Part shown: piece by piece, positions 1 through 64,000 of the stretch
Layout of the letters: each line of letters begins with the position of its first letter
Numbering within the stretch: the stretch's first letter is position 1
Assembly (NCBI GenBank): GCA_016194865.1
Contig: JACQAT010000005.1
Span: forward strand, 12,358 to 76,357
Direction of reading: 5' to 3'
Length of the DNA stretch: 64,000 nt
Origin: Chloroflexota bacterium
GTDB lineage: Bacteria; Chloroflexota; Limnocylindria; P2-11E
The notes under the pieces: generated by a model
What the model saw: the letters and a program-made list of their open reading frames with translations, nothing else
The model's database searches: none
Told to the model about the DNA's origin: nothing
Position numbers and translations under genes: made by a program

Positions 1-177
1 GCCATCGAGGTCGCGGCGAAGGCCGGCGTGAAGCGACTCGTGCTCTACCACCATGATCCCGATCGGGCGGACGCGCAGCTCGACGCCATCGGGCGCGAGT
101 CGAGCGCGCGCGCGACCTTCGTCAAGCCGGGCCTCGAGGTCGTCGTCGCGCGAGAGGGCCTCGAGCTCACGATCTAG
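1..177 (+). CDS. MBL-fold metallo-hydrolase, C-terminal part (truncated by window edge)
   Basis: Frame 1 reads AIEVAAKAGVKRLVLYHHDPDRADAQLD...VAREGLELTI* (TAG 175-177). The 'A..AGVK.L.L.HHDP' segment is typical of RNase Z-like/MBL-fold C-termini. Confidence 0.75.
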   Translation, partial: AIEVAAKAGVKRLVLYHHDPDRADAQLDAIGRESSARATFVKPGLEVVVAREGLELTI

Positions 178-194
178 CGAAGGGGAGCAGCCAG

Positions 195-530
195 ATGGAC
201 GTCAACGCGGTGCTCAGCGGTGCGCGCGACGCCATGAGCGTGAAGCGCGTGTTCGGCGAGGCCTACGAGAAGGACGGCGTGACGGTGATCCCCGTGGCGA
301 AAGTGAGCGGCGGGGGAGGTGGCGGCGGCGGGCCTGCGGACACCGGTGGCGGCGCGGGCTTCGGCCTGTCGGCACGGCCGGTGGGCGTCTACGTCATCAG
401 GGACGGCGAGGTGACCTGGAAGCCCGCGCTCGACGAGACGCGCGTGGCGCTCATGGGCATGCTCGTGCCGATCATCGCCCTGCTGACGCTGCGTTCGGTC
501 GCGAAGGCGATCTTCCGGAAGCGCCGCTGA
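195..530 (+). CDS. GerW/YtfJ family protein
   Basis: VFGEAYEKDGVTVIPVAKVSGGGGGGG...GGGAGFG..ARPVGVYVI signature; purine-rich RBS (AAGGGGAG) upstream. Confidence 0.85.
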   Translation: MDVNAVLSGARDAMSVKRVFGEAYEKDGVTVIPVAKVSGGGGGGGGPADTGGGAGFGLSARPVGVYVIRDGEVTWKPALDETRVALMGMLVPIIALLTLRSVAKAIFRKRR

Positions 531-1546
531 TGCCCGCCAGAGCGGCTGCGCCTGGTAAGAAGACGACGACCGCGAAGAAGAGGACCGTCGCGAAGACCAC
601 GCGCAAGAAGCGTGGTCCGGCGGATGCGCGCGGGCCCGAGCCGAAGGAATCGCCGCTCGCGCTCGACGACGCGTCGATCGCGGATCTCGTGCGTCAGGTG
701 GAGAAGGCGGGCGGCGCGCCGATCGGAGCCCTGCGCGATCCGTACGCGAACCGGCCGCTGCTGCTCGCGAGCCTGCCGCTGCGGGCCATCGAGGCGACCT
801 CGTTCCAGCGCGATCTCTCGCGTACGCACGCGGACAAGCTCGGCATCGCGATCGGCTCGGCCGGGATCTTCCTCGACCCGGTCATCGCCGTCGCGACGTC
901 GGAGGGCTTCCGCTCGCCGAACGGGCGGCACCGCCTCGCCGCGGCGAAGCAGCTCGGCCTGCGGACGGTGACGGCGCTGCTCGTGCCCGACGAGGCGGTC
1001 ATGTACCGCATCCTCCCGCTCAACACCGAGAAGGCGCACAACCTGCGCGACCGCAGCCTCGAGGTCATCCGCATGGCACGCCAGATCGCGAAGGATCGGC
1101 CGCGCACGAAGGAGAAGGACGAGGCGACGACCTTCGAGTCGGCGATGCTCCTCACGCTCGGCTGCGCGTACGAGAAGCGCTCGCGCTTCGCGGGCTCCGG
1201 CTACCAATCCATGCTGCGCCGCGTGGACCTGTTCCTCGACGCGACCGTTCCGGCGGCGCTGCGCCAGCGCGAGCAATGGGCGCAGCGGCTCATGGACATC
1301 GACGACCGCGTCGCCGCGCACGTGAAGGTGTTGCAGGAGCGCGGCTTCAAGAGCCCGTATCTGCGCACGCTCATCGTCGCCCGCATCAACCCTGTTCGTT
1401 GGGTCCCACAGAAGCGGGGCGCCCCGCCTCCGATGACGATGGCCGAGGCGCTGACGCGCATGACCGCCTCGGTGCGCAGGTTCGATCCGGGATCGGTGAA
1501 GCAGCAGGACCTCGCGCTGGTGGCGGCGATCTCGAGCGACGAGTAG
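530..1546 (+). CDS. ParB/Srx N-terminal domain protein
   Basis: ATG at 530 overlaps the previous TGA. Contains FQR, FLDPVIAV and PNGRHRLAAAKQLG, a ParB/sulfiredoxin-like motif. The ORF-track extension to 53 overlaps two real genes. Confidence 0.75.
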   Translation: MPARAAAPGKKTTTAKKRTVAKTTRKKRGPADARGPEPKESPLALDDASIADLVRQVEKAGGAPIGALRDPYANRPLLLASLPLRAIEATSFQRDLSRTHADKLGIAIGSAGIFLDPVIAVATSEGFRSPNGRHRLAAAKQLGLRTVTALLVPDEAVMYRILPLNTEKAHNLRDRSLEVIRMARQIAKDRPRTKEKDEATTFESAMLLTLGCAYEKRSRFAGSGYQSMLRRVDLFLDATVPAALRQREQWAQRLMDIDDRVAAHVKVLQERGFKSPYLRTLIVARINPVRWVPQKRGAPPPMTMAEALTRMTASVRRFDPGSVKQQDLALVAAISSDE

Positions 1547-1559
1547 GGCGCTACCTCGG

Positions 1560-1642
1560 TGGGCGAGGAGGGATTCGAACCCTCACGCTCTTTCGAGCAC
1601 CAGACTCTAATTCTGGAATGTCTGCCATTTCATCACTCGCCC
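1560..1642 (-). tRNA. tRNA-Leu(TAG)
   Basis: Minus strand: GGGCGAG TGATGAAATGGCAGACATT CCAGA-ATTAGAG-TCTGG TGCTCGAAAGAGCGT GAGGG-TTCGAAT-CCCTC CTCGCCC A. 7-bp acceptor stem, long variable arm, T-arm, discriminator A; CCA not encoded. Confidence 0.9.
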
Positions 1643-1649
1643 GCGGGGA

Positions 1650-2549
1650 CTAGCGTACCCGGGCTTCGATCCCCGATAGCCGCTCGATCGCCTTGATGAG
1701 CGCGAGATTGCCCTCGCCGCCGCCGCCGTCCTTCTGGAGCGCGGTGTAAAGGGCGTGCGCCAACGACGTCCCCGGGAGGGGCACGTGGTCCGCGTACGCG
1801 GCGTCGAGCACGAGGCGCAGGTCCTTCTGCTGCAGGTCGATCATGAAGCCGGGCTTGAAGTCGCCGGCCAGCATCTTCGGCGCGTAGTTCTGCATCGCCC
1901 ACGACGAGCCGGCGCCGCCCGCGATGACCTGGCGCGTCTTCTCGAGGTCGATCCCCTGCGCGGCCGCGAACACGAGCGCCTCGGAGACGCCGAGGTTGTT
2001 GATGGCGACCGCGATCTGGTTCGCGAGCTTGCAGGCCTGGCCCGCGCCGTGATCGCCGATGTGCACGATCGTCTTGCCCAGCGTCTGGAGCAGCGGCATC
2101 GCGCGCGCGACATCGTCCGCCTCGCCGCCGATCATGATCGCGAGGCGCGCCTCGATCGCGCCGATCTCGCCGCCGGAGACGGGCGCGTCCAGCGTGCGGA
2201 AGCCCTTCTCCCGCGCGCGGTCGGCGAACGCGCGCGTCGCGAGCGGCGAGATGGTGCTCATGTCGATCGCGAGGAGCCCCGTTCGCGCGCCCTCCGCGAT
2301 CCCGTTCGGTCCGAAGGTGACCGCCTCGACGTCGGGCGAGCTCGTCACCATCGTGACCACGATGTCGCTGCGCTCGGCGACCTCCTTCGGGGTCGCGACG
2401 ACGGTCGCCCCCTCGGCCTTCAGTGGCTCCGCGCGCGCGAGCGTGCGATTCGTCGCGGTGACGGCGAAGCCGGCCTTGAGCGCGTTGCGCGCCATCGGCA
2501 ATCCCATGATCCCGAGCCCGACGAATCCGACGCGGGCGCGCTCAGGCAT
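1650..2549 (-). CDS. NAD(P)-dependent beta-hydroxyacid dehydrogenase (2-hydroxy-3-oxopropionate reductase / 3-hydroxyisobutyrate dehydrogenase family)
   Basis: VGFVGLGIMG Rossmann motif, DMSTI, DAPVSGG, GQACKLANQ, KDL. Start placed at MPERARV (ATG 2549). Confidence 0.9.
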   Translation of the reverse strand: MPERARVGFVGLGIMGLPMARNALKAGFAVTATNRTLARAEPLKAEGATVVATPKEVAERSDIVVTMVTSSPDVEAVTFGPNGIAEGARTGLLAIDMSTISPLATRAFADRAREKGFRTLDAPVSGGEIGAIEARLAIMIGGEADDVARAMPLLQTLGKTIVHIGDHGAGQACKLANQIAVAINNLGVSEALVFAAAQGIDLEKTRQVIAGGAGSSWAMQNYAPKMLAGDFKPGFMIDLQQKDLRLVLDAAYADHVPLPGTSLAHALYTALQKDGGGGEGNLALIKAIERLSGIEARVR

Positions 2550-2880
2550 CGGGGTCGATGTCCTCGCCGACGTCATCCGCGCGCAGGAAGACCGAACGAG
2601 TGCCGCCGTCCGACTGCACGAGGTAGGTGAGCTCATCGCTCTCGTCGACGTTGACCGACGCGAGGAGCTTGTCGTCGGTGATGTGCACGAACCCGCTCGA
2701 TCGCTGGAGCTCGTTCGCGATCGCCTCGGAGAGAGAATCCTCCTCATAGGCGTCCTTGATCAGCGCGCGGGCCTTCTTGACGAGGGCGAAGAACTCGAGA
2801 GGCTCCAGCTGGTCCTCGTGCATCAACAGCACGGCGCTGCCCACATCCTCGTCGCCGTCGTGGATCTCATAAAAGAACAT
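2542..2880 (-). CDS. Hypothetical acidic protein (112 aa)
   Basis: ATG start, host-like codon usage, stop overlaps the start region of the downstream dehydrogenase gene. Confidence 0.7.
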   Translation of the reverse strand: MFFYEIHDGDEDVGSAVLLMHEDQLEPLEFFALVKKARALIKDAYEEDSLSEAIANELQRSSGFVHITDDKLLASVNVDESDELTYLVQSDGGTRSVFLRADDVGEDIDPDA

Positions 2881-2916
2881 CGGGGTGGCTGAAAGCCTAA
2901 ACTAGGCGTCTCCCAT

Positions 2917-4416
2917 ATGAACGAGACACCTTCGACGACCGCGCCCGCCACGCCCGCGTCGTTCCGCTACACCCTGGCACGTGAGCCCGGGTCGCGCGTG
3001 AAGCTCGTCGTGGACGTGGATGCCGATCGCGTCAAGGCCGCGGCAGACCGCGTGTTCGGCCGTCGCGTGCGGCAGGCCAACATCCCCGGCTTCCGGCCGG
3101 GCAAGGCCCCGAGGGCGATCTACGAACGGACCTACGGCAGCGAGCATCTGTGGCACGAGGCGGCCGAGGACGTCATCGACGAGACCTACCGCGAGATCGT
3201 CCAGCGCGAGGACCTGCATCCGCTCGACCAGCCCGAGGTGGAGCTCGGCGAGCACGGCGAGGGCAAGCCGGTCGCCTACACCGCGACGATGCCGGTGAAG
3301 CCCGAGGTCGAATTCGGCGACTACGCGGCACACGGCCAGACGGTGCAGCCGACCGCGGTCACGGATGAGGACGTCGAGCGGACCATCGCGGGCATGCGCG
3401 ACCACCACGCCGAGCTGAAGCCTGTCGAGCGCGCGGCGCAGAAGGACGACGTGGTCACGGTCGACATCGACGCGGTGCTCGATGGCAAGGCGATGCCGCC
3501 GCTCGGGCGCGGCGCGCACCTCGAGCTCGGGCGCGAGTACGCGATCCCCGGGCTCAGCGAGGGCCTGATCGGCGCGAGCGCGGGCGAGACGAAGACGCTC
3601 GAGCTCACCTTCCCCGAGACCGCGGATGACGACGTGAAGGGGAAGACCGGCACCTTCACCGTGAAGGTCGCGCAGGTCTCCGAGAAGCTGCTGCCCGCGC
3701 TCGACGACGAGTTCGCGAAGACCGTCGGCACCACCGACATGGGCACGCTGCGGAACGCGGTCCGCAACGAGCTCGCGCACAGCGCGTTCCACCAGGCCCG
3801 CGACGAGGCCGCCGAGAAGCTCATGGACCACCTGCTCGCGAGCTCGACCGTCGAGGTGCCCGAGATCCTGGTCCATGACGAGCTCGACCACCTGATGGCC
3901 GATCTCAAGTCGCGCCTCGCGGAGCAGGGCCTCACGCTCGAGCAATTCCTGCTTCAGGCGCGCAAGACCGAGGACGAGATCCGCGCCGACTGGCGCGAGG
4001 CGGCCGAGCGGCGCGCGAAGTCCCTGCTCGTGCTCGACGCGCTCTCGACGAAGGAGAACGTGACCATCTCCGGGACGGAGCTCGCGCAGGAACTGGCACT
4101 CATGCCGCTCGCGCAGCAGGACCCGCAGGCGCTGCGCGACCCGGCGGTCCTCGCCTCGCTCGCGCGCTCGATGCGCAATCGCAAGCTCGTCGATAAGCTC
4201 ATCGGCCTCGAGGGTCCGGACGCGGAGCGCGAGGCGATCAAGGCCGCGGGCGGCACCGGCGAGACGGGCCACGAGCCCGCGGACGCGGCCCCATCGCTCG
4301 TCGTTCCCGACGCGGTCACGGAGCCCACGGGCAGGCTCATCGTCCCCGACGCGAAGGAGACCAGCGACGCGACGCCGGAAGGCCGCGAAGCGATCCGGGG
4401 CCTGCTGAAGGGCTAG
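2917..4416 (+). CDS. tig: Trigger factor
   Basis: Ribosome-binding signature IPGFRPGKAP, FKBP-like middle domain, LPALDDEFAK; close to clpP/clpX. Confidence 0.95.
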   Translation: MNETPSTTAPATPASFRYTLAREPGSRVKLVVDVDADRVKAAADRVFGRRVRQANIPGFRPGKAPRAIYERTYGSEHLWHEAAEDVIDETYREIVQREDLHPLDQPEVELGEHGEGKPVAYTATMPVKPEVEFGDYAAHGQTVQPTAVTDEDVERTIAGMRDHHAELKPVERAAQKDDVVTVDIDAVLDGKAMPPLGRGAHLELGREYAIPGLSEGLIGASAGETKTLELTFPETADDDVKGKTGTFTVKVAQVSEKLLPALDDEFAKTVGTTDMGTLRNAVRNELAHSAFHQARDEAAEKLMDHLLASSTVEVPEILVHDELDHLMADLKSRLAEQGLTLEQFLLQARKTEDEIRADWREAAERRAKSLLVLDALSTKENVTISGTELAQELALMPLAQQDPQALRDPAVLASLARSMRNRKLVDKLIGLEGPDAEREAIKAAGGTGETGHEPADAAPSLVVPDAVTEPTGRLIVPDAKETSDATPEGREAIRGLLKG

Positions 4417-4426
4417 CCCGAGCGGC

Positions 4427-5476
4427 TCACGTCGCGTACTGCTTGAACCACTCGATCGTCGCCTGCCACGCCTTCTGCGCCTGATCGGCGACGTAGCGCT
4501 CACCGGTGTCGTTGTGGAACGCGTGGTTCACGCCGGGGTACACCGTCGTCTTGTACGGGCGCCCGGTCTTCTTGAGCTGCTCCTCGATCTGCGGCGCGGT
4601 GCTCGTGATGCGCGTGTCCAGCTCGGCGTAGACCGCCGAGACCGCGGCCTTCGTCGTCGCGAGCCCGGCGATGTTCGCCGGCGCGGGTCCGTAGAACGGC
4701 GCCGCCGCCTTCACGTCGCCTCCCGCCACCAGAAGGTTCCACACCGTGCCGCCACCGAAGCAGAAGCCGGTGACCGCGAGCGCGTCCGCCTTGACGTTGG
4801 CGTGCGCCTTGAGGAACTCGAGCGCGGCTTTGAGGTCGGCGGTCATCGCGTCGGGTGTCGTCTTGGCGAGCTCGGCCGAGTACGTCCCGCCGAGCTTCTC
4901 GGCGCCGCCCTGGCGCGACAGCAGGTCGATCGAGAGGCCGGTGAACCCCGCGGTCGCGACGCGGCGGACGACATCCTGGATGTGGGGCGTCAGCCCGACG
5001 TTCTCGTGCACGACGAGCACCGCGGGGTACGTGCCCTCGGCCTTCGGCCGCGCCAGGTAGCCGATCAACACGGCGCCGTCGGCGCCCTTGATCGACCCGG
5101 GAGAGACGGGACCGGCGGTGATCCGCGGGTCGTCGGCCTTGACGGTGACGCCGTCGGGGCCGCTGCGCGCGGCCGGCGGGAGCGCATAGGGGCTGGCGGC
5201 GGCCGTCGCCACGGCGGTCGGGCTGGCGACGCGGTTCGAGGCGGCGGCGGTCGCGGACGGCGCCGTCGTCGCGGCGGGGCTGCAGCCGAGCGTCGGCAGG
5301 ACCGCCAGCGTCACGGCGAGGCTCCCGGTGATCCAGGTGACCTTCCGGAGCATTTGACGACGTGAGATCAGACCGTCGTTGAAGTCCTCGATGTGCTCCT
5401 GGATGACGTACAGCTGGAGCGGGGTCCAGTCCGGGTGCGCCGGGTCGATGTTCTGGTCGCCCCTGTGACCGCCCAC
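4427..5476 (-). CDS. Dienelactone hydrolase family protein (YghX-like) with twin-arginine-like signal
   Basis: HENVGL, GFCFGG and HAFHND motifs; N-terminal GLISRRQML. GTG 5476 is preceded by a GGAGGTGG RBS. Confidence 0.9.
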   Translation of the reverse strand: MGGHRGDQNIDPAHPDWTPLQLYVIQEHIEDFNDGLISRRQMLRKVTWITGSLAVTLAVLPTLGCSPAATTAPSATAAASNRVASPTAVATAAASPYALPPAARSGPDGVTVKADDPRITAGPVSPGSIKGADGAVLIGYLARPKAEGTYPAVLVVHENVGLTPHIQDVVRRVATAGFTGLSIDLLSRQGGAEKLGGTYSAELAKTTPDAMTADLKAALEFLKAHANVKADALAVTGFCFGGGTVWNLLVAGGDVKAAAPFYGPAPANIAGLATTKAAVSAVYAELDTRITSTAPQIEEQLKKTGRPYKTTVYPGVNHAFHNDTGERYVADQAQKAWQATIEWFKQYAT

Positions 5477-5513
5477 GTGTCCACCTCCCACGCCTGCGCC
5501 GGGTCTCTCTGTA

Positions 5514-6662
5514 CTACGCCTCGACGGGCACGGCGGATGCGATCTTGGCCGCCAGCTCTCGGAGCGTCGCGGCGCCGGTGGAATCGGGGCCGGCCAGGAC
5601 CAGGGGCTTGCCCTGGTCGGCGGCGTCATCGAAGAGCGGTGTGCACGGGATCACCAGGTCCGGCTTGCGACCGAAGAATTGCTCGATCTGCTCGTAGTCG
5701 AGGCCTCGGGTCCCGGTGCGGTTCAGCACGAGCAGCGTCCGCTCGCGCGGGTACTGCAGCTTCGTCAGCACGAAGATGACGTCGAGCGCCGCCTTGAGGG
5801 AAGGCAGGTTCGCGTTCGTGACGACGACGACGCCATCGGACGCGTCGAGGGCGGCGAGGGTGATCTGGGAGAAGGTCGCCGCGCTGTCGACGATCACATA
5901 GTCGGCTCTCGCCTTGAGCCGGTCGATCGCCTGCTGGACATTCGTGATCGAGACGAGCTCGGCCGCCTCCGGCCGATCGGAGGCGCTCACGAGCGTCACT
6001 CCGCTCGCGTGCTCCTGAACGAAGTTCGAGAAATACGCGTCATCCTGGTCGGCGAGAACGTTATCGCCGATGTCCGCGAGCGTCCGCTCGGGCTTCAGGT
6101 CGAGCAGCATCGCGGCGTTCGGGAATTCGAGGTTCAGGTCGAAGACCGCCGTCCGGTAGGAGCTCGAGGTACCGAGCGCGACCGCGGTGTTGACCGCGAG
6201 CGTCGTCGCTCCGGTGCCGCCCTTTCCGTGGAGGAACAGAACGACTTTGCCCTGTCGCGCGACCGCGCCGGCCGCGGCGGGCGCCGCCGCCGAGCGGCGC
6301 AGCAGCGTCTCGACCTTGGCCGCGAGCACCGCCATCTCGACCGGCTTCGGCACGTAGTCGTCGACGCCGACCTGATAGCCGGAGAGGATGTCCTCGGCCT
6401 GCTTGCGGGCGGAGAGCATGACGATCGGGATGCGCGAGGTCTTGTGGTTCTCGCGCAGCCGGCGCGTCAGCTCGAGGCCGTTCATGTACGGCATGTTCAC
6501 GTCGGTGATGACCAGGTGGGGGAGCTCCTGCCGTACCAGCTTCAGCGCCTCCATGCCATCGGGCGCGACGAGCACGTTGTAGCCGCGGCGCTGCAGGAAC
6601 GTCGAGACGAGCTTGCGGATCTGCTCCTCGTCGTCGGCGAAGAGGATCTTCTCGCCTGCCAT
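5514..6662 (-). CDS. Response regulator receiver fused to CpaE/MinD-like ATPase domain
   Basis: N-terminal REC (DD, DVNMP, KP); C-terminal deviant Walker A GKGGTGATT, plus DLNL and VLNR motifs of CpaE/TadZ-like proteins. Confidence 0.85.
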   Translation of the reverse strand: MAGEKILFADDEEQIRKLVSTFLQRRGYNVLVAPDGMEALKLVRQELPHLVITDVNMPYMNGLELTRRLRENHKTSRIPIVMLSARKQAEDILSGYQVGVDDYVPKPVEMAVLAAKVETLLRRSAAAPAAAGAVARQGKVVLFLHGKGGTGATTLAVNTAVALGTSSSYRTAVFDLNLEFPNAAMLLDLKPERTLADIGDNVLADQDDAYFSNFVQEHASGVTLVSASDRPEAAELVSITNVQQAIDRLKARADYVIVDSAATFSQITLAALDASDGVVVVTNANLPSLKAALDVIFVLTKLQYPRERTLLVLNRTGTRGLDYEQIEQFFGRKPDLVIPCTPLFDDAADQGKPLVLAGPDSTGAATLRELAAKIASAVPVEA

Positions 6663-6670
6663 CGGTCGGC

Positions 6671-7042
6671 CTAGCCCGTCTTCGTCGTGAACTCGTCGAC
6701 ACGCGCGCGGAGATCCGCCATGGTGAACGGCTTTGCCAGCACTCCCGCCGCGCCGTGCCGGGAGGCCTCCTCGACCTGCGCGCGCTGCACGCTCGCGGTC
6801 ATGAACACGATCGGGATGTGCGAGATGGTCGGATCGGCCTTCACGGCGTCACCGAGCTGGTAGCCGTCCATTCCCGGCATCGACACGTCCGAGAAGATCA
6901 CGTCCGGGTGCTCCTTGCGGATGAGCCGCAGGCCGGATGCGCCGTCGGGAGCGAGGTGGATCTCGTGCGCGAGGGAGCGCAGAGCGGCACGGATCAGCTT
7001 CTGGATCATGACGTCGTCCTCGCAGAACACGAGCTTGCTCAC
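6671..7042 (-). CDS. Single-domain response regulator
   Basis: EDD, DVSMPGMDG, TA and KPF receiver motifs. Confidence 0.92.
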   Translation of the reverse strand: MSKLVFCEDDVMIQKLIRAALRSLAHEIHLAPDGASGLRLIRKEHPDVIFSDVSMPGMDGYQLGDAVKADPTISHIPIVFMTASVQRAQVEEASRHGAAGVLAKPFTMADLRARVDEFTTKTG

Positions 7043-7058
7043 GGACTAAGCGTAAGCG

Positions 7059-9584
7059 TCACACGGCCTGCGTGAGCGCCGCAAGGGGGACCTTGAAATG
7101 GAACACCGAGCCCTTGCCGACCTCGCTCTCGACCCACGCCCGCCCGCCGTGCATCTCCACGATCTGACGCACGATCGGCAGCCCGAGCCCGGTCCCCTGG
7201 ATGTGACGCGTCGCGGTCGATTCGATGCGCGAGTAGCGCTCGAACACCTTCTCGAGCGCCTCTGCCGGGATCCCGAGGCCGTGGTCCGTGACCGTCACCT
7301 CGACCGAGCCGGCGTCGGCGTGACTGGCGATGCGGATATCACCGCCCTTGGGCGAATACTTGACCGCGTTGCTCAGCAGGTTGGTGACGACCTGCGTGAG
7401 CTTGTCGAGGTCACCTGAGAAGACCGGGAGCCGGTCGTCGAGATCGAGCTCGATCGGGTGGCGCGGTGAATTGGGCCGGACGCGACCGGCGACCTCGCGG
7501 ATGATCGCGTTGATGTCGACCTCTCCGCGATGCAGGAGCATGCGCCCCGATTCCATCCGGTCGAGGTCGAGCATGTCCGTGATCATCCGGTTGAGGCGCA
7601 GCGCATCCTTGTTGATATCGGACGCGAACTCCTTGATCTCGGCGGGCGTGAGGTCCTCGTCGCGCATCATTTCGCTGAATCCCTGGATCCCCGTGAGCGG
7701 CGTGCGGAACTCGTGGCTCACGATCGAGATGAAGTCGCTCTTCGCCATGGAGAGCTGCTCGAGCTCACCGACCGCGGCGCGCTGTTGCTCGAACGCCTCG
7801 GCCGCGGTGAGGGCGCTCACGGCCTGGTCGGCGAACAGCGTGAGCAGGTGGCCGTCCTCCTCCGTGTAGCGGCCGACGGCATCGAAGGAGCGCACCACGA
7901 TCGCGCCGATCGGCTCCCCGCTGCGGACCAGCGGGACCGCGATGGCGGCGCGGAGCCCGGCGGCGATCGACTCCTTCGTCGCGCCGGGCCAGGTCTGGTA
8001 GTCGTTCACGATCACCGGCGCGATCCGCTCGAACGCCGATCCCGCGGCGCCCTGGCCCACGCGAAGGATCCGCGTCGCGTCCTTCTCCTTCATGTTGAAG
8101 TCGCGCACGTTCCTCAGGACCTTCGCCTCGGGGACCCAGATGAAGAGGCTCGCGCTGCCCTGACCGAGCAGCTTCACGGCGTTCTTCAGGATCTCGTCGA
8201 GGATCACCCGTGGATCGGTCTGTCCCGCCAGCACGGCGGAGGCATGGTGGAGCAACAGCATCCGCTCGCTCTCGCGCTGGCGGGCCTGGAACAGCCGCGC
8301 GGTCTCCATCGCCGCGCGCAGCTCGTGCCCGACGGCCTCCAGGAGGTGCACCTCGTCGCCCGTCCAGGTGCGCGGGCGTCCCACCTGCGTCGCGACGAGC
8401 GCACCGACCAGCTGGCCCGCGACCGCGATCGGCACCGCGATGCTCGCGCGTGCCTCGCCGCCGCCGCGCTGGCGCTCCTCCGGCGACGCCTGGCGATCGG
8501 CCCTCTCCAGCTCCCAGTCGTGCACGACGATCGTGCGGTTCTCGGCCGCCGCCTGGCGGGCGATGCGTCCGCGCTGCGAGCCGATCGGGAAGCGCGTCAC
8601 CCCCGGGGCGGCCCAGCAGTAGGCGACGCGCAGGTCATCGCTCGTCGCGCCGGTCGCGACGACGACACGCGAGACGTTCAACGCGAGGCCGACCTCTTCG
8701 CCCGTCCGTCGAAGCACCTCGTTGGCGTCGAGGCTCGCGCGCACCGTCTTCGCGACCTTGTTGACGACCGCCTCGCGGTCGGCGCGCGCCTCGGCCTCGG
8801 CGATCGAGCGTGCGTTCTCGAGCGCGCCGGAGATCGTGTGCGCGAGGAGCGCGACGAGATCGAGGTGGCTCGGCGCGAGCATGTTCGCCTCGGGGTGGCG
8901 CAGCATGAGCACTCCCACGAGGCGCGTGTTCGACACGAGAGGCAGGAGCGCGAACGTGCGTACCGAGACGAGCGGCGGGAAGCGCGCCACGAGCGCGCGC
9001 CAGGCGCGATCGTCATCGTCCGTCTGCGTCAGGACCAGCGGTAGACGCTCCGTGATCACCTGCCCGCGGATCTCGATGGGTAGCGTCTCGAGCGGGTAGC
9101 GGTCCGTCGGCAGCTCACCGGAAGCGGGCCCGTCCTCCATGGGGATGCAGAACGCGCCCGCGTCGTCGTCGAGCTCGAGGAACCCCACCGTCATGCCCTT
9201 CGGCAGGGCCTCGCGGATCGCGCCGAGCGACGAGCGGATGATCTCCTGCCGCGAGTGCTTCCCGGACAGCTGGCTCGCGAGACCCGACACGAGCGCGAGC
9301 TCGGCAGCGCGTCGCTCCTCGATCCCCAGAGCGGCCGTCACGGCCGTGGCGATCCGATAGGCGATCAGCGCCGCGATGAGGCTGAATGCCAGGTACAGCA
9401 GGAAGCTGATGAGGTGACGGTCCGCCGTGCTCAGAACGAACTGGAGCGGGTCTCCGGGCACGTTGATGAGGCGCGCCACGACGAGCTCGGCCGTGAACAG
9501 GAGCGAGATGACGACGTACACGACGATCGCGTAGGCCACCGACGCCGCCATGTAGATCGCCAGGGTGCGCGGAAGCCGTCTCAC
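7059..9584 (-). CDS. Membrane-anchored multi-GAF sensor histidine kinase
   Basis: Two N-terminal hydrophobic helices, three GAF-like segments, H-box SHEFRTPL, N-box NLLSNAVKYS, G1 DHGLGI, G2 GTGLGL. Confidence 0.93.
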   Translation of the reverse strand: MRRLPRTLAIYMAASVAYAIVVYVVISLLFTAELVVARLINVPGDPLQFVLSTADRHLISFLLYLAFSLIAALIAYRIATAVTAALGIEERRAAELALVSGLASQLSGKHSRQEIIRSSLGAIREALPKGMTVGFLELDDDAGAFCIPMEDGPASGELPTDRYPLETLPIEIRGQVITERLPLVLTQTDDDDRAWRALVARFPPLVSVRTFALLPLVSNTRLVGVLMLRHPEANMLAPSHLDLVALLAHTISGALENARSIAEAEARADREAVVNKVAKTVRASLDANEVLRRTGEEVGLALNVSRVVVATGATSDDLRVAYCWAAPGVTRFPIGSQRGRIARQAAAENRTIVVHDWELERADRQASPEERQRGGGEARASIAVPIAVAGQLVGALVATQVGRPRTWTGDEVHLLEAVGHELRAAMETARLFQARQRESERMLLLHHASAVLAGQTDPRVILDEILKNAVKLLGQGSASLFIWVPEAKVLRNVRDFNMKEKDATRILRVGQGAAGSAFERIAPVIVNDYQTWPGATKESIAAGLRAAIAVPLVRSGEPIGAIVVRSFDAVGRYTEEDGHLLTLFADQAVSALTAAEAFEQQRAAVGELEQLSMAKSDFISIVSHEFRTPLTGIQGFSEMMRDEDLTPAEIKEFASDINKDALRLNRMITDMLDLDRMESGRMLLHRGEVDINAIIREVAGRVRPNSPRHPIELDLDDRLPVFSGDLDKLTQVVTNLLSNAVKYSPKGGDIRIASHADAGSVEVTVTDHGLGIPAEALEKVFERYSRIESTATRHIQGTGLGLPIVRQIVEMHGGRAWVESEVGKGSVFHFKVPLAALTQAV

Positions 9585-9601
9585 TCGACGATTATGTTGC
9601 C

Positions 9602-9928
9602 GTGGAAGAGGAAAGCGAGATGGCGGTCATCTGGGCGGAGCATTGGGCCGAGACGCTCGCGCGGGTGGACGTCATCCGGAAGCTCGCCCTTGCTGTGGCC
9701 GCCGGGTCCATGGCGGACGACACGCTGTCCCCGCAGCGGGCCCAGGCCCGCTTCGAGGCCCACGCGCTGGCGGGCTCGTGCGCCATCTTCGGACGCCACG
9801 AGGGGTCGCGGATCGCGCTCGAGATCGAGGCGCGTCTCGACGAGCCCGGCCCTCTGTCGGGTGAGGACGGTGAGCGGCTCGTGACCCTGGTCGATGCGCT
9901 TCGTCACGCCCTTGACACGGAGAGCTGA
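9602..9928 (+). CDS. Hpt (histidine phosphotransfer) domain protein
   Basis: [12 protein letters not shown] matches the Hpt AH.L.GS motif; divergent from the kinase gene. Confidence 0.8.
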
Positions 9929-9972
9929 GCCCGACAATGGGTACACTTTCAGTGCGATCCGCGGAGGTGTCG

Positions 9973-10650
9973 ATGATGCAGGCGAATCTCGTCCCGATGG
10001 TGGTGGAGCAGTCCGGCCGCGGAGAGCGCGCGTACGACATCTTCTCGCGGCTCCTCAAGGACCGGATCATCTTCGTCACCGATCAGATCGAGGACGGGAT
10101 GGCGAACCTGGTCATCGCCCAGCTGCTCTTCCTCGAGTCGGAGGACCCGGAGCGCGACATCTACCTGTACATCAACTCGCCCGGAGGCGTCGTCACCGCC
10201 GGCCTCGCGATCTACGACACGATGCAGTACCTCAAGGCTCCCGTGAACACGGTCTGCATCGGCCAGGCGGCCTCGATGGCCGCGGTGCTCCTGATGGCCG
10301 GCTCCAAGGGCAAGCGCTACGCGCTCCCGAACGCGCGGATCATGATCCACCAGGGCTCCGGTGGATTCCGCGGCAACACCCCGGACGTGATCATCCAGGT
10401 GAAGGAGCTCGAGACGCTCGTCGACAAGCTCACGAAGATCATGGCGCACCACACCGGTCAGCCGCAGGAGACCATCCGCGCCGACTCCGATCGCGACCGT
10501 TTCATGTCCGCCGAAGAGGCGAAGAAGTACGGCATCATCGACGACGTGTACGTCGGCAAGGAATCGCTCATCTCGATCGCCAAGGCGGAAGGCGAGCTGC
10601 GCCCGGTGAAGGACAAGGAAAAAGACAAAGAGCCGGTCCAGGTCCGTTGA
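9973..10650 (+). CDS. clpP: ATP-dependent Clp protease proteolytic subunit
   Basis: [25 protein letters not shown] (catalytic Ser), RIMIHQ; GGAGGT RBS before ATG 9973. Confidence 0.97.
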
Positions 10651-10651
10651 T

Positions 10652-11926
<1,275 letters not shown>

Positions 11927-11978
11927 CGACGGCCCGGCCCGCCCGCCTATCCTGCTCGGACGAGCGGGGGAGGTGGAC

Positions 11979-13073
11979 ATGCGAAGCCTGATCGCGATCC
12001 TGTCCGCGTGCGCGATCCTCGTCATTTCCTGTGGCGGTGCGAGCACCAGCGGCGCGTCGCCCGCCGCGAGCGCCGCCGCGTCGGCCGCGGTCGCCGCGAA
12101 CAGCGGCCCGTGTGGAGCCAAAGGCTCGGGGTCGCTCACGATCCTCGGCACACCGCAGGAGGAGTACATCCAGGGCATCGCCAAGGCCTTCGAGGCCGAG
12201 TGCGGCATCAAGACGAGCTACGTCCGCCTCTCGAGCGGCGAAGCCGTGGCGAAGCTCACTGCCGACAAGGCGAACCCGCAGTTCTCGGTCTGGTGGGGTG
12301 GACCCGCGGATGGCTACATCGCCGCGAACAACACGGGTCTCATCGAGGCCTACAAGCCCAAGCTCTTCGACAAGATCCCGGCGCAATACCGCGACGCCAA
12401 TGGCGTGTGGACCGGCATCTACGTCGGCGCGCTCGGCCTTGCGGTGAATACGAAGATCCTCGCGGCGAAGAATCTCCCGGAGCCCGCGTCCTGGGCGGAT
12501 CTCGCGAAGCCGATCTACAAGGGTCAGATCTCGATGGCGCACCCCGCCTCGAGCGGCACGGCCTACACGATGGTCGCGACGCAGGCGTTCCTCAACAACA
12601 GGGACATCGAGAAGACCTTTGCCTATCTGAAGCAGTTCCACTCGAACGTGCTCCAGTACCAGAAGACCGGCGCGGCACCGGCCCGGCTCGCCGGCCAGGG
12701 CGAGGTCGCGATCGGCGTTGTGTTCTCGCATGACACCGTCGCGGCGATCGACGAGGGCTTCAAGGACCTCAAGGTCGTCTTCCCGTCGGAGGGAACCGGC
12801 TACGAGATCGGCGGCGAGGCGCTCGTGAAGAACGCCCCGGATCCCGTCGCAGGCAAGACGTTCCTCGACTGGGCGCTCGGGGTCAGGGCGCAGGAGCTCG
12901 CCGCGACGTTCAAGGCCTACCAGATCCCTACCAACCCGGACGCGAAGGTGTCGGATAAGTCCGTGAAGCTCTCGTCCGTGAAGACCGTGACCTACGACTT
13001 CCAGTGGGCCGGCGACAACAAGAAGGCCATCGTCGACCGCTTCTCCAACGAGGTGGCTCCAGCTCCGAAATGA
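11979..13073 (+). CDS. ABC transporter substrate-binding lipoprotein (AfuA/FbpA Fe3+ or sugar-phosphate family)
   Basis: Lipobox VISC, PASWADL..P.YKGQI...P.SSGT, FPSEGTG; GGAGGT RBS. Confidence 0.88.
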   Translation: MRSLIAILSACAILVISCGGASTSGASPAASAAASAAVAANSGPCGAKGSGSLTILGTPQEEYIQGIAKAFEAECGIKTSYVRLSSGEAVAKLTADKANPQFSVWWGGPADGYIAANNTGLIEAYKPKLFDKIPAQYRDANGVWTGIYVGALGLAVNTKILAAKNLPEPASWADLAKPIYKGQISMAHPASSGTAYTMVATQAFLNNRDIEKTFAYLKQFHSNVLQYQKTGAAPARLAGQGEVAIGVVFSHDTVAAIDEGFKDLKVVFPSEGTGYEIGGEALVKNAPDPVAGKTFLDWALGVRAQELAATFKAYQIPTNPDAKVSDKSVKLSSVKTVTYDFQWAGDNKKAIVDRFSNEVAPAPK

Positions 13074-14713
13074 TCGCGATCCGGCGCGATCCCGCCGCCG
13101 CGCTCCTCGCGGTCGTCGCGGCGGCGGGCATTGCGCTCGCACTCCTCTATCCCCTCGGGGCGGTCATGCGCGAAGCGGTCTTCGACGACCGAGGCGTCAC
13201 CGACATCGCTCCCATCACGAGGATCTTCTCGTTCCCGGTCCCGCGCCAGATCATCCTCAACACGCTCCTCATGGGGTCGTTGGCCGGTGCCCTCGGGACG
13301 GTACTCGGGTTCTGCTTCGCGCTCGCGACGACGCGGGCAGCACGAGGTCCGGTGCGGACGCTTCTCCACTACAGCGCGCTGCTTCCGCTGGTCGCCCCGC
13401 CGTTCGCGCTCGCGCTCTCCACGATCTTCCTGTTCGGCAGGCAGGGACTGGTGACTCGCGGCCTGTTCGGCCTCGAGGCCGACCCCTACGGTCTGTCGGG
13501 CCTGCTCTTCGTCCAGACGATCACGTTCTTCCCGGTCGCGTACCTGATCTTCGACGCCCTGATGCGCCACCTGGATCCCGCGCTCGAGGAAGCGGCACTG
13601 AATCTCGGCGCGTCGCGCGGCCGGATCATGCGGACCGTCGTCATCCCGCTGCTGCGACCGGGATTCGCGGCTTCGTTCCTGATCATCTTCGTCGAGTCGC
13701 TCGCCGATCTCGCGAACCCGCTCCTCATTGGCGGCGATTTCAACGTGCTCGCTTCGAGCGCCTACCTCGCGATCATCGGCGAGTTCGACACGCGCAAGGC
13801 CGTCGCCTTCTCGGTCGTGCTGATGTTGCCCTCGCTGATCGCCTACTTCGCCCAACGGATCTGGGTGGGCGAGAGCTCCGTCGTGACCGTCACCGGAAAG
13901 CCTTCCACCGGTCGCGCGCGCACCCTCGAGGCGCGGTTCCGGCTCGCGTTGCTCGCGCTGACGCTCGCCGTCGCGGGACTCGTGCTGCTCCTCTACCTCG
14001 CGGTGGTCGCCGGCGCGTTCACCAAGCTGCTCGGGATCGACAACACCGTCACGCTCGACAACTTTCGCAACGTCCTCGGCGGCATCGGGACGCGCGCGAT
14101 GACCGACACGACCTTCCTCTCCGCCATCGCGGCGCCCATCGCCGCCCTCTCGGGCCTCCTCGTCGCGTATCTCGTGGTCCGCACCCGCGTTCCCGGCCGT
14201 ATCGCTTTCGATTACCTCCTGATGCTCGGTGCCGCCGCGCCAGGCATCGTGCTCGGTCTAGGGATCCTGCTCGCCTTCAACCATCCTCCGCTGCTGTTCA
14301 CGGGGAGCGCTGCGATCTTCGTCATCGCCTTCGTGCTCCGTACGGCGCCGGTATCGCTGCGCAGCTGCGTGGCCGCGCTGCTGCAGATCGACCCCAGCCT
14401 CGAGCAGGCGTCGGCCAACCTCGGCGCGGGGGCTGCCACCACCTTCCGCCGCATCACCCTTCCGCTCGTGCGTCGCGCGCTGCTGTCCGGGGCGATCTTC
14501 TCGTTCACTCGCAACATGACCACGCTCTCGACGATCGCCCTGCTGGTCACGCCGAACTGGCGGATCATGACGGCGCAGATCCTCAACGAGATCGATGCGC
14601 AGCGGCTGGGCAACGGCGCCGCCTATTCGTGCATCCTCATCGCCATCGTGCTCGTCACCATCGTCGTCCTCGAGCGGCTCTTCGGCCGCGCCGCGGTCGA
14701 GGTGGGCGCGTGA
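13070..14713 (+). CDS. ABC transporter permease (AfuB/FbpB type, duplicated TM module)
   Basis: Two EAA-like motifs (LEEAALNLGAS, LEQASANLGAG); ATGA overlap with the upstream gene. Confidence 0.9.
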   Translation: MIAIRRDPAAALLAVVAAAGIALALLYPLGAVMREAVFDDRGVTDIAPITRIFSFPVPRQIILNTLLMGSLAGALGTVLGFCFALATTRAARGPVRTLLHYSALLPLVAPPFALALSTIFLFGRQGLVTRGLFGLEADPYGLSGLLFVQTITFFPVAYLIFDALMRHLDPALEEAALNLGASRGRIMRTVVIPLLRPGFAASFLIIFVESLADLANPLLIGGDFNVLASSAYLAIIGEFDTRKAVAFSVVLMLPSLIAYFAQRIWVGESSVVTVTGKPSTGRARTLEARFRLALLALTLAVAGLVLLLYLAVVAGAFTKLLGIDNTVTLDNFRNVLGGIGTRAMTDTTFLSAIAAPIAALSGLLVAYLVVRTRVPGRIAFDYLLMLGAAAPGIVLGLGILLAFNHPPLLFTGSAAIFVIAFVLRTAPVSLRSCVAALLQIDPSLEQASANLGAGAATTFRRITLPLVRRALLSGAIFSFTRNMTTLSTIALLVTPNWRIMTAQILNEIDAQRLGNGAAYSCILIAIVLVTIVVLERLFGRAAVEVGA

Positions 14714-15780
14714 CCGGGTTCCTCGCGCTCCGCGGTCTGGAGAAGCGCTTTCCCAACGGCACATTCGCGGTCGCCGGCGTCGACCTTGACGTCGCCGAAG
14801 GAGAGCTCGTAGCGCTGCTCGGGCCGAGCGGCTGCGGGAAGACGACGACGCTCCGCTGCATCGCGGGCTTCGAGGATCCGACCGCGGGCACGATCGAGCT
14901 CGCCGGCCGGCGCATCGACACGCTGCCACCGAATCGGCGAGCGGCGACGATGGTGTTCCAGGGCTATGCGCTCTTCCCGCATCTCTCCGTGTGGGAGAAC
15001 GTCGCATACGGCCTCCGCGTGCGCCGAGTCGATGCGGGCTCGTTGCGCGACCGGGTCGCTGCCGCACTCGCGTTGGTCGGGCTCGCGGGACTCGGCGATC
15101 GCCGTCCGGAGCAGCTCTCTGGCGGACAGCAGCAGCGCGTCGCGCTGGCGCGGGCGCTCGTGCTCGAGCCACGGCTCCTGCTGTTCGACGAACCGCTTTC
15201 CAACCTCGACGCGAAGCTCCGCGAGCAGATGCGGCTCGAGATCCGCGCCCTGCAGCAGCGCGCCGGCATCACCAGCGTCTACGTCACCCACGATCAGGCG
15301 GAGGCGATGACGCTCTCCGACCGCATCGCGGTGATGAGCGAGGGGCGCATCGTGCAGCTCGGCACGCCGCGGCAGATCTACGACGAGCCCGCGACGCGCT
15401 TCGTCGCCGACTTCATCGGTCACGCGAACTTCGTGAGCGGGATCGTGCGCGGCATTCTTGGGCCGGGATCACTTGATGTCGAAGTGCTTGGTCGCGTGCG
15501 CCTGGTGTCCGCGGCGGCGGCGACGTATCGCGAAGGTGACGCGGTCGTGGTCCTGATCCGGCCGGAGGAGGTGCGCCTCGTCACAGATGACCGCGACGCG
15601 GTACCCGCGACCGTGCTGCGCGTCGGGTTCCTCGGGAGCAGCGCGATCTATCAGCTTCAGCTCGCCGGCGACGAGGTGCTCGCGACGGTGCCCATGGAGC
15701 GTGGAGTCTCCCTCCACTCACAGGGCTCGCGGGTCGGCGTGCTCGTGAGCGACGCCGCGCTCCGCGCTTTCGCCGGCTGA
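14710..15780 (+). CDS. ABC transporter ATP-binding protein (PotA/FbpC type)
   Basis: GPSGCGKT, LSGGQQQR, DEPLSNLD, VTHDQ; GTGA overlap start. Confidence 0.93.
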   Translation: MTGFLALRGLEKRFPNGTFAVAGVDLDVAEGELVALLGPSGCGKTTTLRCIAGFEDPTAGTIELAGRRIDTLPPNRRAATMVFQGYALFPHLSVWENVAYGLRVRRVDAGSLRDRVAAALALVGLAGLGDRRPEQLSGGQQQRVALARALVLEPRLLLFDEPLSNLDAKLREQMRLEIRALQQRAGITSVYVTHDQAEAMTLSDRIAVMSEGRIVQLGTPRQIYDEPATRFVADFIGHANFVSGIVRGILGPGSLDVEVLGRVRLVSAAAATYREGDAVVVLIRPEEVRLVTDDRDAVPATVLRVGFLGSSAIYQLQLAGDEVLATVPMERGVSLHSQGSRVGVLVSDAALRAFAG

Positions 15781-15815
15781 ACACGTTCGGCATGCGGTGT
15801 GCTGCGATCGAACGG

Positions 15816-16163
15816 ATGAAGATCCTGGTCCTCGAGGACGAGCCCGACCTCCTCGACCTGTACGAGCAGAGCCTCTCGCTCGCCGGTCATGAGGTCCTTC
15901 GCGCACGACACGGCCTCGAGGGGATCGCGCTGCTCGACCAGCGGCCCGAGCTCATCCTTGTCGACCTGATGATGCCGGTGATGGACGGCTACCAGTTCAT
16001 CAGGCACCTGCGCAGATCCCCACAGAAGGACACGCCGGCCATCGTCCTCTCCGCGGTCGCCACGGGCGCGTGGAGCAAGCATGTCGGCGCGAACGGGTAC
16101 ATCCCCAAGCCATTCGACTACGACGCGCTGATCGCGACGATCGACCGCTTCCGCGCTGCCTAG
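15816..16163 (+). CDS. Single-domain response regulator
   Basis: MKILVLEDE, DLMMPVMDG, SA, KPF. Confidence 0.9.
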   Translation: MKILVLEDEPDLLDLYEQSLSLAGHEVLRARHGLEGIALLDQRPELILVDLMMPVMDGYQFIRHLRRSPQKDTPAIVLSAVATGAWSKHVGANGYIPKPFDYDALIATIDRFRAA

Positions 16164-16255
16164 CGGCGTCGGCCCCTACGACGTAGCCGCAGGCGAAGAC
16201 GCAGGACGGTCACGGCACCGCGTTTGCGGTGCCGTGACCACCTACCATCGCGCTC

Positions 16256-16597
16256 GTGCCTCGCCTGTACTTCGCGAGCCCCCGCGACCTCCCGCTCGCG
16301 CGGGCGATCCCCGGGGTCACGCGCCACGTCCTGCAGACGGAGCGGACGACCGTCGCGATCACCGACTACGAGCCGAAGACCGTCATCGAGACGCACAAGC
16401 ACGACGCCGAGCAGACCGGCGTCGTCGTCAAGGGCAGCGTGGTGTTCGTGATCGCCGGAGAGCAGCGGATCCTCACGCCCGGGGACACCTATCGGGTGCC
16501 ATCCGGCGCGTCGCACGGCGCGCGCATCCTCGAAGCGGCCGCTCGCGTGATCGAGGTCTGGTCGCCTCCGCGCGAGGACCTGCCGAAGGCGACATAA
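16256..16597 (+). CDS. Cupin domain protein
   Basis: HKHDAEQ..V..G and PGD...VP....HG cupin motifs. Confidence 0.85.
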   Translation: MPRLYFASPRDLPLARAIPGVTRHVLQTERTTVAITDYEPKTVIETHKHDAEQTGVVVKGSVVFVIAGEQRILTPGDTYRVPSGASHGARILEAAARVIEVWSPPREDLPKAT

Positions 16598-16608
16598 TCC
16601 GAGCGTCC

Positions 16609-16827
16609 GTGCTGGTGATGTATTCCCTCGCCACGTGCCCCGTCTGCGTGAACGCGCGCCGCGAGCTCGCGGAGGCGGGGACCGCGTACGAGGATCGCGT
16701 GCTCGACGGCCGACCGGACCATCAAGCCGAGGTGCTGCGGCTCACCGGCCAGCGCACGGTACCGGTGTTCGTGCGGGACGGCAGGGTGACGATCGGGCTG
16801 CACGGCGAGAAGGGGTGAAGCTTCTGA
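16609..16827 (+). CDS. Glutaredoxin-like protein, probable UXX* selenoprotein
   Basis: CPVC and QRTVPVF glutaredoxin motifs. Ends GEKG-TGA-AGC-TTC-TGA (G-U-S-F-stop); ends at 16818 if the first TGA is a true stop. Confidence 0.75.
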
Positions 16828-16837
16828 GGTTCGCGCC

Positions 16838-17614
16838 GTGAGCGAGAAGAGCATCGTCCAGCTGTTCGATCTGTCGGACAAGGTCGCGATCGTGACGGGT
16901 GCGGGCGCGGGCATCGGACTCGGCATCGCGCGTCGCCTCGCGGAGGCGGGCGCCGCGGTCGTGATCAACGACGTTGACCTCGCGCGCGCGAAGTCCTCAT
17001 GCGCCCGCCTGCGCGGTCGCGGCTACTCGGCGCTCGAGCCGATCGCCGCCGACGTCGCGTCCGCGCACGGTGCGACGTCCCTCGTGGATGGCGCCGTCGC
17101 GCGCTTCGGCCGCGTCGACATCCTGGTGAACAACGCGGGCATCTACCCGACCTCGCCGTTCCTCGACACGAGCGTGGAGCTCTGGGACAGCGTCCTCGAC
17201 ACGAATCTGCGCGGGCCGTTCCTGTGCGCGCAGGCGGTCGCCAGGCAATTCGAGAAGCAGGGCCGCGGCGACGCGATCCTGAACATCACGAGCGTCGTCG
17301 GTCTCGTCGGCGCTGGTCCGTCCGCGGCCGCCTACAGCGCCTCGAAGGGCGGTCTCGTCGCCCTGACGAAGACGCTGGCCCGCGCGGTCGGCGCGTACGG
17401 CGCGCGGGCGAACGCGATCGCGCCGGCCGGCATCGAGACGGAGGGGACGAGCGGGATGTGGGACGTCGGCTTCGCGGAGCGCCGTCCGGTGCGGCGCTTC
17501 GGCACCCCGGACGACGTCGCCCTGACGGCGCTGTTCCTCGTGGCCCCCGCCTCCGACTACATCACCGGTGAGGTGGTGGTCGTCGACGGCGGCTACCTGT
17601 TGATGCAGGCCTGA
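16838..17614 (+). CDS. SDR family oxidoreductase
   Basis: TGAGAGIG, NNAGI, YSASKGG, VDGG. Confidence 0.93.
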   Translation: MSEKSIVQLFDLSDKVAIVTGAGAGIGLGIARRLAEAGAAVVINDVDLARAKSSCARLRGRGYSALEPIAADVASAHGATSLVDGAVARFGRVDILVNNAGIYPTSPFLDTSVELWDSVLDTNLRGPFLCAQAVARQFEKQGRGDAILNITSVVGLVGAGPSAAAYSASKGGLVALTKTLARAVGAYGARANAIAPAGIETEGTSGMWDVGFAERRPVRRFGTPDDVALTALFLVAPASDYITGEVVVVDGGYLLMQA

Positions 17615-17652
17615 CACTCGCTACGGAGGGCGTCGCGTACCGTTAGGCCGGG

Positions 17653-20600
17653 ATGAGCGGCTCCCGCTCCGAGACGAGCCTCCTGCGCGACCCGATGCTG
17701 CTCGCGCGGATCGTGGGCGCCCTCGGCGGCGTCCTCTGGGTCGCGCTCGTCTGGCAGGTCGTCCTCCCGCTCGCCGCCCTCGGTCTCCTGCTACTGGTCG
17801 CCAGCTCCGTCTTCTGGGCGTCGTGGCGCGTCCGCCAGGGCCGCGATGCCGGCTTCCGTGGGATGCCGCTCCCCGTGGTCGCGGCGGACATGGCCGCCGC
17901 CGCGGTGTGGATGGCTGCCACCGCCAACGACCCCAACGGCTCGATCTCGTTCGGGCTCGTGCTCGCCGCCGGCACGGAAGCGATCTTCCGTCTCGGTCGC
18001 AGGGGCCTGCCACTCATCGCGATCACCTACGCGCTCGGCCGCATCGGGTCGGAGGTCGTGCGCGCCGCGTACGAGATGCCGTTCGACCTGGGCCGCGACC
18101 TGCGCGAAGCGTTCGTCGTCGCGCTCATCCTCATCATCGTCGGCGTCGTCGCGTCAACGTTCCGCAACGAGGAGCGGCGCTCGCTCCGCGCCCTCGAGCG
18201 CGCGCAGAGCCTCGAGCGCGTGGCGGCCGAGATCGGCACGCAGGTCGACCCCGAAGCCGTGCTGCTGTCGATCCCGCGCACGGTGCGCGGTGTGGTCGAC
18301 GTCGATCATGCCGCGCTCATCGTCCACCGTGGGCACGAGTACGAGATCGTCGCGGGCGCGGGGACGGCCGAGGCGGTGGTCGGCGTGCGCGCGGGCGGCG
18401 ATCAGGGCATCGTCGGCGACGTCGTACGCGAGCGTCGCAGCGTGCTGCTCGCCGACTATCAGGCGCATCCGACGGCCGTCCGCAGGGTGAAGGGCGTCGG
18501 TCTGCGCGCCGTCCTCGCGGTACCCATCTTCGTACAGCGCGAGATCGCCGCGGTCCTGATGGTCGGCCGGCTCGCGGCAGACCGACCGTTCGATGACGAG
18601 GACCGCGTCGCGCTCGAGGGTTTCGCATCGCACGCCGCCATCGCGCTCACGAACGCCCGCGCGATCTACCAGGCCCGCCGCCTCGAGGTGGTGGGCCGAA
18701 TGGTCGCGAGCGAGGGCAGCCCCGAAGAGGTCGTCGTCCGCCTCGCCGAGCACGCGGCGAGCGCCTTCAATGCCGAGTTCGTTCAGATCTCGGAGGTGCG
18801 CGGCGACCGCATCCGCGTGCTCGCCGCCATCGGCGCGGCGGCGCCGCTGGCCGATTCGCCGGAGCGGCCGATCGGCGTGCTGGCCCAACGGACCGTCTCC
18901 GCGCGCTCCCTCGTGGTCACCGACGACTACCTCACCGAGTACGGTGCCGGCATGACCGGGCTGCCGAAGCAGATCGGGCTGCACGCGGCCATGTCGGCTC
19001 CGGCGCTGATCGACGGCCGGGTCGCGGCGGTGTTCATCGTGGGAACGACCGATCCGGACCGCGCGTTCGATCTCATCGATCGTCAGGGGATGATCGCGTT
19101 CGGCGAGTCGACGGGCGCCGCCCTGCGCGCCGCGGCGCAGCGGCGCGAGCGAGAGCGCCGCATCCAGCGGCTGACGGCGCTGAACGGGCTCGCGGGCGAG
19201 CTGTCGCTGGTGCGCGACCCGCTCCGCATCGCGCGACTGGCCTGGGAGACCGCCGGCCAGCTGGTGCCCCGCGACGCCTTCTACGTCGCGCGCTACGACG
19301 ACCGCACAAAGGATTTCCATTTCATCCTCCAGGAGGACAGCGGCAACGTCGAGGTGGAGGATCGTGCCGGCGATTCCTGGTCGGACGAGCTGCGCGTTCC
19401 GCTCGGGACCGGCCCGACGAGCCAGGTCGTGCTGACCGGCGAGCCCTACGTGACGCGCCGGCAGGACGATCCGGTCCAGCACGGCGCGCGCCGGTATGGA
19501 TCGCCGCGGAAGAGCGCGTCGGCGATGCACGTGCCCCTGCGCATCGCCGGCCGGACCGTGGGCGTGCTGTCGTCGCAGTCGTACACGCCGAACGCGTTCG
19601 ACGACGAGGACGTCGCCGTGCTGCAGTCCCTCGCCAACCTCGTGGCCGCCGCGTTCGAGACGTCGGAGCATCTCGCGCGCATGCGCGAGCTGTACCTCGC
19701 GTCCGTGAAGGCGCTCGCGGCCGCGGTCGACGCGCGCGATCCGTACACACGGAGCCACTCGGCCCGGGTCGCGGCCCTCTCGCGGATCATCGCGGAGGAG
19801 ATGCAGCTGCCGTCGGACGAGATCCGGCGCGTCCAGCTCGGCGCGCTGCTGCACGACATCGGCAAGATCGGCATCCCCGACGCGATCCTCAACAAGCCCG
19901 CGGCGCTGACCGACGAGGAGTGGGTGATCATGAAGACCCATTCCTCGCTCGGCGCGTCGATCCTCGCCGCGGTCGAGCCGCTGCGCGATCTCGTCCCCAT
20001 CGTGAAGTGTCATCACGAGCGGAACGACGGCGGCGGCTACCCGGACGGTCTCCGGGGTGAGCAGGTGCCGCTCTCGGCGTACATCGTGTCGGCTGCCGAT
20101 GCCTTCGAGGTCATCGTCTCCCGCCGCGCGTACAAGGCCGCGCAGACGATCGAGTACGCGGTGTCGGAGCTGTTGCGCTGCCGTGGCACGCAGTTCAGCC
20201 CCGTCGTCGTCGACGCGTTCCTCCGCGTCATCGAGCGCGACCGGGTCGAGGGCACGGTCAGGCTCGCCCGCGTCGGCTCGATCGAGCACGAGGACATCGA
20301 GGATGTGCCCGGTCCCGGCGAGGTCCTCGAGCGCTACGCCGCGCGCTCGCAGACGCGCACGCGGCAGCTGGCCATCCTGCAGCGGCTCGCGAGCGAGATC
20401 AGCGCGGTGCTCGACCTCGACGAGCTCGGCGGGCGCCTGCTCAAGATCGTCTGCGAGGCGAACGGCTACGAGAACGGCTTCCTCACGACGCTCGCCGAGA
20501 ACGGCGAGCACCTCGTCGTGGTCGCGGCGAACGGACCATCCATCGACTACGTCGGGCAGACGCTCGCGCGCGGCCAGGGGATCAGCTGGTGGGTGCTCGA

Positions 20601-21321
20601 GCACGGCGAGCTCCAGAACGTGCCCGACGTCCACGCCGACACGCGGTTCGTGGGACCGCCCGACATCCGCTCGAGCCTGATCGTGCCCCTCCGCATGGGC
20701 GATGAGCGCGTCGGGGTGCTCGGCATCGAGAGCACCCGCAGGGATGCATTCACGCGGGACGACGAGGATCTCCTCACCGCGGTCTCGCACCAGATCGCGG
20801 CGTCGATCAGGGTCGCGCGGCTGCATCGCGCCGCGCAGACGGCGGCCACCACTGATGCGCTGACGGGCCTACCGAATCGCCGCGTCTTCCTCGACAAGCT
20901 CAGCGTCGGCGTCGCGCGCAGCGCCGACGGGATCGCTCTCTCAGTGGCCGTCGTCGACGTGAACCTGCTGAAGGCGGTCAATGACCATTGGGGGCATGCT
21001 GCCGGCGACAAGGCATTGGAGCTGATCGGGGAGGTGCTCGCCTCCGGCGTGCGCGGAGACGATACGGTCACGCGTATCGGCGGGGATGAGTTCGGGATCG
21101 TGTTCCCGGGGGCGCCGCTGCTCGCGGCCGAGCGGATCATGCGTCGGCTCGCTGAGCAGATCGCCTCGAGCGAGCTGGCCGACGGCAAGCCGCTGCCGAC
21201 CATCGCCTGGGGGATCGCGAGCGCGCCGGGCGAGCACCTGACCGCCGACGCGATATTCGATGCCGCGGACAGGGCGATGTATCGGCAGAAGGAGCAGATG
21301 CGCCGGCGCTCCGCCGGATAG
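17653..21321 (+). CDS. Membrane-anchored multi-GAF protein with HD-GYP and GGDEF domains
   Basis: N-terminal TM helices, several GAF segments, HDIGKIG and HHERNDGGGYP, then DALTGLPNRR and RIGGDEF. Confidence 0.92.
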   Translation: MSGSRSETSLLRDPMLLARIVGALGGVLWVALVWQVVLPLAALGLLLLVASSVFWASWRVRQGRDAGFRGMPLPVVAADMAAAAVWMAATANDPNGSISFGLVLAAGTEAIFRLGRRGLPLIAITYALGRIGSEVVRAAYEMPFDLGRDLREAFVVALILIIVGVVASTFRNEERRSLRALERAQSLERVAAEIGTQVDPEAVLLSIPRTVRGVVDVDHAALIVHRGHEYEIVAGAGTAEAVVGVRAGGDQGIVGDVVRERRSVLLADYQAHPTAVRRVKGVGLRAVLAVPIFVQREIAAVLMVGRLAADRPFDDEDRVALEGFASHAAIALTNARAIYQARRLEVVGRMVASEGSPEEVVVRLAEHAASAFNAEFVQISEVRGDRIRVLAAIGAAAPLADSPERPIGVLAQRTVSARSLVVTDDYLTEYGAGMTGLPKQIGLHAAMSAPALIDGRVAAVFIVGTTDPDRAFDLIDRQGMIAFGESTGAALRAAAQRRERERRIQRLTALNGLAGELSLVRDPLRIARLAWETAGQLVPRDAFYVARYDDRTKDFHFILQEDSGNVEVEDRAGDSWSDELRVPLGTGPTSQVVLTGEPYVTRRQDDPVQHGARRYGSPRKSASAMHVPLRIAGRTVGVLSSQSYTPNAFDDEDVAVLQSLANLVAAAFETSEHLARMRELYLASVKALAAAVDARDPYTRSHSARVAALSRIIAEEMQLPSDEIRRVQLGALLHDIGKIGIPDAILNKPAALTDEEWVIMKTHSSLGASILAAVEPLRDLVPIVKCHHERNDGGGYPDGLRGEQVPLSAYIVSAADAFEVIVSRRAYKAAQTIEYAVSELLRCRGTQFSPVVVDAFLRVIERDRVEGTVRLARVGSIEHEDIEDVPGPGEVLERYAARSQTRTRQLAILQRLASEISAVLDLDELGGRLLKIVCEANGYENGFLTTLAENGEHLVVVAANGPSIDYVGQTLARGQGISWWVLEHGELQNVPDVHADTRFVGPPDIRSSLIVPLRMGDERVGVLGIESTRRDAFTRDDEDLLTAVSHQIAASIRVARLHRAAQTAATTDALTGLPNRRVFLDKLSVGVARSADGIALSVAVVDVNLLKAVNDHWGHAAGDKALELIGEVLASGVRGDDTVTRIGGDEFGIVFPGAPLLAAERIMRRLAEQIASSELADGKPLPTIAWGIASAPGEHLTADAIFDAADRAMYRQKEQMRRRSAG

Positions 21322-21354
21322 CGCCGGGTACACTTCGTCCCTACCGGCACCACG

Positions 21355-21386
21355 ACGCCGCTCGTCCTTGGACGAGGCGGCGTTTT
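21355..21386 (+). terminator. Terminator-like hairpin in valS leader (possible T-box remnant)
   Basis: ACGCCGCTCGTC-CTTG-GACGAGGCGGCGT followed by a T run, about 30 nt upstream of the valS ATG. Confidence 0.6.
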
Positions 21387-21415
21387 GATTTCACGCGGAA
21401 AGGGAGGTCGCGCAC

Positions 21416-24145
21416 ATGACGAAGCAGCTGCCGCCACCCGCCTCAGCGCTCGGGCATGCCGAGAAGAACTTCAAGCCATCAGTCGTCGAGCGCGATCTCT
21501 ACGCCTGGTGGGAGGAGAGCGGCTTCTTCACGCCTGCCCCCGACGCGCAAGTGGGGGGTCCTCGGGGGACGACCACCGGGGGGCTTCGCCCCCCGAGCAC
21601 CCCCCGCAAGAACGCGTTTGTGATGATGCTGCCGCTGCCCAACGTGACCGGCGACCTGCACCTCGGGCACGCGCTCGGCTTCGGCGGGTACGAGGACCTC
21701 ATGGCGCGCTGGCACCGGATGCGCGGCGAGCCGACGCTCTACATGCCCGGCAACGACCACGCCGGGATCATCGCGCAGATCGTCGTCGAGAAGGAGCTCG
21801 CGAAGCAGGGCATCGGGAAGCAGGGGCTGACGCGCGAGCAGTTCCTCGCGGAGATGTGGAAATGGATGGACCACTACCGCCCGCGCAACAACGCGCAGCT
21901 GCGGATGCTGGGCTGCTCGCTGGACTGGTCGCGCGAGAACTTCACCATGGCGCCCGACAAGCAGCGCGCGGTCCGCGTGCACTTCATCCGGCTGTACAGG
22001 AAGGGCCATCTCTACCGCGCCGACCGGATCGTGCACTGGTGCCTGACCTGCCGGACCACCTACTCCGACCTCGAGGTGCGGCACGTGGAGCGCACCGATC
22101 CGCTCTATTACGTCCGCTACCCCTGGGCCGACGGCGGGAAGGGGCTCCCCGACGTCGTGATCGCGACGACCCGGCCCGAGACGATCCTCGCGGACGTCGC
22201 GGTCGCGGTGCACCCGGACGACCCGCGCTGGAAGGACGCGATCGGGCATGACGTGCTCGTGCCCATCGCGGAGCGCAGGGTCAAGGTCATCGCCGACGAG
22301 GCGGTCGACCCCGCGTTCGGCACGGGCGCGCTCAAGATCACGCCCGGCCACGACCAGACGGACTTCGAGATCGGCCAGCGGCACGGGCTGCCGGTCCTGA
22401 TGGTCATCGACACCAAGGGCCGCATGATGCCGAGCGCCGCCGTGCTCGCGGGACGCGACCGCAACAGCGGGCGCGTCGAGATGGTCGAGCGCCTGAAGAA
22501 GGCCGGGCTCCTGATGAAGGAGGAGCCACTGACGCACGCCGTCGGCGTGCACGACCGCTGCGACACGGTCGACGAGCCGCTGGTGATGAAGCAGTGGTGG
22601 ATGCGCATGGCGCCGCTCGCCGCGCCCGCCATCGCGGCGGTGCGCGACGGTCGCATCCGCATCGTCCCGCCGAAGTTCGAGAAGGTCTACTTCAACTGGA
22701 TGGAGAACATCCGCGATTGGTCCATCTCGCGCCAGATCTGGTGGGGCCATTCGATCCCGGCGTGGTTCTGCCGGGACTGCGACGAGGTCGTCGTGCCCGA
22801 TGAGGACGCGCCCGACCCCACGCGCTGCCCGCGCTGCGGGTCGACCGACCTCACGCAGGATCCCGACGTGCTCGACACCTGGTTCTCGAGCGCGCTGTGG
22901 CCGTTCTCGACGCTCGGCTGGCCGGATCGCACCAGGGATCTCGCGCGGTACTACCCCGGCGGCGTGCTCGAGACGGGCTACGACATCCTGTTCTTCTGGG
23001 TCGCGCGGATGATCATGATGGGCATCGAGCACATGGGCGACGTCCCGTTCCACACCGTGTACCTGCACGGCCTCGTGCGGACGGGGACGGAGAAGATGAG
23101 CAAGTCGAAGGGCAACGTGACGAGCCCCGTCGGCATCATCGAGGAGCACGGCGCGGACGCGCTCCGCTTCGCGCTCGTGAACGGCGTGTCCGCCGGCGCC
23201 GACAGCCAGTTCTCCGACGCCAAGCTCCAGAACGCGCGGAACTTCGGGAACAAGCTGTGGAACATCGGGCGCTTCATCCTGCGGCAGCTCGAGACGCATC
23301 CCAACGCGCTTCGCGGCTGGAGCATCGACCAGCGGCCTGAAGTCCACTCAGAGACCGAGCGCTGGGTGCTTTCGAGAACGGAAGCGACCGTGGCCGAGGC
23401 GACGCGCCTCATCGACCAGTACCTCTTCGGCGAGTACGTCGGCCTCATGCAGCAGTTCGTGTGGGGGGAGCTGGCCGACGTGTACGTGGAGCTCGCGAAG
23501 GCGGGCCTGCGGGATGACGCCCGACGGACAGAGGTCGCCCGGACGCTCGCGTACGCGCTCGACCGCGTGCTGCGGCTGCTGCACCCGGTCATGCCGTTCA
23601 TCACCGACACGCTGGCGCTCCAGCTCTGGCGCATGGGCACGAAGGCGGATCCCGCGCCGTCGCTGGTGATCGCGCGCTGGCCCGAGGCGGGCGCGCGCGA
23701 CATCGATCTGGAGGATCGCTTCGCGCTCTTGAATGACGTGGTGAGGGCCGTCAGGAATCTCCGCCAGGAAGCGGGTGTCGATCCGGGCGCGCGCGCCACC
23801 GTTTCGTTGGGTGGCGACACGAAGGCCATCGCGTGGGCGGCCGCGAACATCGCCTCGCTCACGAACGCCGACGTGACGTTCGGATCCGGCGAGGGCAGCG
23901 CCGCGGTGGTGCGAACGGTCGAGGTCCGCGTCGCGGTGCCTCGCGACGCGGCCGGCGAGCGCGCGCGGATCGAGAGGGAGCTCGCCGACGGGCGCACGGC
24001 GCTCGCGCGGTCCAAGGAGCTCCTTGGCGGCCCGGCGTTCGCCGGGAAGGCACCGCCCGCCGTCGTTGACCGCGAGCGCGCGCGTCTGGCGGAGCGCGAG
24101 GAGCGGGTGCGCCTGCTCGAAGCGGAGCTGCGGCGACTCGGCTGA
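21416..24145 (+). CDS. valS: Valine--tRNA ligase
   Basis: PNVTGDLHLGH (HIGH), TTRPET, GTGALKITPGHD, DWSISRQIWWGH, KMSKSKGN, C-terminal coiled coil; GGAGGT RBS. Confidence 0.97.
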   Translation: MTKQLPPPASALGHAEKNFKPSVVERDLYAWWEESGFFTPAPDAQVGGPRGTTTGGLRPPSTPRKNAFVMMLPLPNVTGDLHLGHALGFGGYEDLMARWHRMRGEPTLYMPGNDHAGIIAQIVVEKELAKQGIGKQGLTREQFLAEMWKWMDHYRPRNNAQLRMLGCSLDWSRENFTMAPDKQRAVRVHFIRLYRKGHLYRADRIVHWCLTCRTTYSDLEVRHVERTDPLYYVRYPWADGGKGLPDVVIATTRPETILADVAVAVHPDDPRWKDAIGHDVLVPIAERRVKVIADEAVDPAFGTGALKITPGHDQTDFEIGQRHGLPVLMVIDTKGRMMPSAAVLAGRDRNSGRVEMVERLKKAGLLMKEEPLTHAVGVHDRCDTVDEPLVMKQWWMRMAPLAAPAIAAVRDGRIRIVPPKFEKVYFNWMENIRDWSISRQIWWGHSIPAWFCRDCDEVVVPDEDAPDPTRCPRCGSTDLTQDPDVLDTWFSSALWPFSTLGWPDRTRDLARYYPGGVLETGYDILFFWVARMIMMGIEHMGDVPFHTVYLHGLVRTGTEKMSKSKGNVTSPVGIIEEHGADALRFALVNGVSAGADSQFSDAKLQNARNFGNKLWNIGRFILRQLETHPNALRGWSIDQRPEVHSETERWVLSRTEATVAEATRLIDQYLFGEYVGLMQQFVWGELADVYVELAKAGLRDDARRTEVARTLAYALDRVLRLLHPVMPFITDTLALQLWRMGTKADPAPSLVIARWPEAGARDIDLEDRFALLNDVVRAVRNLRQEAGVDPGARATVSLGGDTKAIAWAAANIASLTNADVTFGSGEGSAAVVRTVEVRVAVPRDAAGERARIERELADGRTALARSKELLGGPAFAGKAPPAVVDRERARLAEREERVRLLEAELRRLG
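21551..21607. repeat. 57-bp imperfect palindrome inserted in frame in valS
   Basis: GTGGGGGGT-C-CTCGGGGG pairs with CCCCCGAG-C-ACCCCCCGC, with an inner CGGGGGG-CTTCG-CCCCCCG hairpin. Encodes VGGPRGTTTGGLRPPSTPR. Confidence 0.75.
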
Positions 24146-24247
24146 CCCGCACGCGGCGCTTTTGCGATCGCGAGCTATACCGAAGCACCACGCCGCCGAT
24201 ACCGCTCTACCACCGACACGGCGGCGTCGATCGTTAGGTTGGCTCAT

Positions 24248-24655
24248 GTGAGAACGAGATCACGCTTCGCGCTGGTCGCTCACGACGGTCGCAAGGACGA
24301 CCTGCTCCAGTGGGCGCGCTGGAACCACGAGCTGCTCTCGCGGGTGCAGCTCTTCGCGACCAAGCGGACAGGCGAGCTCGTCAGCGAGGCGACCGGCCTC
24401 CGCGTCAGCCTCCTCCAGAGCGGCGAGATGGGCGGGGACGCTCAGATCAGCGCGATGATCGTCAAGGGCGAGCTCGACGTGCTCGTGTTCTTCTGGGATC
24501 CGCTCGCGATCCAGCCGCACGCGGCGGACGTGCGCAGCCTGATCCGGCTGGCCGTGCTGCACGACGTGGCGCTCGCGTGCAACCGGCGAAGCGCCGATCT
24601 GCTCGTCACCTCGCCGCTGCTGCTCGACACCCACCCCCTCGGGGCCATCGCCTAA
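24248..24655 (+). CDS. mgsA: Methylglyoxal synthase
   Basis: ALVAHD..K, GGDAQI, FFWDPL..QPH..DV..L.RL motifs. Start is GTG 24248 or TTG 24239. Confidence 0.9.
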   Translation: MRTRSRFALVAHDGRKDDLLQWARWNHELLSRVQLFATKRTGELVSEATGLRVSLLQSGEMGGDAQISAMIVKGELDVLVFFWDPLAIQPHAADVRSLIRLAVLHDVALACNRRSADLLVTSPLLLDTHPLGAIA

Positions 24656-26280
24656 CCCGTGGCGTACAGCTCGTCGCCGAGCTTGCGATTCTCCTCGGGG
24701 TCGATGGGGACCGCGACGATCGAGGGCCCCTCATCGGCTAGCGCCCGCCTAAGCGTGGGTCCGAGGTCCGCGGCGCTCACCACTGCGTGGCCGGCGAGGC
24801 CGAAGGCCCGCGCGAGCTGGACCAGATCGGGATTCCCGAACGCGATGCCGCCGCTCCGTCCGAAGCGGCGTTCCTGATTGGCCTCGATGACGCCGTAGCG
24901 GCCGTCCACGAGCACGACGCAGACGAACGACGTCCCCAGGCGCTTCGCGGTCTCCAGCTCCTGCACGTTCATCAGGAACCCGCCGTCGCCGCAGAACGCG
25001 ACGACCTTTCGCTCGGGGTACACGAGCTTCGCCGCGATCGCGCCCGGGAGCGCGATGCCCATCGGCGCGTAGCCGTTCGCGATGATCACGGTGTTCGGCT
25101 GGTGGGCCGGGAACAGCCGCGAGAGCCAGACCTTGTGCGCGCCGACGTCCGAGATGACGATGCCCTCGTCGGGCATGGCGGCGCGCAGCTCCGCGACGAC
25201 GCGCCGTGGCCAGAGCGGGAACGCGTCGTCGCCGGGCACGCGCAGGTCGCGCGGCCGCGGTGAGATGGCGGCTCGCGGCTTGACCAGTGGCAGCAGCGCG
25301 TCGAGCGAATCCGCGATCTCCCCAACGACCTCGACGGCACTGAGGTAGCTCGCGTCGACCTCCGCCGGCGTGCTGTCGACGTGGACGACGCGCTTGCTGC
25401 CCTTCGGGTTCCAGAGCGAGGGCGCCCACTCGACGAGGTCGTAGCCGATCGCGACGACGAGGTCCGCCTGCTCGAGCTCCTCGAGGCTCGCCAGGTCCGC
25501 GCCCTTGCGCTGCAGGCCGACGGCGGGCAGCGCGTTCGGGTCGCGATCGTCGAGCGCGCCCTTCGCCATGAACGTGTGCGTCGTGGGAAGGCGGATCGCC
25601 GTGATGAACCGTCGCAGCGCGGCGACCGCGCTGTGTCCCGCGGCGTCGCGGCGAACGACGCCGTTGCCGACGAGCGCGATCGGGTGCGTCGCCTCGTTGA
25701 TCGCGTCCGCCGCGCTCTTGACCGCGTCGTCGCGCGCGGCGCCGTACTTCGTGCGACGCACCTCGATGGGCCGCGCGCGCACCTCGCGCTCGGCGACGTC
25801 CTCGGGCAGCTCGACGTGCGTCGCGCCTGGCTTCTCGAGCCGAGCGAGACGGAACGCCTTGCGCATGATCTCGGGCGTCGTCTCGGGGAGCTCGATGCGC
25901 GCGTTCCACTTCACGACCGGCGCGAACATCGCGAGCACGTCGACGTACTGGTGGGACTCCTTGTGGATCCGCTCGAGGCCGGCCTGCCCGGTGATCGCGA
26001 CGAGCGGCGCGCGATCGAGCGTCGCGTCCGCGACGCCCGTCAATAGATTGGTCGCCCCCGGACCGAGCGTGGCCAGGCACACACCGGGATAGCTCGAGAG
26101 GCGCCCGTAGACGTCGGCCATGAACGCGGCGCCCTGCTCGTGGCGCACGACGACCGACTGGATCTGCGCGCTGTCCTCGAGGGCGAGCCCCAGCGCGAGC
26201 GTCTCCTCGCCGGGCAGGCCGAAGACATGATGGACGCCCTCATTCTCCAGGCAGCGGACGACGAGCTCGGCGACGTTCAC
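24652..26280 (-). CDS. Acetolactate synthase large subunit-like ThDP enzyme
   Basis: RHEQGAAFMAD, TLGPGATN, DVGAHK and GDGGFLMN (ThDP-binding) motifs. Confidence 0.92.
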   Translation of the reverse strand: MNVAELVVRCLENEGVHHVFGLPGEETLALGLALEDSAQIQSVVVRHEQGAAFMADVYGRLSSYPGVCLATLGPGATNLLTGVADATLDRAPLVAITGQAGLERIHKESHQYVDVLAMFAPVVKWNARIELPETTPEIMRKAFRLARLEKPGATHVELPEDVAEREVRARPIEVRRTKYGAARDDAVKSAADAINEATHPIALVGNGVVRRDAAGHSAVAALRRFITAIRLPTTHTFMAKGALDDRDPNALPAVGLQRKGADLASLEELEQADLVVAIGYDLVEWAPSLWNPKGSKRVVHVDSTPAEVDASYLSAVEVVGEIADSLDALLPLVKPRAAISPRPRDLRVPGDDAFPLWPRRVVAELRAAMPDEGIVISDVGAHKVWLSRLFPAHQPNTVIIANGYAPMGIALPGAIAAKLVYPERKVVAFCGDGGFLMNVQELETAKRLGTSFVCVVLVDGRYGVIEANQERRFGRSGGIAFGNPDLVQLARAFGLAGHAVVSAADLGPTLRRALADEGPSIVAVPIDPEENRKLGDELYATG

Positions 26281-26284
26281 GTCG

Positions 26285-27682
26285 CTATTCGGCGGCCGCC
26301 ACCTTGACGGGCTCCTTCGCCGGTCCGACCCACACGGTCTGGATGTTCACGAACTCCTTGATGCCGTAGCTCGAGAGCTCGCGCCCGTACCCGCTGTTCT
26401 TCACTCCACCGAAGGGCAGCCTCGGATCGGATGCCACCATCCCGTTGATGAAGACCGATCCCGACTCGATCCGGTGCGTCAGCTCCTTCGCGAGCTTCAT
26501 GTCACGCGTCCACAGCGCGGAGCCGAGGCCGTACGGCGAGCTGTTCGCGATGCGGACCGCCTCGTCCGCGTCCTTCACGACGCGGAGCGCCGCGACCGGG
26601 CCGAACGTCTCCTCCTTGAGGACCGGCATCTCGTCCGTCACGTCCGCGAGCAGCGTCGGCTCGTAGAACCAGCCCTTTCCGGGGCGTCGCTTGCCACCGA
26701 CGACGACCCTCGCGCCCATCTTCACCGAGGCCGTGACCTGTCGCTCCAGCGTCGCGCGCAGGTCCTCACGCGCGAGCGGCCCGACCTGGGTCTTCGGGTC
26801 GAGCGGATCGCCGACGCGCAGCGCCTTGATGCCTTCCGCGAACAGCCGCTCGAACTCCTTCGCGACGCCGCCTGTCACGAGGAAGCGCTTCGCCGCGATG
26901 CACGACTGCCCCGCGTTCTGATTGCGTGCGCGCGTCGCGGTCTGCGCGGCGGCGGCGATGTCGGCGTCGTCGAGGACGATGAACGGGTCCGATCCGCCGA
27001 GCTCGAGCACCGCCTTCTTGAGGTTGCGGCCGGCGAGCTCCGCGATGCGCGCGCCGGTGTCCGAGCTTCCGGTCAGCGTGACCGCGCGGATCCGGTCGTC
27101 GGCGATGAGCGGCTCGACCTGGGCGCCGCTCAGCAGCAGCGTGCGGAGCAGGCCCGTCGGGAAGCCGGCATCGCGCACGACCTCCTCGGCGGCGATCGCG
27201 CACTGCGGCACGTTGGAGGCGTGCTTGAGCACCGCCGCGTTGCCCGCCATGAAGGCCGGCGCGGCGAAGCGGAAGACCTGCCAGAAGGGGAAGTTCCAGG
27301 GCATGATGGCGAGGATCACGCCGAGCGGCCCGAACCGGACCAGGCTCTCGGACGCGTTCGTCTTCACGTGCTCGGTCTCGAGATACGCACCTGCCCGCTC
27401 GGCAAAATGCTCGGCGCCGAAGGCGCACTTCTCGATCTCGGCGATCGCCTCGCTGATCGGCTTGCCCATCTCGAGCGTCGCGAGGCGCGCGTAGCGTTCC
27501 TTGCGCTCGCGCAGCAGGGTCGCGAGCGCGCGCATCGGTTTCGCGCGCGCCTCGATCGGCACGTCGCGCCAGGCCTCGAACGCGCTCTGGGCCTCGTGGA
27601 GCGCGGCCTCGACCTGGGCGGGCGTATGGGTCTCGTAGCGCTTGAGGGTCTCTTCGGTTGCTGGGTTGACTGATTCGATCAT
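26285..27682 (-). CDS. NAD-dependent succinate-semialdehyde dehydrogenase (Sad/GabD1-like)
   Basis: MPWNFPFWQ, LELGGSDP, NAGQSCIAAKR, EETFGP, PFGGVKNSGYGRE. Confidence 0.92.
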   Translation of the reverse strand: MIESVNPATEETLKRYETHTPAQVEAALHEAQSAFEAWRDVPIEARAKPMRALATLLRERKERYARLATLEMGKPISEAIAEIEKCAFGAEHFAERAGAYLETEHVKTNASESLVRFGPLGVILAIMPWNFPFWQVFRFAAPAFMAGNAAVLKHASNVPQCAIAAEEVVRDAGFPTGLLRTLLLSGAQVEPLIADDRIRAVTLTGSSDTGARIAELAGRNLKKAVLELGGSDPFIVLDDADIAAAAQTATRARNQNAGQSCIAAKRFLVTGGVAKEFERLFAEGIKALRVGDPLDPKTQVGPLAREDLRATLERQVTASVKMGARVVVGGKRRPGKGWFYEPTLLADVTDEMPVLKEETFGPVAALRVVKDADEAVRIANSSPYGLGSALWTRDMKLAKELTHRIESGSVFINGMVASDPRLPFGGVKNSGYGRELSSYGIKEFVNIQTVWVGPAKEPVKVAAAE

Positions 27683-27695
27683 GTGACCTCTTTTT

Positions 27696-27782
27696 CGCGC
27701 TCGGCGCTTCGGCGCTGCCTCAGCGCCTCGACTGCCTGCTCAGGGCTGGTGGTCCTCGCTCGTCGGGCTCAGCCCTCCTCGC
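27696..27782 (-). repeat. Palindromic intergenic repeat (family shared with 34450 and 37296)
   Basis: Minus strand GCGAGGAGGGCTGAGCCCGACGAGCGAGGACCACCAGCCCTGAGCAGGCAGTCGAG..., directly after a stop codon. Confidence 0.6.
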
Positions 27783-29114
27783 TCAGGGATTGTCTTTCAA
27801 GATGGCGTTCGCGCGCGCGCCGGCGTCCTTGAGGGCACGATCGAGGTCGGGGATGGGGCGAGTGGCGACGCTGACGAGCAGCTCCTCGATCACCGCGCGG
27901 ATGTCGAGCGACCCGCGGACGTTGGGCTCCGGCACGCTCGCGCTCGCGAGGTCGAACGCCTGCTTGCCCTGGGTGTCGGTGCCCCAGACCCTCTTCAGCG
28001 CGTCTGTGGTCGACGCGCTCTTCCGCAGCGGCAAACCCGCGGTCGCGGCCGACCACTCGGCGGTCTGCTCCTTGTCGCTGAACCAGCGGACGAACAGCCA
28101 GGCCGCGAGCTGCTTCTCGGGCGTGCTCCGGTAGACGACGACGCTCGGCCCGTACGCGATCGTGCGGCCGCGTGTCGCGTCGCTCTGCGGCACGCTCTGC
28201 AGGCTCCAGGGGACGGGCGTGCGCATCGCCGCGGTCAGGAACGGGCGGAAGCTCGATGACTCGTGGACGAACGCGACCCTGCCGGCGGCGAAGTCCGTCT
28301 CGTAGTCGAAGCCCTTCGGCACGTACGCGACCTGCTCGCCCAGGAGCTTCTGGAAGAGCTGGAGCGAGTCGAGGCCCTCGCGGCCATCCCACGCGACGGT
28401 CCTGCCGTCGTCGCTCAGCAGCTTGCCGCCGCGCGACACGACCCACGACTCGAACGTCGACGCGCCGAGCGTGACCGCCCAGCCGGAGCGCGCGGCCCTC
28501 CCATCCGGGCCGCGCTTGGTGGCCGCGCGCGCGACGTCCTCGAACTCGGACCACGTCCGCGGGGCGGTGCGGTTGATCTCGCGCAGCAGCGCGTCGTTCT
28601 GGTACATCGCCGCGATCGCGCGCTGGAACGGGAAGCTGAGCAGCTGCCCGCCGAACTGCACGTAGCGCTCGCCGTCGAGGAAGCTCTTGAAGAGATCGTC
28701 CTGGCTTGCCCTGTCGAGGCCGTTCTTGCGGCTGGCGACGTAGGGATCCAGCGGGACGACGAGCCCGGTCTTCTGCATGTCAGAGACGAAGGCCGCGTAC
28801 GCGGTGCTGAGCTCGGGGAGCGTCCCCGCCTGCACCGCCGCGAGCGTCTTCTGCTGCGCCTGCGCATAGCTGCCCTGATAGATGGGGTGAACGGTGATCT
28901 TCTCGGGATTCGAGGTGTTGAACTTCGCGATCAGCGCCTGCAGGGCATTCTCATTGGCGCCCGTGAGCGAATGCCAGAACGTGATCTCGACCGGGCCGCT
29001 CAGCGTGATGTCGGCGATGGTCGTGGCCTGCGGCGCGGGTGGCGCGGTCTGCTGCTGCTGCTGCTCGGTGCAGGCCGACGCGAGGAGGACGATCGTGAGG
29101 AGGATGCGTCGCAC
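27783..29114 (-). CDS. Carbohydrate ABC transporter substrate-binding lipoprotein
   Basis: Lipobox LASAC, ITFWH, PRTWSEF, PEKQLAAWLFVRWF; GTG 29114. Confidence 0.88.
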   Translation of the reverse strand: MRRILLTIVLLASACTEQQQQQTAPPAPQATTIADITLSGPVEITFWHSLTGANENALQALIAKFNTSNPEKITVHPIYQGSYAQAQQKTLAAVQAGTLPELSTAYAAFVSDMQKTGLVVPLDPYVASRKNGLDRASQDDLFKSFLDGERYVQFGGQLLSFPFQRAIAAMYQNDALLREINRTAPRTWSEFEDVARAATKRGPDGRAARSGWAVTLGASTFESWVVSRGGKLLSDDGRTVAWDGREGLDSLQLFQKLLGEQVAYVPKGFDYETDFAAGRVAFVHESSSFRPFLTAAMRTPVPWSLQSVPQSDATRGRTIAYGPSVVVYRSTPEKQLAAWLFVRWFSDKEQTAEWSAATAGLPLRKSASTTDALKRVWGTDTQGKQAFDLASASVPEPNVRGSLDIRAVIEELLVSVATRPIPDLDRALKDAGARANAILKDNP

Positions 29115-29148
29115 GCCTTGATTGTGCGTCCAACGGCGCGCGGAACGC

Positions 29149-29178
29149 GAAGGGCCGCTCCACAAGGAGCGGCCCTTC
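29149..29178. terminator. Perfect 13-bp hairpin (terminator or mRNA stabiliser)
   Basis: GAAGGGCCGCTCC-ACAA-GGAGCGGCCCTTC between the two substrate-binding protein genes. Confidence 0.7.
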
Positions 29179-29204
29179 TCAACACCTGCGAGGGATACGC
29201 CGAG

Positions 29205-30548
29205 CTATTGGTTGTCCTTCAGGATCCGGTTCGCCTTGTCGCCCGCGACCTTGATGGCGTCCTCGGGGGTCGCCTTCTGCGTCGTGATCTTGGTCATCAT
29301 CTCGAGGATCACGTCGCGGATGTCCTGCTGGCCACGGACGTTCGGCTCCGGCGCCGACACGCCGATCATGTCGAAGGCCTGCTTGCTCTGGGGATTCTTC
29401 GCCCAGAAGTCCTTCACGACCTGCTTGTCCGCCGCGGTCTTGCGGACCGGCATGTAGTACGAGGTCGTCGCCCACGACGCGGTCTGATCCGTCTCGCTGA
29501 ACCACTTCACGAAGAGCCACGACGCGAGCTGCTTCTCGGGGGTCGTCTTGAGGACCGCGACATTCGCGCCGAACTGCACCGTCTTCGCCTTGGCCGGATC
29601 GGCCTGCGGGAAGTTGACGACGCTCCAATTGATCGGCGTCTTGAACGCCGCCTTCACGAACGGGAGCGAGGAGGTGCTCGACATGTAGTACCCGACCCGG
29701 CTCGCCGCGAAGTCATCCTGTCCGGTGAACCCGGGTGGTACGTACGCGGAGCCGTCCTTGACCAGGCGGTCGACCATCTTGAGGGTGTCGAGCCCCTCCT
29801 TGCCGTTCCAGGCGACGGTCTTGTTGTCATCCGCCATCAGCTTGCCGCCGCGCGAGTACACCATCGCGTCGAAGTACGACGCGTCGGTCGGCACCGCCCA
29901 GCCGTAGCGGGTGACCTTGCCGTCGGGTCCCTTCTTCGCGAGAGCCTTCACGTTCGCCTCGAAGTCCTCCCACGTCTTTGCCGGCTGCTTGCCGATCTCT
30001 TTCAGGAGGTCGTCGTTCTGGTAGGTCACCGCGAGCGACTTGGTGAACGGCCATGAGAGGAGCTGGTTGTTGAACTGCTTGAAGCGGTTCGTGTCGTAGT
30101 AGCCCTGGTAGATGTCGTCCTGGCCGGCCTTGTCGAGGCCGTACTTCTTGCTCTGGACGTAGGGGTCGAGGTTCAGCACGACGTCGGCCTTCATGTAATC
30201 GGCGACGTTGCTCTCGTAGGCGTGGATCAGGTCGGGAAGGGCGCCGGCCTGGATCGCGCCGAGGGCCTTCTGTCCGAGCTGGGTGTAGTTGCCCTGGACG
30301 AGGCCCGTGACGGTGATGCCCCTCTCCTTGCCGACGGTGTCGTTGAACTGCTTGATCGCGTTCTCGAGCGCCGACTTCTGCGGGTCACCCGTCAGCGCGT
30401 GCCACAGGGTGATCGACACCGGCGCCTTGAGCTCGACGCTGTCGATCGCGTTCGCCTCGGCCGTGGTGCCGCCGCCGCTCGGGCTACCGCCGCCGCATGC
30501 CGCGGCGACAAACAGGATGCTCGAGAAGATCGCCGCTTTCAGTCGCAT
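29205..30548 (-). CDS. Carbohydrate (UgpB-like) ABC transporter substrate-binding lipoprotein
   Basis: Lipobox AAAC, ITLWH, AKTWEDF, PEKQLASWLFVKWF; GGGAGG RBS. Confidence 0.9.
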   Translation of the reverse strand: MRLKAAIFSSILFVAAACGGGSPSGGGTTAEANAIDSVELKAPVSITLWHALTGDPQKSALENAIKQFNDTVGKERGITVTGLVQGNYTQLGQKALGAIQAGALPDLIHAYESNVADYMKADVVLNLDPYVQSKKYGLDKAGQDDIYQGYYDTNRFKQFNNQLLSWPFTKSLAVTYQNDDLLKEIGKQPAKTWEDFEANVKALAKKGPDGKVTRYGWAVPTDASYFDAMVYSRGGKLMADDNKTVAWNGKEGLDTLKMVDRLVKDGSAYVPPGFTGQDDFAASRVGYYMSSTSSLPFVKAAFKTPINWSVVNFPQADPAKAKTVQFGANVAVLKTTPEKQLASWLFVKWFSETDQTASWATTSYYMPVRKTAADKQVVKDFWAKNPQSKQAFDMIGVSAPEPNVRGQQDIRDVILEMMTKITTQKATPEDAIKVAGDKANRILKDNQ

Positions 30549-30599
30549 CTGTCCCTCCCTGTGCTTCGCGCTGCGCCTACCAGTTCGTACGTGCGAGCC

Positions 30600-31451
30600 T
30601 CATCCCCGGATACCTGTACGCGCCACCCCCTGGATCAGCTGCCGCTGCGCCACGAGATACAGCAGCACGATCGGCGCGACCACGAAGGTCGCCGCCGCCA
30701 GGAGCAGATGGTAGATGGAGTTGCCCTCCGAACGGAAGGAGTTCAGGCCCACCTGGATCGGCCGTACCTCGGGGCGGTTCGTCATGATCAACGGCCAGAG
30801 GAACGAGTTCCACGAGCCGAGGAACGTGATCAGTGCGACGGTCACGAGGGCCGGCACCGAGAGCGGGAGCACCACACTCCAGAGGAAGCGCAGGTGGCCG
30901 GCCCCGTCGATGCGCGCCGCGTCGGCGAGCTCGCTCGGGATCGACAGGAAGAACTGGCGCAGCAGGAAGATCGAGAAGGCGGTGGCGAGGAACGGGATGA
31001 TCTGCACGGCGAGCGTGTCGACCAATCCGAGGTAGCGACGGCTCATGAGCAGGTAGTTCGGGATGAGGGTGGCCTCGCTCGGGATCATCAGCGTGGCGAG
31101 GAGCAGGGTGAAGATGACCGCCTTGCCCCTGAACTGCATCCGGGCGAACGCGTAGGCCGCGAGCACGGCTGTCACGATCTCGCCGAGCGTGACCGTGACG
31201 GCGATGATGATCGTGTTCAGGAAGAACGTGCCCCAGGGCTCTTTGCTCCAGGCCTCCGCGTAATTCTCCGGGTGGAGCGTCGTCGGGAAGAAGGTCGGCG
31301 GCGTCTCGATCGCCTCGAAGAATTCCTTGAGGCCGGTCGTCACCATGTAATAGAAGGGGTAGGCGACCAGCAGGCCCGTGAGCGCGAGGACGACATGCCG
31401 CACCGGGAAGCGGAAGCGCATCGGGCGCGTCGCCCTGACCGACCCGCTCAC
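30600..31451 (-). CDS. Carbohydrate ABC transporter permease (UgpE/MalG type)
   Basis: LRQFFLSIPSELADAARIDGAG, WNSFLWPL. Confidence 0.92.
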   Translation of the reverse strand: MSGSVRATRPMRFRFPVRHVVLALTGLLVAYPFYYMVTTGLKEFFEAIETPPTFFPTTLHPENYAEAWSKEPWGTFFLNTIIIAVTVTLGEIVTAVLAAYAFARMQFRGKAVIFTLLLATLMIPSEATLIPNYLLMSRRYLGLVDTLAVQIIPFLATAFSIFLLRQFFLSIPSELADAARIDGAGHLRFLWSVVLPLSVPALVTVALITFLGSWNSFLWPLIMTNRPEVRPIQVGLNSFRSEGNSIYHLLLAAATFVVAPIVLLYLVAQRQLIQGVARTGIRG

Positions 31452-32449
31452 GAATAGTGCACACGCCGGCCGAGCACACGGAACTGGATGAGCGTGAACA
31501 GCAGGATGATGAGCGTCAGCAGGAACGCCATCGCCGAACCGAGGCCGAGCTGCGTCTGCTGGAAGAACGTGCGGAAGATGAGCATCGTCGTCGTCCGCGT
31601 CGTGTCAAGCGGACCGCCGTTGGTCATGACGTAGATGGATTCGAAGGCACGCAAGGTACCGATCATGGCGATCGTGAAGACGAAGAAGGTCGTGGGAGAG
31701 AGGAGCGGAAGTGTGATCTTGGTGAAGATCTGCCGCTCGCTCGCGCCGTCGAGGCGCGCCGCCTCGTAGTACTCCGGCGAGATGTTCCCGAGCCCCGCCA
31801 TGAAGATGACGACCTGGAAGCCGAAGAAGTGCCAGATATTGAAGATCGCGACGCCGATGAGCGCCAGGCTCGGGCCCCACGCCCAATCGGGCAGCGTCAC
31901 CCCGGCGGCCGAGAATATCAGCTCGAACAGCCCGTGCGGCTCGTTGAACCAGTGCTGCGGACCGATCCCGACCAGTCCAAGGACCTCGTTCACGATGCCG
32001 AAGTTCGGGTGGAAGATGTAGCTGAAGATCGTGGCCGCCGCGACCAGTGAGGTCACGTAGGGCAGATAGAAGAGCGTGCGGTAAAAGCTGCGGCCGCGGA
32101 TCGGCTTGAACAGCAGGACGGCGACCGTCAGCGCCGCGGCCATCGTGAGCGGGACCGTCAGCAACGCGAAGGTGAACGTCGTGGAGAGCGACCGCCAGAA
32201 CTGCTCCGCGCGAGTGGGATTGGCGAAGAGGATGTCTGCGTAGTTATCGAGGCCACGGAACGCGCCCTGGACCACATCCCAGCGGAAGAGCGAGATATAG
32301 AGGGCGAAGAAGGTAGGGAAGATCTTGAACAGGCCGATGAGGCCGAGCGCCGGGAGCAGGAACAGATACGCCTGCAGATGCTCGATCAGGATGCGGCGTC
32401 GGCGGACCGGGGACATCGCCGGAGCGACCGAAACGACTCCCGCTGCCAC
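31448..32449 (-). CDS. Carbohydrate ABC transporter permease (UgpA/MalF type)
   Basis: YYEAARLDGAS...ITLPLL, MTNGGP. Start placed at GTG 32449 because ATG 32476 overlaps the divergent gene; ATG 32416 is an alternative. Confidence 0.88.
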   Translation of the reverse strand: MAAGVVSVAPAMSPVRRRRILIEHLQAYLFLLPALGLIGLFKIFPTFFALYISLFRWDVVQGAFRGLDNYADILFANPTRAEQFWRSLSTTFTFALLTVPLTMAAALTVAVLLFKPIRGRSFYRTLFYLPYVTSLVAAATIFSYIFHPNFGIVNEVLGLVGIGPQHWFNEPHGLFELIFSAAGVTLPDWAWGPSLALIGVAIFNIWHFFGFQVVIFMAGLGNISPEYYEAARLDGASERQIFTKITLPLLSPTTFFVFTIAMIGTLRAFESIYVMTNGGPLDTTRTTTMLIFRTFFQQTQLGLGSAMAFLLTLIILLFTLIQFRVLGRRVHYS

Positions 32450-32468
32450 CTGCTGCGATGATACGTCC

Positions 32469-32870
32469 GTGCCCATCTACGACTATCGCTGCGACCATTG
32501 CGGCCACGTGTTCTCGCAGGTGCAATCGTTCCACGACGAGGCGCTCGAGAAATGCCCGAGCTGCGGAAAGAAGCCGCGCCGGCTCATCTCGACGCCGGCG
32601 ATCATGTTCAAGGGCTCCGGCTGGTACTCGACGGACACGCGCAAGAAGGGCCCGTCGGAAGGCTCAGACGCGCCGGCCGCCCCGGCCGGTGACGCCAAAG
32701 CACCGGCGAAGGAAGGTGCGGGCGCGACGACGTCGGACGCAAAAACCTCGAATCGCGAGTCGTCAAATGGTGGATCGTCTGGAAAGAGCGAGAAGCCCGC
32801 CGGCGGAAAAACTTCTTCGAAAGACGGGTCGACATCGTCAAAAGGCTCGTCGTCCTCGAAAGAGAGCTGA
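32469..32870 (+). CDS. FmdB family zinc ribbon protein
   Basis: (M)PIYDYRCDHCG...CPSCG...FKGSGWYSTD with a Ser/Lys-rich low-complexity tail. Confidence 0.9.
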   Translation: MPIYDYRCDHCGHVFSQVQSFHDEALEKCPSCGKKPRRLISTPAIMFKGSGWYSTDTRKKGPSEGSDAPAAPAGDAKAPAKEGAGATTSDAKTSNRESSNGGSSGKSEKPAGGKTSSKDGSTSSKGSSSSKES

Positions 32871-32896
32871 TCCTGCGGAGCGCGATCGCCTCCGCC

Positions 32897-33250
32897 ATGC
32901 GCCGGCCGCGCGACATCGGCACCATCCTGTCGGTGACGTCCATCCACGGCGCCCTGGATACGGCGCTGGCCGAGGTGCTCGGCCGCGAGGGAAAGCGGGA
33001 GCTACGCCTCATCCCACGCCGGCCGTCGACGCCGCGGATCACGCGCCGCGCGGCCTTGGTATCGGCCGTGCTGTGGGAGGTCGCGAAGATCGCGTTCGCC
33101 TTCTTCACGAAGACGTTGGACTTCTTCCAGGCGTACGGCGCGCTCGCGCTCGCCGCGGGCCTGCTCACCTGGATCTATCTGACGGCGATCATCATCCTGA
33201 TCGGCGCGGAGGTCATGAAGACGCAGAGAACATCGCGAGCGGTGGCCTGA
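32897..33250 (+). pseudogene. Truncated/internally deleted YihY (virulence factor BrkB) family gene
   Basis: LWEVAKIAFAFF...YGALALAAGLLTWIYLTAIIILIGAEV resembles the YihY C-terminus; only 117 aa are present. Confidence 0.6.
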
Positions 33251-33999
33251 TGGACAGGCTCGAGCAGGCGGCGAGCAGGCTCCTCGAGGGCTGGAGCGCT
33301 CGTCTGTTCCGCGCGAAGCTCCAACCCGTCCAGCTCGCGAAGCGGGTCATCCGCGCGATGGAGTCGCACCAGACGATCTCGCTGGCGAAGACATTCGTGC
33401 CGAACTCGTACGTCATCTCCCTGTCGCCTTCGGACTTCGCGCAGTTCGAGCCGTACCGTCGCAGCCTCGAGCGCGATCTCGGCGAGGCGGTGCTCGGCGC
33501 CGCGCGCGATCGTGGCTTCACGCTGCTCGCGTACCCGAGCGTGGAGCTCGAGCGAGAGGACGACCTGGCGCCGGGCGACGTGCGCGTCGCCTGCGCCCTC
33601 GTCGACGCGACAGGGGAGGAGGTCGATCCCGCGAAGCAGGCCGCGAGGAAGACCGAGACCGGCCACACGATGGTCCTCGACCGCGACACGCTGCTGCGCG
33701 ACCGCCCTCGCGCGCCCAGGGCCGCCCTCGAGCTCGTCGCCGAGCGCCGGCGCCTCGATCTCGGCGTCGACCCGCTGTCGATCGGCCGCGATCCGCAGAA
33801 CGACGTCGTGATCCACGACCGGCGCGTCTCGCGCAAGCACGCCGAGATACGCCTGCGCCTCGGGCGCTTCACGCTCTACGACCTGCAGAGCACCAACGGC
33901 ACGCTGGTCAACGGACGGCGCGTCGCCGAGGTCGTGCTGGCCGACGGCGACAGGATCGCGATCGGGGGCAGCGAGCTCGTCCTCCATCAGGACGGGTAG
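33250..33999 (+). CDS. FhaA-like protein (DUF3662 + FHA domain)
   Basis: LQPVQLAKR, VPNSY.I.LSPSD at the N-terminus; IGR, VSRKHA, STNGT FHA motifs. ATG 33250. Confidence 0.9.
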   Translation: MDRLEQAASRLLEGWSARLFRAKLQPVQLAKRVIRAMESHQTISLAKTFVPNSYVISLSPSDFAQFEPYRRSLERDLGEAVLGAARDRGFTLLAYPSVELEREDDLAPGDVRVACALVDATGEEVDPAKQAARKTETGHTMVLDRDTLLRDRPRAPRAALELVAERRRLDLGVDPLSIGRDPQNDVVIHDRRVSRKHAEIRLRLGRFTLYDLQSTNGTLVNGRRVAEVVLADGDRIAIGGSELVLHQDG

Positions 34000-34011
34000 A
34001 TAGGTAGAGAG

Positions 34012-34449
34012 ATGGAAGTGACCTTCGCCGTCCTGCTGTGGGGCGTGCGCATCGCCTTCCTGGTGCTGCTCTACCTGTTCCTCATCCGCGCGTTCGCCGC
34101 GCTGTGGCGCGCGATGCGCGTCGAGGAGGCGGTCGCCGCGAAGCCCACGGGTCTCGCGTTCCTCGTCGTGCAGAAGAGCCACAGCGGCGGGCCACGCAGC
34201 GGCGCGCGTCTGCCGCTGCGGGCGCTGACGTCCATCGGGCGCGACGCGGGCAACGACGTCGTGGTGAACGACGACGCGGCGTCGTCGAAGCATGCGCTCG
34301 TCAGCTTCCGCGATGGCGAGTGGTGGGTCGAGGACGCCGGCAGCACCAACGGCACGGTCGTGAACGGGACGCGCATCACGGCGGCCGAGCGGCTGCACTA
34401 CGGCGACGAGATCCTCATCGGGCGTGTCGCGATGCGGTTGGAGCAGTGA
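34012..34449 (+). CDS. FhaB-like membrane-anchored FHA domain protein
   Basis: N-terminal TM helix (RIAFLVLLYLFL), IGR, SSKHA, GSTNGT. Confidence 0.9.
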   Translation: MEVTFAVLLWGVRIAFLVLLYLFLIRAFAALWRAMRVEEAVAAKPTGLAFLVVQKSHSGGPRSGARLPLRALTSIGRDAGNDVVVNDDAASSKHALVSFRDGEWWVEDAGSTNGTVVNGTRITAAERLHYGDEILIGRVAMRLEQ

Positions 34450-34553
34450 GCGCGCGGGCTACGCCCGCGCGGGCGAACACCATCAGCCTTGAGCAGGCAT
34501 CGAGCCCCGGAGGCGAATGCCGACGGGGCGAGATGCGAGGACTGGAGCAGTGA
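34439..34553. repeat. About 100-bp palindromic element flanked by 11-bp direct repeats
   Basis: TGGAGCAGTGA at 34439-34449 and 34543-34553. Internal hairpins CGCGGGC-TAC-GCCCGCG and GCATC-GA-GCCCCG...CGGGGC-GA-GATGC. Confidence 0.65.
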
Positions 34554-34560
34554 CGCGCCA

Positions 34561-35853
34561 GTGATCCGCATGCAGCCGCTCCGCCGGTTCGGGGAGCTGC
34601 GCCTGCTGGTGCTCGTGGCGCTGCTGCTCGTCACGGGTTTCGTCGCCGTCGTGGCGACGGAGCTCGCGAGCTTCGCGCCGGTGCAGCCGGTGGTCCCGCT
34701 GCTGTTCATCGCGCTCGCCGTCGCGCTGCACCTGTTCCTCGTCACGATCGGCTTCCGCGGCGACCAGCTCCTGCTGCCGCTCATGCTCGCGCTCACCGCG
34801 ATCGGTCTGATCGAAGTGGAGCGGCTCGCGTCGAACCTGCTCCTGCAGCAGCTGAGCTGGTGCGTCGTGGCGGCCGGCGTGTTCGTCGTCGCGATCCTCG
34901 TGCCACGCGATCTCAGCGTGCTCGCCCGCTACAAGTACACGTGGGCGCTGCTGGGCATCGCGCTCCTGCTCTCGCCGCTCCTTCCGGGGCTTGGCCGTGA
35001 GATCAACGGCGCGCGCATCTGGATCGGCGTCGGCTTCGCGCAGTTCCAGCCCTCCGAGGCCGTGAAGGTCCTGCTCGTCATCTTCTTCGCTTCCTATCTC
35101 GACGAGTACCGCGAGGTGCTGACGATGAAGCGGCTCGGCCCGCTTCCGCTTCCGCCGGTGCCCTACCTGCTGCCGATCATCCTCATGTGGGGCATGGCGA
35201 TGGTCGTCATGGTGTTCGAGAAGGACCTCGGCGCGACGCTGATCTTCTTCGGCATCTTCCTCGCGATGCTCTACCTCGCGACCGGACAGACCTCGTACAC
35301 GCTGCTCGGCGCGTTGCTGCTGTTCGGCGGCGCGTACCTCGCGTACCGCTCGTTCGGGCATGTCGCGGTGCGCGTCGATACCTGGCTCGAGCCCTTCGCG
35401 GGTGACACGCGCTTCTCGAGCGGCTACCAGCTGGTGCAGGGGCTGTTCGCGCTGGGCAACGCCGGGCTGCTCGGCGCCGGGCTCGGTGGCGGCCTCCCGG
35501 AGCGCATCCCTGTCGTCTGGAGCGACTTCGTATTCGACGCGTTCACCGAGGAGACCGGCTTCCTCGGCGGCGCGGCGCTCCTCGCGCTCTATCTCGTGCT
35601 CGTCTTCCGCGGGATGATCATCGCGCTGCGCGCGCCGACGACGTTCCTGCAGCTGCTCGCCGGCGGCCTGTCGTTCATCATCGCGTTCCAGACGCTCGTC
35701 ATCGTGGGCGGTAACGCGCGCCTGATCCCGCTCACCGGCGTGACGCTGCCGTTCATCGCGTATGGCGGCAGCTCGCTCGTCGCGAACTTCCTCATCGTCG
35801 CCCTTCTCCTCCGCGTGAGCGACGTGACCGCGCGCGTGCGGGGCCCGGCATGA
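34561..35853 (+). CDS. SEDS family protein (RodA/FtsW/SpoVE)
   Basis: NGARIWI, QFQPSE, EKDLG, IPLTGVTLPFIAYGGSS. Start is GTG 34561 or ATG 34570. Confidence 0.92.
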   Translation: MIRMQPLRRFGELRLLVLVALLLVTGFVAVVATELASFAPVQPVVPLLFIALAVALHLFLVTIGFRGDQLLLPLMLALTAIGLIEVERLASNLLLQQLSWCVVAAGVFVVAILVPRDLSVLARYKYTWALLGIALLLSPLLPGLGREINGARIWIGVGFAQFQPSEAVKVLLVIFFASYLDEYREVLTMKRLGPLPLPPVPYLLPIILMWGMAMVVMVFEKDLGATLIFFGIFLAMLYLATGQTSYTLLGALLLFGGAYLAYRSFGHVAVRVDTWLEPFAGDTRFSSGYQLVQGLFALGNAGLLGAGLGGGLPERIPVVWSDFVFDAFTEETGFLGGAALLALYLVLVFRGMIIALRAPTTFLQLLAGGLSFIIAFQTLVIVGGNARLIPLTGVTLPFIAYGGSSLVANFLIVALLLRVSDVTARVRGPA

Positions 35854-37295
35854 CGCCGGTCGCCCAGAATCTGCGCGCTCTCACGCTCTCGCTCGCGCTC
35901 GCGTTCCTCGTCGCGTCGCTCGGCGTCGGGTACTGGACGCTCGTCGCGTCCGAAGAGCTCTCGCACGATCCGTTCAATCCGCGCCTCGTCGCGGCGACGC
36001 GCGATCGGCCGCGCGGCAACATCGTCGACGCAAAGGGTCGCGTGCTCGCATCGAGCCAGCCGAGCCCGCAGGGGAGCGCCCAGCGCTTCAGGCGCGTGTA
36101 CGCCGATCGATCGCTCGCGCAGGTCGTGGGCTACGCCTCCTTCACGTTCGGCGTGTCGGGCGCCGAGGGAGCCTATGGCGAGACGCTCGTGGGCCAGGAT
36201 CCCGGCGATCCGGTCGGGCAGTGGCGCGCGCGCTATCTCGGCGAGCACGCCCCGCCGGCCACCGTCGTGCTCGGCATCGACCCCGCCGTGCAGCAGGCCG
36301 CCGCCACGGCGCTCGGCGCGAGGCGCGGCGCGATCGTCGCGCTCGATCCACGGACCGGAGCCATCCTCGCGTCGGTCAGCATGCCCAACTTCGACTCGGG
36401 CCTCGTGTCCGATCCGAGGACGGAGGAGCTGTCGTGGCAGCAGCTCAACGGGAACAAGGAGCGTCCGCTCATCAACCGCGTCACGCAGGGTCTCTATCCG
36501 CCCGGCTCGGTCTTCAAGATCATCACCGGCGCCGCGGCGCTGGAGAGCGGGTTCGATCCGAACGCGAAGGTCCGCGTCGACGACCCGTGGCGCGCCGATC
36601 CCTCGTGGGGCGCCTACGCGGTGCGCTCGGCGGCGAAGGCGCACGGCGACTTCGACATGGCGCGCGCGTACCAGCAATCCGAGAACATCTACTTCGCGAA
36701 GGTCGGGCTGCAGATCGGCGGCGCGAAGATCGCCGAGTACGCGCAGCGGTTCGGCATCGGCAGCACGCCGAAGGTCGACCTGCCGGCCGCTGCGGGACAG
36801 GTCTCGAACAGCCGAGCGCTCGATCGGCCGACGCTGATCGCGGACACGTCGTTCGGCCAGGGCGAGCTGCTCGTGTCGCCGTTGCAGATGTGTCTCCTCG
36901 CGGCCGCGATCGGCCGGAGCGGGGTCATGCCGACGCCGCACTACGCCGTCGAGGTGCGTGACGCGCAGGGGCACGTGGTGCGTTCCATCACACCGGGGCC
37001 ATCGGGTCAGGTCGTGCGACCTGACACGGCGCAGAAGCTGACGCAGCTGCTCGTCGGAGCGGTCGAGGCGCCGGGCGCGTTCGCCTTCGGCGCGAAGATC
37101 CCCGGCGTCAGCGTCGCCGGAAAGACCGGTACCGCGGAGAATCCGGCCGGCTCGCCGCACGGCTGGTTCATCGGCTTCGCGCCCGCGAACGACCCGACGG
37201 TCGCGGTCGCCGTGCTCATCGAGAACGCGACCGAGGGCGGCGTCGACGCGGCCCCGCTCGGCGCGGCTGTGATGCGGGCGGCACTTGGAAAATAG
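35850..37295 (+). CDS. Class B penicillin-binding protein (PbpA-like)
   Basis: YPPGSVFK (SxxK), SEN (SxN), GKTGTAE (KTG); N-terminal TM helix. Confidence 0.92.
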   Translation: MTPVAQNLRALTLSLALAFLVASLGVGYWTLVASEELSHDPFNPRLVAATRDRPRGNIVDAKGRVLASSQPSPQGSAQRFRRVYADRSLAQVVGYASFTFGVSGAEGAYGETLVGQDPGDPVGQWRARYLGEHAPPATVVLGIDPAVQQAAATALGARRGAIVALDPRTGAILASVSMPNFDSGLVSDPRTEELSWQQLNGNKERPLINRVTQGLYPPGSVFKIITGAAALESGFDPNAKVRVDDPWRADPSWGAYAVRSAAKAHGDFDMARAYQQSENIYFAKVGLQIGGAKIAEYAQRFGIGSTPKVDLPAAAGQVSNSRALDRPTLIADTSFGQGELLVSPLQMCLLAAAIGRSGVMPTPHYAVEVRDAQGHVVRSITPGPSGQVVRPDTAQKLTQLLVGAVEAPGAFAFGAKIPGVSVAGKTGTAENPAGSPHGWFIGFAPANDPTVAVAVLIENATEGGVDAAPLGAAVMRAALGK

Positions 37296-37392
37296 CGCGC
37301 CGAGGGAGGGCTCCGCCCGACCGAGGATGGGCCCCCGGTAGCGCGGGGGCAGGGGCCCCCGGCGCGCAGCGCGCCGAAGGCAGCGCAGCGGA
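37296..37392 (+). repeat. GC-rich palindromic intergenic repeat
   Basis: Begins CGCGCCGAGGGAGGGCTCCGCCCGACCGAGGA and shares the GAGGGCT-nn-GCCCGAC module with the 27.7 kb copy. Confidence 0.5.
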
Positions 37393-37529
37393 CGGGGATC
37401 AAATGAACCAAGTGGGGGATTTTCGCGTTCTTTAAGCACATACCCGCCACGCCGGGCGGGTCTGGCCGGTAGGCTATCGGTGGTGGGACAACGCGAAGCG
37501 TGCCGACTCGGATCATTGGGGGGACATTC

Positions 37530-38489
37530 GTGACGGACCTGAGCCAGCGCGCGAAGGCGGTCGTCGACAACGTCGAGCGCGTCATCTTCGGCAAGCACCA
37601 CGAGGTCGAGCTCGCCCTCGTCGCGCTGCTCTGCCGCGGCCACATCCTCGTCGAGGACGTGCCGGGCACGGGCAAGACCGTCCTCTCGAAGGCCCTCGCT
37701 CGCTCGCTCGGCTGCACGTTCCGGCGTATCCAGTTCACGCCGGACCTGCTGCCCTCGGACGTGACGGGCGTGTCCATCTATAACCAGCGCACCCAGGAGT
37801 TCCAGTTCCGGGCCGGCCCGGTCATGAGCCAGATCGTGCTCGCGGACGAGATCAATCGCGCGACGCCGAAGACGCAGTCCGCGCTCCTCGAGGCGATGGA
37901 CGAGCAGCAGGTCACCGTCGACGGCACGACCTATCCGCTGCCCGACCCGTTCCTCGTCCTCGCGACGCAGAACCCGATCGAGTACGAGGGCACGTTCCCG
38001 CTTCCCGAGGCGCAGCTCGACCGCTTCTTCCTCCGCCTCCAGCTCGGCTATCCGAAGGAGCGCGAGGAGGTCGCGATCCTCGACGCGCAGCGCGTGCAGC
38101 ACCCGCTCGAGACGATCTCGCAGGTGCTCAGCGCGGACGAGCTCCTCGACGCGCAGCTCCGCGTGAAGGACATCCACCTCGCCGAGCCCGTGAAGACGTA
38201 CGTCGTCAGCGTCGTCACCGCGACGCGGTCACATCCCGACGTGTACCTCGGCGCATCGCCACGCGGCTCGCTCGCGCTCGCCCGCGCCGCGCAGGCGTAC
38301 GCGGCGATCAACGGACGTGACTACGTCGTGCCCGACGACGTGAAGGCGCTCGCGGGTCCCGCGCTCGCGCATCGCCTCATCCTCCAGCCGCAGGCGCGGC
38401 TCAAGGATCTCGCCGCGACCACCGTCGTCGCCGAGGTGCTCGCCAGCGTTCCCGTGGAGCACGTCACCACCGCAGCAGCGCGCACCTAG
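37530..38489 (+). CDS. MoxR family AAA+ ATPase
   Basis: [50 protein letters not shown]. Confidence 0.95.
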
Positions 38490-38493
38490 GGCC

Positions 38494-39705
38494 ATGCGCC
38501 CCTGGCACTTCGCGGTGCTGTGGCTCGCGCTCCTCGTCACCGCGATCGCGAGCGGGGTGGACCTCCTGTCGTACCTCTCGTACCTGCTGCTCTTCGTCGG
38601 CGTGACGATGTGGGTGATCTCGCGGATGACGCTCGAGGGGCTCTCCGTGAAGCGCGCGCTCGGACAGGCGTACGCGCATCTTGGCGACACCATCGAGCTC
38701 ACCTACGAGCTTCGCAACGATCACCGCTTCGGCAAGCTGTGGCTCGAGATCTTCGAAGAGTCGAACTGGCCCGAACCGCTTCCCGGCCGCGTGCTCTCGA
38801 TCGCCGGCGGCGGCAAGACGCGTCGCTGGAAGGTCCTGGTGAAGGCCGCGCGCCGCGGGCGGTTCCACCTCGGTCCGATCGTGCTGCGCAGCGGCGACCC
38901 GTTCGGCCTCTTCCAGACCGAGCTGCGCGTGCCGTCGAACGCGCTGGTGCTCGTGTACCCGCGCGTGGCGCAGCTCCCGTTCTGGCAGCTGCCGGGTTCG
39001 TTCCTCGAGGGCAACGTCCTCACCGGGCAGCGCTCGCTCCAATCGACCTCGATGGTCATGGGCATCCGTCAATACCAGCCCGGTGACGCGGTGAACCGCA
39101 TCCACTGGCCGTCGTCGGTCCGCCACCGCACGCTCCAGGTGAAGGAGTTCGAGCTCGACAAGACCGCCGACCTGTGGATCTACCTCGACCTCGAGCGCTA
39201 CTGGCACCGCGGCCAGGGCGAGGAATCGACCGAGGAGCGCGCGGTGACCGTCGCCGCGAGCATCGTGCAGAAGGCGCTGCGCCAGCATCGCAACGTGGGT
39301 CTCGTCACCACCGGGACCCACGTCGAGGTGTTCCATCCGGACCGCGGCACCAAGCAGTTCGGCAAGCTGATGCAGTTCCTCGCCGAGGTGTCCGTCGCCG
39401 GATCGCGCGGGCTCGCCGAGACGATGATCGAGACGCTCCCGCGCCTGCGGCGCGGCGCATCGTGCGTGCTCATCACCCCGTCGCTCGACCGCGCGTGGGT
39501 GCGCCCCGCCGGCACGTTCCGTGAATCGTCGATCGCGACGCAGGCCGTCATCGTCGCGCCGCCGGTCGAGACCGACGAGCGCGATCGCGCCAGGCGCCAC
39601 GCGCTCTTCGGGGAGCTCGCCGTCGCCGGCGTGAAGGCCGCCTACCTCTCGCCCGGCTCCGCGGTCGAGGACCTGTTCCACGAAACGGTCGGGCAGACCG
39701 CGTAG
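38494..39705 (+). CDS. DUF58 domain protein
   Basis: RG...LGP...GDPFGL, RQYQPGD..RIHW, VKEFE; follows MoxR. Confidence 0.9.
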   Translation: MRPWHFAVLWLALLVTAIASGVDLLSYLSYLLLFVGVTMWVISRMTLEGLSVKRALGQAYAHLGDTIELTYELRNDHRFGKLWLEIFEESNWPEPLPGRVLSIAGGGKTRRWKVLVKAARRGRFHLGPIVLRSGDPFGLFQTELRVPSNALVLVYPRVAQLPFWQLPGSFLEGNVLTGQRSLQSTSMVMGIRQYQPGDAVNRIHWPSSVRHRTLQVKEFELDKTADLWIYLDLERYWHRGQGEESTEERAVTVAASIVQKALRQHRNVGLVTTGTHVEVFHPDRGTKQFGKLMQFLAEVSVAGSRGLAETMIETLPRLRRGASCVLITPSLDRAWVRPAGTFRESSIATQAVIVAPPVETDERDRARRHALFGELAVAGVKAAYLSPGSAVEDLFHETVGQTA

Positions 39706-41961
39706 ATGATCGCGACGGCGCTGCGCGCGCTGTTCCCGCCCATCGCGTGGTCGCGGCTGCGCTTCCGAGGCGGGCTCGTCGCGCTGCCGATCTTCGTCGT
39801 GATGCAGCTCGTCTACCCCGCGTCGCTCGAGCAGGCCGAGTGGGTCGAGGCGACCTCCCAGTTCGCCGGTCTGGCGCTCTTCGCGCTCGCGCTCGGCACG
39901 GTCATCGGCAACGGCCGGCTGTCCGCGCGGCGCGCCAGCCTCGTCGGCGTGGTCAGCGGGGCCCTCGCGGTGTTCCTCTTCACCCTCGGCGTGAGCGACG
40001 CGGGTCCGCTGCACGCCCGCGCCGCCGCCCTCGGCATCAGGGTGAACAACTACCTCACGCAGGTCCTCGCGGGCGAGGCCGCGAGCGATCCGACGGTCTT
40101 CATCCTGTTCCTCGGCGCGTCGGTGTGGGCCTCGACGTTCGTCGGGTCGTTCGCGCTCGCGCGCTCGAAGCGCCTGTGGGACGCGATCCTGCTCTCGGGG
40201 TTCTGCCTCGTGGTGAACACGTCCCTGGCGCTCACGTCGCTGCTGCAGGACCTCGTGGTCTTCACGGTCTGCGTGCTGCTGCTGCTCGTGCGCCTCCACA
40301 TGGTCACGCTGCAGGAGCGCTGGGCGCGGCAGAACATCGTGCCGACCGGCGAGATGGACTGGCGGCTGCTGCGCGGCGGCCTCACCTGGACCCTGGTCCT
40401 CGTGATCATGGCGGTCGCGACACCGCGCGTCGGCGCGGCCGAGCTCGTGAACAACGCGTTCGGCTCGTTCGAGGGCCCCTACCACCGCGTCGAGGCCGAG
40501 TGGCAGCGCTTCTTTGCCGGCGTCTCCGGACCGAGCCGCCTGCGCGGCGTGTCGTTCTCGGACTCGATCCGGCTCGGCCAGGCGCCGAACCTCGGCGACC
40601 GCGTCGTGCTCAACGTCGACGCCCCGGCGGGCCACTTCTGGCGCGCCGTCACCTACGACTTCTACACCGGTCAGGGCTGGCGCACGACCGAGCAGGACAA
40701 GGCCGACAGGATCGACCCGAGGTACAGCGGCCGCGAGAAGATCGACGTCACCTTCGACGTCGTCGTCCCGCACGCGAACATCCTGTTCGCGCCGAACGAG
40801 CCGACGAAGGTGAACATCCCGTTCCAGTTCCAGACGGGCGAGGATCGCAACTACTCGACCTCGCTCCACGCCGTGAACCGCGCGCAGGCCGAGGGCCCGT
40901 ACACCGTGACGGCGCTCGTCTCGACCGCGGACAAGGTGACGCTGCGCAAGGCCACGACCGCGTATCCGGCGTACATCAAGACGAAGTACCTCCAGCTGCC
41001 CACCAGCCTGCCGCAGCGCGTGAAGGACAAGGCGCACACGATCGCCGACGGCAAGGCGACGCCGTACGACAAGGCCGAGGCGCTCGAGACCTACCTGCGC
41101 CAGAACTACAAGTACTCGACCGTCGTCCGCGCGCCGCCCGCGGGCCGCGACCCGGTCGACTACTTCCTCTTCGACCTCAAGGAGGACTTCTGCGAGTACT
41201 TCGCGTCGTCCATGACCGTGATGCTGCGCGAGCTCGGCATCCCGGCGCGCATGGTCGAGGGCTTCTCGACGGGCACGTTCGATCCGGAGCAGGGCCGCTA
41301 CATCGTGCGCGAGCTCAACGCGCACGCGTGGGTCGAGGCCTACTTCCCGCAGTACGGCTGGATCGAGTTCGAGCCCACGCCGTCGGAGACGGTGTTCCCG
41401 CGCGTCGAGGACGTCACGTTGATCAACGACGGGAGCGCCGTGGTCGGTGAGAACGGTGCGGTCCGCGACGCCAACGACCCGGACGCGCTCGGGCGCGACG
41501 AGAAAGAGGGCGCGGGCCCGGACGGCAGCGACAGCAGCTTCGCCGGCGGCGTGCTGAACGTGGTGCGGGAGATCGACCCGCGCCCGGCCATCGCCGCGGT
41601 GCTGCTGCTCCTGCTCGGCCTGCTCGCGGCGTACGCGCGCTTCGAGCTGCGCTTCCGGGATCTCGCGCCGATCGACCGGGCATGGGCGAAGACGCGGCTG
41701 CTCGGCTCCTACCTCGGCCATGCCCCGGCCGCGTCGCAGACCACCTACGAGTACGCCGACTCTCTCGGTCGCGCCGTGCCGGATGCGCACGGCCCGCTGC
41801 GCGACATCGCGCACGCGCGGGTCGTGGACCGCTACTCGAGGTCGGGCGTGACCGACGTCGAGCTCGACGCCGTGGAGAACGCCTGGGGCCGCGTCGCCCG
41901 GGCGCTCATCGCGCTCGTGCCGCAGCGGATCGTGCGGGCCATCGCGCGCTTCGTCCACTGA
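39706..41961 (+). CDS. Membrane transglutaminase-like protein (TgpA type)
   Basis: Multi-TM N-terminus, FCEYFAS (catalytic Cys), AHAWVEAYF, GWIEFEPTP. Confidence 0.92.
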   Translation: MIATALRALFPPIAWSRLRFRGGLVALPIFVVMQLVYPASLEQAEWVEATSQFAGLALFALALGTVIGNGRLSARRASLVGVVSGALAVFLFTLGVSDAGPLHARAAALGIRVNNYLTQVLAGEAASDPTVFILFLGASVWASTFVGSFALARSKRLWDAILLSGFCLVVNTSLALTSLLQDLVVFTVCVLLLLVRLHMVTLQERWARQNIVPTGEMDWRLLRGGLTWTLVLVIMAVATPRVGAAELVNNAFGSFEGPYHRVEAEWQRFFAGVSGPSRLRGVSFSDSIRLGQAPNLGDRVVLNVDAPAGHFWRAVTYDFYTGQGWRTTEQDKADRIDPRYSGREKIDVTFDVVVPHANILFAPNEPTKVNIPFQFQTGEDRNYSTSLHAVNRAQAEGPYTVTALVSTADKVTLRKATTAYPAYIKTKYLQLPTSLPQRVKDKAHTIADGKATPYDKAEALETYLRQNYKYSTVVRAPPAGRDPVDYFLFDLKEDFCEYFASSMTVMLRELGIPARMVEGFSTGTFDPEQGRYIVRELNAHAWVEAYFPQYGWIEFEPTPSETVFPRVEDVTLINDGSAVVGENGAVRDANDPDALGRDEKEGAGPDGSDSSFAGGVLNVVREIDPRPAIAAVLLLLLGLLAAYARFELRFRDLAPIDRAWAKTRLLGSYLGHAPAASQTTYEYADSLGRAVPDAHGPLRDIAHARVVDRYSRSGVTDVELDAVENAWGRVARALIALVPQRIVRAIARFVH

Positions 41962-42437
41962 GCGGGCCCGACCACCCGAACATCGAGCGCGTCCGCGCTC
42001 ACGCGAGCGCCTGCGGCGTCGAGCTCCCGGTCAAGCGCTTCAGCGGGACGACGCGGACCGCCGAGGACGCCGCGCGCGAGATCGGCTGCGGCGTCGCGGA
42101 GATCGTGAAGTCGCTCGTGTTCGTCGCCGACGGGTCGCCGGTCGTCGTGTGCTGCTCGGGCGCCCAGCGCGTCGACGAGCAGCGTCTCGCTGCAGCGCTC
42201 GGCGCGTCGCGCGTGCGGCGCTCGACCGCCGACGAGGCGAAGGACGCGACCGGCTTCCCGATCGGCGGCATCCCACCATTCGCCCACGCGACGCCGTGCC
42301 GCGTGCTCGTCGATCGTGGGCTGCTGGCGTACGAGACCGTGTGGGCCGCCGCCGGCCTGCATGACGCCGTGTTCCCGATCGCGCCGGCCGAGCTCGTGCG
42401 GCTGGCCGGCGCGACGCTCGCCGACGTCGCGGTCTGA
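41958..42437 (+). CDS. YbaK/EbsC family aminoacyl-tRNA deacylase
   Basis: TRTAEDAA..IG....IVKSLVF, TGFPIGGIPPF, WAAAG. Likely CTG start in a CTGA overlap. Confidence 0.85.
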   Translation: MSGPDHPNIERVRAHASACGVELPVKRFSGTTRTAEDAAREIGCGVAEIVKSLVFVADGSPVVVCCSGAQRVDEQRLAAALGASRVRRSTADEAKDATGFPIGGIPPFAHATPCRVLVDRGLLAYETVWAAAGLHDAVFPIAPAELVRLAGATLADVAV

Positions 42438-43366
42438 TGCGCGTCTTCGTCACCGGCGCGGCCGGCTTCGTCATGGGCGCCGTCGCGCGCGAGCTGCGCG
42501 CGCGTGGCGACGCGGTGGTCGCGCTGGTCCGCGATCCGGATAGGGCGGTCCGGCTGCGCGAGCTGGGCTGCGAGCTGGTGGTCGGCGACCTCGCCGCTCA
42601 GGCCGCGCTCGAGCGTGGCCTGAGCGGCGCGGCCGCGGCGATCCACGGCGCGGCGATCTACGAGGTCGGCATCTCGCGAGCGCGCCGATCAGCGTTGTTC
42701 GAGTCGAACGTGCGCGGCACCGAGCGCGTGCTGAGCGCCGCGCTCGCCGCGCGCGTCCCGAAGGTCGTGTACGTCTCGAGCGTCGTCGTGTTGGGCGACA
42801 CGCACGGCAAGATCGTCGACGAGGCATATCGGCGCGATCCCGGCTACACGTCGTACTACGACGAGACCAAGCATCGCGCGCACGAGATCGCGCTGCGCTT
42901 CATCGAGCGCGGCCTGCCCTGCGTGATCGTCCAGCCCGGCCAGGTCTACGGCCCGGGCGATCACTCCGGCATCGGCGGCGTGCTCCACGACGCGAGCCGC
43001 GGCCGGCTGCCGGCGATCGTCTTCGCGGATCTCGGCCTGGACTTCGTCCACGTCGACGACGTCGCGGACGGCATCCTGCTCGCGCTCGATCGCGGTCGTG
43101 TCGGGGAGTCATTCGTGCTCGGCGGCGAGAACGCGACCGTGCGTGACGCGCTGCGGACCCTCGCGCGCGTGACCGGCCATCGCGCGCCGCGGATCGAGAT
43201 ACCGGCCGCGCCGCTCCGCGCCCTCGCCCCGTTCAGCTCGCGCCTGCGCGAGATCCTCTCATCCGCCGATGGCGTGACGTTCTGGGCGAGAGATGACAAG
43301 GCGAGACAGGAGCTCGGCTACGCGCCGCGCGATCTCGAGACAGGACTGCGCCAGACGTATCACTAG
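42437..43366 (+). CDS. NAD-dependent epimerase/dehydratase family protein
   Basis: TGAAGFV, NVRGT, YDETK (YxxxK), VYGPGD, VHVDDVA. Confidence 0.9.
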   Translation: MRVFVTGAAGFVMGAVARELRARGDAVVALVRDPDRAVRLRELGCELVVGDLAAQAALERGLSGAAAAIHGAAIYEVGISRARRSALFESNVRGTERVLSAALAARVPKVVYVSSVVVLGDTHGKIVDEAYRRDPGYTSYYDETKHRAHEIALRFIERGLPCVIVQPGQVYGPGDHSGIGGVLHDASRGRLPAIVFADLGLDFVHVDDVADGILLALDRGRVGESFVLGGENATVRDALRTLARVTGHRAPRIEIPAAPLRALAPFSSRLREILSSADGVTFWARDDKARQELGYAPRDLETGLRQTYH

Positions 43367-43401
43367 GGGCGGCGCCGGATCGGTATACACGCGGTCGCAC
43401 G

Positions 43402-44292
43402 CTAGTGGCGGGGTGACGTCGGTCCTTCCCGGAGGAGGTCTACGACCGCGTCCGACATCTGTTGGCCCGCGAGATCCTCGTAGTGGGAGAACGCGGGCGA
43501 CGGATTGACCTCGAAGCAGTAAGGGGCGCCGTCGGCCCGGAACTTCAGGTCGAGCCCCGCGATCATCAGGCCGAGCTCAGCCGCCAGATGTCGACAGGCG
43601 TCCGCAACAGTGCTGTCAAGCTCATGTGGCGCGTAGCGCACGTGCGAACCGTAGCGCTGCGCATATCGATAGTCGATCGTATCGGTCTCGATCGCGGTCG
43701 CGAAGACGTCGCGACCGATGACGTGGACGCGCACATTCAACCCCTCGACGAATTCTTGGAACTGCACCGGCGACCATCGAACTCGGCTCAGATCCGCGTC
43801 TCTCGTCAGTTCGGTCACGATCGAGCGCACCGAGCTGATCGACTTGAACACCACCCGTGCGTGCTCACGAGCGAAGGCACGCACGCGGTCGGGGTCATTC
43901 GTTATCAGCGTGTCCGGCACGAGAAATCCCGCACGCGCGATCACCTGCAGCTGCCCAGGTTTCGAGTAGTTGGTTGCCATGAGCGAAGGTCGGTTCACGA
44001 CCAGAGCACCGGTGACTTCGAGCCAATCGGTGATCCGATCCACGAACCGTTGCGCGGCATGGTCCGTTGGTACCGGACGCTCGAGCCGCGCGTACGCGGC
44101 AGAGCGCTCCCCCAGCGGGAACGCAGCACCATCCAGCACCAGACACGCGTGGTCTGGTCCGTCGCCCTCCAGCCAGGCCCGGTCCGCAGGCTCATCCTGA
44201 TCCGCGAAGACGAAGGGAACAGATGCATCCTTGAGTGCCCGCGCGGTAGCCCGTACAGGGCCATCGCGGCCGCTGCCGAAGAGGAATATCAC
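43402..44292 (-). CDS. RimK-like ATP-grasp ligase (peptide maturase-like)
   Basis: VVNRP, SKPGQL, GFLVPDTLITNDP, VVFKS, FQEFVEG, VRVHVIG, DYR, GLDL, FEVNPSP. GTG 44292 in a GTGA overlap. Confidence 0.9.
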   Translation of the reverse strand: MIFLFGSGRDGPVRATARALKDASVPFVFADQDEPADRAWLEGDGPDHACLVLDGAAFPLGERSAAYARLERPVPTDHAAQRFVDRITDWLEVTGALVVNRPSLMATNYSKPGQLQVIARAGFLVPDTLITNDPDRVRAFAREHARVVFKSISSVRSIVTELTRDADLSRVRWSPVQFQEFVEGLNVRVHVIGRDVFATAIETDTIDYRYAQRYGSHVRYAPHELDSTVADACRHLAAELGLMIAGLDLKFRADGAPYCFEVNPSPAFSHYEDLAGQQMSDAVVDLLREGPTSPRH

Positions 44293-44990
44293 GATGCCGT
44301 TCGGGCGAGCTCGCGAAGGCGGGCCAGGAGCGCGTCTCCGCCAAGACGAAGGTCGGCGTCCAGCGACGCATCGGTGAATGTCCATCCCTCGGTACCGGCC
44401 ACGAGTCGGATCTCGACGAGTTCGGTCTGCGTACGTTGGCAGAGCGCCCGCGCAGCGTCTCGAAGCTCGGCGGGCAACTCGACTCCCACGGACTCGCCGT
44501 AGAGCAGCAGCGCGTACATCGTGGGCCGTTCCTCGGTGACCTCGATCCCGGCGTCCCATGGGTCGCGCGTCTCGAAGCCTGCACGCCGCGCGAGCGTTCG
44601 CCACTGCGCCGGCGAGCGATACGGGCCGCGCGGCCCGGAGCCGACAGGTCGGTTGAGCACGGGCCCTGGCAGGCAGTTCATCCAGCTCGCGAAGAGCGCG
44701 AGCGATTCCTCGTACGCATACTCGCGGTCGTCCTCAGTCGCAAGCGGCTGTGAGGGTGGGTGGTGGCGGTTCAGCACCAGACCGACGGTCTGCTCGGTGA
44801 GGTTCCGCCCGTCGGCGAGCTCGATGGTGAACGCATTCCGTTCGCCCGCGACCGTGTGCTCGATACGCAGAGCGCTTGCGAGCTCCCCTGAGCCCACGAG
44901 GTCGATGTCCGTGCCCATGGCTCGAAGCCGAAGATAGGCCCACAGAGCGCTCTCGTCTCGACTGTCGCAGATCACCAGAGCGCGGCGCAT
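44289..44990 (-). CDS. Degenerate ATP-grasp-like protein
   Basis: Pre-ATP-grasp-like N-terminus, VLNRP, ARRAGF; short, with no recognisable E-x-N motif. ATG 44990; translationally coupled to the ligase. Confidence 0.65.
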   Translation of the reverse strand: MRRALVICDSRDESALWAYLRLRAMGTDIDLVGSGELASALRIEHTVAGERNAFTIELADGRNLTEQTVGLVLNRHHPPSQPLATEDDREYAYEESLALFASWMNCLPGPVLNRPVGSGPRGPYRSPAQWRTLARRAGFETRDPWDAGIEVTEERPTMYALLLYGESVGVELPAELRDAARALCQRTQTELVEIRLVAGTEGWTFTDASLDADLRLGGDALLARLRELARTAS

Positions 44991-45012
44991 CCCAGAACCG
45001 CGACGCTTGCTA

Positions 45013-45705
45013 CTACGCGCTCGTGTCCCGCGCGTCCTTCCGCAGCCGGGCCGACTCATCGCGATCCCGCAGCTCGGCCGCCACCGCGAGCAATGCGGCG
45101 CTGCTCGGATCCGCAGGCGTAGGTCCGACCCGCGGCCGCAACGTCGCGTCTATGAAGTGACGCAATTCGCCGCGCGCACTCGGCGTGTCGCCATCCTTGC
45201 CCTTGTCGCTGCTGTCCTTCGTGCTGTCCTTCGTCTTATGCGGGCCCTCGGTCGGGTCCTTGTCGGCGGAGTCCTTGTCGTCCTTGCTCGCCTTCGTGCG
45301 AAGCGCGCCTTGTTCACGCGGTCCTTTTTCGTCTGGCTTATCGCCAGGCTTGTCACGGGACTTGTCGTCAGGTTTATCCCAACTGTCGAGCTTGTCGCCC
45401 GGTTTCTCTTTGTCCTTGTCAGTCTTATCCCCGGGCTTCTCGAATGGCTTCTCCGGCCTCGCGCTCGCGAACGGGAGCTCCGCCGCCTCACGCTCCTTGG
45501 GCTTGTCTCCGTCCTTCGTCTTGTGCGGACCCTCGCTCGGGTCCTTTGGGCCTGGATCCGTGATCGGCCGTGGAGGCTGTTCTCGCGCTTTCTCCGATAC
45601 CTTGTCTCCGTCCTTCGTCTTGGGCGGACTTTCCCGCGGATCCTTGGGTGGATCCTCACGGCCCTTCTCGTGCGGCACCTTGGCAAACCGAGCCTGGCTG
45701 GCCAT
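45013..45705 (-). CDS. Repetitive Lys/Asp/Glu/Pro-rich protein, candidate ATP-grasp substrate (precursor)
   Basis: GGGAAAGGA RBS before ATG 45705; 230 aa; KDPxExPxKTKD three times and many DK units; first gene of the ATP-grasp cassette. Confidence 0.7.
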   Translation of the reverse strand: MASQARFAKVPHEKGREDPPKDPRESPPKTKDGDKVSEKAREQPPRPITDPGPKDPSEGPHKTKDGDKPKEREAAELPFASARPEKPFEKPGDKTDKDKEKPGDKLDSWDKPDDKSRDKPGDKPDEKGPREQGALRTKASKDDKDSADKDPTEGPHKTKDSTKDSSDKGKDGDTPSARGELRHFIDATLRPRVGPTPADPSSAALLAVAAELRDRDESARLRKDARDTSA

Positions 45706-45823
45706 CTCTGATCCTTTCCCGGCGCTGGCGCGCCCGAAACCCACGCGCAAAGGGGTGGGCTTGACCGCTACGTCGTGAGCACCGAGGACAATAGGACCAG
45801 CGTCAAGTTCAACGTAGCGAGAG

Positions 45824-46144
45824 CTACGGTCGCTCCTCCTCGTCGTCGCCGTCGTCGTCGGACTCGAACTCGTCGGAGTAGAAGCCGAGCTCCTCGCCCT
45901 TGAACACCGTGACCAGGAAGTCCTCGCGCTCGGGGTCGTGCGTCTGCACGAGCTCCTCGTCGAGCTGGTCGATCAGCTGCTGGAGCTCGTCGTCCTGGAG
46001 GTCCACCTCGAGGAGCAGCGTCGCATTGACCTCGAAGCGGCCGTAATGCAGGTCCACGCGGCCGATGCGGCGCGCGCCGCCGTAGATGGCGAACACCTCG
46101 CTCGCCTCGGTGCGGACCGCGCGCTCGAACCTCGCTGCTTCCAT
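45824..46144 (-). CDS. Hypothetical acidic protein (106 aa)
   Basis: ATG start after a TAGAGT -10-like box, host-like codon usage, FER..RT..SE..GRVDLHY pattern. Confidence 0.75.
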   Translation of the reverse strand: MEAARFERAVRTEASEVFAIYGGARRIGRVDLHYGRFEVNATLLLEVDLQDDELQQLIDQLDEELVQTHDPEREDFLVTVFKGEELGFYSDEFESDDDGDDEEERP

Positions 46145-46167
46145 GAGGGCTGGACTCTACACGCCCG

Positions 46168-47745
46168 CTAGACGCCGAGACGCGCGGTGCGGACCTCGAC
46201 GATGTCGGCGTAGTGGCCGATGCGCTCGCGCACGGCGTCGGGGACGGGGTCGTCGAGCGTCAGGATCATGAGCGCCTCGCCGCGCGGATTGCGCCGTCCG
46301 ACCTGCATGGACGAGATGTTCACGTCGTTCTCGCCCAGGACGGTCCCGACGCGGCCGACGAGGCCGGGCTTGTCGGTGTGCTTCGTGAGCAGCAGGTGCC
46401 CCTCGATGGGCACGTCGACCCAGAAGCCGTCGATGCGGACGATGCGCGGCTCGCCCTGCACGAGCGATCCCGCGACCTCGGTCCCGCCGACGCGCAGCGT
46501 GAGCAGGCTCGTGTAGCGCGCGGGCTCGAGCTCCTGGCGCTCGGCGATCGCGAGCCCGCGATCCTTCGCGAGCGCGAGCGCGTTCACGAGATTCACGCGC
46601 TGCTCCGAGAACTGCTCGAGCAGGCCCTTCACGCCAGCGGCGCGCAGCGGCTCCGGGTCGAGCTCGAGCAGCGTCCCCTGATAGACGAGCTCGAGGCTGC
46701 TCGGGCGGCCCTCGAGGAGCTGCGCGGCGAGCGAGCCGAGCCCCTCGGCAAGACGCAGCCACGCGGTGCCGCCCGCCTCTTCGCTCGGCGGGCGCGGCGC
46801 GTTCACCGCGTCGCGCGCGGGCCGGCCCTGCAGCACGTCGATGATCTGGCGCGCCACGTCGACGGAGACGTTCGTCTGCGCCTCGACGGTCGAGCCCGCG
46901 ATGTGCGGCGTGAGGATCGTGCGCGGCGCGGAGCGGAGGGGAGAGTCGGCCGGCAGCGGCTCGGTCGCGAAGACGTCGAGCGCGGCGCCTGCGAGCTCGT
47001 TCTTCTCGAGCGCGCTCGCCAGCGCCGCGGGGTCGACGACCTCGCCGCGCGAGCAGTTCACGAGGATCGCGGTCGGCTTCATCAGCGCGAGCGTCGTCGC
47101 GTTGATCATGCCGCGCGTCTTCTCGGTGAGCGGCGTGTGCAGCGAGATGACGTCGGCGTCGCGCAGCAGCTCGTCGAGCTCGACCAGGCGCGCGCCGAGC
47201 GCGCGCGCGCCGGCCTCGGTCGCGTACGGGTCGTGGGCGATCACGTGCATCTCGAACGCGGCCGCGCGGCGCGCGACGAGCCCGCCCACGCGCCCGATGC
47301 CGATGAGCCCGAGCGTCTTCCCGCGCAGCTCGCGTCCCATGAACGCGCTTCGCGTCCACTTCCCGGCCCGCACGCTCTGGTCGGCGTCGACCACCTTGCG
47401 CAGCAGCGCGAGCGACAGCGTGAGCGCGTGCTCCGCGGCGGCCCAGACGTTGCCGAACGGGGCGTTCACGACGTACACGCCACGCGCCGTGGCGGCCGGC
47501 ACGTCGATGTTGTCGACGCCGACGCCGGCGCGACCGACCACCATGAGCTTCTTCGCCGCGTCCAGGACCTTCGCGGTGACCTTCGTCTCGCTGCGCACGA
47601 CGAGACCGTCGCTGTCGGCGACCTGCTTCAGGAGGTCGGCCTCGCTCAGTCCCGTCGCGACGCGCACCTCGCAGTGCTCCCGCAGGAGGTCGATGCCCTC
47701 CTGCGCGACCGGGTCCGCGACGAGGACGACGGGTCTGTTGCTAAC
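46168..47745 (-). CDS. serA: D-3-phosphoglycerate dehydrogenase
   Basis: VLVADP, GRAGVGVDNID, GIGRVG, TPHIAGST, C-terminal ACT domain (DKPGLVG...NISSMQVGR). No canonical start upstream of 47667, so the start is uncertain. Confidence 0.92.
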   Translation of the reverse strand, partial: VSNRPVVLVADPVAQEGIDLLREHCEVRVATGLSEADLLKQVADSDGLVVRSETKVTAKVLDAAKKLMVVGRAGVGVDNIDVPAATARGVYVVNAPFGNVWAAAEHALTLSLALLRKVVDADQSVRAGKWTRSAFMGRELRGKTLGLIGIGRVGGLVARRAAAFEMHVIAHDPYATEAGARALGARLVELDELLRDADVISLHTPLTEKTRGMINATTLALMKPTAILVNCSRGEVVDPAALASALEKNELAGAALDVFATEPLPADSPLRSAPRTILTPHIAGSTVEAQTNVSVDVARQIIDVLQGRPARDAVNAPRPPSEEAGGTAWLRLAEGLGSLAAQLLEGRPSSLELVYQGTLLELDPEPLRAAGVKGLLEQFSEQRVNLVNALALAKDRGLAIAERQELEPARYTSLLTLRVGGTEVAGSLVQGEPRIVRIDGFWVDVPIEGHLLLTKHTDKPGLVGRVGTVLGENDVNISSMQVGRRNPRGEALMILTLDDPVPDAVRERIGHYADIVEVRTARLGV

Positions 47746-48934
47746 GGCGGCTGCCGACCGGCGTCTTCGCCGGCGGCTGCGTTGCCTCCGCGTACGCGCG
47801 CAGCGCGGCGGTGATGGCGACGCCGGCCTCGACGGGCTGGTTCAGGTCCTTGAGCGTCAGCTCCAGCGCCGAGAGGAAGCCCAGCATGTCCTGCAGGGTC
47901 ACGAAGCCCATGTGGCCGACGCGCGCGATCTGGCCCTCGAGCTTGCCCTGCCCGCCGGCGATGACCGTGTCGTAGTCGTCGCGCAGGACGCGCATGAAGT
48001 TGCGCGAGTCCACGCGCGCGGGCATGCGGAAGGAGGTGCACGTGGGGGAGGCGTGCGCCTCGTCGGCGAAGAGCCCCAGGCCCGCGGCCTGGATCCCGCG
48101 ACGCGTCGCGAGGGCGAGGTCGCGGTGGCGCTTGATGATCGACTCCAGGCCCTCCTCGGCCATCAGCCGCAGCGCCTCCTGCAGCGCGATGACCACGGTG
48201 TTCGCCGGCGTCGCCGGGGTCGAGCCGTGATCGAGCGCGTCCTTGTACGTCTGCAGGTTGAAGTAGAGCTTCGGCAGGTTCGAGCGATCGAATGCCTTCC
48301 AGGCCTTCTCGCTCATCGCGACCATCGACAGCCCTGGAGGCGCGCCCCAGGCCTTCTGGCTCGCGGTGACGCAGACGTCGATGCCCCACTCGTCGATCTC
48401 GAGCTCGACCGCGCCCGCGCCGGACACGCTGTCCACGATGAGCAGCCGCCCGGACTCGCGCACGACGGCGCTGATCTCCTTCAATGGGTTGAGCACGCCG
48501 GTCGAGGTCTCGTTGTGCGTGACGAGGACGGCCTTCGCGCCGTCACGCGCCTTCTCCTTCGCCAGCTCGTCGCGCACGAGGTCTGGCTCGACCGCGCGGC
48601 CCCACGGCACGTCGACGCGCCGCGCGTCCACGCCGTAGGCCCTGCAGATCTGGAAGAAGCGGTCGCCGAAGGCGCCGTTCACGAAGACGAGCACCTTGTC
48701 GCCGCTCGACAGGGTGTTCGCGACCGCGGCCTCCATGCCACCGGATCCGGAAGCGGTCAGCAGCAGCACGTCGCCCTTCGTGCGCAGGAAGTCCTGCAGC
48801 GCGCGGGTGATCGCGGCCATCAGCGCGGCGAACTCGGGGCCGCGGTGGTTGATCATCGGCCGCGCGGACGCGGCGAGCACCGCCTGGGGCACGAAGGTGG
48901 GGCCGGGGATGCGCAGGTTCTGAGGGCGGTACAT
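47741..48934 (-). CDS. Class V PLP aminotransferase (alanine-glyoxylate / serine-pyruvate family)
   Basis: LRIPGPT, HNETSTG, DSVS, SQKAWGAPPGL, RVGHMG; upstream of serA. Confidence 0.92.
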   Translation of the reverse strand: MYRPQNLRIPGPTFVPQAVLAASARPMINHRGPEFAALMAAITRALQDFLRTKGDVLLLTASGSGGMEAAVANTLSSGDKVLVFVNGAFGDRFFQICRAYGVDARRVDVPWGRAVEPDLVRDELAKEKARDGAKAVLVTHNETSTGVLNPLKEISAVVRESGRLLIVDSVSGAGAVELEIDEWGIDVCVTASQKAWGAPPGLSMVAMSEKAWKAFDRSNLPKLYFNLQTYKDALDHGSTPATPANTVVIALQEALRLMAEEGLESIIKRHRDLALATRRGIQAAGLGLFADEAHASPTCTSFRMPARVDSRNFMRVLRDDYDTVIAGGQGKLEGQIARVGHMGFVTLQDMLGFLSALELTLKDLNQPVEAGVAITAALRAYAEATQPPAKTPVGSRR

Positions 48935-49019
48935 GGGAGGAGGGCTCCTTCCGTTTCGCTCGTGCCTATGATGCCAGCGCCGGCCGCGTCAGACAACGCC
49001 GAAGAGAGGAAATGTTGAA

Positions 49020-49679
49020 CTGAAGTTCGCTGCTTCCATCCTCAACGCAGATTTCGGACGCCTCGCCGACGCCGTCCAGGCGGCCCAGGCGGCGGGCGCG
49101 GATTGGATCCACGTCGACGTGATGGACGGCCATTACGTGCCGAATCTCACATTCGGGCCGAAGATGGTCGAGGACCTCCATCGCGCGACGACCCTGCCGC
49201 TCGACGTGCATCTGATGATCGAGCGTCCCGAGATCTGGGTCGATCGCTTCGTCGACGCCGGCGCGTCGTACGTCACTGTGCACATCGAATCGACGGCGGA
49301 TGCAGGGGGCGCGCTCGCGCGCATCCGCGAGCGTGGCGTGCGGCCCGGGATCACGCTCGTCCCCGAAACCCCGCTCGCGCGCATCCTTCCGTACCTCTTG
49401 AGCGTCGACCTCGTCCTCGTCATGAGCGTGAAGCCGGGATTCGGCGGTCAGCCGTTCATCGAGAGCTCCATCGACAAGATCCGCGCGCTGCGCGCGGAGC
49501 TCGATACGCGTGGTCTATCGCGCGTCGAGCTGGAGGTGGACGGCGGCATCAAGGCCGAGAACGCGAGGCGCGTCGCCGATGCGGGCGCCACCGTGCTCGT
49601 CGCGGGCTCCGCGATCTTCCTCGATCCGGCCGGCCCCCACGTGGCGCTCGCGAAGCTGAAGCGCGCGGCCTCGGGCTAG
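49020..49679 (+). CDS. rpe: Ribulose-phosphate 3-epimerase
   Basis: ASILNADF, HVDVMDGHYVPNLTFG, DVHLMI, MSVKPGFGGQ, VDGGI. Probable CTG start at 49020. Confidence 0.93.
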   Translation: MKFAASILNADFGRLADAVQAAQAAGADWIHVDVMDGHYVPNLTFGPKMVEDLHRATTLPLDVHLMIERPEIWVDRFVDAGASYVTVHIESTADAGGALARIRERGVRPGITLVPETPLARILPYLLSVDLVLVMSVKPGFGGQPFIESSIDKIRALRAELDTRGLSRVELEVDGGIKAENARRVADAGATVLVAGSAIFLDPAGPHVALAKLKRAASG

Positions 49680-50044
49680 TCCTCGTCCCCGAGCCCGAGC
49701 TCGTGTAAGCGTTCGTCCGAGATGCCGAAGTGATGCGCGATCTCGTGCACGACCGTGTCGCGGACGATGCGCGCCTGGATGTGCGGCGACGCGCTGATGG
49801 ACTCGATCGGCCTGCGGAAGATCGTGATGCGGTCTGGCAGATAGGGCTCGTCCAGGCCGCGCTGCGTCAGTGGGACACCTTCGTACAGTCCGAGCAGCGT
49901 TCCGCCATCGGGCAGGCGCGCCGCATCTGGCTCGTCCTCGACGATGATCTCGACATTGCGCATCCGTTCGCGGAACCGGGGCGGGAGATCGGCCAGGGCA
50001 CGTCTGACGAGGCGTGCGAAACGGGCGCGCCGCAGGTCCGACAT
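49676..50044 (-). CDS. Zincin-like metallopeptidase family protein
   Basis: LLGLYEGVP, PDRITIFRRP, HEIAHHFG (HExxH). Confidence 0.9.
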   Translation of the reverse strand: MSDLRRARFARLVRRALADLPPRFRERMRNVEIIVEDEPDAARLPDGGTLLGLYEGVPLTQRGLDEPYLPDRITIFRRPIESISASPHIQARIVRDTVVHEIAHHFGISDERLHELGLGDED

Positions 50045-50053
50045 GCGGTCACT

Positions 50054-50662
50054 CTAGTCAACCTCTTGACCCTCGCCGCAGATGACGCGGAGCCGTCGCA
50101 GCGCGCGCGCACGCATGCGGCACACGCCGGACTCCGAGAGGCCGACGCGCGCGCCGATCTCCTTCAGCGTGTAGCCGCGTCCGAACGACAGCACGATCAC
50201 CCGGCGCTCGAGCGCGGGCAGGCGGCGGACACAGGCGCGGACCCCCGCCCAGCGCGCGTCCTGCGTCGAGCGGCACACGGCAGCGGAGCGCTGCGGCGGC
50301 TCCAGTCCGTGCTCGAGGCAGCGATCGAGCGAGACCTCGAGGTACGGAGGCGCGAGCTCGCTGTCGGCCGCGCGTGCCGCCTTGTACTCGCGCCGCGCGG
50401 TGCGCGTGAGCGGATCGCGGGCGCGCAGCGCGTCGAGCACCTGGCCGCGCACGCGACGCGCGGCGTATGCCCCGAACGGCGCGCCCGCCGTGGACCGGTA
50501 GCGCCGCGCCGCCTGGACCAGACCGAGGACGCCCCAGGCGATCAGGTCTTCGCGCTCCGCGCCGCGACAGCGTGGGTCGAGCGAGCGCGCCGCGACGGAT
50601 CTCGCGTAGCCGAGGTGCGCGATGATGCGGTCGTCGATCGCCCCGTTCGGCTCCACATCCAC
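50054..50662 (-). CDS. Sigma-70 family RNA polymerase sigma factor (short FliA/WhiG-like)
   Basis: EDLIAWGVLGLVQAA, F.AYA..RVRG.VLD.LR, TLKEIGARVGLSES.VCR. Start is GTG 50662 or 50656. Confidence 0.85.
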   Translation of the reverse strand: MDVEPNGAIDDRIIAHLGYARSVAARSLDPRCRGAEREDLIAWGVLGLVQAARRYRSTAGAPFGAYAARRVRGQVLDALRARDPLTRTARREYKAARAADSELAPPYLEVSLDRCLEHGLEPPQRSAAVCRSTQDARWAGVRACVRRLPALERRVIVLSFGRGYTLKEIGARVGLSESGVCRMRARALRRLRVICGEGQEVD

Positions 50663-50682
50663 TCCCCTTGGCGCTCGCCGCG

Positions 50683-50711
50683 AACGTACGAGACGCGCCC
50701 ATAGGTGTCAA
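50683..50711 (-). promoter_or_regulatory. Sigma-70 type promoter of the sigma factor gene
   Basis: Minus strand TTGACA (50711-50706), 17-nt spacer, TACGTT (50688-50683). Confidence 0.65.
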
Positions 50712-50723
50712 TAGCGAATTGAC

Positions 50724-51260
50724 ATGTTATCCACAGAAATGATGGCGCTCACGCTCTTCGACCGCTACGCATACCCCGACTGGCTGCGACGGCACAGCCT
50801 GGCGGTCGGCCGGATCGCCATGGCGCTCGCGGCGGCGCACCGCCGCGCCGGCCACGACCTCGACCCCGACGCGGTCGGCCTCGCCGGGTACCTGCATGAC
50901 ATCGGCAAGAGCCCGCTCCTCGACGGCGACGGCCGGGATCACAACCAGATCTCGGCGCTTGTGGTGAGCGCGCATGGCCACGCCGACCTTGCGGAGCTCG
51001 TGCGCCGGCACCCGGTCTACGCCTCGATGGACCCGGGGCTCGCCCCGCGGACCCTGGCGGAGCGCATCGTGCACTACGCGGATCGGCGTGGTCTGTTCGA
51101 GGTCGTCACACTCGAGGAGCGGATGGGAGAGCAGCAGGCGCGCGCCCCACAGTTCGTGCATCTGCGCGACGCGCAGCTGCGCGCGGTGCGCGAGATCGAG
51201 CGCAGCGTGTTCGACGGCCTGCCGTTCGGACCCGATCAGCTGGCTGAGCAGGTGACGTGA
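50724..51260 (+). CDS. HD domain (HDIG) protein
   Basis: HSLAV, LHDIGK, RRH, YADRR motifs. Start is ATG 50724 or 50739. Confidence 0.85.
   Translation: MLSTEMMALTLFDRYAYPDWLRRHSLAVGRIAMALAAAHRRAGHDLDPDAVGLAGYLHDIGKSPLLDGDGRDHNQISALVVSAHGHADLAELVRRHPVYASMDPGLAPRTLAERIVHYADRRGLFEVVTLEERMGEQQARAPQFVHLRDAQLRAVREIERSVFDGLPFGPDQLAEQVT
50727..50735 (+). promoter_or_regulatory. Consensus DnaA box
   Basis: Exact TTATCCACA beside the TGTCAAT-N5-ATTGACA palindrome. Confidence 0.45.
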
Positions 51261-52465
51261 ACGCGAACAAGGACCGCCTGGCGCGGCGGATCGCGGAGCT
51301 GAGCGCCATCGGCGGGCACGGCGACGCGGTGACGCGGCTCGGCCTCACGCTCGCGGAAGCGCAGGCGCAGGAGCTCGTCGCGTCATGGCTGCGCGCGCGC
51401 GGCGCGGCGATCCGCACCGACGAGGCGCGGAACGTCTACGGGCGATTCGGTGGTCCCGGCCCCGCGGTGCTCGTGGGCTCGCATCTCGACTCCGTTCCCG
51501 AAGGCGGCCGGTATGACGGCGCGCTCGGCGTCCTCTGCGCGGTCGAAGCGGTCGACACCATCCTCGACGCGGGTCGCACCCTTCGGCGGCCGCTCGAGGT
51601 GGTCGGCTGGTGCGATGAGGAGGGCGCGCGGTTCGGCATCGGGCTCTTCGGCTCGACGGCCGCGTTCGGAAGGCTCCCGGCGAAGGCCGCGGAGCGACGC
51701 GACCGCGACGGCATCTCGATCGCCGACGCGCTGCGCGCGCTCGGTGCGTCCGGCGATCCCGAGCGGGCCCGCTACACCGATCCGTTGTCGGCGTATCTCG
51801 AGCTGCACATCGAGCAGGGGCCGCGGCTCGAGACGCGCGGCATCCCGCTGGGCGTCGTCAGCGACATCGTCGGCATCTTCCATGGCCTCGTCCGCGTCAC
51901 CGGACGTGCCGACCACGCGGGCGCGACCGTCATGGGCGCGCGCAAGGACGCGCTCGCGGGCGCGGCGGAGATGGCGCTCGGGCTCGAGCGCATCGCGTCC
52001 GCCATGATCGACGCCGTCGGCACGGTCGGCGAGATCGCCGTGCGTCCCGGCGCGAAGAACGTCGTACCCGGCCAGTGCACCTTCTCGATCGACGTGCGCG
52101 CGCCGGACCAGGAGCGGGTCGACGCGGTGCTCCGCGCGTTCCGTGTCGAGGCGCGCCGCATCTGCGACGCGCGCGGGCTCACGTTCCTCGTCGACCAGCT
52201 CGCGTCCGTGCCACCGGTCCCGATGGACGCGAAGCTCACCGACCTGTTCCTGCGCAGCGCCAAGGCGGTGGGCGTCGACGCGCCGCTCCTCGTATCCGGC
52301 GCCGGCCACGACACGTCGAACCCCGCGCTCGGCGGCGTGCCCTCCGGCATGCTCTTCGTCCGCTCGACCGGTGGCTCGCACACGCCGACCGAGCACGCGA
52401 GCGTCGAGGACGCGACGCTCGGCGCCACCGTGCTCGCCATCGCGCTGGCGGAGCTGTGTGGGTGA
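51257..52465 (+). CDS. M20 Zn-dependent hydrolase (allantoate amidohydrolase / N-carbamoylase family)
   Basis: GSHLDSVP.GG.YDG.LG, DEEG.RF, ELHIEQG, SGAGHD, GGSH. Confidence 0.92.
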   Translation: MNANKDRLARRIAELSAIGGHGDAVTRLGLTLAEAQAQELVASWLRARGAAIRTDEARNVYGRFGGPGPAVLVGSHLDSVPEGGRYDGALGVLCAVEAVDTILDAGRTLRRPLEVVGWCDEEGARFGIGLFGSTAAFGRLPAKAAERRDRDGISIADALRALGASGDPERARYTDPLSAYLELHIEQGPRLETRGIPLGVVSDIVGIFHGLVRVTGRADHAGATVMGARKDALAGAAEMALGLERIASAMIDAVGTVGEIAVRPGAKNVVPGQCTFSIDVRAPDQERVDAVLRAFRVEARRICDARGLTFLVDQLASVPPVPMDAKLTDLFLRSAKAVGVDAPLLVSGAGHDTSNPALGGVPSGMLFVRSTGGSHTPTEHASVEDATLGATVLAIALAELCG

Positions 52466-52474
52466 GCGGCGACA

Positions 52475-52568
52475 GCTGCGTCTGCTCCGGAATGGCCTCG
52501 ACCGAGAACTCGATCTTCACGTGATCGCCGGCCACGGTCACGTTGGTGTGCGCGGGGTCGACCTGCGA
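52475..52568 (-). pseudogene. YceI family remnant (N- and C-termini fused)
   Basis: Reads SQVDPAHTNV-TVAGDHVKIEFSVEAIPEQT, resembling the YceI N-terminal 'W.IDP.H..V' joined to the C-terminal 'VGD.VKI...VEA'. Confidence 0.55.
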
Positions 52569-52654
52569 ACTACCCCGACGCCGGGGCCCGGAATACGGAC
52601 ACGAGCCGCATAAACCTGTCCGCGTCCGTCGTGTCGCGCGAGGAGTCGGGTCCT

Positions 52655-52700
52655 CTTCCTTTCAAGGAAGAGGTCATGGGTTCGAATCCCCTCGGGTCTA
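52655..52700 (+). pseudogene. 3' tRNA fragment (tRNA-Glu(TTC)-like)
   Basis: CTTCC-TTTCAA-GGAAG AGGTC ATGGG-TTCGAAT-CCCCT CGGGTCT A. Anticodon arm has a 6-nt loop and the T-stem has a mismatch; no D-arm or 5' acceptor strand upstream. Confidence 0.65.
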
Positions 52701-52732
52701 CGAATTTCATCGAGCCGCGCGCTCGACGGTCT

Positions 52733-54004
52733 CTACGCGCAGAGCTTCGGGAACTTCTTCACCACGAGCGTGTCGAAATCCTTGCCCGCTTCCGTAGTCG
52801 CATCGTGATCGTGCCATTCGGGGCCGGTTGGATCGACGGTAGCTGTTGAATCCGCGGCCTTCGGCTTTATCTGCACCGTCAGCTTCACAGTCCACTCGAA
52901 GTAGCCGAGGATCTTGAACGGCTTGCAACAGATGAACCAGGTCCGATAGTTGGTCTCGCGCTTGAACTCCCCAGGTGGGAACTTCTTGTCCTTGGGATAG
53001 ACCCAGCCGGGGGCGTCGAGGGTCATCGGCTCGCCGGGGATCGTGCCGATCGATGAGGGGTCGTCAGCTGACTTCGGCCCATCGAGCTCCCAGGCTGGAG
53101 CCTTTCCGGGCTTTGGCTGCGTGACTACGGGCGTACCTCCGTCAGGGGTGACCTGTTCGAGCACTACGCGCTTGAGCTGGACTCGCTTGGAACTGGTGCA
53201 ACCGCCGGGTGCCTCCGCCAGTTGAAAGACCTTCCAATAGCCAAAGTGCACTCCGCCCGGGGTCTTCGTTCCCGAGCCATCGCCCTTCGAGTCGCTCGCC
53301 CGGACCTTTCCGCCGCCAGCGACATCGGCTTTGACCACCTTATCGATCGTCACGGTCGGTCCGTCAGGAAGGAACTTGACCTTGAACGTGTCGCCGTCTT
53401 TGTCGATGTCCGTGTCGGCACCGCCCACAGGCATCTTCTTCTTGGGCCACTCGCCCGGCTTCGGCGTCTCCTCCTGCAGCAGCGGTCCGTCTTGCAGCAG
53501 GACGCCTGGGCGCGGTCTGCGTCCGAGCTCGCGGAGCAGCCGAGTGCGACGGGCCCGTTCTGCGCGCGTAGCGCTCTGCCCTCTGCGCTTGAGCTCTTGG
53601 AGGCTGCGAGGTGCGGCCTCCGCTGCTTCATTCACCGCAGCCAGCGCGCGCTCGAGTTGGCTGGTCCACTGGACGAAAAATGCGTCCGCATGCGGTCCCC
53701 ACACAGTTCGGACCTGATTCGCATGGAACCGCCCAAGAGCGGTCCATTCGGCGCGGGTTCGCGCCTGGCGTTGCGCGCTCGCCGCCGCATCGAGGATCTG
53801 GAACGCGGTACCTGCCATCTCGGCCTCGAAGGTCTCGAGCTTGCCCGTGAACCAATCCGCGAGCTGGGGCTCGTCCGAGAAGAATCTCGGCAGCGTGAGC
53901 AACGACTCGCGCCACGCTCGTAACTCGAGCTGCAGAGGTATGCGAACGACTGAGCGAATGGGCCGTCCGCTCGGACGCGCCTGCGGTCGCGGCCGGGTCG
54001 TCAA
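52733..54004 (-). CDS. Hypothetical protein (helical N-terminus, Gly/Lys/Pro-rich beta-type C-terminus)
   Basis: Long ORF with codon usage less GC-biased than core genes; TTG 54004 just after the upstream stop; no family recognised. Confidence 0.6.
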   Translation of the reverse strand: MTTRPRPQARPSGRPIRSVVRIPLQLELRAWRESLLTLPRFFSDEPQLADWFTGKLETFEAEMAGTAFQILDAAASAQRQARTRAEWTALGRFHANQVRTVWGPHADAFFVQWTSQLERALAAVNEAAEAAPRSLQELKRRGQSATRAERARRTRLLRELGRRPRPGVLLQDGPLLQEETPKPGEWPKKKMPVGGADTDIDKDGDTFKVKFLPDGPTVTIDKVVKADVAGGGKVRASDSKGDGSGTKTPGGVHFGYWKVFQLAEAPGGCTSSKRVQLKRVVLEQVTPDGGTPVVTQPKPGKAPAWELDGPKSADDPSSIGTIPGEPMTLDAPGWVYPKDKKFPPGEFKRETNYRTWFICCKPFKILGYFEWTVKLTVQIKPKAADSTATVDPTGPEWHDHDATTEAGKDFDTLVVKKFPKLCA

Positions 54005-54008
54005 GGCG

Positions 54009-54782
54009 CTACCAGCACAGGCAGTTGGCCCAGCGGTGCACCTGATGGCAAGTGCCATCGCAGTTCGCGTTCACGCACTGGGATCTGACCGGAAGCGCGG
54101 TGCACCAACCACCGTCTTCGCATGTACAGCTCAGCAGCGTGTTTCCCTGCCATTTCTGCCGACAGCGATCGAGGCACCACATGTTCTGGCACTTCCAGAC
54201 AACGACATCGACGCACCCGCCGAGCGGCGTCGGGCTCAGGATGTGGATCGGCCGCCGTTCCAATCGATCGCGCCCGACCATCCGCCCGATCGTCAGGAGA
54301 TCCTGGCCTCTTGTGCGTAAGCGGCGAAAGCGCAGTTCGTCCACCCGGATCTGGTCGCTCGTGCCGGGAACACCGAAGCGGAGCCCGTCGAACGATGTCA
54401 CTTGGCGCCAACCGCGTTCGCGCTTCTCCGGCATGCGCATGGAGACCTTTTTCCAGCGGCGCGATCCCCACACGACATCGCCCTCAAGCTCTCCTAGAAA
54501 GCCGAAGCCGTTCTCGTCCGCGAACAGTGATAACGCCTTCGGCCGGACCAGTACGAGCGTGCGTCCGACCTCGAGAAAGACTCCGGCACCGATGAAGTCC
54601 CGCGGGCGGCGCACTTCGCGGCCAACGTATCGAGCCTTCTGATCGCGAAAGGCCACAACGCTCGGACGAAACTCGACTCGGGGTCTTTCGGCCACGCCGG
54701 CCACTTCATTCTCCAGATGCGTCGGCACCGGGCGCACTCGACCGCGCCGTGCAGGCGTCATCGACATTACTCGGGCAGTCAA
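54009..54782 (-). CDS. Hypothetical protein with two C-terminal six-cysteine repeats
   Basis: 12 Cys in the last 68 aa, arranged as two C-x7/8-C-x4-C-x3-C-x11/8-C-x-C units. Confidence 0.65.
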   Translation of the reverse strand: MTARVMSMTPARRGRVRPVPTHLENEVAGVAERPRVEFRPSVVAFRDQKARYVGREVRRPRDFIGAGVFLEVGRTLVLVRPKALSLFADENGFGFLGELEGDVVWGSRRWKKVSMRMPEKRERGWRQVTSFDGLRFGVPGTSDQIRVDELRFRRLRTRGQDLLTIGRMVGRDRLERRPIHILSPTPLGGCVDVVVWKCQNMWCLDRCRQKWQGNTLLSCTCEDGGWCTALPVRSQCVNANCDGTCHQVHRWANCLCW

Positions 54783-54866
54783 GTGTGACTAGACCGCTCT
54801 CTGCTGACGCCGCTTTCACGTGCGTCCCCGGACGATTCTCCGCTGTTGCTCGCCAGTTGACGTAAA

Positions 54867-55268
54867 GTGGCGGAGATGTCGGTCACCGCGGGGAGCTACC
54901 GCATCGGCGAGATCGCCGCGCGTCTCGGCCTGACGGAGCGGACCATCCGCTATTACGAGGAGGTCGGCCTCCTCGAAAGCGTGAAGCGCCTCGAGGGCGG
55001 CACGCGGGTTTACACCGAGGACGACGTCCGGCGGCTCCGTTTCATCCAGAAGCTCAAGACGCTCGGCCTGTCGCTCCAGGAGATGCTCGAGCTCGAACGG
55101 CTCTACGCGGCGCAGAACTCCAACCGGAACGTGCTGCCGCGGCTCGTGGAGCTGCTCGACGCGCATCTCGGTCAGATCGACGAGCGCGTCGGCGAGCTGC
55201 AGGCGCTGCGCGATGAGATCCGCTCCTATCGCGAGCACGTGACGCAGCTGTTGCTGGAGGAAAGATGA
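54867..55268 (+). CDS. MerR family transcriptional regulator
   Basis: YRIGEIA..LGLTERTIRYYEEVGLL, R.Y...D, LGLSLQE. Confidence 0.93.
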   Translation: MAEMSVTAGSYRIGEIAARLGLTERTIRYYEEVGLLESVKRLEGGTRVYTEDDVRRLRFIQKLKTLGLSLQEMLELERLYAAQNSNRNVLPRLVELLDAHLGQIDERVGELQALRDEIRSYREHVTQLLLEER

Positions 55269-56440
55269 CGGACGTTGTCATCCTCGGCGCCTCGCGGACG
55301 CCGATCGGCGCGTTCCTCGGCGGGCTCGCGCCGCTCAGCGCGCCGCAGCTCGGCGCGATCGCGATCCGCTGCGCGCTCGAGCGCGCGCACGTGCGCGCGG
55401 ACCAGGTCGACGAGGTCTTCATGGGCAACGTGGTGCAGGCGGGTGTCGGCCAGGCGCCCGCGCGGCAGGCGGCGCTCGGTGCGGGGCTGCCCGTGTCCGT
55501 GCCCTGCACGACGGTGAACAAGGTGTGCGGCTCCGGGCTGAAGTCCGTGATGCTCGCGAGCTCGCAGATCAAGGCGGGCGAGGCCGCGTGCGTGGTCGCG
55601 GGCGGCATGGAAAGCATGTCGAACGCGCCCTACCTGCTGAAGGGCGCCCGTCAGGGGCTCCCGCTGGGCCAGCACTCGATCAAGGACGCGAACCTGATCG
55701 ACGGGCTCGTCGATGCGTACGGCGGCGGCCACATGGGCCTCGGCGGCGAGAAGGCCGCGGAATGCTGCTCGCTCACGCGCGAGGATCAGGACTTGTTCGC
55801 TGTCGCGTCATATGAGAAGGCGCTGCGCGCGCAGGCGAGCGGCGCGTTCGCCGCGGAGCTCGTGCCGGTCGAGGTCCCCGGACGAAAGGGCGCGGTCACG
55901 GTGATCGACCGCGACGAGACGCCGCGCGAGACGACGCTCGACGCGCTCGCGAACCTCCGGCCGGCGTTCAAGGAGGGCGGCACGGTCACCGCGGGCAACG
56001 CGTCGAAGCTCAACGACGGCGCCGCCGCGCTGGTGGTCGCCTCCGCCGAGCGCGCGACGCAGCTCGGCGCGGCGCCGCTCGCGCGGCTGGTCGCGCAGGG
56101 GCAGTTCGCGCGCGAGCCGGAGCTGTTCCTGCTCGCGCCGTCGGGCGCGATCGCGAAGGTCCTTGAGAAGGCCGGCTGGACCGTCGGCGACGTCGACCTG
56201 TTCGAGGTGAACGAGGCGTTCTCCGGTATCGAGGGCGTCCGTCGGGAGCTCGGCATCCCCGAGGACCGCTTCAACGTGAACGGCGGCGCCGTCGCTCTTG
56301 GTCACCCCATCGGCGCGTCCGGCGCCCGTTTGCTCGTGACGCTGCTCTACGCGCTGCGCGCGCGCGGCAAGCGGCGCGGCGTGACCTCGCTCTGCCTCGG
56401 CGGCGGCGAGGCGGTCGCGCTCGCGATCGAGGCCGCGTGA
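55265..56440 (+). CDS. Acetyl-CoA C-acetyltransferase (thiolase)
   Basis: NKVCGSG, NEAF, GHPIGASG, CLGGG. Confidence 0.95.
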   Translation: MTDVVILGASRTPIGAFLGGLAPLSAPQLGAIAIRCALERAHVRADQVDEVFMGNVVQAGVGQAPARQAALGAGLPVSVPCTTVNKVCGSGLKSVMLASSQIKAGEAACVVAGGMESMSNAPYLLKGARQGLPLGQHSIKDANLIDGLVDAYGGGHMGLGGEKAAECCSLTREDQDLFAVASYEKALRAQASGAFAAELVPVEVPGRKGAVTVIDRDETPRETTLDALANLRPAFKEGGTVTAGNASKLNDGAAALVVASAERATQLGAAPLARLVAQGQFAREPELFLLAPSGAIAKVLEKAGWTVGDVDLFEVNEAFSGIEGVRRELGIPEDRFNVNGGAVALGHPIGASGARLLVTLLYALRARGKRRGVTSLCLGGGEAVALAIEAA

Positions 56441-57282
56441 GCGGCGAGCTCGGCGTCGTCGGCGCGGGCACGATGGGGGCGGGCATCGCGCAGGTCTGCG
56501 CGACGGCGGGCCTCCAGGTGCTGCTCGTCGACGTGGGGCTCGAGCAGCTGCGGCGCGGCCAGGCCGCGATCGGCGCGTCGCTGGCGAAGCTCGAGGAGAA
56601 GAAGAGGCTTCCGCGGCCGGCGTCCGAGATCGCGGGTCGCATCCGCACCTCCGTCGACATCGCGGATCTCTCTCGCGTCGAGCTCGTGATCGAGGCGGCC
56701 TTCGAGGACCAGGCCGTGAAGGCCGAGCTCTTCCGCAGGCTCGATCTGGCCTGCGCGCCGGCGACGATCCTCGCCTCGAACACGTCGTCGATCCCGATCA
56801 CCAGGCTGGGCGGCGCGACGAAGCGACCCGACAAGGTCGTCGGGATGCACTTCATGAATCCGGTCCCCCTCATGACGCTCGTCGAGGTCGTGCGCGGCCT
56901 GCGGACCGCGGACGAGACGGTGGCGGCGGTGAAGGACCTGGCCGCGAAGCTGGGGAAGACGGCCGTGGAGTCGAAGGATGTGCCCGGGTTCATCGCGAAT
57001 CGCGTGCTGATGCCGATGATCAACGAAGCGGTCTTCGCGCTCTCCGAGGGTGTCGGCACCGCGAATGACATTGACACCGTGATGCGGCTCGGGATGAACC
57101 ACCCGTTGGGGCCGCTCGCGCTCGCCGACCTCATCGGGCTCGACGTCTGCCTCGCCATCCTCGAGGTCATGCAGCGCGATCTCGGCGACCCGAAGTACCG
57201 GCCCGCCCCGCTGCTGCGCTCGTACGTGCAGGCCGGCTGGCTCGGCAGGAAGACCGGTCGCGGATTCCACAGCTATGCGTGA
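56437..57282 (+). CDS. 3-hydroxybutyryl-CoA dehydrogenase
   Basis: GAGTMGAGIA, ASNTSS, GMHFMNP, PGFIANR, LGRKTGRGF. Confidence 0.93.
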   Translation: MSGELGVVGAGTMGAGIAQVCATAGLQVLLVDVGLEQLRRGQAAIGASLAKLEEKKRLPRPASEIAGRIRTSVDIADLSRVELVIEAAFEDQAVKAELFRRLDLACAPATILASNTSSIPITRLGGATKRPDKVVGMHFMNPVPLMTLVEVVRGLRTADETVAAVKDLAAKLGKTAVESKDVPGFIANRVLMPMINEAVFALSEGVGTANDIDTVMRLGMNHPLGPLALADLIGLDVCLAILEVMQRDLGDPKYRPAPLLRSYVQAGWLGRKTGRGFHSYA

Positions 57283-57288
57283 CGCCCG

Positions 57289-58479
57289 ATGACCGCCACG
57301 ACGGCCGGAACGACCGAGGTCGGCGGCTTCGAGCTGGAGCTCAGCGAGGAGCAGGCGCTCGTCCAGAGGACGGCGCGCGAGTTCGCGACGACGAGGGTGC
57401 TCCCGCTCGCCGCGGCGATCGATCGCGACGCGGCGATCCCGAAGGAGCTGCTGCGCGAGCTCGCCTCTCTCGGCTTCATGGGCGTGTGCGCGCCGCAGGA
57501 GTGGGGTGGCAGCGGGCTCGACGCCGTTTCACTCGTGCTCGCGCTCGAGGAGATCTTTCGCGCCTGCGCGTCGACGGGCGTCGTGATGACCGTGAACAAC
57601 TCGCTCGTCTGCGATCCGCTGCTGCGCTACGGCAGCGACGCGCAGAAGGAGCGCTTCCTGAAACCGCTCGCGAAGGGCGAGCTGCTCGGCTGCTTCGCGC
57701 TCTCGGAGCCGGCGGCCGGAAGCGACGCGGCAGCGATGCGCACCACGGCGACGCGCGACGGCGCGGGCTGGGTGCTGAACGGCACGAAGAACTTCATCAC
57801 GAACGGCGCGTCGGCCGACGTCGCGATCGTGTTCGCGCAGACCGACGCCGAGAAGAAGCACAAGGGCATCGCCGCGTTCGTCGTCGACAAGCACGGCGCG
57901 GGCATCACCGTCGGCAAGAAGGAGCACAAGCTCGGCATCCGCGGGTCCGACACCACCCAGCTTGCCTTCGACGGCTGCCGCGTCGGCGCCGACGCGCTGC
58001 TCGGCGAGGTGGGGCAGGGGTTCCGCATCGCGCTCTCGACGCTCGATGGCGGACGGATCGGCATCGCCGCCCAGGCGGTGGGCATCGCGCGCGCGTGCCT
58101 CGAGGACTCCGTCGCGTACGCGAAGGAGCGCGAGGCCTTCGGCCAGAAGATCGCCGATCTGCAGGCGATCCAGTGGAAGCTCGCGGACATGGCGACGGAG
58201 ACCGACGCCGCGCGGCTGCTGACCTGGCGCGCGGCCGCGCTCAAGGCGAGCGGCGCGCCGTATGAGGCGGAGGCCGCGATGGCCAAGCTGTTCGCGTCCG
58301 ACGTCGCCGTTCGCGCATCGCGCGAGTGCGTCCAGGTCTTCGGTGGGTACGGGTATCTCGCGGACTTCCCCGCGGAGCGTCACTACCGCGATGCGAAGAT
58401 CACCGAGCTCTACGAGGGCACGAGCGAGATCATGAAGCTCGTCATCGCCGACGACCTGTTCGGGAAGGACCGAGCGTGA
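57289..58479 (+). CDS. Short-chain acyl-CoA dehydrogenase
   Basis: FALSEPAAGSD, NGTKNFITN, GGRIGIAAQ, GGYGY, YEGTSEI. Confidence 0.93.
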   Translation: MTATTAGTTEVGGFELELSEEQALVQRTAREFATTRVLPLAAAIDRDAAIPKELLRELASLGFMGVCAPQEWGGSGLDAVSLVLALEEIFRACASTGVVMTVNNSLVCDPLLRYGSDAQKERFLKPLAKGELLGCFALSEPAAGSDAAAMRTTATRDGAGWVLNGTKNFITNGASADVAIVFAQTDAEKKHKGIAAFVVDKHGAGITVGKKEHKLGIRGSDTTQLAFDGCRVGADALLGEVGQGFRIALSTLDGGRIGIAAQAVGIARACLEDSVAYAKEREAFGQKIADLQAIQWKLADMATETDAARLLTWRAAALKASGAPYEAEAAMAKLFASDVAVRASRECVQVFGGYGYLADFPAERHYRDAKITELYEGTSEIMKLVIADDLFGKDRA

Positions 58480-60476
58480 CCGCGCCGACGAGCGGCGCGG
58501 GATCCATCGTGCTCGCCGTGGTCGCGCTCATCGGCTTCGGCGCCTTCGCGTACCGCGCGCTGCGCCTGTACCGGTACCTTCGGCTCGGCAAGGCCGACCC
58601 CGAGCGCACGGGCCAGCAGGGCCGGCGCCTCCGCGACGAGCTCGTCATCTACCTCGGTCAGCGCAAGCTGTTCAAGCGTCCATACCTCGTGCGCGGCATC
58701 GCGCACGCGCTCATCTTCTGGGGCTTCCTCGTCATCACGGTCGGCACCGTCGATCTCCTCGCGAGCGGCATCGGCCGATTCCACATCCCCTTCAGCGACA
58801 GCGCGCTGTTCGCGTGGTCGGTCGACGTCTTCGCGGTCCTCGTGCTCGCCTCCATCGCGCTGGCCGCGATCCGCCGAGCGTTCTTCAGGCCGCCGCGCAT
58901 GCACGTCGCGCTCGACGGCTACGTGATCCTCGGGCTCATCACGGTCCTGATGCTCTCGCTTCTCACGTTCGAGGCCGCGGGGACCGCCGCGCGGCTCGTC
59001 GAGAAGGGCGTGACGCCGCCACCGCTTGCCGGGCTGCTCGTGCCTCTCGTGGAGGGGCCGTTCGCCGCGTCACTGTTCACCGGCGCGTGGTGGGTGCACG
59101 TCGTCACGGTGCTCGCGTTCGCCGCGTACCTCCCGCAGTCGAAGCATCTGCACATCGTCACGACGCTGCCGAACGTGTACTTCCGCACGACCCGCCCGCG
59201 AGGGGCGCTGAAGCTCATCGCGGACATCGAGGAGCAGGAGTCGTTCGGCGCGGCGACGCTGCGCGACCTCACCTGGAAGCAGCATCTCGACGGCTACACC
59301 TGCACCGAATGCGGGCGCTGCTCCGACAACTGCCCCGCGGCAGCGACCGGCAAGCCGCTCGACCCGCAGAGGATCGTCCTCGACCTTCGCGACCTGCTGC
59401 TGCGCGAAGGCGACGCGCTGCTCGCGTCCGCGGAGGCGACGGGCACGGCGCCGGCGCACCAGAGCGAGACGAAGCCCGAGGAGCTCTGGGCCTGCACCAC
59501 CTGCGCGGCGTGCGTCGAGGCGTGCCCGGTGACCATCGAGCACATCGACAAGATCGTCGACATGCGCCGCTACCTCACGATGATGGAGTCGGCGGCGCCG
59601 CCCGAGGCCCAGAAGGCGCTCGCGAACATCGAGCGTGCCGGCAATCCGTGGGGCGAGGCGCGCGAGGCCCGTGGCGATTGGGCTGAGGGCCTGAGCGTCC
59701 CGACGATCGCCGAGAAGCCCGATGCGGAGTACCTGTACTTCGTCGGCTGCGCCGCGTCCTACGACCGCCGCAACCAGCGCGTCGCGAAGGCGCTCGCGCG
59801 CATCCTCGATGCGGCCGGCCTCTCGTTCGCGATCCTCGGCCGCGAGGAGACCTGCAACGGCGATCCCGCTCGCCGCATCGGCAACGAGTACCTCTGGCAG
59901 CAGCAGGCGCAGGCGAACCTCGACACGTTCGCGAAGCACAAGGTGCGCAAGGTCATCACCAGCTGCCCGCACTGCTTCAACACGATCGCCAACGAGTACC
60001 CGCAGCTCGGCGGGAAGTACGAGGTCATCCACGCGCTCCCGCTCGTCGAGCGGCTCATCGCCGAAGGGAAGATCACTGTTGTCGGCGGAGCCGAACAGGC
60101 GACGGTCGCGTATCACGACCCCTGTTACCTCGGCCGGCACAACAAGATCTACGACCAGCCGCGCAACGTGCTCGACGCGCTGCCCGATGTCCGGCGTGTA
60201 GAGATCGAGCCGCATTGCCGCGAGCGCGGGTTCTGCTGCGGCGCGGGCGGCGGCCGCATGTGGATGGAAGAGAAGGTCGGCCAGCGCGTGAACCACAAGC
60301 GCGTCGACCAGCTGCTCGCGATCGAGCAGAAGGCGTCGTCGGTGGCGTCCGGCTGCCCCTTCTGTCTGATCATGCTCGAGGAGGGCGTGGGGGCGAAGGG
60401 CGTGCAGGACGACGTCAAGCCCGTGGATGTGCTCGAGCTCGTCGCGGCCAGACTGAGTGATGGAGGGCGCGCGTGA
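58476..60476 (+). CDS. Membrane-bound Fe-S oxidoreductase (FadF/HdrD-like)
   Basis: TM region with SKHLH, CTECGRC...CP, CTTCAACVEACP, and CCG-type domains (YHDPCYLGR, CCGAGG). GTGA overlap start. Confidence 0.9.
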   Translation: MTAPTSGAGSIVLAVVALIGFGAFAYRALRLYRYLRLGKADPERTGQQGRRLRDELVIYLGQRKLFKRPYLVRGIAHALIFWGFLVITVGTVDLLASGIGRFHIPFSDSALFAWSVDVFAVLVLASIALAAIRRAFFRPPRMHVALDGYVILGLITVLMLSLLTFEAAGTAARLVEKGVTPPPLAGLLVPLVEGPFAASLFTGAWWVHVVTVLAFAAYLPQSKHLHIVTTLPNVYFRTTRPRGALKLIADIEEQESFGAATLRDLTWKQHLDGYTCTECGRCSDNCPAAATGKPLDPQRIVLDLRDLLLREGDALLASAEATGTAPAHQSETKPEELWACTTCAACVEACPVTIEHIDKIVDMRRYLTMMESAAPPEAQKALANIERAGNPWGEAREARGDWAEGLSVPTIAEKPDAEYLYFVGCAASYDRRNQRVAKALARILDAAGLSFAILGREETCNGDPARRIGNEYLWQQQAQANLDTFAKHKVRKVITSCPHCFNTIANEYPQLGGKYEVIHALPLVERLIAEGKITVVGGAEQATVAYHDPCYLGRHNKIYDQPRNVLDALPDVRRVEIEPHCRERGFCCGAGGGRMWMEEKVGQRVNHKRVDQLLAIEQKASSVASGCPFCLIMLEEGVGAKGVQDDVKPVDVLELVAARLSDGGRA

Positions 60477-61237
60477 AGATCCTGATCTGCCTGAAGCAGG
60501 TGCCCGACTCGACGGTGCGCGTGAAGGTCGCGCCCGGCGGGAAGGACATCGTGACCGAGGGGATGACCTGGGCGATCTCGCCGTACGACGAGTACGCGAT
60601 CGAGCTCGCGCTCGAGGTGAAGGACGGTGACCCCACGACGACGGTCTCCGTCGTGAGCGTCGGGCCCGCCCGCGCGCGCGACGCGCTGCGCCAGGCGCTC
60701 GCCATGGGCTGCGACGACGCGTCGCTGGTCGTGGGCGAGGCGAGCGGCCTCGGCCTCTCGCGCGCGCTCGCGAAGGTCGTGATGGAGGCGAAGCCCGACG
60801 TCGTGCTCTGCGGCAAGCAGGCCTCCGACGACGACCAGGGCTTCATCGGTCCCGCGCTCGCGGAGGCACTCTCGTGGCCGCATGTCCCGTTCGTCACGAA
60901 GCTCGCGGGCGCGAGCGGCGCGGTCGAGGCGTGGCGTGAGACCGAGGGTGGCCACGAGGTGTGGAAGGCGAGCGCACCGGTCGTGCTGACCGTGCAGAAG
61001 AGCGCGAAGGAGCCGCGCTACCCGTCGCTGCCCGGGATCATGAAGGCGAAGAAGAAGGAGATCCCGGAGCGCGAGATCGTTTCGCTCAACGTGGACACCA
61101 GTGGACAGACGCTCGAGATCGCCTCTCTCGAGCCGCCGCCCGTGCGCGGTGGCGGCAAGATGCTGAAGGACGGCGACATGGCGGCCATCGCGGCGGACCT
61201 GGTACGTCTCCTGCGTGAGGAGGCGAAGGTCCTGTGA
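60473..61237 (+). CDS. etfB: Electron transfer flavoprotein beta subunit
   Basis: [33 protein letters not shown]. Confidence 0.93.
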
Positions 61238-62109
61238 AGACGTTGATCGTCGCCGAGCGCAAGGACGGCAAGCTGCGGCGCGTCACGCTCGAGCTCGCGG
61301 CGTGGGCCGCGGGCAAGGGCGAGGTCGAGGTCGTGGAGCTGACGGGTGAGCGCTTCTCCCCCGGCGCGGCGGCACAGGCGCTTGCGGCGCGGGCCGAGGG
61401 CGCGCAGCTCGTCCTGGCAGGCGCGACGGCGTTCGGCCGCGACACGGGAGCGCGGCTCGCGGCGAAGCTCGGGCGCGCGTACATCTCGGAAGCCATGGCG
61501 CTCGACGTCGCCGACGCGGTCACCGCGCAGCGCTCGGCGTATGCGGGCAAGGTCCGCGCGACGGTCCGCGCTCCGCTCCCCGCGGTCGTGAGCGTCCGGC
61601 CGAATACCTTCCCGCTGCCCGCCGGCGCGAAGGAGCCGAGCGTGACCGCGATCGCGGTCGGCGCGGAGCCGGGCCTGACCTTCGAGCGCTTCGAGGCCAT
61701 CCCCGACTCGGGCACGGGCCGCGTCTCGCTCGCGGAGGCCCGCGTCATCGTGTCGGCCGGGCGCGGATTGAAGGCGCCGGAGAACTGGAAGCTCGTCGAA
61801 GAGCTCGCGGACGTCCTCGGCGCCGCGACCGCCGCGTCGCGCGCGGTGACCGATGCGGGCTGGCGCCCGAACGAGGAGCAGGTCGGACAGACGGGGAAGA
61901 CCGTCGCGCCGGACCTCTACATCGCGCTCGGCATCTCCGGCGCGATCCAGCACCTCGCGGGCATGACCTCGAGCAAGGTCATCGTGGCGGTCAACAGGGA
62001 TCCAGACGCCGACATCTTCAAGGTCTGCGATTACGGCATCGTCGGCGATCTCTTCGAGTTCGTGCCAAGGTTCACCGAAGCGGTCAAGACCGTGAAGGCG
62101 CAGGGCTGA
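61234..62109 (+). CDS. etfA: Electron transfer flavoprotein alpha subunit
   Basis: [33 protein letters not shown]. Confidence 0.93.
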
Positions 62110-62113
62110 GTCT

Positions 62114-64000
<1,887 letters not shown>

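What the first reader, a model, noticed from the sequence alone, without database searches (positions are those of the whole stretch)
43402..45705. Candidate novel ATP-grasp peptide-modification (graspetide-like) cassette
Seen: three co-directional minus-strand genes sit between unrelated core genes and have visibly more A/T-ending codons. They encode a 230-aa low-complexity protein, a degenerate ATP-grasp-like protein, and an intact RimK-like ligase coupled to it by a GTGA overlap. Known: graspetide synthetases (MvdC/MvdD, PsnB) join Asp/Glu side chains to Lys or Ser/Thr in precursors encoded alongside, often with repeated cores. Inference: the repeat protein is the substrate and receives many Lys-Asp/Glu isopeptide or Thr/Ser ester links. 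Its size, lack of a recognisable leader, and the absence of a protease or exporter do not match graspetide groups I recognise. It could be a new RiPP class or a protein cross-linking/tailing system.
Basis: partly seen in the sequence, partly recalled or inferred. Interest (0 to 1): 0.88.

Follow-up and report, generated by a model that had tools for sequence, protein, structure and literature searches.

The report
ATP-grasp pair with tagged substrate protein
A small horizontally acquired three-gene cassette encodes a peptide-crosslinking-type ligase, a dead copy of that ligase, and a charged repeat protein ending in a conserved tag that is probably the ligase's target.

Summary
Three co-directional minus-strand genes lie at 43402-45705: a 230-aa K/D/P/E-rich repeat protein, a 233-aa degenerate ATP-grasp paralogue, and an intact 296-aa ligase joined to it by a GTGA overlap. 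Their GC3 is 0.74-0.79 against 0.90-0.97 in five flanking genes. In three related genomes the two flanking genes abut, so the cassette is an insertion.

The ligase groups with graspetide macrocyclases (PsnB 151 bits, full length), not with RimK (47-49 bits) or LysX (29 bits). The trio is conserved across many phyla. A dead paralogue sits directly upstream of the ligase in 78 of 81 loci. A protein ending in F-I-x3-L-R-P sits upstream of that in 69 of 81.

The conserved part of the third protein is this C-terminal module behind a K/E/D-rich spacer, not the repeats themselves. Elsewhere the same module is attached to S8, M6 or trypsin-like peptidases, Kelch or TIG domains.

Makarova et al. 2022 describe a matching ligase clade ("branch 8": truncated ATP-grasp, assorted peptidases, no precursor found). 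My reading is that the tagged neighbour is the missing substrate. The chemistry is untested. I rate it a new variant of a known kind, interest about 0.66.

The parts
43402..44292 (-). ATP-grasp ligase, 296 aa, GTG start; graspetide-synthetase type with all family-invariant residues
44289..44292 (-). GTGA overlap of the ORF2 stop and the ligase start (translational coupling); the same 4-nt overlap occurs in 60 of 78 cassettes
44289..44990 (-). ORF2, 233 aa: truncated, catalytically dead ATP-grasp paralogue with no Pfam, NCBIfam or PADLOC family
45013..45705 (-). ORF3, 230 aa: K/D/P/E-rich repeat protein with a conserved C-terminal module; the probable substrate
45181..45666 (-). Low-complexity K/D/E/P-rich spacer of ORF3 (about residues 14-175), holding three copies of a 48-nt unit at 45217-45264, 45502-45549 and 45601-45648
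45016..45180 (-). C-terminal module of ORF3 (residues 176-230); matches the family profile with E 7.9e-10 as the only hit in the genome
45133..45156 (-). Core motif FIDATLRP (F184-P191). I, R and P are invariant and F and L nearly invariant in the 36-sequence alignment
45712..45719 (-). Shine-Dalgarno-like GGAAAGGA upstream of the ORF3 ATG
   Evidence: read from the sequence

Best explanation
The three genes are one self-contained, horizontally acquired cassette of a widespread family. An active graspetide-synthetase-type ATP-grasp ligase is made together with a truncated, catalytically dead paralogue. The two probably work as a complex. Their target is the protein encoded just upstream.

That protein is built as [variable N-terminal part or none] - [K/E/D-rich low-complexity spacer] - [conserved C-terminal module centred on F-I-x3-L-R-P, followed by a tail of about 20-55 residues rich in S/T, K and D/E]. 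I propose that the F-I-x3-L-R-P element acts as a recognition sequence, like the PFFARFL leader helix of microviridin precursors. It would dock on the ATP-grasp pair. The ligase would then phosphorylate an Asp or Glu side chain near it and close one or more side-chain ester or isopeptide links, either within the tail or to a Lys of the spacer.

Shown: gene order, coupling, homology, loss of catalytic residues in ORF2, conservation and C-terminal position of the module, one module per cassette, and insertion into this genome.

Inferred: that ORF3 is the substrate, that the motif is the docking element, that ORF2 and the ligase form a complex, and the chemistry.
For: LIGASE PLACEMENT
- Family profile against the PDB: PsnB 151 bits, E 2.8e-43, over the full length. 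CdnC, MdnC, PruB, MdnB and AMdnB score 91-105 bits. RimK scores 47-49 bits on the C-terminal half only, and LysX 29 bits.
- NCBIfam order: TIGR04187 120.5 bits, then MvdD 66.8, MvdC 57.3, rimK_fam 49.7, LysX 22.7.

CONSERVED ARCHITECTURE
- The family is large: 1687 proteins with E <= 1e-3 among 8000 scored.
- An ORF2-like gene lies directly upstream of the ligase in 78 of 81 cassettes (80 loci plus the window). A motif-bearing ORF lies upstream of that in 69 of 81.
- The 4-nt stop/start overlap occurs in 60 of 78 cassettes.
- No other neighbour is conserved across the set.

ORF2 AS A DEAD PARALOGUE
- hhalign probability 97.8%, with a central deletion of about 70 residues.
- None of its invariant columns corresponds to the ligase's invariant K150, R188, D248, E261 or N263.
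- The model's fold matches graspetide macrocyclases with TMq 0.63-0.71.

THE MODULE
- I, R and P are invariant and F and L nearly invariant in 36 sequences.
- 600 clusters at 50% identity match at E <= 1e-3, and 279 at <= 1e-10.
- Among the best 150, the module ends within 15 aa of the C-terminus in 143, and [FY]Ixxx.RP is present in 147.
- It occurs once in the window's genome. In five large genomes it occurs 1, 1, 2, 1 and 1 times.
- The N-terminal parts differ: none, S8, M6, trypsin/NAL1-like, Kelch, TIG x7 with DUF6519. Only the module and spacer travel with the enzyme pair.
- In the M6 clade the motif reads P-F-I-G-x-x-L. This recalls PFFARFL and the 'Phhx(1,2)h' leader motif quoted in PMC8939145 (section 4 part 1).

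LITERATURE
- PMC8939145 (section 4 part 4 and conclusions) describes a branch with a truncated inactive ATP-grasp and peptidases of unrelated families, for which no precursor was found. Their candidate precursors were limited to 150 aa or less.
Against: - No curated graspetide-maturase threshold is met (TIGR04187 120.5 bits against a cut-off of 350).
- The tail has no column with a conserved nucleophile or acceptor. Only F, I, L, R and P are (nearly) invariant, so no ring pattern can be read off.
- The window's motif is atypical: LRPRV, where 119 of 147 representatives have LRPDL. It also lacks the upstream LExRLxxLE helix seen in most homologues.
- AF2 predicts the window's tail (residues 36-65 of the 66-aa module) as one long helix with pLDDT around 90, and the FIDATLRP stretch as mostly non-helical. 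That is unlike the loop-like cores of known graspetides.
- The module sits on whole folded domains typical of extracellular proteins, and I saw no signal peptide by eye. A tag or anchoring role is as natural a reading as a RiPP.
- No exporter or separate leader peptidase is conserved.
- No experiment exists.
Confidence: 0.55

Rival explanations
1. The enzyme pair and substrate are the same, but the K/D/E-rich repeat region itself is the core. It receives many Lys-Asp/Glu isopeptide or Ser/Thr ester links, within one molecule or between molecules. The C-terminal module serves only as a recognition element placed after the core.
For: The K/E/D-rich composition is kept across phyla although the repeat sequences differ. 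Median K+E+D is 0.44 in the 100 aa upstream of the module, and it is at least 0.35 in 96 of 114. The short forms consist almost only of this region plus the module. Recent papers report graspetide ligases acting on repeated K...E motifs: the abstract of PMC12848669 in the listing, and corallotide with five Lys isopeptide repeats in the abstract of PMC13097080.
Against: The repeat sequences are not conserved in register. In this window the region is Pro-rich (13% P), while others are KE(F/I)KE-like. A charged spacer would explain the same composition. In characterised graspetides the leader precedes the core (recalled).
Confidence: 0.2
2. The neighbouring protein is not the substrate. As Makarova et al. 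2022 and Carter et al. 2026 proposed for the peptidase-linked groups they describe (which I equate with this family by features only), the adjacent peptidases make peptides from other proteins, mature a product, or confer resistance. The true precursor would be encoded elsewhere or be too small to call.
For: PMC8939145, section 4 part 4 and conclusions. PMC13097080, section 7. Peptidase domains are common in the neighbour: 9 M6 and 8 S8 of the 52 scanned.
Against: This window's neighbour, and 33 of 81 by my crude classification, have no peptidase domain. Others carry Kelch or TIG domains. The only part shared by all neighbours is the C-terminal module plus spacer. It occurs once per cassette.
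Confidence: 0.1
3. Tailing instead of crosslinking. As RimK does, or as tubulin glutamylases do, the ligase adds free amino acids (for example Glu) to the C-terminus or to Glu side chains of the tagged protein.
For: ATP-grasp enzymes that act on protein C-terminal tails exist (RimK with S6, LysX with LysW). Pfam's top hit is the RimK domain. The tails are acidic after the motif.
Against: RimK and LysX profiles score far lower than graspetide synthetases and only over the C-terminal half. The extreme C-termini are not conserved.
Confidence: 0.07
4. The module is a non-covalent docking or targeting tag. It would bring variable cargo domains to the ATP-grasp pair or to some assembly, while the ligase modifies something else or the cargo domain.
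For: The architecture of a variable head with a constant C-terminal tail behind a flexible spacer resembles sorting or encapsulation tags (general knowledge). The cargo domains are of types usually found outside the cell, yet I saw no signal peptide by eye.
Against: No shell, secretion or sorting genes are conserved nearby. Short forms carry no cargo at all.
Confidence: 0.08

Closest known systems
PsnB / plesiocin synthetase (graspetide group 2; PDB 7DRM)
   Same: It is the best solved relative of the ligase family: 151 bits, E 2.8e-43, aligned over nearly the whole length. It has the same ATP-grasp macrocyclase fold and conserved ATP/Mg-site columns.
   Different: PsnB works without a dead paralogue, on a short precursor with an N-terminal leader and repeated cores (recalled). 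Here the neighbour is 230 to more than 1200 aa, the conserved element is C-terminal, and a pseudo-enzyme partner is nearly always present.
Microviridin MdnB/MdnC with the MdnA leader PFFARFL
   Same: MdnC and MdnB score about 101-102 bits. They are also among the top fold matches of ORF2. The P/H-F-I-x3-L element resembles the PFFARFL / 'Phhx(1,2)h' leader motif quoted in PMC8939145.
   Different: In microviridin both ATP-grasp enzymes are active, and precursors are about 50 aa, usually with a protease or exporter. The spacing of the motif here (three x, then R-P) does not fit 'Phhx(1,2)h'.
'Branch 8' ATP-grasp loci of Makarova et al. 2022 (PMC8939145)
   Same: A truncated, catalytically inactive ATP-grasp sits next to the ligase, peptidases of unrelated families occur in the loci, and no small precursor was found.
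   Different: The authors proposed precursors encoded elsewhere. In the text I read they do not mention the shared C-terminal module, the K/E-rich spacer or non-peptidase neighbours.
Partner-dependent graspetides (rosaritide MirB-MirC) and the large repeat precursor corallotide, Carter et al. 2026 (PMC13097080)
   Same: There is precedent for a graspetide synthetase that needs a co-purifying partner, and for an unusually large precursor with repeated Lys isopeptide motifs (abstract and passages). [quoted passage not shown]
   Different: MirC is a PPIase-type protein, not an ATP-grasp paralogue. Corallotide loci carry a 2OG oxygenase and a beta-lactamase-like gene. I could not check the membership of group 32 because the supplements are closed.
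RimK (S6 glutamate tailing) and LysX (LysW carrier ligation)
   Same: They are ATP-grasp enzymes acting on a protein's C-terminal region, and Pfam's best hit is RimK.
   Different: They score much lower and only on the C-terminal half (47-49 and 29 bits). The neighbours here have no conserved C-terminal Glu tail.

Membership tests
Graspetide synthetases (MvdC/MvdD/PsnB-type ATP-grasp macrocyclases) | Closer in sequence to solved graspetide macrocyclases than to RimK, LysX or Ddl, over the full length including the pre-ATP-grasp N-domain | tested here: met
   PsnB 151 bits over profile positions 2-299. CdnC, MdnC, PruB, MdnB and AMdnB score 91-105 bits. RimK scores 47-49 bits from position ~109 on, and LysX 29 bits. 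No tree with outgroups was built.
Graspetide synthetases (MvdC/MvdD/PsnB-type ATP-grasp macrocyclases) | Reaches the curated NCBIfam cut-off of a named maturase family (TIGR04187, TIGR04184 or TIGR04185) | tested here: not met
   120.5 bits against 350, 66.8 against 475, and 57.3 against 425. The match covers residues 93-287 only.
Graspetide synthetases (MvdC/MvdD/PsnB-type ATP-grasp macrocyclases) | Intact ATP- and Mg-binding residues | tested here: met
   K150, R188, D248, E261 and N263 are invariant in 14 family members including the window. That these are the ATP/Mg residues is recalled from ATP-grasp literature and from the alignment to PsnB.
Graspetide synthetases (MvdC/MvdD/PsnB-type ATP-grasp macrocyclases) | Adjacent precursor with a leader recognition motif followed by a core with conserved S/T/K donors and D/E acceptors | tested here: inconclusive
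   An adjacent protein with a conserved F-I-x3-L-R-P motif and an S/T-, K- and D/E-containing tail is present. No donor or acceptor column is conserved, and the protein is 230 aa or longer.
Graspetide synthetases (MvdC/MvdD/PsnB-type ATP-grasp macrocyclases) | Forms side-chain macrolactone or macrolactam links | not testable with these tools
   This needs mass spectrometry of the co-expressed proteins.
RimK / LysX-type C-terminal ligases | Best similarity to RimK or LysX, and a substrate with a conserved C-terminal Glu tail | tested here: not met
   Searches give lower, partial scores. Searches show variable C-termini in the neighbours.
'Branch 8' loci of Makarova et al. 2022 | Ligase accompanied by a truncated, catalytically inactive ATP-grasp | tested here: met
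'Branch 8' loci of Makarova et al. 2022 | Peptidases of several unrelated families in the loci | tested here: met
   This is met in homologous loci: S8, M6 and trypsin/NAL1-like. The window's own neighbour has no peptidase domain.
'Branch 8' loci of Makarova et al. 2022 | Same sequences or accessions as in the authors' tree | not testable with these tools

The most novel reading that the evidence does not exclude
This is a protein-level use of graspetide chemistry, not a peptide natural product. Whole proteins would carry a C-terminal tag (peptidases, Kelch or TIG proteins, or bare K/E-rich polyampholytes as in this window). An ATP-grasp/pseudo-ATP-grasp heterocomplex would use that tag to make covalent side-chain links. 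Those links could be a lariat between the tag and the Lys-rich spacer, or intermolecular isopeptide links that build covalent protein assemblies. That would be an ATP-driven protein crosslinking or tethering system in the cytoplasm of many soil bacteria.
Probability: 0.25. Interest if true: 0.85.

Novelty: new variant of a known kind. Interest (0 to 1): 0.66.

Why it matters
Makarova et al. [quoted passage not shown] If the tagged neighbour is the substrate, that question can be tested directly with three genes in E. coli.

It would extend graspetide-type chemistry from short leader-core peptides to full-size proteins, including active-looking peptidases. It would add a case of an ATP-grasp pseudo-enzyme partner. 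It would also define a new C-terminal protein module: 600 clusters at 50% identity match it at E <= 1e-3, and no Pfam or NCBIfam model matched the module region in the 11 proteins scanned against both libraries (the window's ORF3 and 10 homologues).

The short form in this window (230 aa, no cargo domain) is a convenient minimal substrate.

Tried and rejected
- Complex prediction. I folded ligase, ORF2, ATP and the 66-aa C-terminal module, each protein with its alignment and the module as the scored partner. The verdict was 'no answer'. Scores were 0.51, 0.13 and 0.76. Both partner-replaced controls scored 0.00, but the control with the ligase replaced scored 0.79. This counts neither for nor against binding.
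- PADLOC. The three window proteins and two peptidase-bearing homologues gave no match, so nothing ties the cassette to a known defence system.
- Promoter and terminator consensus scan of 43200-46200: nothing found.
- Flanking repeats, as a sign of an integration mechanism: only short repeats of 23 nt or less (77-94% matching), and none brackets the cassette. No integrase or tRNA was sought beyond this.
- Other conserved neighbours. None is shared across the set. One gene of about 100 aa follows the ligase in 27 of 80 loci, all of them in the M6 clade of the ligase tree; it is absent from the window.
- AF2 model of the module alone. Mean pLDDT was 75.8, with the tail as one helix. It did not show how the motif is used.
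- Apparent ORF3-ORF2 fusions (L060, P0185). I rejected these as evidence. In L060 the ORF2 frame also ends about 190 nt early, and the P0185 sequence after the module looks like wrong-frame translation. Frameshifts are the likelier cause.
- First ORF2 comparison. I used a wrong frame boundary and it gave nothing. It was corrected.
- A tree of the ligase with RimK, LysX and named graspetide groups was not built. I relied on profile scores. The tree holds only family members and is midpoint-rooted.
- Literature. No paper in the searchable library describes the C-terminal module or names the neighbour as substrate. Paywalled papers and supplements were not visible.
- Papers seen. For PMC8939145 I read section 4 parts 1, 3 and 4 and found-passages. 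For PMC13097080 I read the outline and abstract, section 7 and found-passages. PMC12848669 and the others I saw only in the search listings.
Full report
WHAT IS THERE

The minus strand between 43402 and 45705 carries three co-directional genes.

- ORF3 (45013-45705) starts at an ATG preceded by GGAAAGGA. It encodes 230 aa with D 15.2%, K 14.8%, P 13.0% and E 7.8%. It includes three dispersed copies of a 48-nt unit.
- ORF2 (44289-44990, 233 aa) begins 22 nt after the ORF3 stop.
- The ligase (43402-44292, 296 aa) starts at a GTG that overlaps the ORF2 stop as GTGA.

GC3 of the three genes is 0.74-0.79. It is 0.90-0.97 in five neighbouring genes. A sixth listed ORF (41682-42437) gave 0.786, but its 5' end over-extends. 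The flanking genes are ordinary: a TgpA-like transglutaminase, a tRNA-editing domain protein, an SDR epimerase, SerA and a class-V aminotransferase.

THE CASSETTE IS AN INSERTION

- With the ligase as query, I found only one weak match in 40 related genomes. It is in G007: 55 bits, 34% identity over residues 94-294, with an internal TGA. That tally includes the unpublished G005.
- The acidic 106-aa gene just upstream of the cassette is conserved in 15 of 15 genomes of the same family at 80-90% identity (which also includes G005).
- In three of eight relatives' loci examined (L085, L088, L089) the epimerase homologue and this gene are convergent and end within about 50 nt of each other. In the window they are 2.46 kb apart.
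- None of the eight loci has a match to the ligase, ORF2 or ORF3.
- I saw no flanking repeats.

THE LIGASE

Pfam gives only weak RimK and ATP-grasp_3 hits. NCBIfam ranks TIGR04187 (ATP-grasp ribosomal peptide maturase, 120.5 bits) above MvdD, MvdC, rimK_fam and LysX. All are below their curated cut-offs.

A profile of 14 family members finds PsnB at 151 bits over the full length, then CdnC, MdnC, PruB, MdnB and AMdnB at 91-105 bits. RimK scores 47-49 bits on the C-terminal half only, and LysX 29 bits. The columns I take to be the ATP/Mg site are invariant.

The family is large and spread over many phyla: Acidobacteriota, Actinomycetota, Myxococcota, Chloroflexota, Nitrospirota, Verrucomicrobiota, Pseudomonadota and one archaeal MAG. 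The window's protein is only 47-48% identical to its best relatives. It sits on a long branch in a tree of family members only.

ORF2

ORF2 has no Pfam, NCBIfam or PADLOC family. Its Atlas clusters are all 'hypothetical protein'. Even so, a profile of 20 homologues aligns to the ligase profile with 97.8% probability over 238 columns. About 70 residues are deleted where the ligase has its ATP-binding centre, and none of the catalytic columns is kept.

The AF2 model (pLDDT 90.8) matches graspetide macrocyclases best. ORF2 is therefore a dead paralogue. This fits the 'truncated ATP-grasp ... catalytically inactive' of branch 8 in PMC8939145.

An ORF2-like gene lies directly upstream of the ligase in 78 of 81 cassettes; it was not found in L027, L055 and L064. 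The 4-nt overlap is kept in 60 of 78. That argues for co-translation and probably a complex.

ORF3 AND THE UNEXPECTED PART

tblastn with the window's ORF3 found only weak hits. They clustered at its C-terminus and lay just upstream of the ORF2 homologues. Reading those ORFs showed a shared plan:

- a K/E/D-rich low-complexity stretch;
- usually an LExRLxxLExAV helix;
- an (H/P)-F-I-x3-L-R-P-D-L element;
- an acidic patch;
- a tail of about 20-55 residues.

In the 36-sequence alignment I, R and P are invariant and F and L nearly so. A motif-bearing ORF was found in 69 of 81 cassettes. The 12 misses break down as follows.

- Five have the ligase within 900 nt of the contig end (L053, L058, L064, L069, L081).
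- Two have the motif in an ORF that my length filter dropped (L010, L066).
- One reads through into ORF2 (L060).
- In four I did not find it (L027, L055, L057, L077).

Against 1.84 billion representative proteins, the module profile finds 600 clusters at E <= 1e-3. Among the best 150 it ends within 15 residues of the C-terminus in 143. The 100 residues before it have K+E+D of at least 0.35 in 96 of the 114 that are long enough.

The N-terminal parts vary:

- none, as in this window and in the 33 of 81 that a crude classifier called 'short';
- S8 subtilase;
- M6 metallopeptidase;
- trypsin/NAL1-like;
- Kelch propeller;
- seven TIG domains with DUF6519.

I saw no signal peptides by eye and ran no predictor. 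The module occurs once in the window's genome. In five large genomes it occurs 1, 1, 2, 1 and 1 times, so there is one module per cassette.

INTERPRETATION

The only things that travel with the enzyme pair are the module and its charged spacer. The adjacent protein is therefore most simply read as the dedicated substrate, with F-I-x3-L-R-P as the recognition element. This parallels the PFFARFL leader of microviridin precursors, which binds the ATP-grasp and activates it (PMC8939145 section 4 part 1).

The modification is most likely a side-chain ester or isopeptide link near the module, as in the nearest enzymes. This is inference. No donor or acceptor column is conserved. The window's motif is atypical, LRPRV. 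AF2 sees the window's tail as a plain helix.

Four alternatives cannot be excluded: crosslinking within the K/E/D repeats, tailing, a pure docking tag, or a substrate encoded elsewhere. They are listed as rivals.

RELATION TO WHAT IS KNOWN

Makarova et al. 2022 singled out two ligase branches linked to 'peptidases ... of several unrelated families' with no detectable precursor. Branch 8 typically has a truncated inactive ATP-grasp. Their candidate precursors were capped at 150 aa, which would exclude these proteins.

Carter et al. [quoted passage not shown] I could not check either identity by accession, because the supplements are closed. Six literature searches found no description of the module or of the neighbour as substrate.

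The cassette is therefore a divergent new member of an already noticed but uncharacterised ligase clade.

VERDICT

The novelty class is a new variant of a known kind. Interest is 0.66.

Noticed in passing
L007:5923-6231 and 26 other loci: A fourth small gene (~100 aa, no Pfam family at E <= 0.01) directly follows the ligase in 27 of 80 loci. All 27 fall in the M6 clade of the ligase tree; the neighbour carries an M6 peptidase wherever it could be classified (19 of the 27), the rest being truncated or unclassified. The window lacks it.
   Followed up: partly
L080 (contig titled Methanobacteriota archaeon MAG): A complete M6-type cassette (tagged M6 protein, ORF2-like gene, ligase, fourth gene) lies on a contig binned as archaeal. 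This is either cross-domain transfer or a binning error.
   Followed up: no
L060:1966-4809; P0185: The tagged protein appears to read through into ORF2. These are probably frameshift or assembly artefacts, not true fusions.
   Followed up: partly
G043 (genome of L044), C1:1279238-1279462 and C1:8526322-8526528: One Streptomyces genome has two copies of the C-terminal module, in ORFs of 637 aa and 371 aa. This suggests two cassettes of different type in one genome.
   Followed up: no
window 45824-46144 (-): A very acidic 106-aa protein of no known family has host-like GC3 (0.95). It is conserved at 80-90% identity in 15 of 15 genomes of the same family and at 73% in the sister family. It is not part of the cassette.
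   Followed up: partly
L062:591-4295: The tagged protein of one of the window's nearer relatives is 1235 aa, with DUF6519 and seven IPT/TIG domains. Its module is a variant ending ...FIKSEERPEVG..., only 11 residues before the stop.
   Followed up: no
G007:C16:1459-2106 (L082): The only related genome with any match to the ligase has a 34%-identical ATP-grasp stretch interrupted by a TGA. It is a different ATP-grasp gene or a pseudogene.
   Followed up: no

Follow-up and report, generated by a model that had tools for sequence, protein, structure and literature searches.

Which role does a lysine- and aspartate-rich protein of 230 residues play next to a pair of ATP-grasp genes, and which part of it would a modifying enzyme recognise? 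This question is raised by a gene of a Chloroflexota bacterium (Limnocylindria, P2-11E) within a stretch of 64,000 nucleotides that we analysed as a whole and refer to as the window (GenBank assembly GCA_016194865.1, contig JACQAT010000005.1, positions 12,358 to 76,357 of the forward strand). The original prediction, made from the letters of the window, saw repeated Lys/Asp cores in this protein and proposed that enzyme recognition may use a C-terminal follower rather than the N-terminal leader typical of graspetides. We put the probability at roughly 60% that a graspetide-like cassette of three genes has this protein as its ribosomal substrate, with the protein's tail acting as follower and Lys-acid rings forming upstream of it. 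Taken separately, the claim that the protein is a substrate of the adjacent ATP-grasp pair has, judged from sequence, a high probability, and the reading of its tail motif as a recognition sequence that would act as a natural follower behind the repeats is supported by comparison with related precursors.

Results

The putative precursor gene (45013..45705; like all window features given below, on the minus strand) is a single open frame of 230 residues plus stop codon, read from 45705 to 45013. A Shine-Dalgarno-like AAAGGA (45712..45717) lies 6 nt 5' of its ATG, and the GC content at codon positions 1, 2 and 3 is 67, 50 and 77%. Translation yielded 34 Lys, 35 Asp, 30 Pro, 18 Glu, 12 Thr, 17 Ser and no Cys, exactly the Lys, Asp and Cys counts from which the original prediction had started; nor was a hydrophobic N-terminal segment visible, in agreement with the predicted lack of a signal peptide. 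Lys accounts for 14.8% of the precursor versus 2.24% of nine neighbouring genes pooled, in a window of 69% G+C. The Lys/Asp-dense, Pro-rich and probably disordered region, which we propose as the cross-link site, spans residues 12-178 (45172..45672; 32 Lys, 29 Asp, 15 Glu). Acids are enriched at positions +3 and -1 relative to Lys. KxxD-type spacings, the most enriched in the window protein, fit rings like those made by MyxF.

Three copies of a 15-residue unit were found precisely where they had been predicted (45601..45645, 45502..45546 and 45217..45261), and a (P/G/D)DK block stands within the Lys/Asp-dense region somewhere between 45262 and 45501, which is a range and not its exact limits. 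We counted 10 non-overlapping pairs of 15-mers with at least 11 identities, a number reached by 0 of 300 composition-preserving shuffles (shuffle maximum 0). That is, the repeat structure of the precursor is beyond chance for its composition. The differences at synonymous sites, which had been taken to imply protein-level selection, did not carry that weight: each pair of repeats differs by 2 synonymous codons, versus 3, 5 and 3 non-synonymous ones, so that purifying selection is not demonstrated by the repeats. It is the conservation of the family described below, not the synonymous sites, that argues for a real coding gene.

No Pfam or NCBIfam model matched the precursor, and a word-based homologue search with the whole protein returned itself alone among 1605 candidates; the family becomes visible only via synteny and a profile of the tail, which matches the window protein with E 3.8e-11. 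Neither a microviridin leader of the PFFARFL type nor a TxKxPSDx(D/E)(D/E) core was present in the translation. The locus occurs in 4 DNA sequencing runs of one groundwater study, with no RNA run among the matches.

The sequence HFIxxxLRP (45133..45159), again exactly where it had been predicted, represents the family motif F-[IV]-x4-R-P in the window and is our candidate for the follower recognition motif. It is located 47 residues from the C-terminus and is followed by 1 Lys. Immediately after Arg-Pro it diverges from the family consensus, with Gly-Ala-Leu displaced, which makes the window protein a divergent member. In a structure model of a 77-residue segment (45016..45246), residues 47-76 form a predicted amphipathic helix downstream of the motif (45019..45108; pLDDT of the block 85-96, mean of the whole model 71.7), so the impression of a helical tail holds, in prediction, for the last ~30 residues. 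The Lys/Asp-rich part of the same segment is predicted to be unstructured.

The order of the cassette is substrate, ORF-B, ATP-grasp ligase, all on the minus strand. The ligase (43402..44292, 296 aa) has its true start at the GTG at 44292, which overlaps the ORF-B stop codon in the sequence GTGA (44289..44292). Among models it matched TIGR04187 (1.4e-34), MvdD (4.7e-18) and MvdC (3e-15); the TIGR04187 match (GRASP_SAV_5884 subfamily) reaches 119.7 bits, below the curated cutoff of 350, and covers residues 197-391 of the 400-residue ORF. PsnB was the best match in the PDB (2.3e-22), followed by PruB, MdnC, CdnC, MdnB and AMdnB. The 18 ligases compared all keep the ATP-binding Lys of YKS, the D-Y-R loop and the Mg-binding E-x-N, and D-Y-R aligns with D-F-R of PsnB; both the residues that bind ATP and the D-F-R loop are described as critical for graspetide synthetases (PMC13097080). 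By its sequence, the ligase is thus assigned to the MdnB/MdnC/PsnB lineage and is predicted to be active, the graspetide catalytic residues being kept.

For ORF-B (44289..44990, 233 aa), neither the Pfam and NCBIfam models nor the PDB sequences gave a match. A shallow profile comparison with the ligase (six sequences) gave a probability of 8.7%; hhalign with 25 and 18 sequences gave 98.4% (E 1e-14, 235 columns). Relative to the ligase, ORF-B carries two large deletions, which remove the central domain including the YKS Lys and the D-Y-R loop, and E-x-N is also lost. Its AlphaFold model (pLDDT 93.0, pTM 0.87) found AMdnB, MdnB, MdnC, PruB, CdnC and PsnB as best fold matches in the PDB (E 7e-10 to 1e-7), with LysX, GshB and RimK ranking behind them. 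Sequence and predicted fold together identify ORF-B as a catalytically dead paralogue of the ligase, a predicted pseudo-enzyme, and we propose it as the partner subunit. In a complex prediction of ligase, ORF-B and the 77-residue tail with separate alignments, a control with a replaced ligase scored as high as the real complex.

ORF-B is rare: a word-indexed search returned five proteins including that of the window. Altogether we assembled 30 ORF-B loci, namely 27 metagenome-contig loci from an alignment scan, one from an Acidobacteria MAG (L001), one from the phylum of the window (L032) and the window itself. The ligase gene lies directly downstream of ORF-B in 27 of the 30 (phmmer); in L013 and L020 the ligase N-terminus is seen up to the contig end, and in L026 a ligase remnant of only ~40 residues is left. 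The three-gene order thus recurs in 29 other loci, with the ligase truncated at the contig end in two of them and a remnant in a third. The 4-nt start/stop overlap is found in the window and in 14 of the 17 other loci in which the ligase start could be placed; the two genes are translationally coupled by it. Apart from a small NAL1_N-like ORF before some protease-type substrates, no further gene recurred in at least 3 non-redundant loci. Genes for a 2OG oxygenase or a beta-lactamase neither flank the window cassette nor recur in the loci.

In the phylum of the window, 8 of 401 sampled genomes contained ORF-B matches (E<=1e-3), the window's own genome included, and one other match, that of G063, was strong, which indicates a patchy distribution. 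L035 to L038 are weak ORF-B matches from this phylum scan. L033 and L034 were rejected as cassettes, since each consists of two ATP-grasp-like genes whose 1.5-kb flanks contain no Lys-rich gene. A scan of a genome collection with the ligase yielded L001, L002 and L003; of L001 and L002, which were compared, L001 shares the cassette, and the haloarchaeal L002 was discarded, as its ligase stands in another context, where ORF-B and a Lys-rich gene are both missing.

The gene upstream of ORF-B was readable in 22 loci, which gave 21 proteins as L023 duplicates L021; seven loci offered no view of the motif (L007, L016, L018, L022, L026, L029 and L030), and in L028 it is cut by the contig end. All 21 proteins carry [FY][IVL]x4[RH]P, 21-57 residues from the C-terminus and after a Lys/acid-dense stretch, mostly with a heptad-like helix in between. 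The strict form F[IVL]x4RP is present in 20 of them, His replacing Arg in L027. Among 18 non-redundant aligned tails Phe and Pro are invariant (18/18) and Arg nearly so (17/18). Searching 1.84 billion representative proteins with the tail profile returned 449 clusters at E<=1e-3, of which 90 reach E<=1e-10. Strict motifs were found in 148 of the best 149 other matches, within 90 residues of the C-terminus in 145 of the 148 (median 48), with the consensus F-I-x-x-[ED]-L-R-P-D-L-S-x-G-A-L; among these matches the exceptions comprise one gene call that probably reads through and proteins in which a degenerate second copy of the motif occurs. A motif search in repeat proteins next to ATP-grasp genes, suggested with the original prediction as a check, thus came out in its favour. 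Of the repeated Lys/Asp cores, the Lys/acid density proved to be conserved throughout the family, and the particular 15-residue unit of the window protein did not, which leaves its three copies as candidate cores.

Most relatives show a period-3 K-[DE]-x pattern, unlike the +3/-1 enrichment of the window protein, and there is no single family-wide Lys-acid spacing; in these statistics the region limits are too loose for multi-domain proteins. Owing to this difference, ring positions are not predictable from sequence. With the period-3 pattern, pairs at i,i+4 as in corallotide become available.

In the window, L006, L013 and L025, no domain precedes the repeats. A Nal1/trypsin-like domain stands ahead of them in six loci and a subtilase in L011, and L024, L027 and L021 gave weak tyrosinase, BNR and carboxypeptidase-regulatory-like matches, respectively; the subtilase aside, most of these scores are at or below the Pfam cutoffs. 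Among the 53 tail-profile matches of at least 250 aa, domains were counted at E<=1e-4. Ten have a Nal1/trypsin-like N-terminal domain, six a subtilase, two an astacin (up to 7e-53), two a TIG and one a lectin domain, and in 32 of the 53 no N-terminal domain was found. In many cases the tail is attached to a protease, and these proteases belong to three catalytic classes and three unrelated folds. By a crude hydrophobicity screen, 1 of 102 Met-initiated tail-profile matches has a signal-peptide-like N-terminus, so that most tail-bearing proteins look cytoplasmic.

Discussion

The comparison that bears most on the role of the tail comes from the precursor table of Carter, Ramesh, Saad, Mubarik and Mitchell (ACS Chem Biol 2026, PMC13097080), in which 21,584 predicted precursors are sorted into 43 groups. 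Rows of its graspetide group 32 resemble the window protein in precursor architecture, the same motif standing near the end, behind Lys/Asp/Glu repeats; the groups themselves are clusters of a ligase similarity network (alignment score 70), so the likeness is one of precursors only. These rows span Acidobacteriota, Bacteroidota, Chloroflexota, Actinomycetota, Myxococcota and Pseudomonadota, and many list two adjacent 'synthetase' accessions; the clusters are predicted, and none is characterised there. One row is nearly identical to P0102, a match of our tail profile. In rows for Bacillus thuringiensis, Streptomyces and Nitrospirota group 39 of the same table, F-I-x4-R-P-D-L is located at the N-terminus. 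The Bacillus thuringiensis and Streptomyces rows, again compared by precursor alone, place this N-terminal motif ahead of Lys/Asp/Glu/Gly-rich repeats, which is the canonical leader order. The occurrence of the same motif ahead of Lys/acid repeats elsewhere suggests that it is a recognition sequence whose position is inverted in group 32, and it is our strongest comparative argument.

On this basis we propose the following mechanism. The C-terminal ~50 residues, comprising motif and helix, would dock the substrate on a complex of ATP-grasp ligase and pseudo-ATP-grasp protein, with ORF-B serving as non-catalytic scaffold, activator or follower receptor. Within the disordered region upstream, the active ligase would then phosphorylate the side chains of Asp and Glu, and the carboxylates so activated would be attacked by amines of Lys, possibly also by Thr/Ser hydroxyls. 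Repeated closure along this region would give numerous small rings between side chains, either macrolactams (isopeptides) or lactones, and thereby a polypeptide that is stapled many times and resists proteases.

Four other explanations have to be weighed against this proposal. Motif and flanking helices might serve oligomerisation, localisation or cleavage, while the ligase recognises the repeats or an N-terminal signal. A heptad-like helix does precede the motif in about 13 of the 18 aligned tails, and a short conserved N-terminal motif is common to one subfamily (18 of 68 stand-alone relatives), which the N-terminus of the window protein loosely resembles. An additional N-terminal signal is possible for this reason. 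It is the leader position of the motif in other graspetide precursors (PMC13097080) that speaks against a purely structural role, and the N-terminal domains of the fused relatives are unrelated to each other and leave no common N-terminal signal. Moreover, the invariant aromatic residue of the motif has a parallel in the Phe that is central to the plesiocin leader. We regard this explanation as unlikely.

Alternatively, the motif could be an ordinary leader and the real core a short Lys/Asp helix after it, the upstream region being a spacer or having another role. Graspetide cores normally follow their leader (PMC8939145), and such a core is conceivable for part of the family. Among the 108 tail-profile matches whose motif is preceded by at least 100 residues, 45 have a segment of at least 5 Lys per 20 residues downstream of it, many with a recurring Lys/Asp pattern, and in these the motif could be the leader of a short core at the C-terminus. 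But a stretch of the same Lys density lies upstream of the motif in 107 of the 108, which makes repeats first and motif second the near-universal order, and 18 of the 108, like the window protein with its single Lys, have at most one Lys downstream. In L020, L021 and L024 just 5-12 residues extend beyond the 16-residue motif window, with no Lys among them. We consider a core behind the motif quite improbable.

A third explanation accepts the substrate and changes the chemistry: the ligase might, in the manner of RimK, attach amino acids at side chains or chain ends, or it might cross-link separate molecules. RimK-family models match the ligase as well, if more weakly, the high density of Lys and acids would suit intermolecular cross-linking, and ThfB is able to cross-link protein dimers (PMC13003496). 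Against this, graspetide macrocyclases rank first both among the sequence matches of the ligase and among the fold matches of ORF-B, with RimK, LysX and GshB far behind, and the D-[FY]-R loop that is critical for graspetide synthetases is invariant. Ring formation within one chain is the chemistry that we prefer, and the alternative chemistry has in our view a low probability. Lastly, that an unrelated low-complexity protein adjoins ATP-grasp genes by chance might be read from its failure to match any domain model or any protein but itself, but this is contradicted by synteny, with the gene order kept in all 29 other loci and the motif in every readable upstream protein, and is hardly credible.

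Beyond the follower-guided substrate, the data invite a wider and more tentative reading, which we offer as a possibility that may well not hold. The family could be a widespread protein-tagging system, in which a portable C-terminal tail, made up of Lys/acid repeats and follower motif, is carried by cytoplasmic enzymes, the dead ATP-grasp protein serves as follower receptor and its active partner staples serial isopeptide rings. The full-size enzymes concerned would be proteases of the trypsin, subtilisin and astacin folds, a tyrosinase-like protein and others. Stapling might regulate, stabilise or self-inhibit the attached enzyme, and the window protein would be a free tail.

Graspetide biosynthesis has been described as leader-first. 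In the literature searched we found no natural graspetide follower, and the sole case of C-terminal guidance was an engineered ThfA construct of 2026 that its authors called unnatural. If our proposal is correct, a natural follower-guided family of at least 449 clusters would mean that nature guides ATP-grasp macrocyclases from the C-terminal as well as the N-terminal side. Proteins that need a free N-terminus could then be stapled enzymatically by means of a ready-made C-terminal tag, and the family would be a clear example of a paralogue that has turned pseudo-enzyme and become an obligatory partner. That the tail is fused to proteases of three folds would further suggest that graspetide chemistry may control or protect enzymes, beyond its use in secreted inhibitors.

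Comparison with known graspetide systems

Set beside known graspetide precursors, the window protein is rich in donors and acceptors (the Lys, Asp, Glu, Thr and Ser residues counted above), contains three repeat units and has an adjacent ligase; its conserved motif is C-terminal, in place of an N-terminal leader. Leader motifs of graspetides are given as N-terminal by Makarova et al., with no follower-type term in the text consulted. The family as such is already catalogued bioinformatically. On group 32, the main text of PMC13097080 offers just 'diverse families of neighboring proteases', and neither the word 'follower' nor the string 'group 32' occurs in it. Whereas the proteases are neighbours in that text, in the loci analysed here they are N-terminal domains of the tail-bearing protein itself. 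Inverted recognition order, a pseudo-ligase partner and fusion to full-size enzymes were not described in the published text searched.

Corallotide (CorA/CorB, group 15) comes close in size and chemistry: five KxxxD units in a precursor of ~22 kDa are converted into Lys-Asp isopeptides by the TIGR04187-type CorB, which is activated by CorC. It shares with the window system a protein-sized repeat precursor, and its own ligase is TIGR04187-type and partner-dependent. Unlike the window protein with its C-terminal motif, it is recognised through an N-terminal domain (residues 1-86), and the partner is a 2OG oxygenase instead of the ATP-grasp paralogue proposed here.

In the myxomiditide system, MyxF makes lactams on (KxxE)n, and MyxD2, which is inactive by itself, works together with MyxD1. 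Tandem Lys/acid units are thus common to this system and to the window protein, and the pairing of an inactive ATP-grasp paralogue with an active one resembles the role that we propose for ORF-B. In contrast to the window protein, myxomiditide precursors are short peptides in which a PFFxRFx leader of the microviridin type stands N-terminally and the core is TxKxPSDx(D/E)(D/E).

Multi-core precursors of microviridins and plesiocin likewise combine one recognition element with distributive modification of repeated cores, anchored by a single aromatic leader residue; in PsnB, a hydrophobic pocket takes up a single leader Phe that dominates binding. Their leaders are N-terminal (PFFARFL; Phe15 in plesiocin), and their Thr/Ser-based core motifs are absent from the window protein.

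Guidance from the C-terminal side is known for the engineered ThfA, on which ThfB is still active after the leader has been moved to the C-terminus, an arrangement that the authors term an 'unnatural C-terminal leader' (PMC13003496). There the order is man-made and the products are ester rings plus aspartimide, unlike the rings proposed here, but guidance is C-terminal and the minimal element, RPFG, contains the Arg-Pro that is also found in the window motif.

Genes around the cassette

In the window, a run of three genes (37500-41961, + strand), for a MoxR AAA+ ATPase, a DUF58 protein and a transglutaminase-like membrane protein of the TgpA type (751 aa), lies about 1.4 kb from the cassette of precursor, ORF-B (the shortened ATP-grasp paralogue) and ATP-grasp ligase, with two other genes in between. 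Transglutaminase-fold proteins are reported as neighbours of other graspetide groups in a 2026 survey (PMC13097080). Across the loci related to the window's, the trio did not recur. Directly upstream of the precursor and on the same strand, we found a very acidic ORF of 106 aa (45824-46144, - strand), for which Pfam and NCBIfam searches gave no match and no counterpart was found in the other loci.

Variant loci

In two genomes of the window's phylum, a longer ORF-B-like ATP-grasp paralogue of 297-377 aa is located directly 5' of the ligase (paralogue and ligase at 892-2022 and 30-1661 in locus L033, and at 1075-1965 and 36-1079 in locus L034, all on the - strand). These pairs may represent less reduced forms of the ORF-B/ligase pair; no Lys-rich gene was found within the 1.5-kb flanks of either locus. 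In a third locus, L026 (735-1930), ORF-B is followed by a ligase remnant of about 40 residues that ends at a stop, and then by a sigma-factor-like gene. Either decay of the cassette or a join made during assembly could account for this arrangement. Just 5' of several protease-type tail-bearing genes, we also observed a small ORF similar to the N-terminal domain of NAL1 (2201-2491 in locus L001 and 1899-2231 in locus L005, both + strand), which may have split off from the protease or arisen by duplication of part of it.

Motifs at the precursor termini

We compared the first ~12 residues of 68 Met-initiated tail-family hits of 120-300 aa. A short start of the type M-x-S-K-x-F-x-E-K was common to 18 of these stand-alone hits, all belonging to the tail subfamily that ends in ...G-A-L-K-Q-E-P-D, and the N-terminus of the window precursor resembles it only loosely. 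The proposed recognition motif (F-[IV]-x4-R-P type) is itself present twice in a few family members, namely the tail-profile hits P0130, P0082 and P0147. In P0130, a full N-terminal copy precedes the Lys/Asp repeats and a degenerate copy follows at the C-terminus; the protein looks like an intermediate between leader and follower arrangements. Among the rows considered from the survey's precursor table, the Streptomyces and Bacillus precursors with an N-terminal motif all carry a second, short hydrophobic-Arg-Pro-Ile motif at their extreme C-terminus (PMC13097080).
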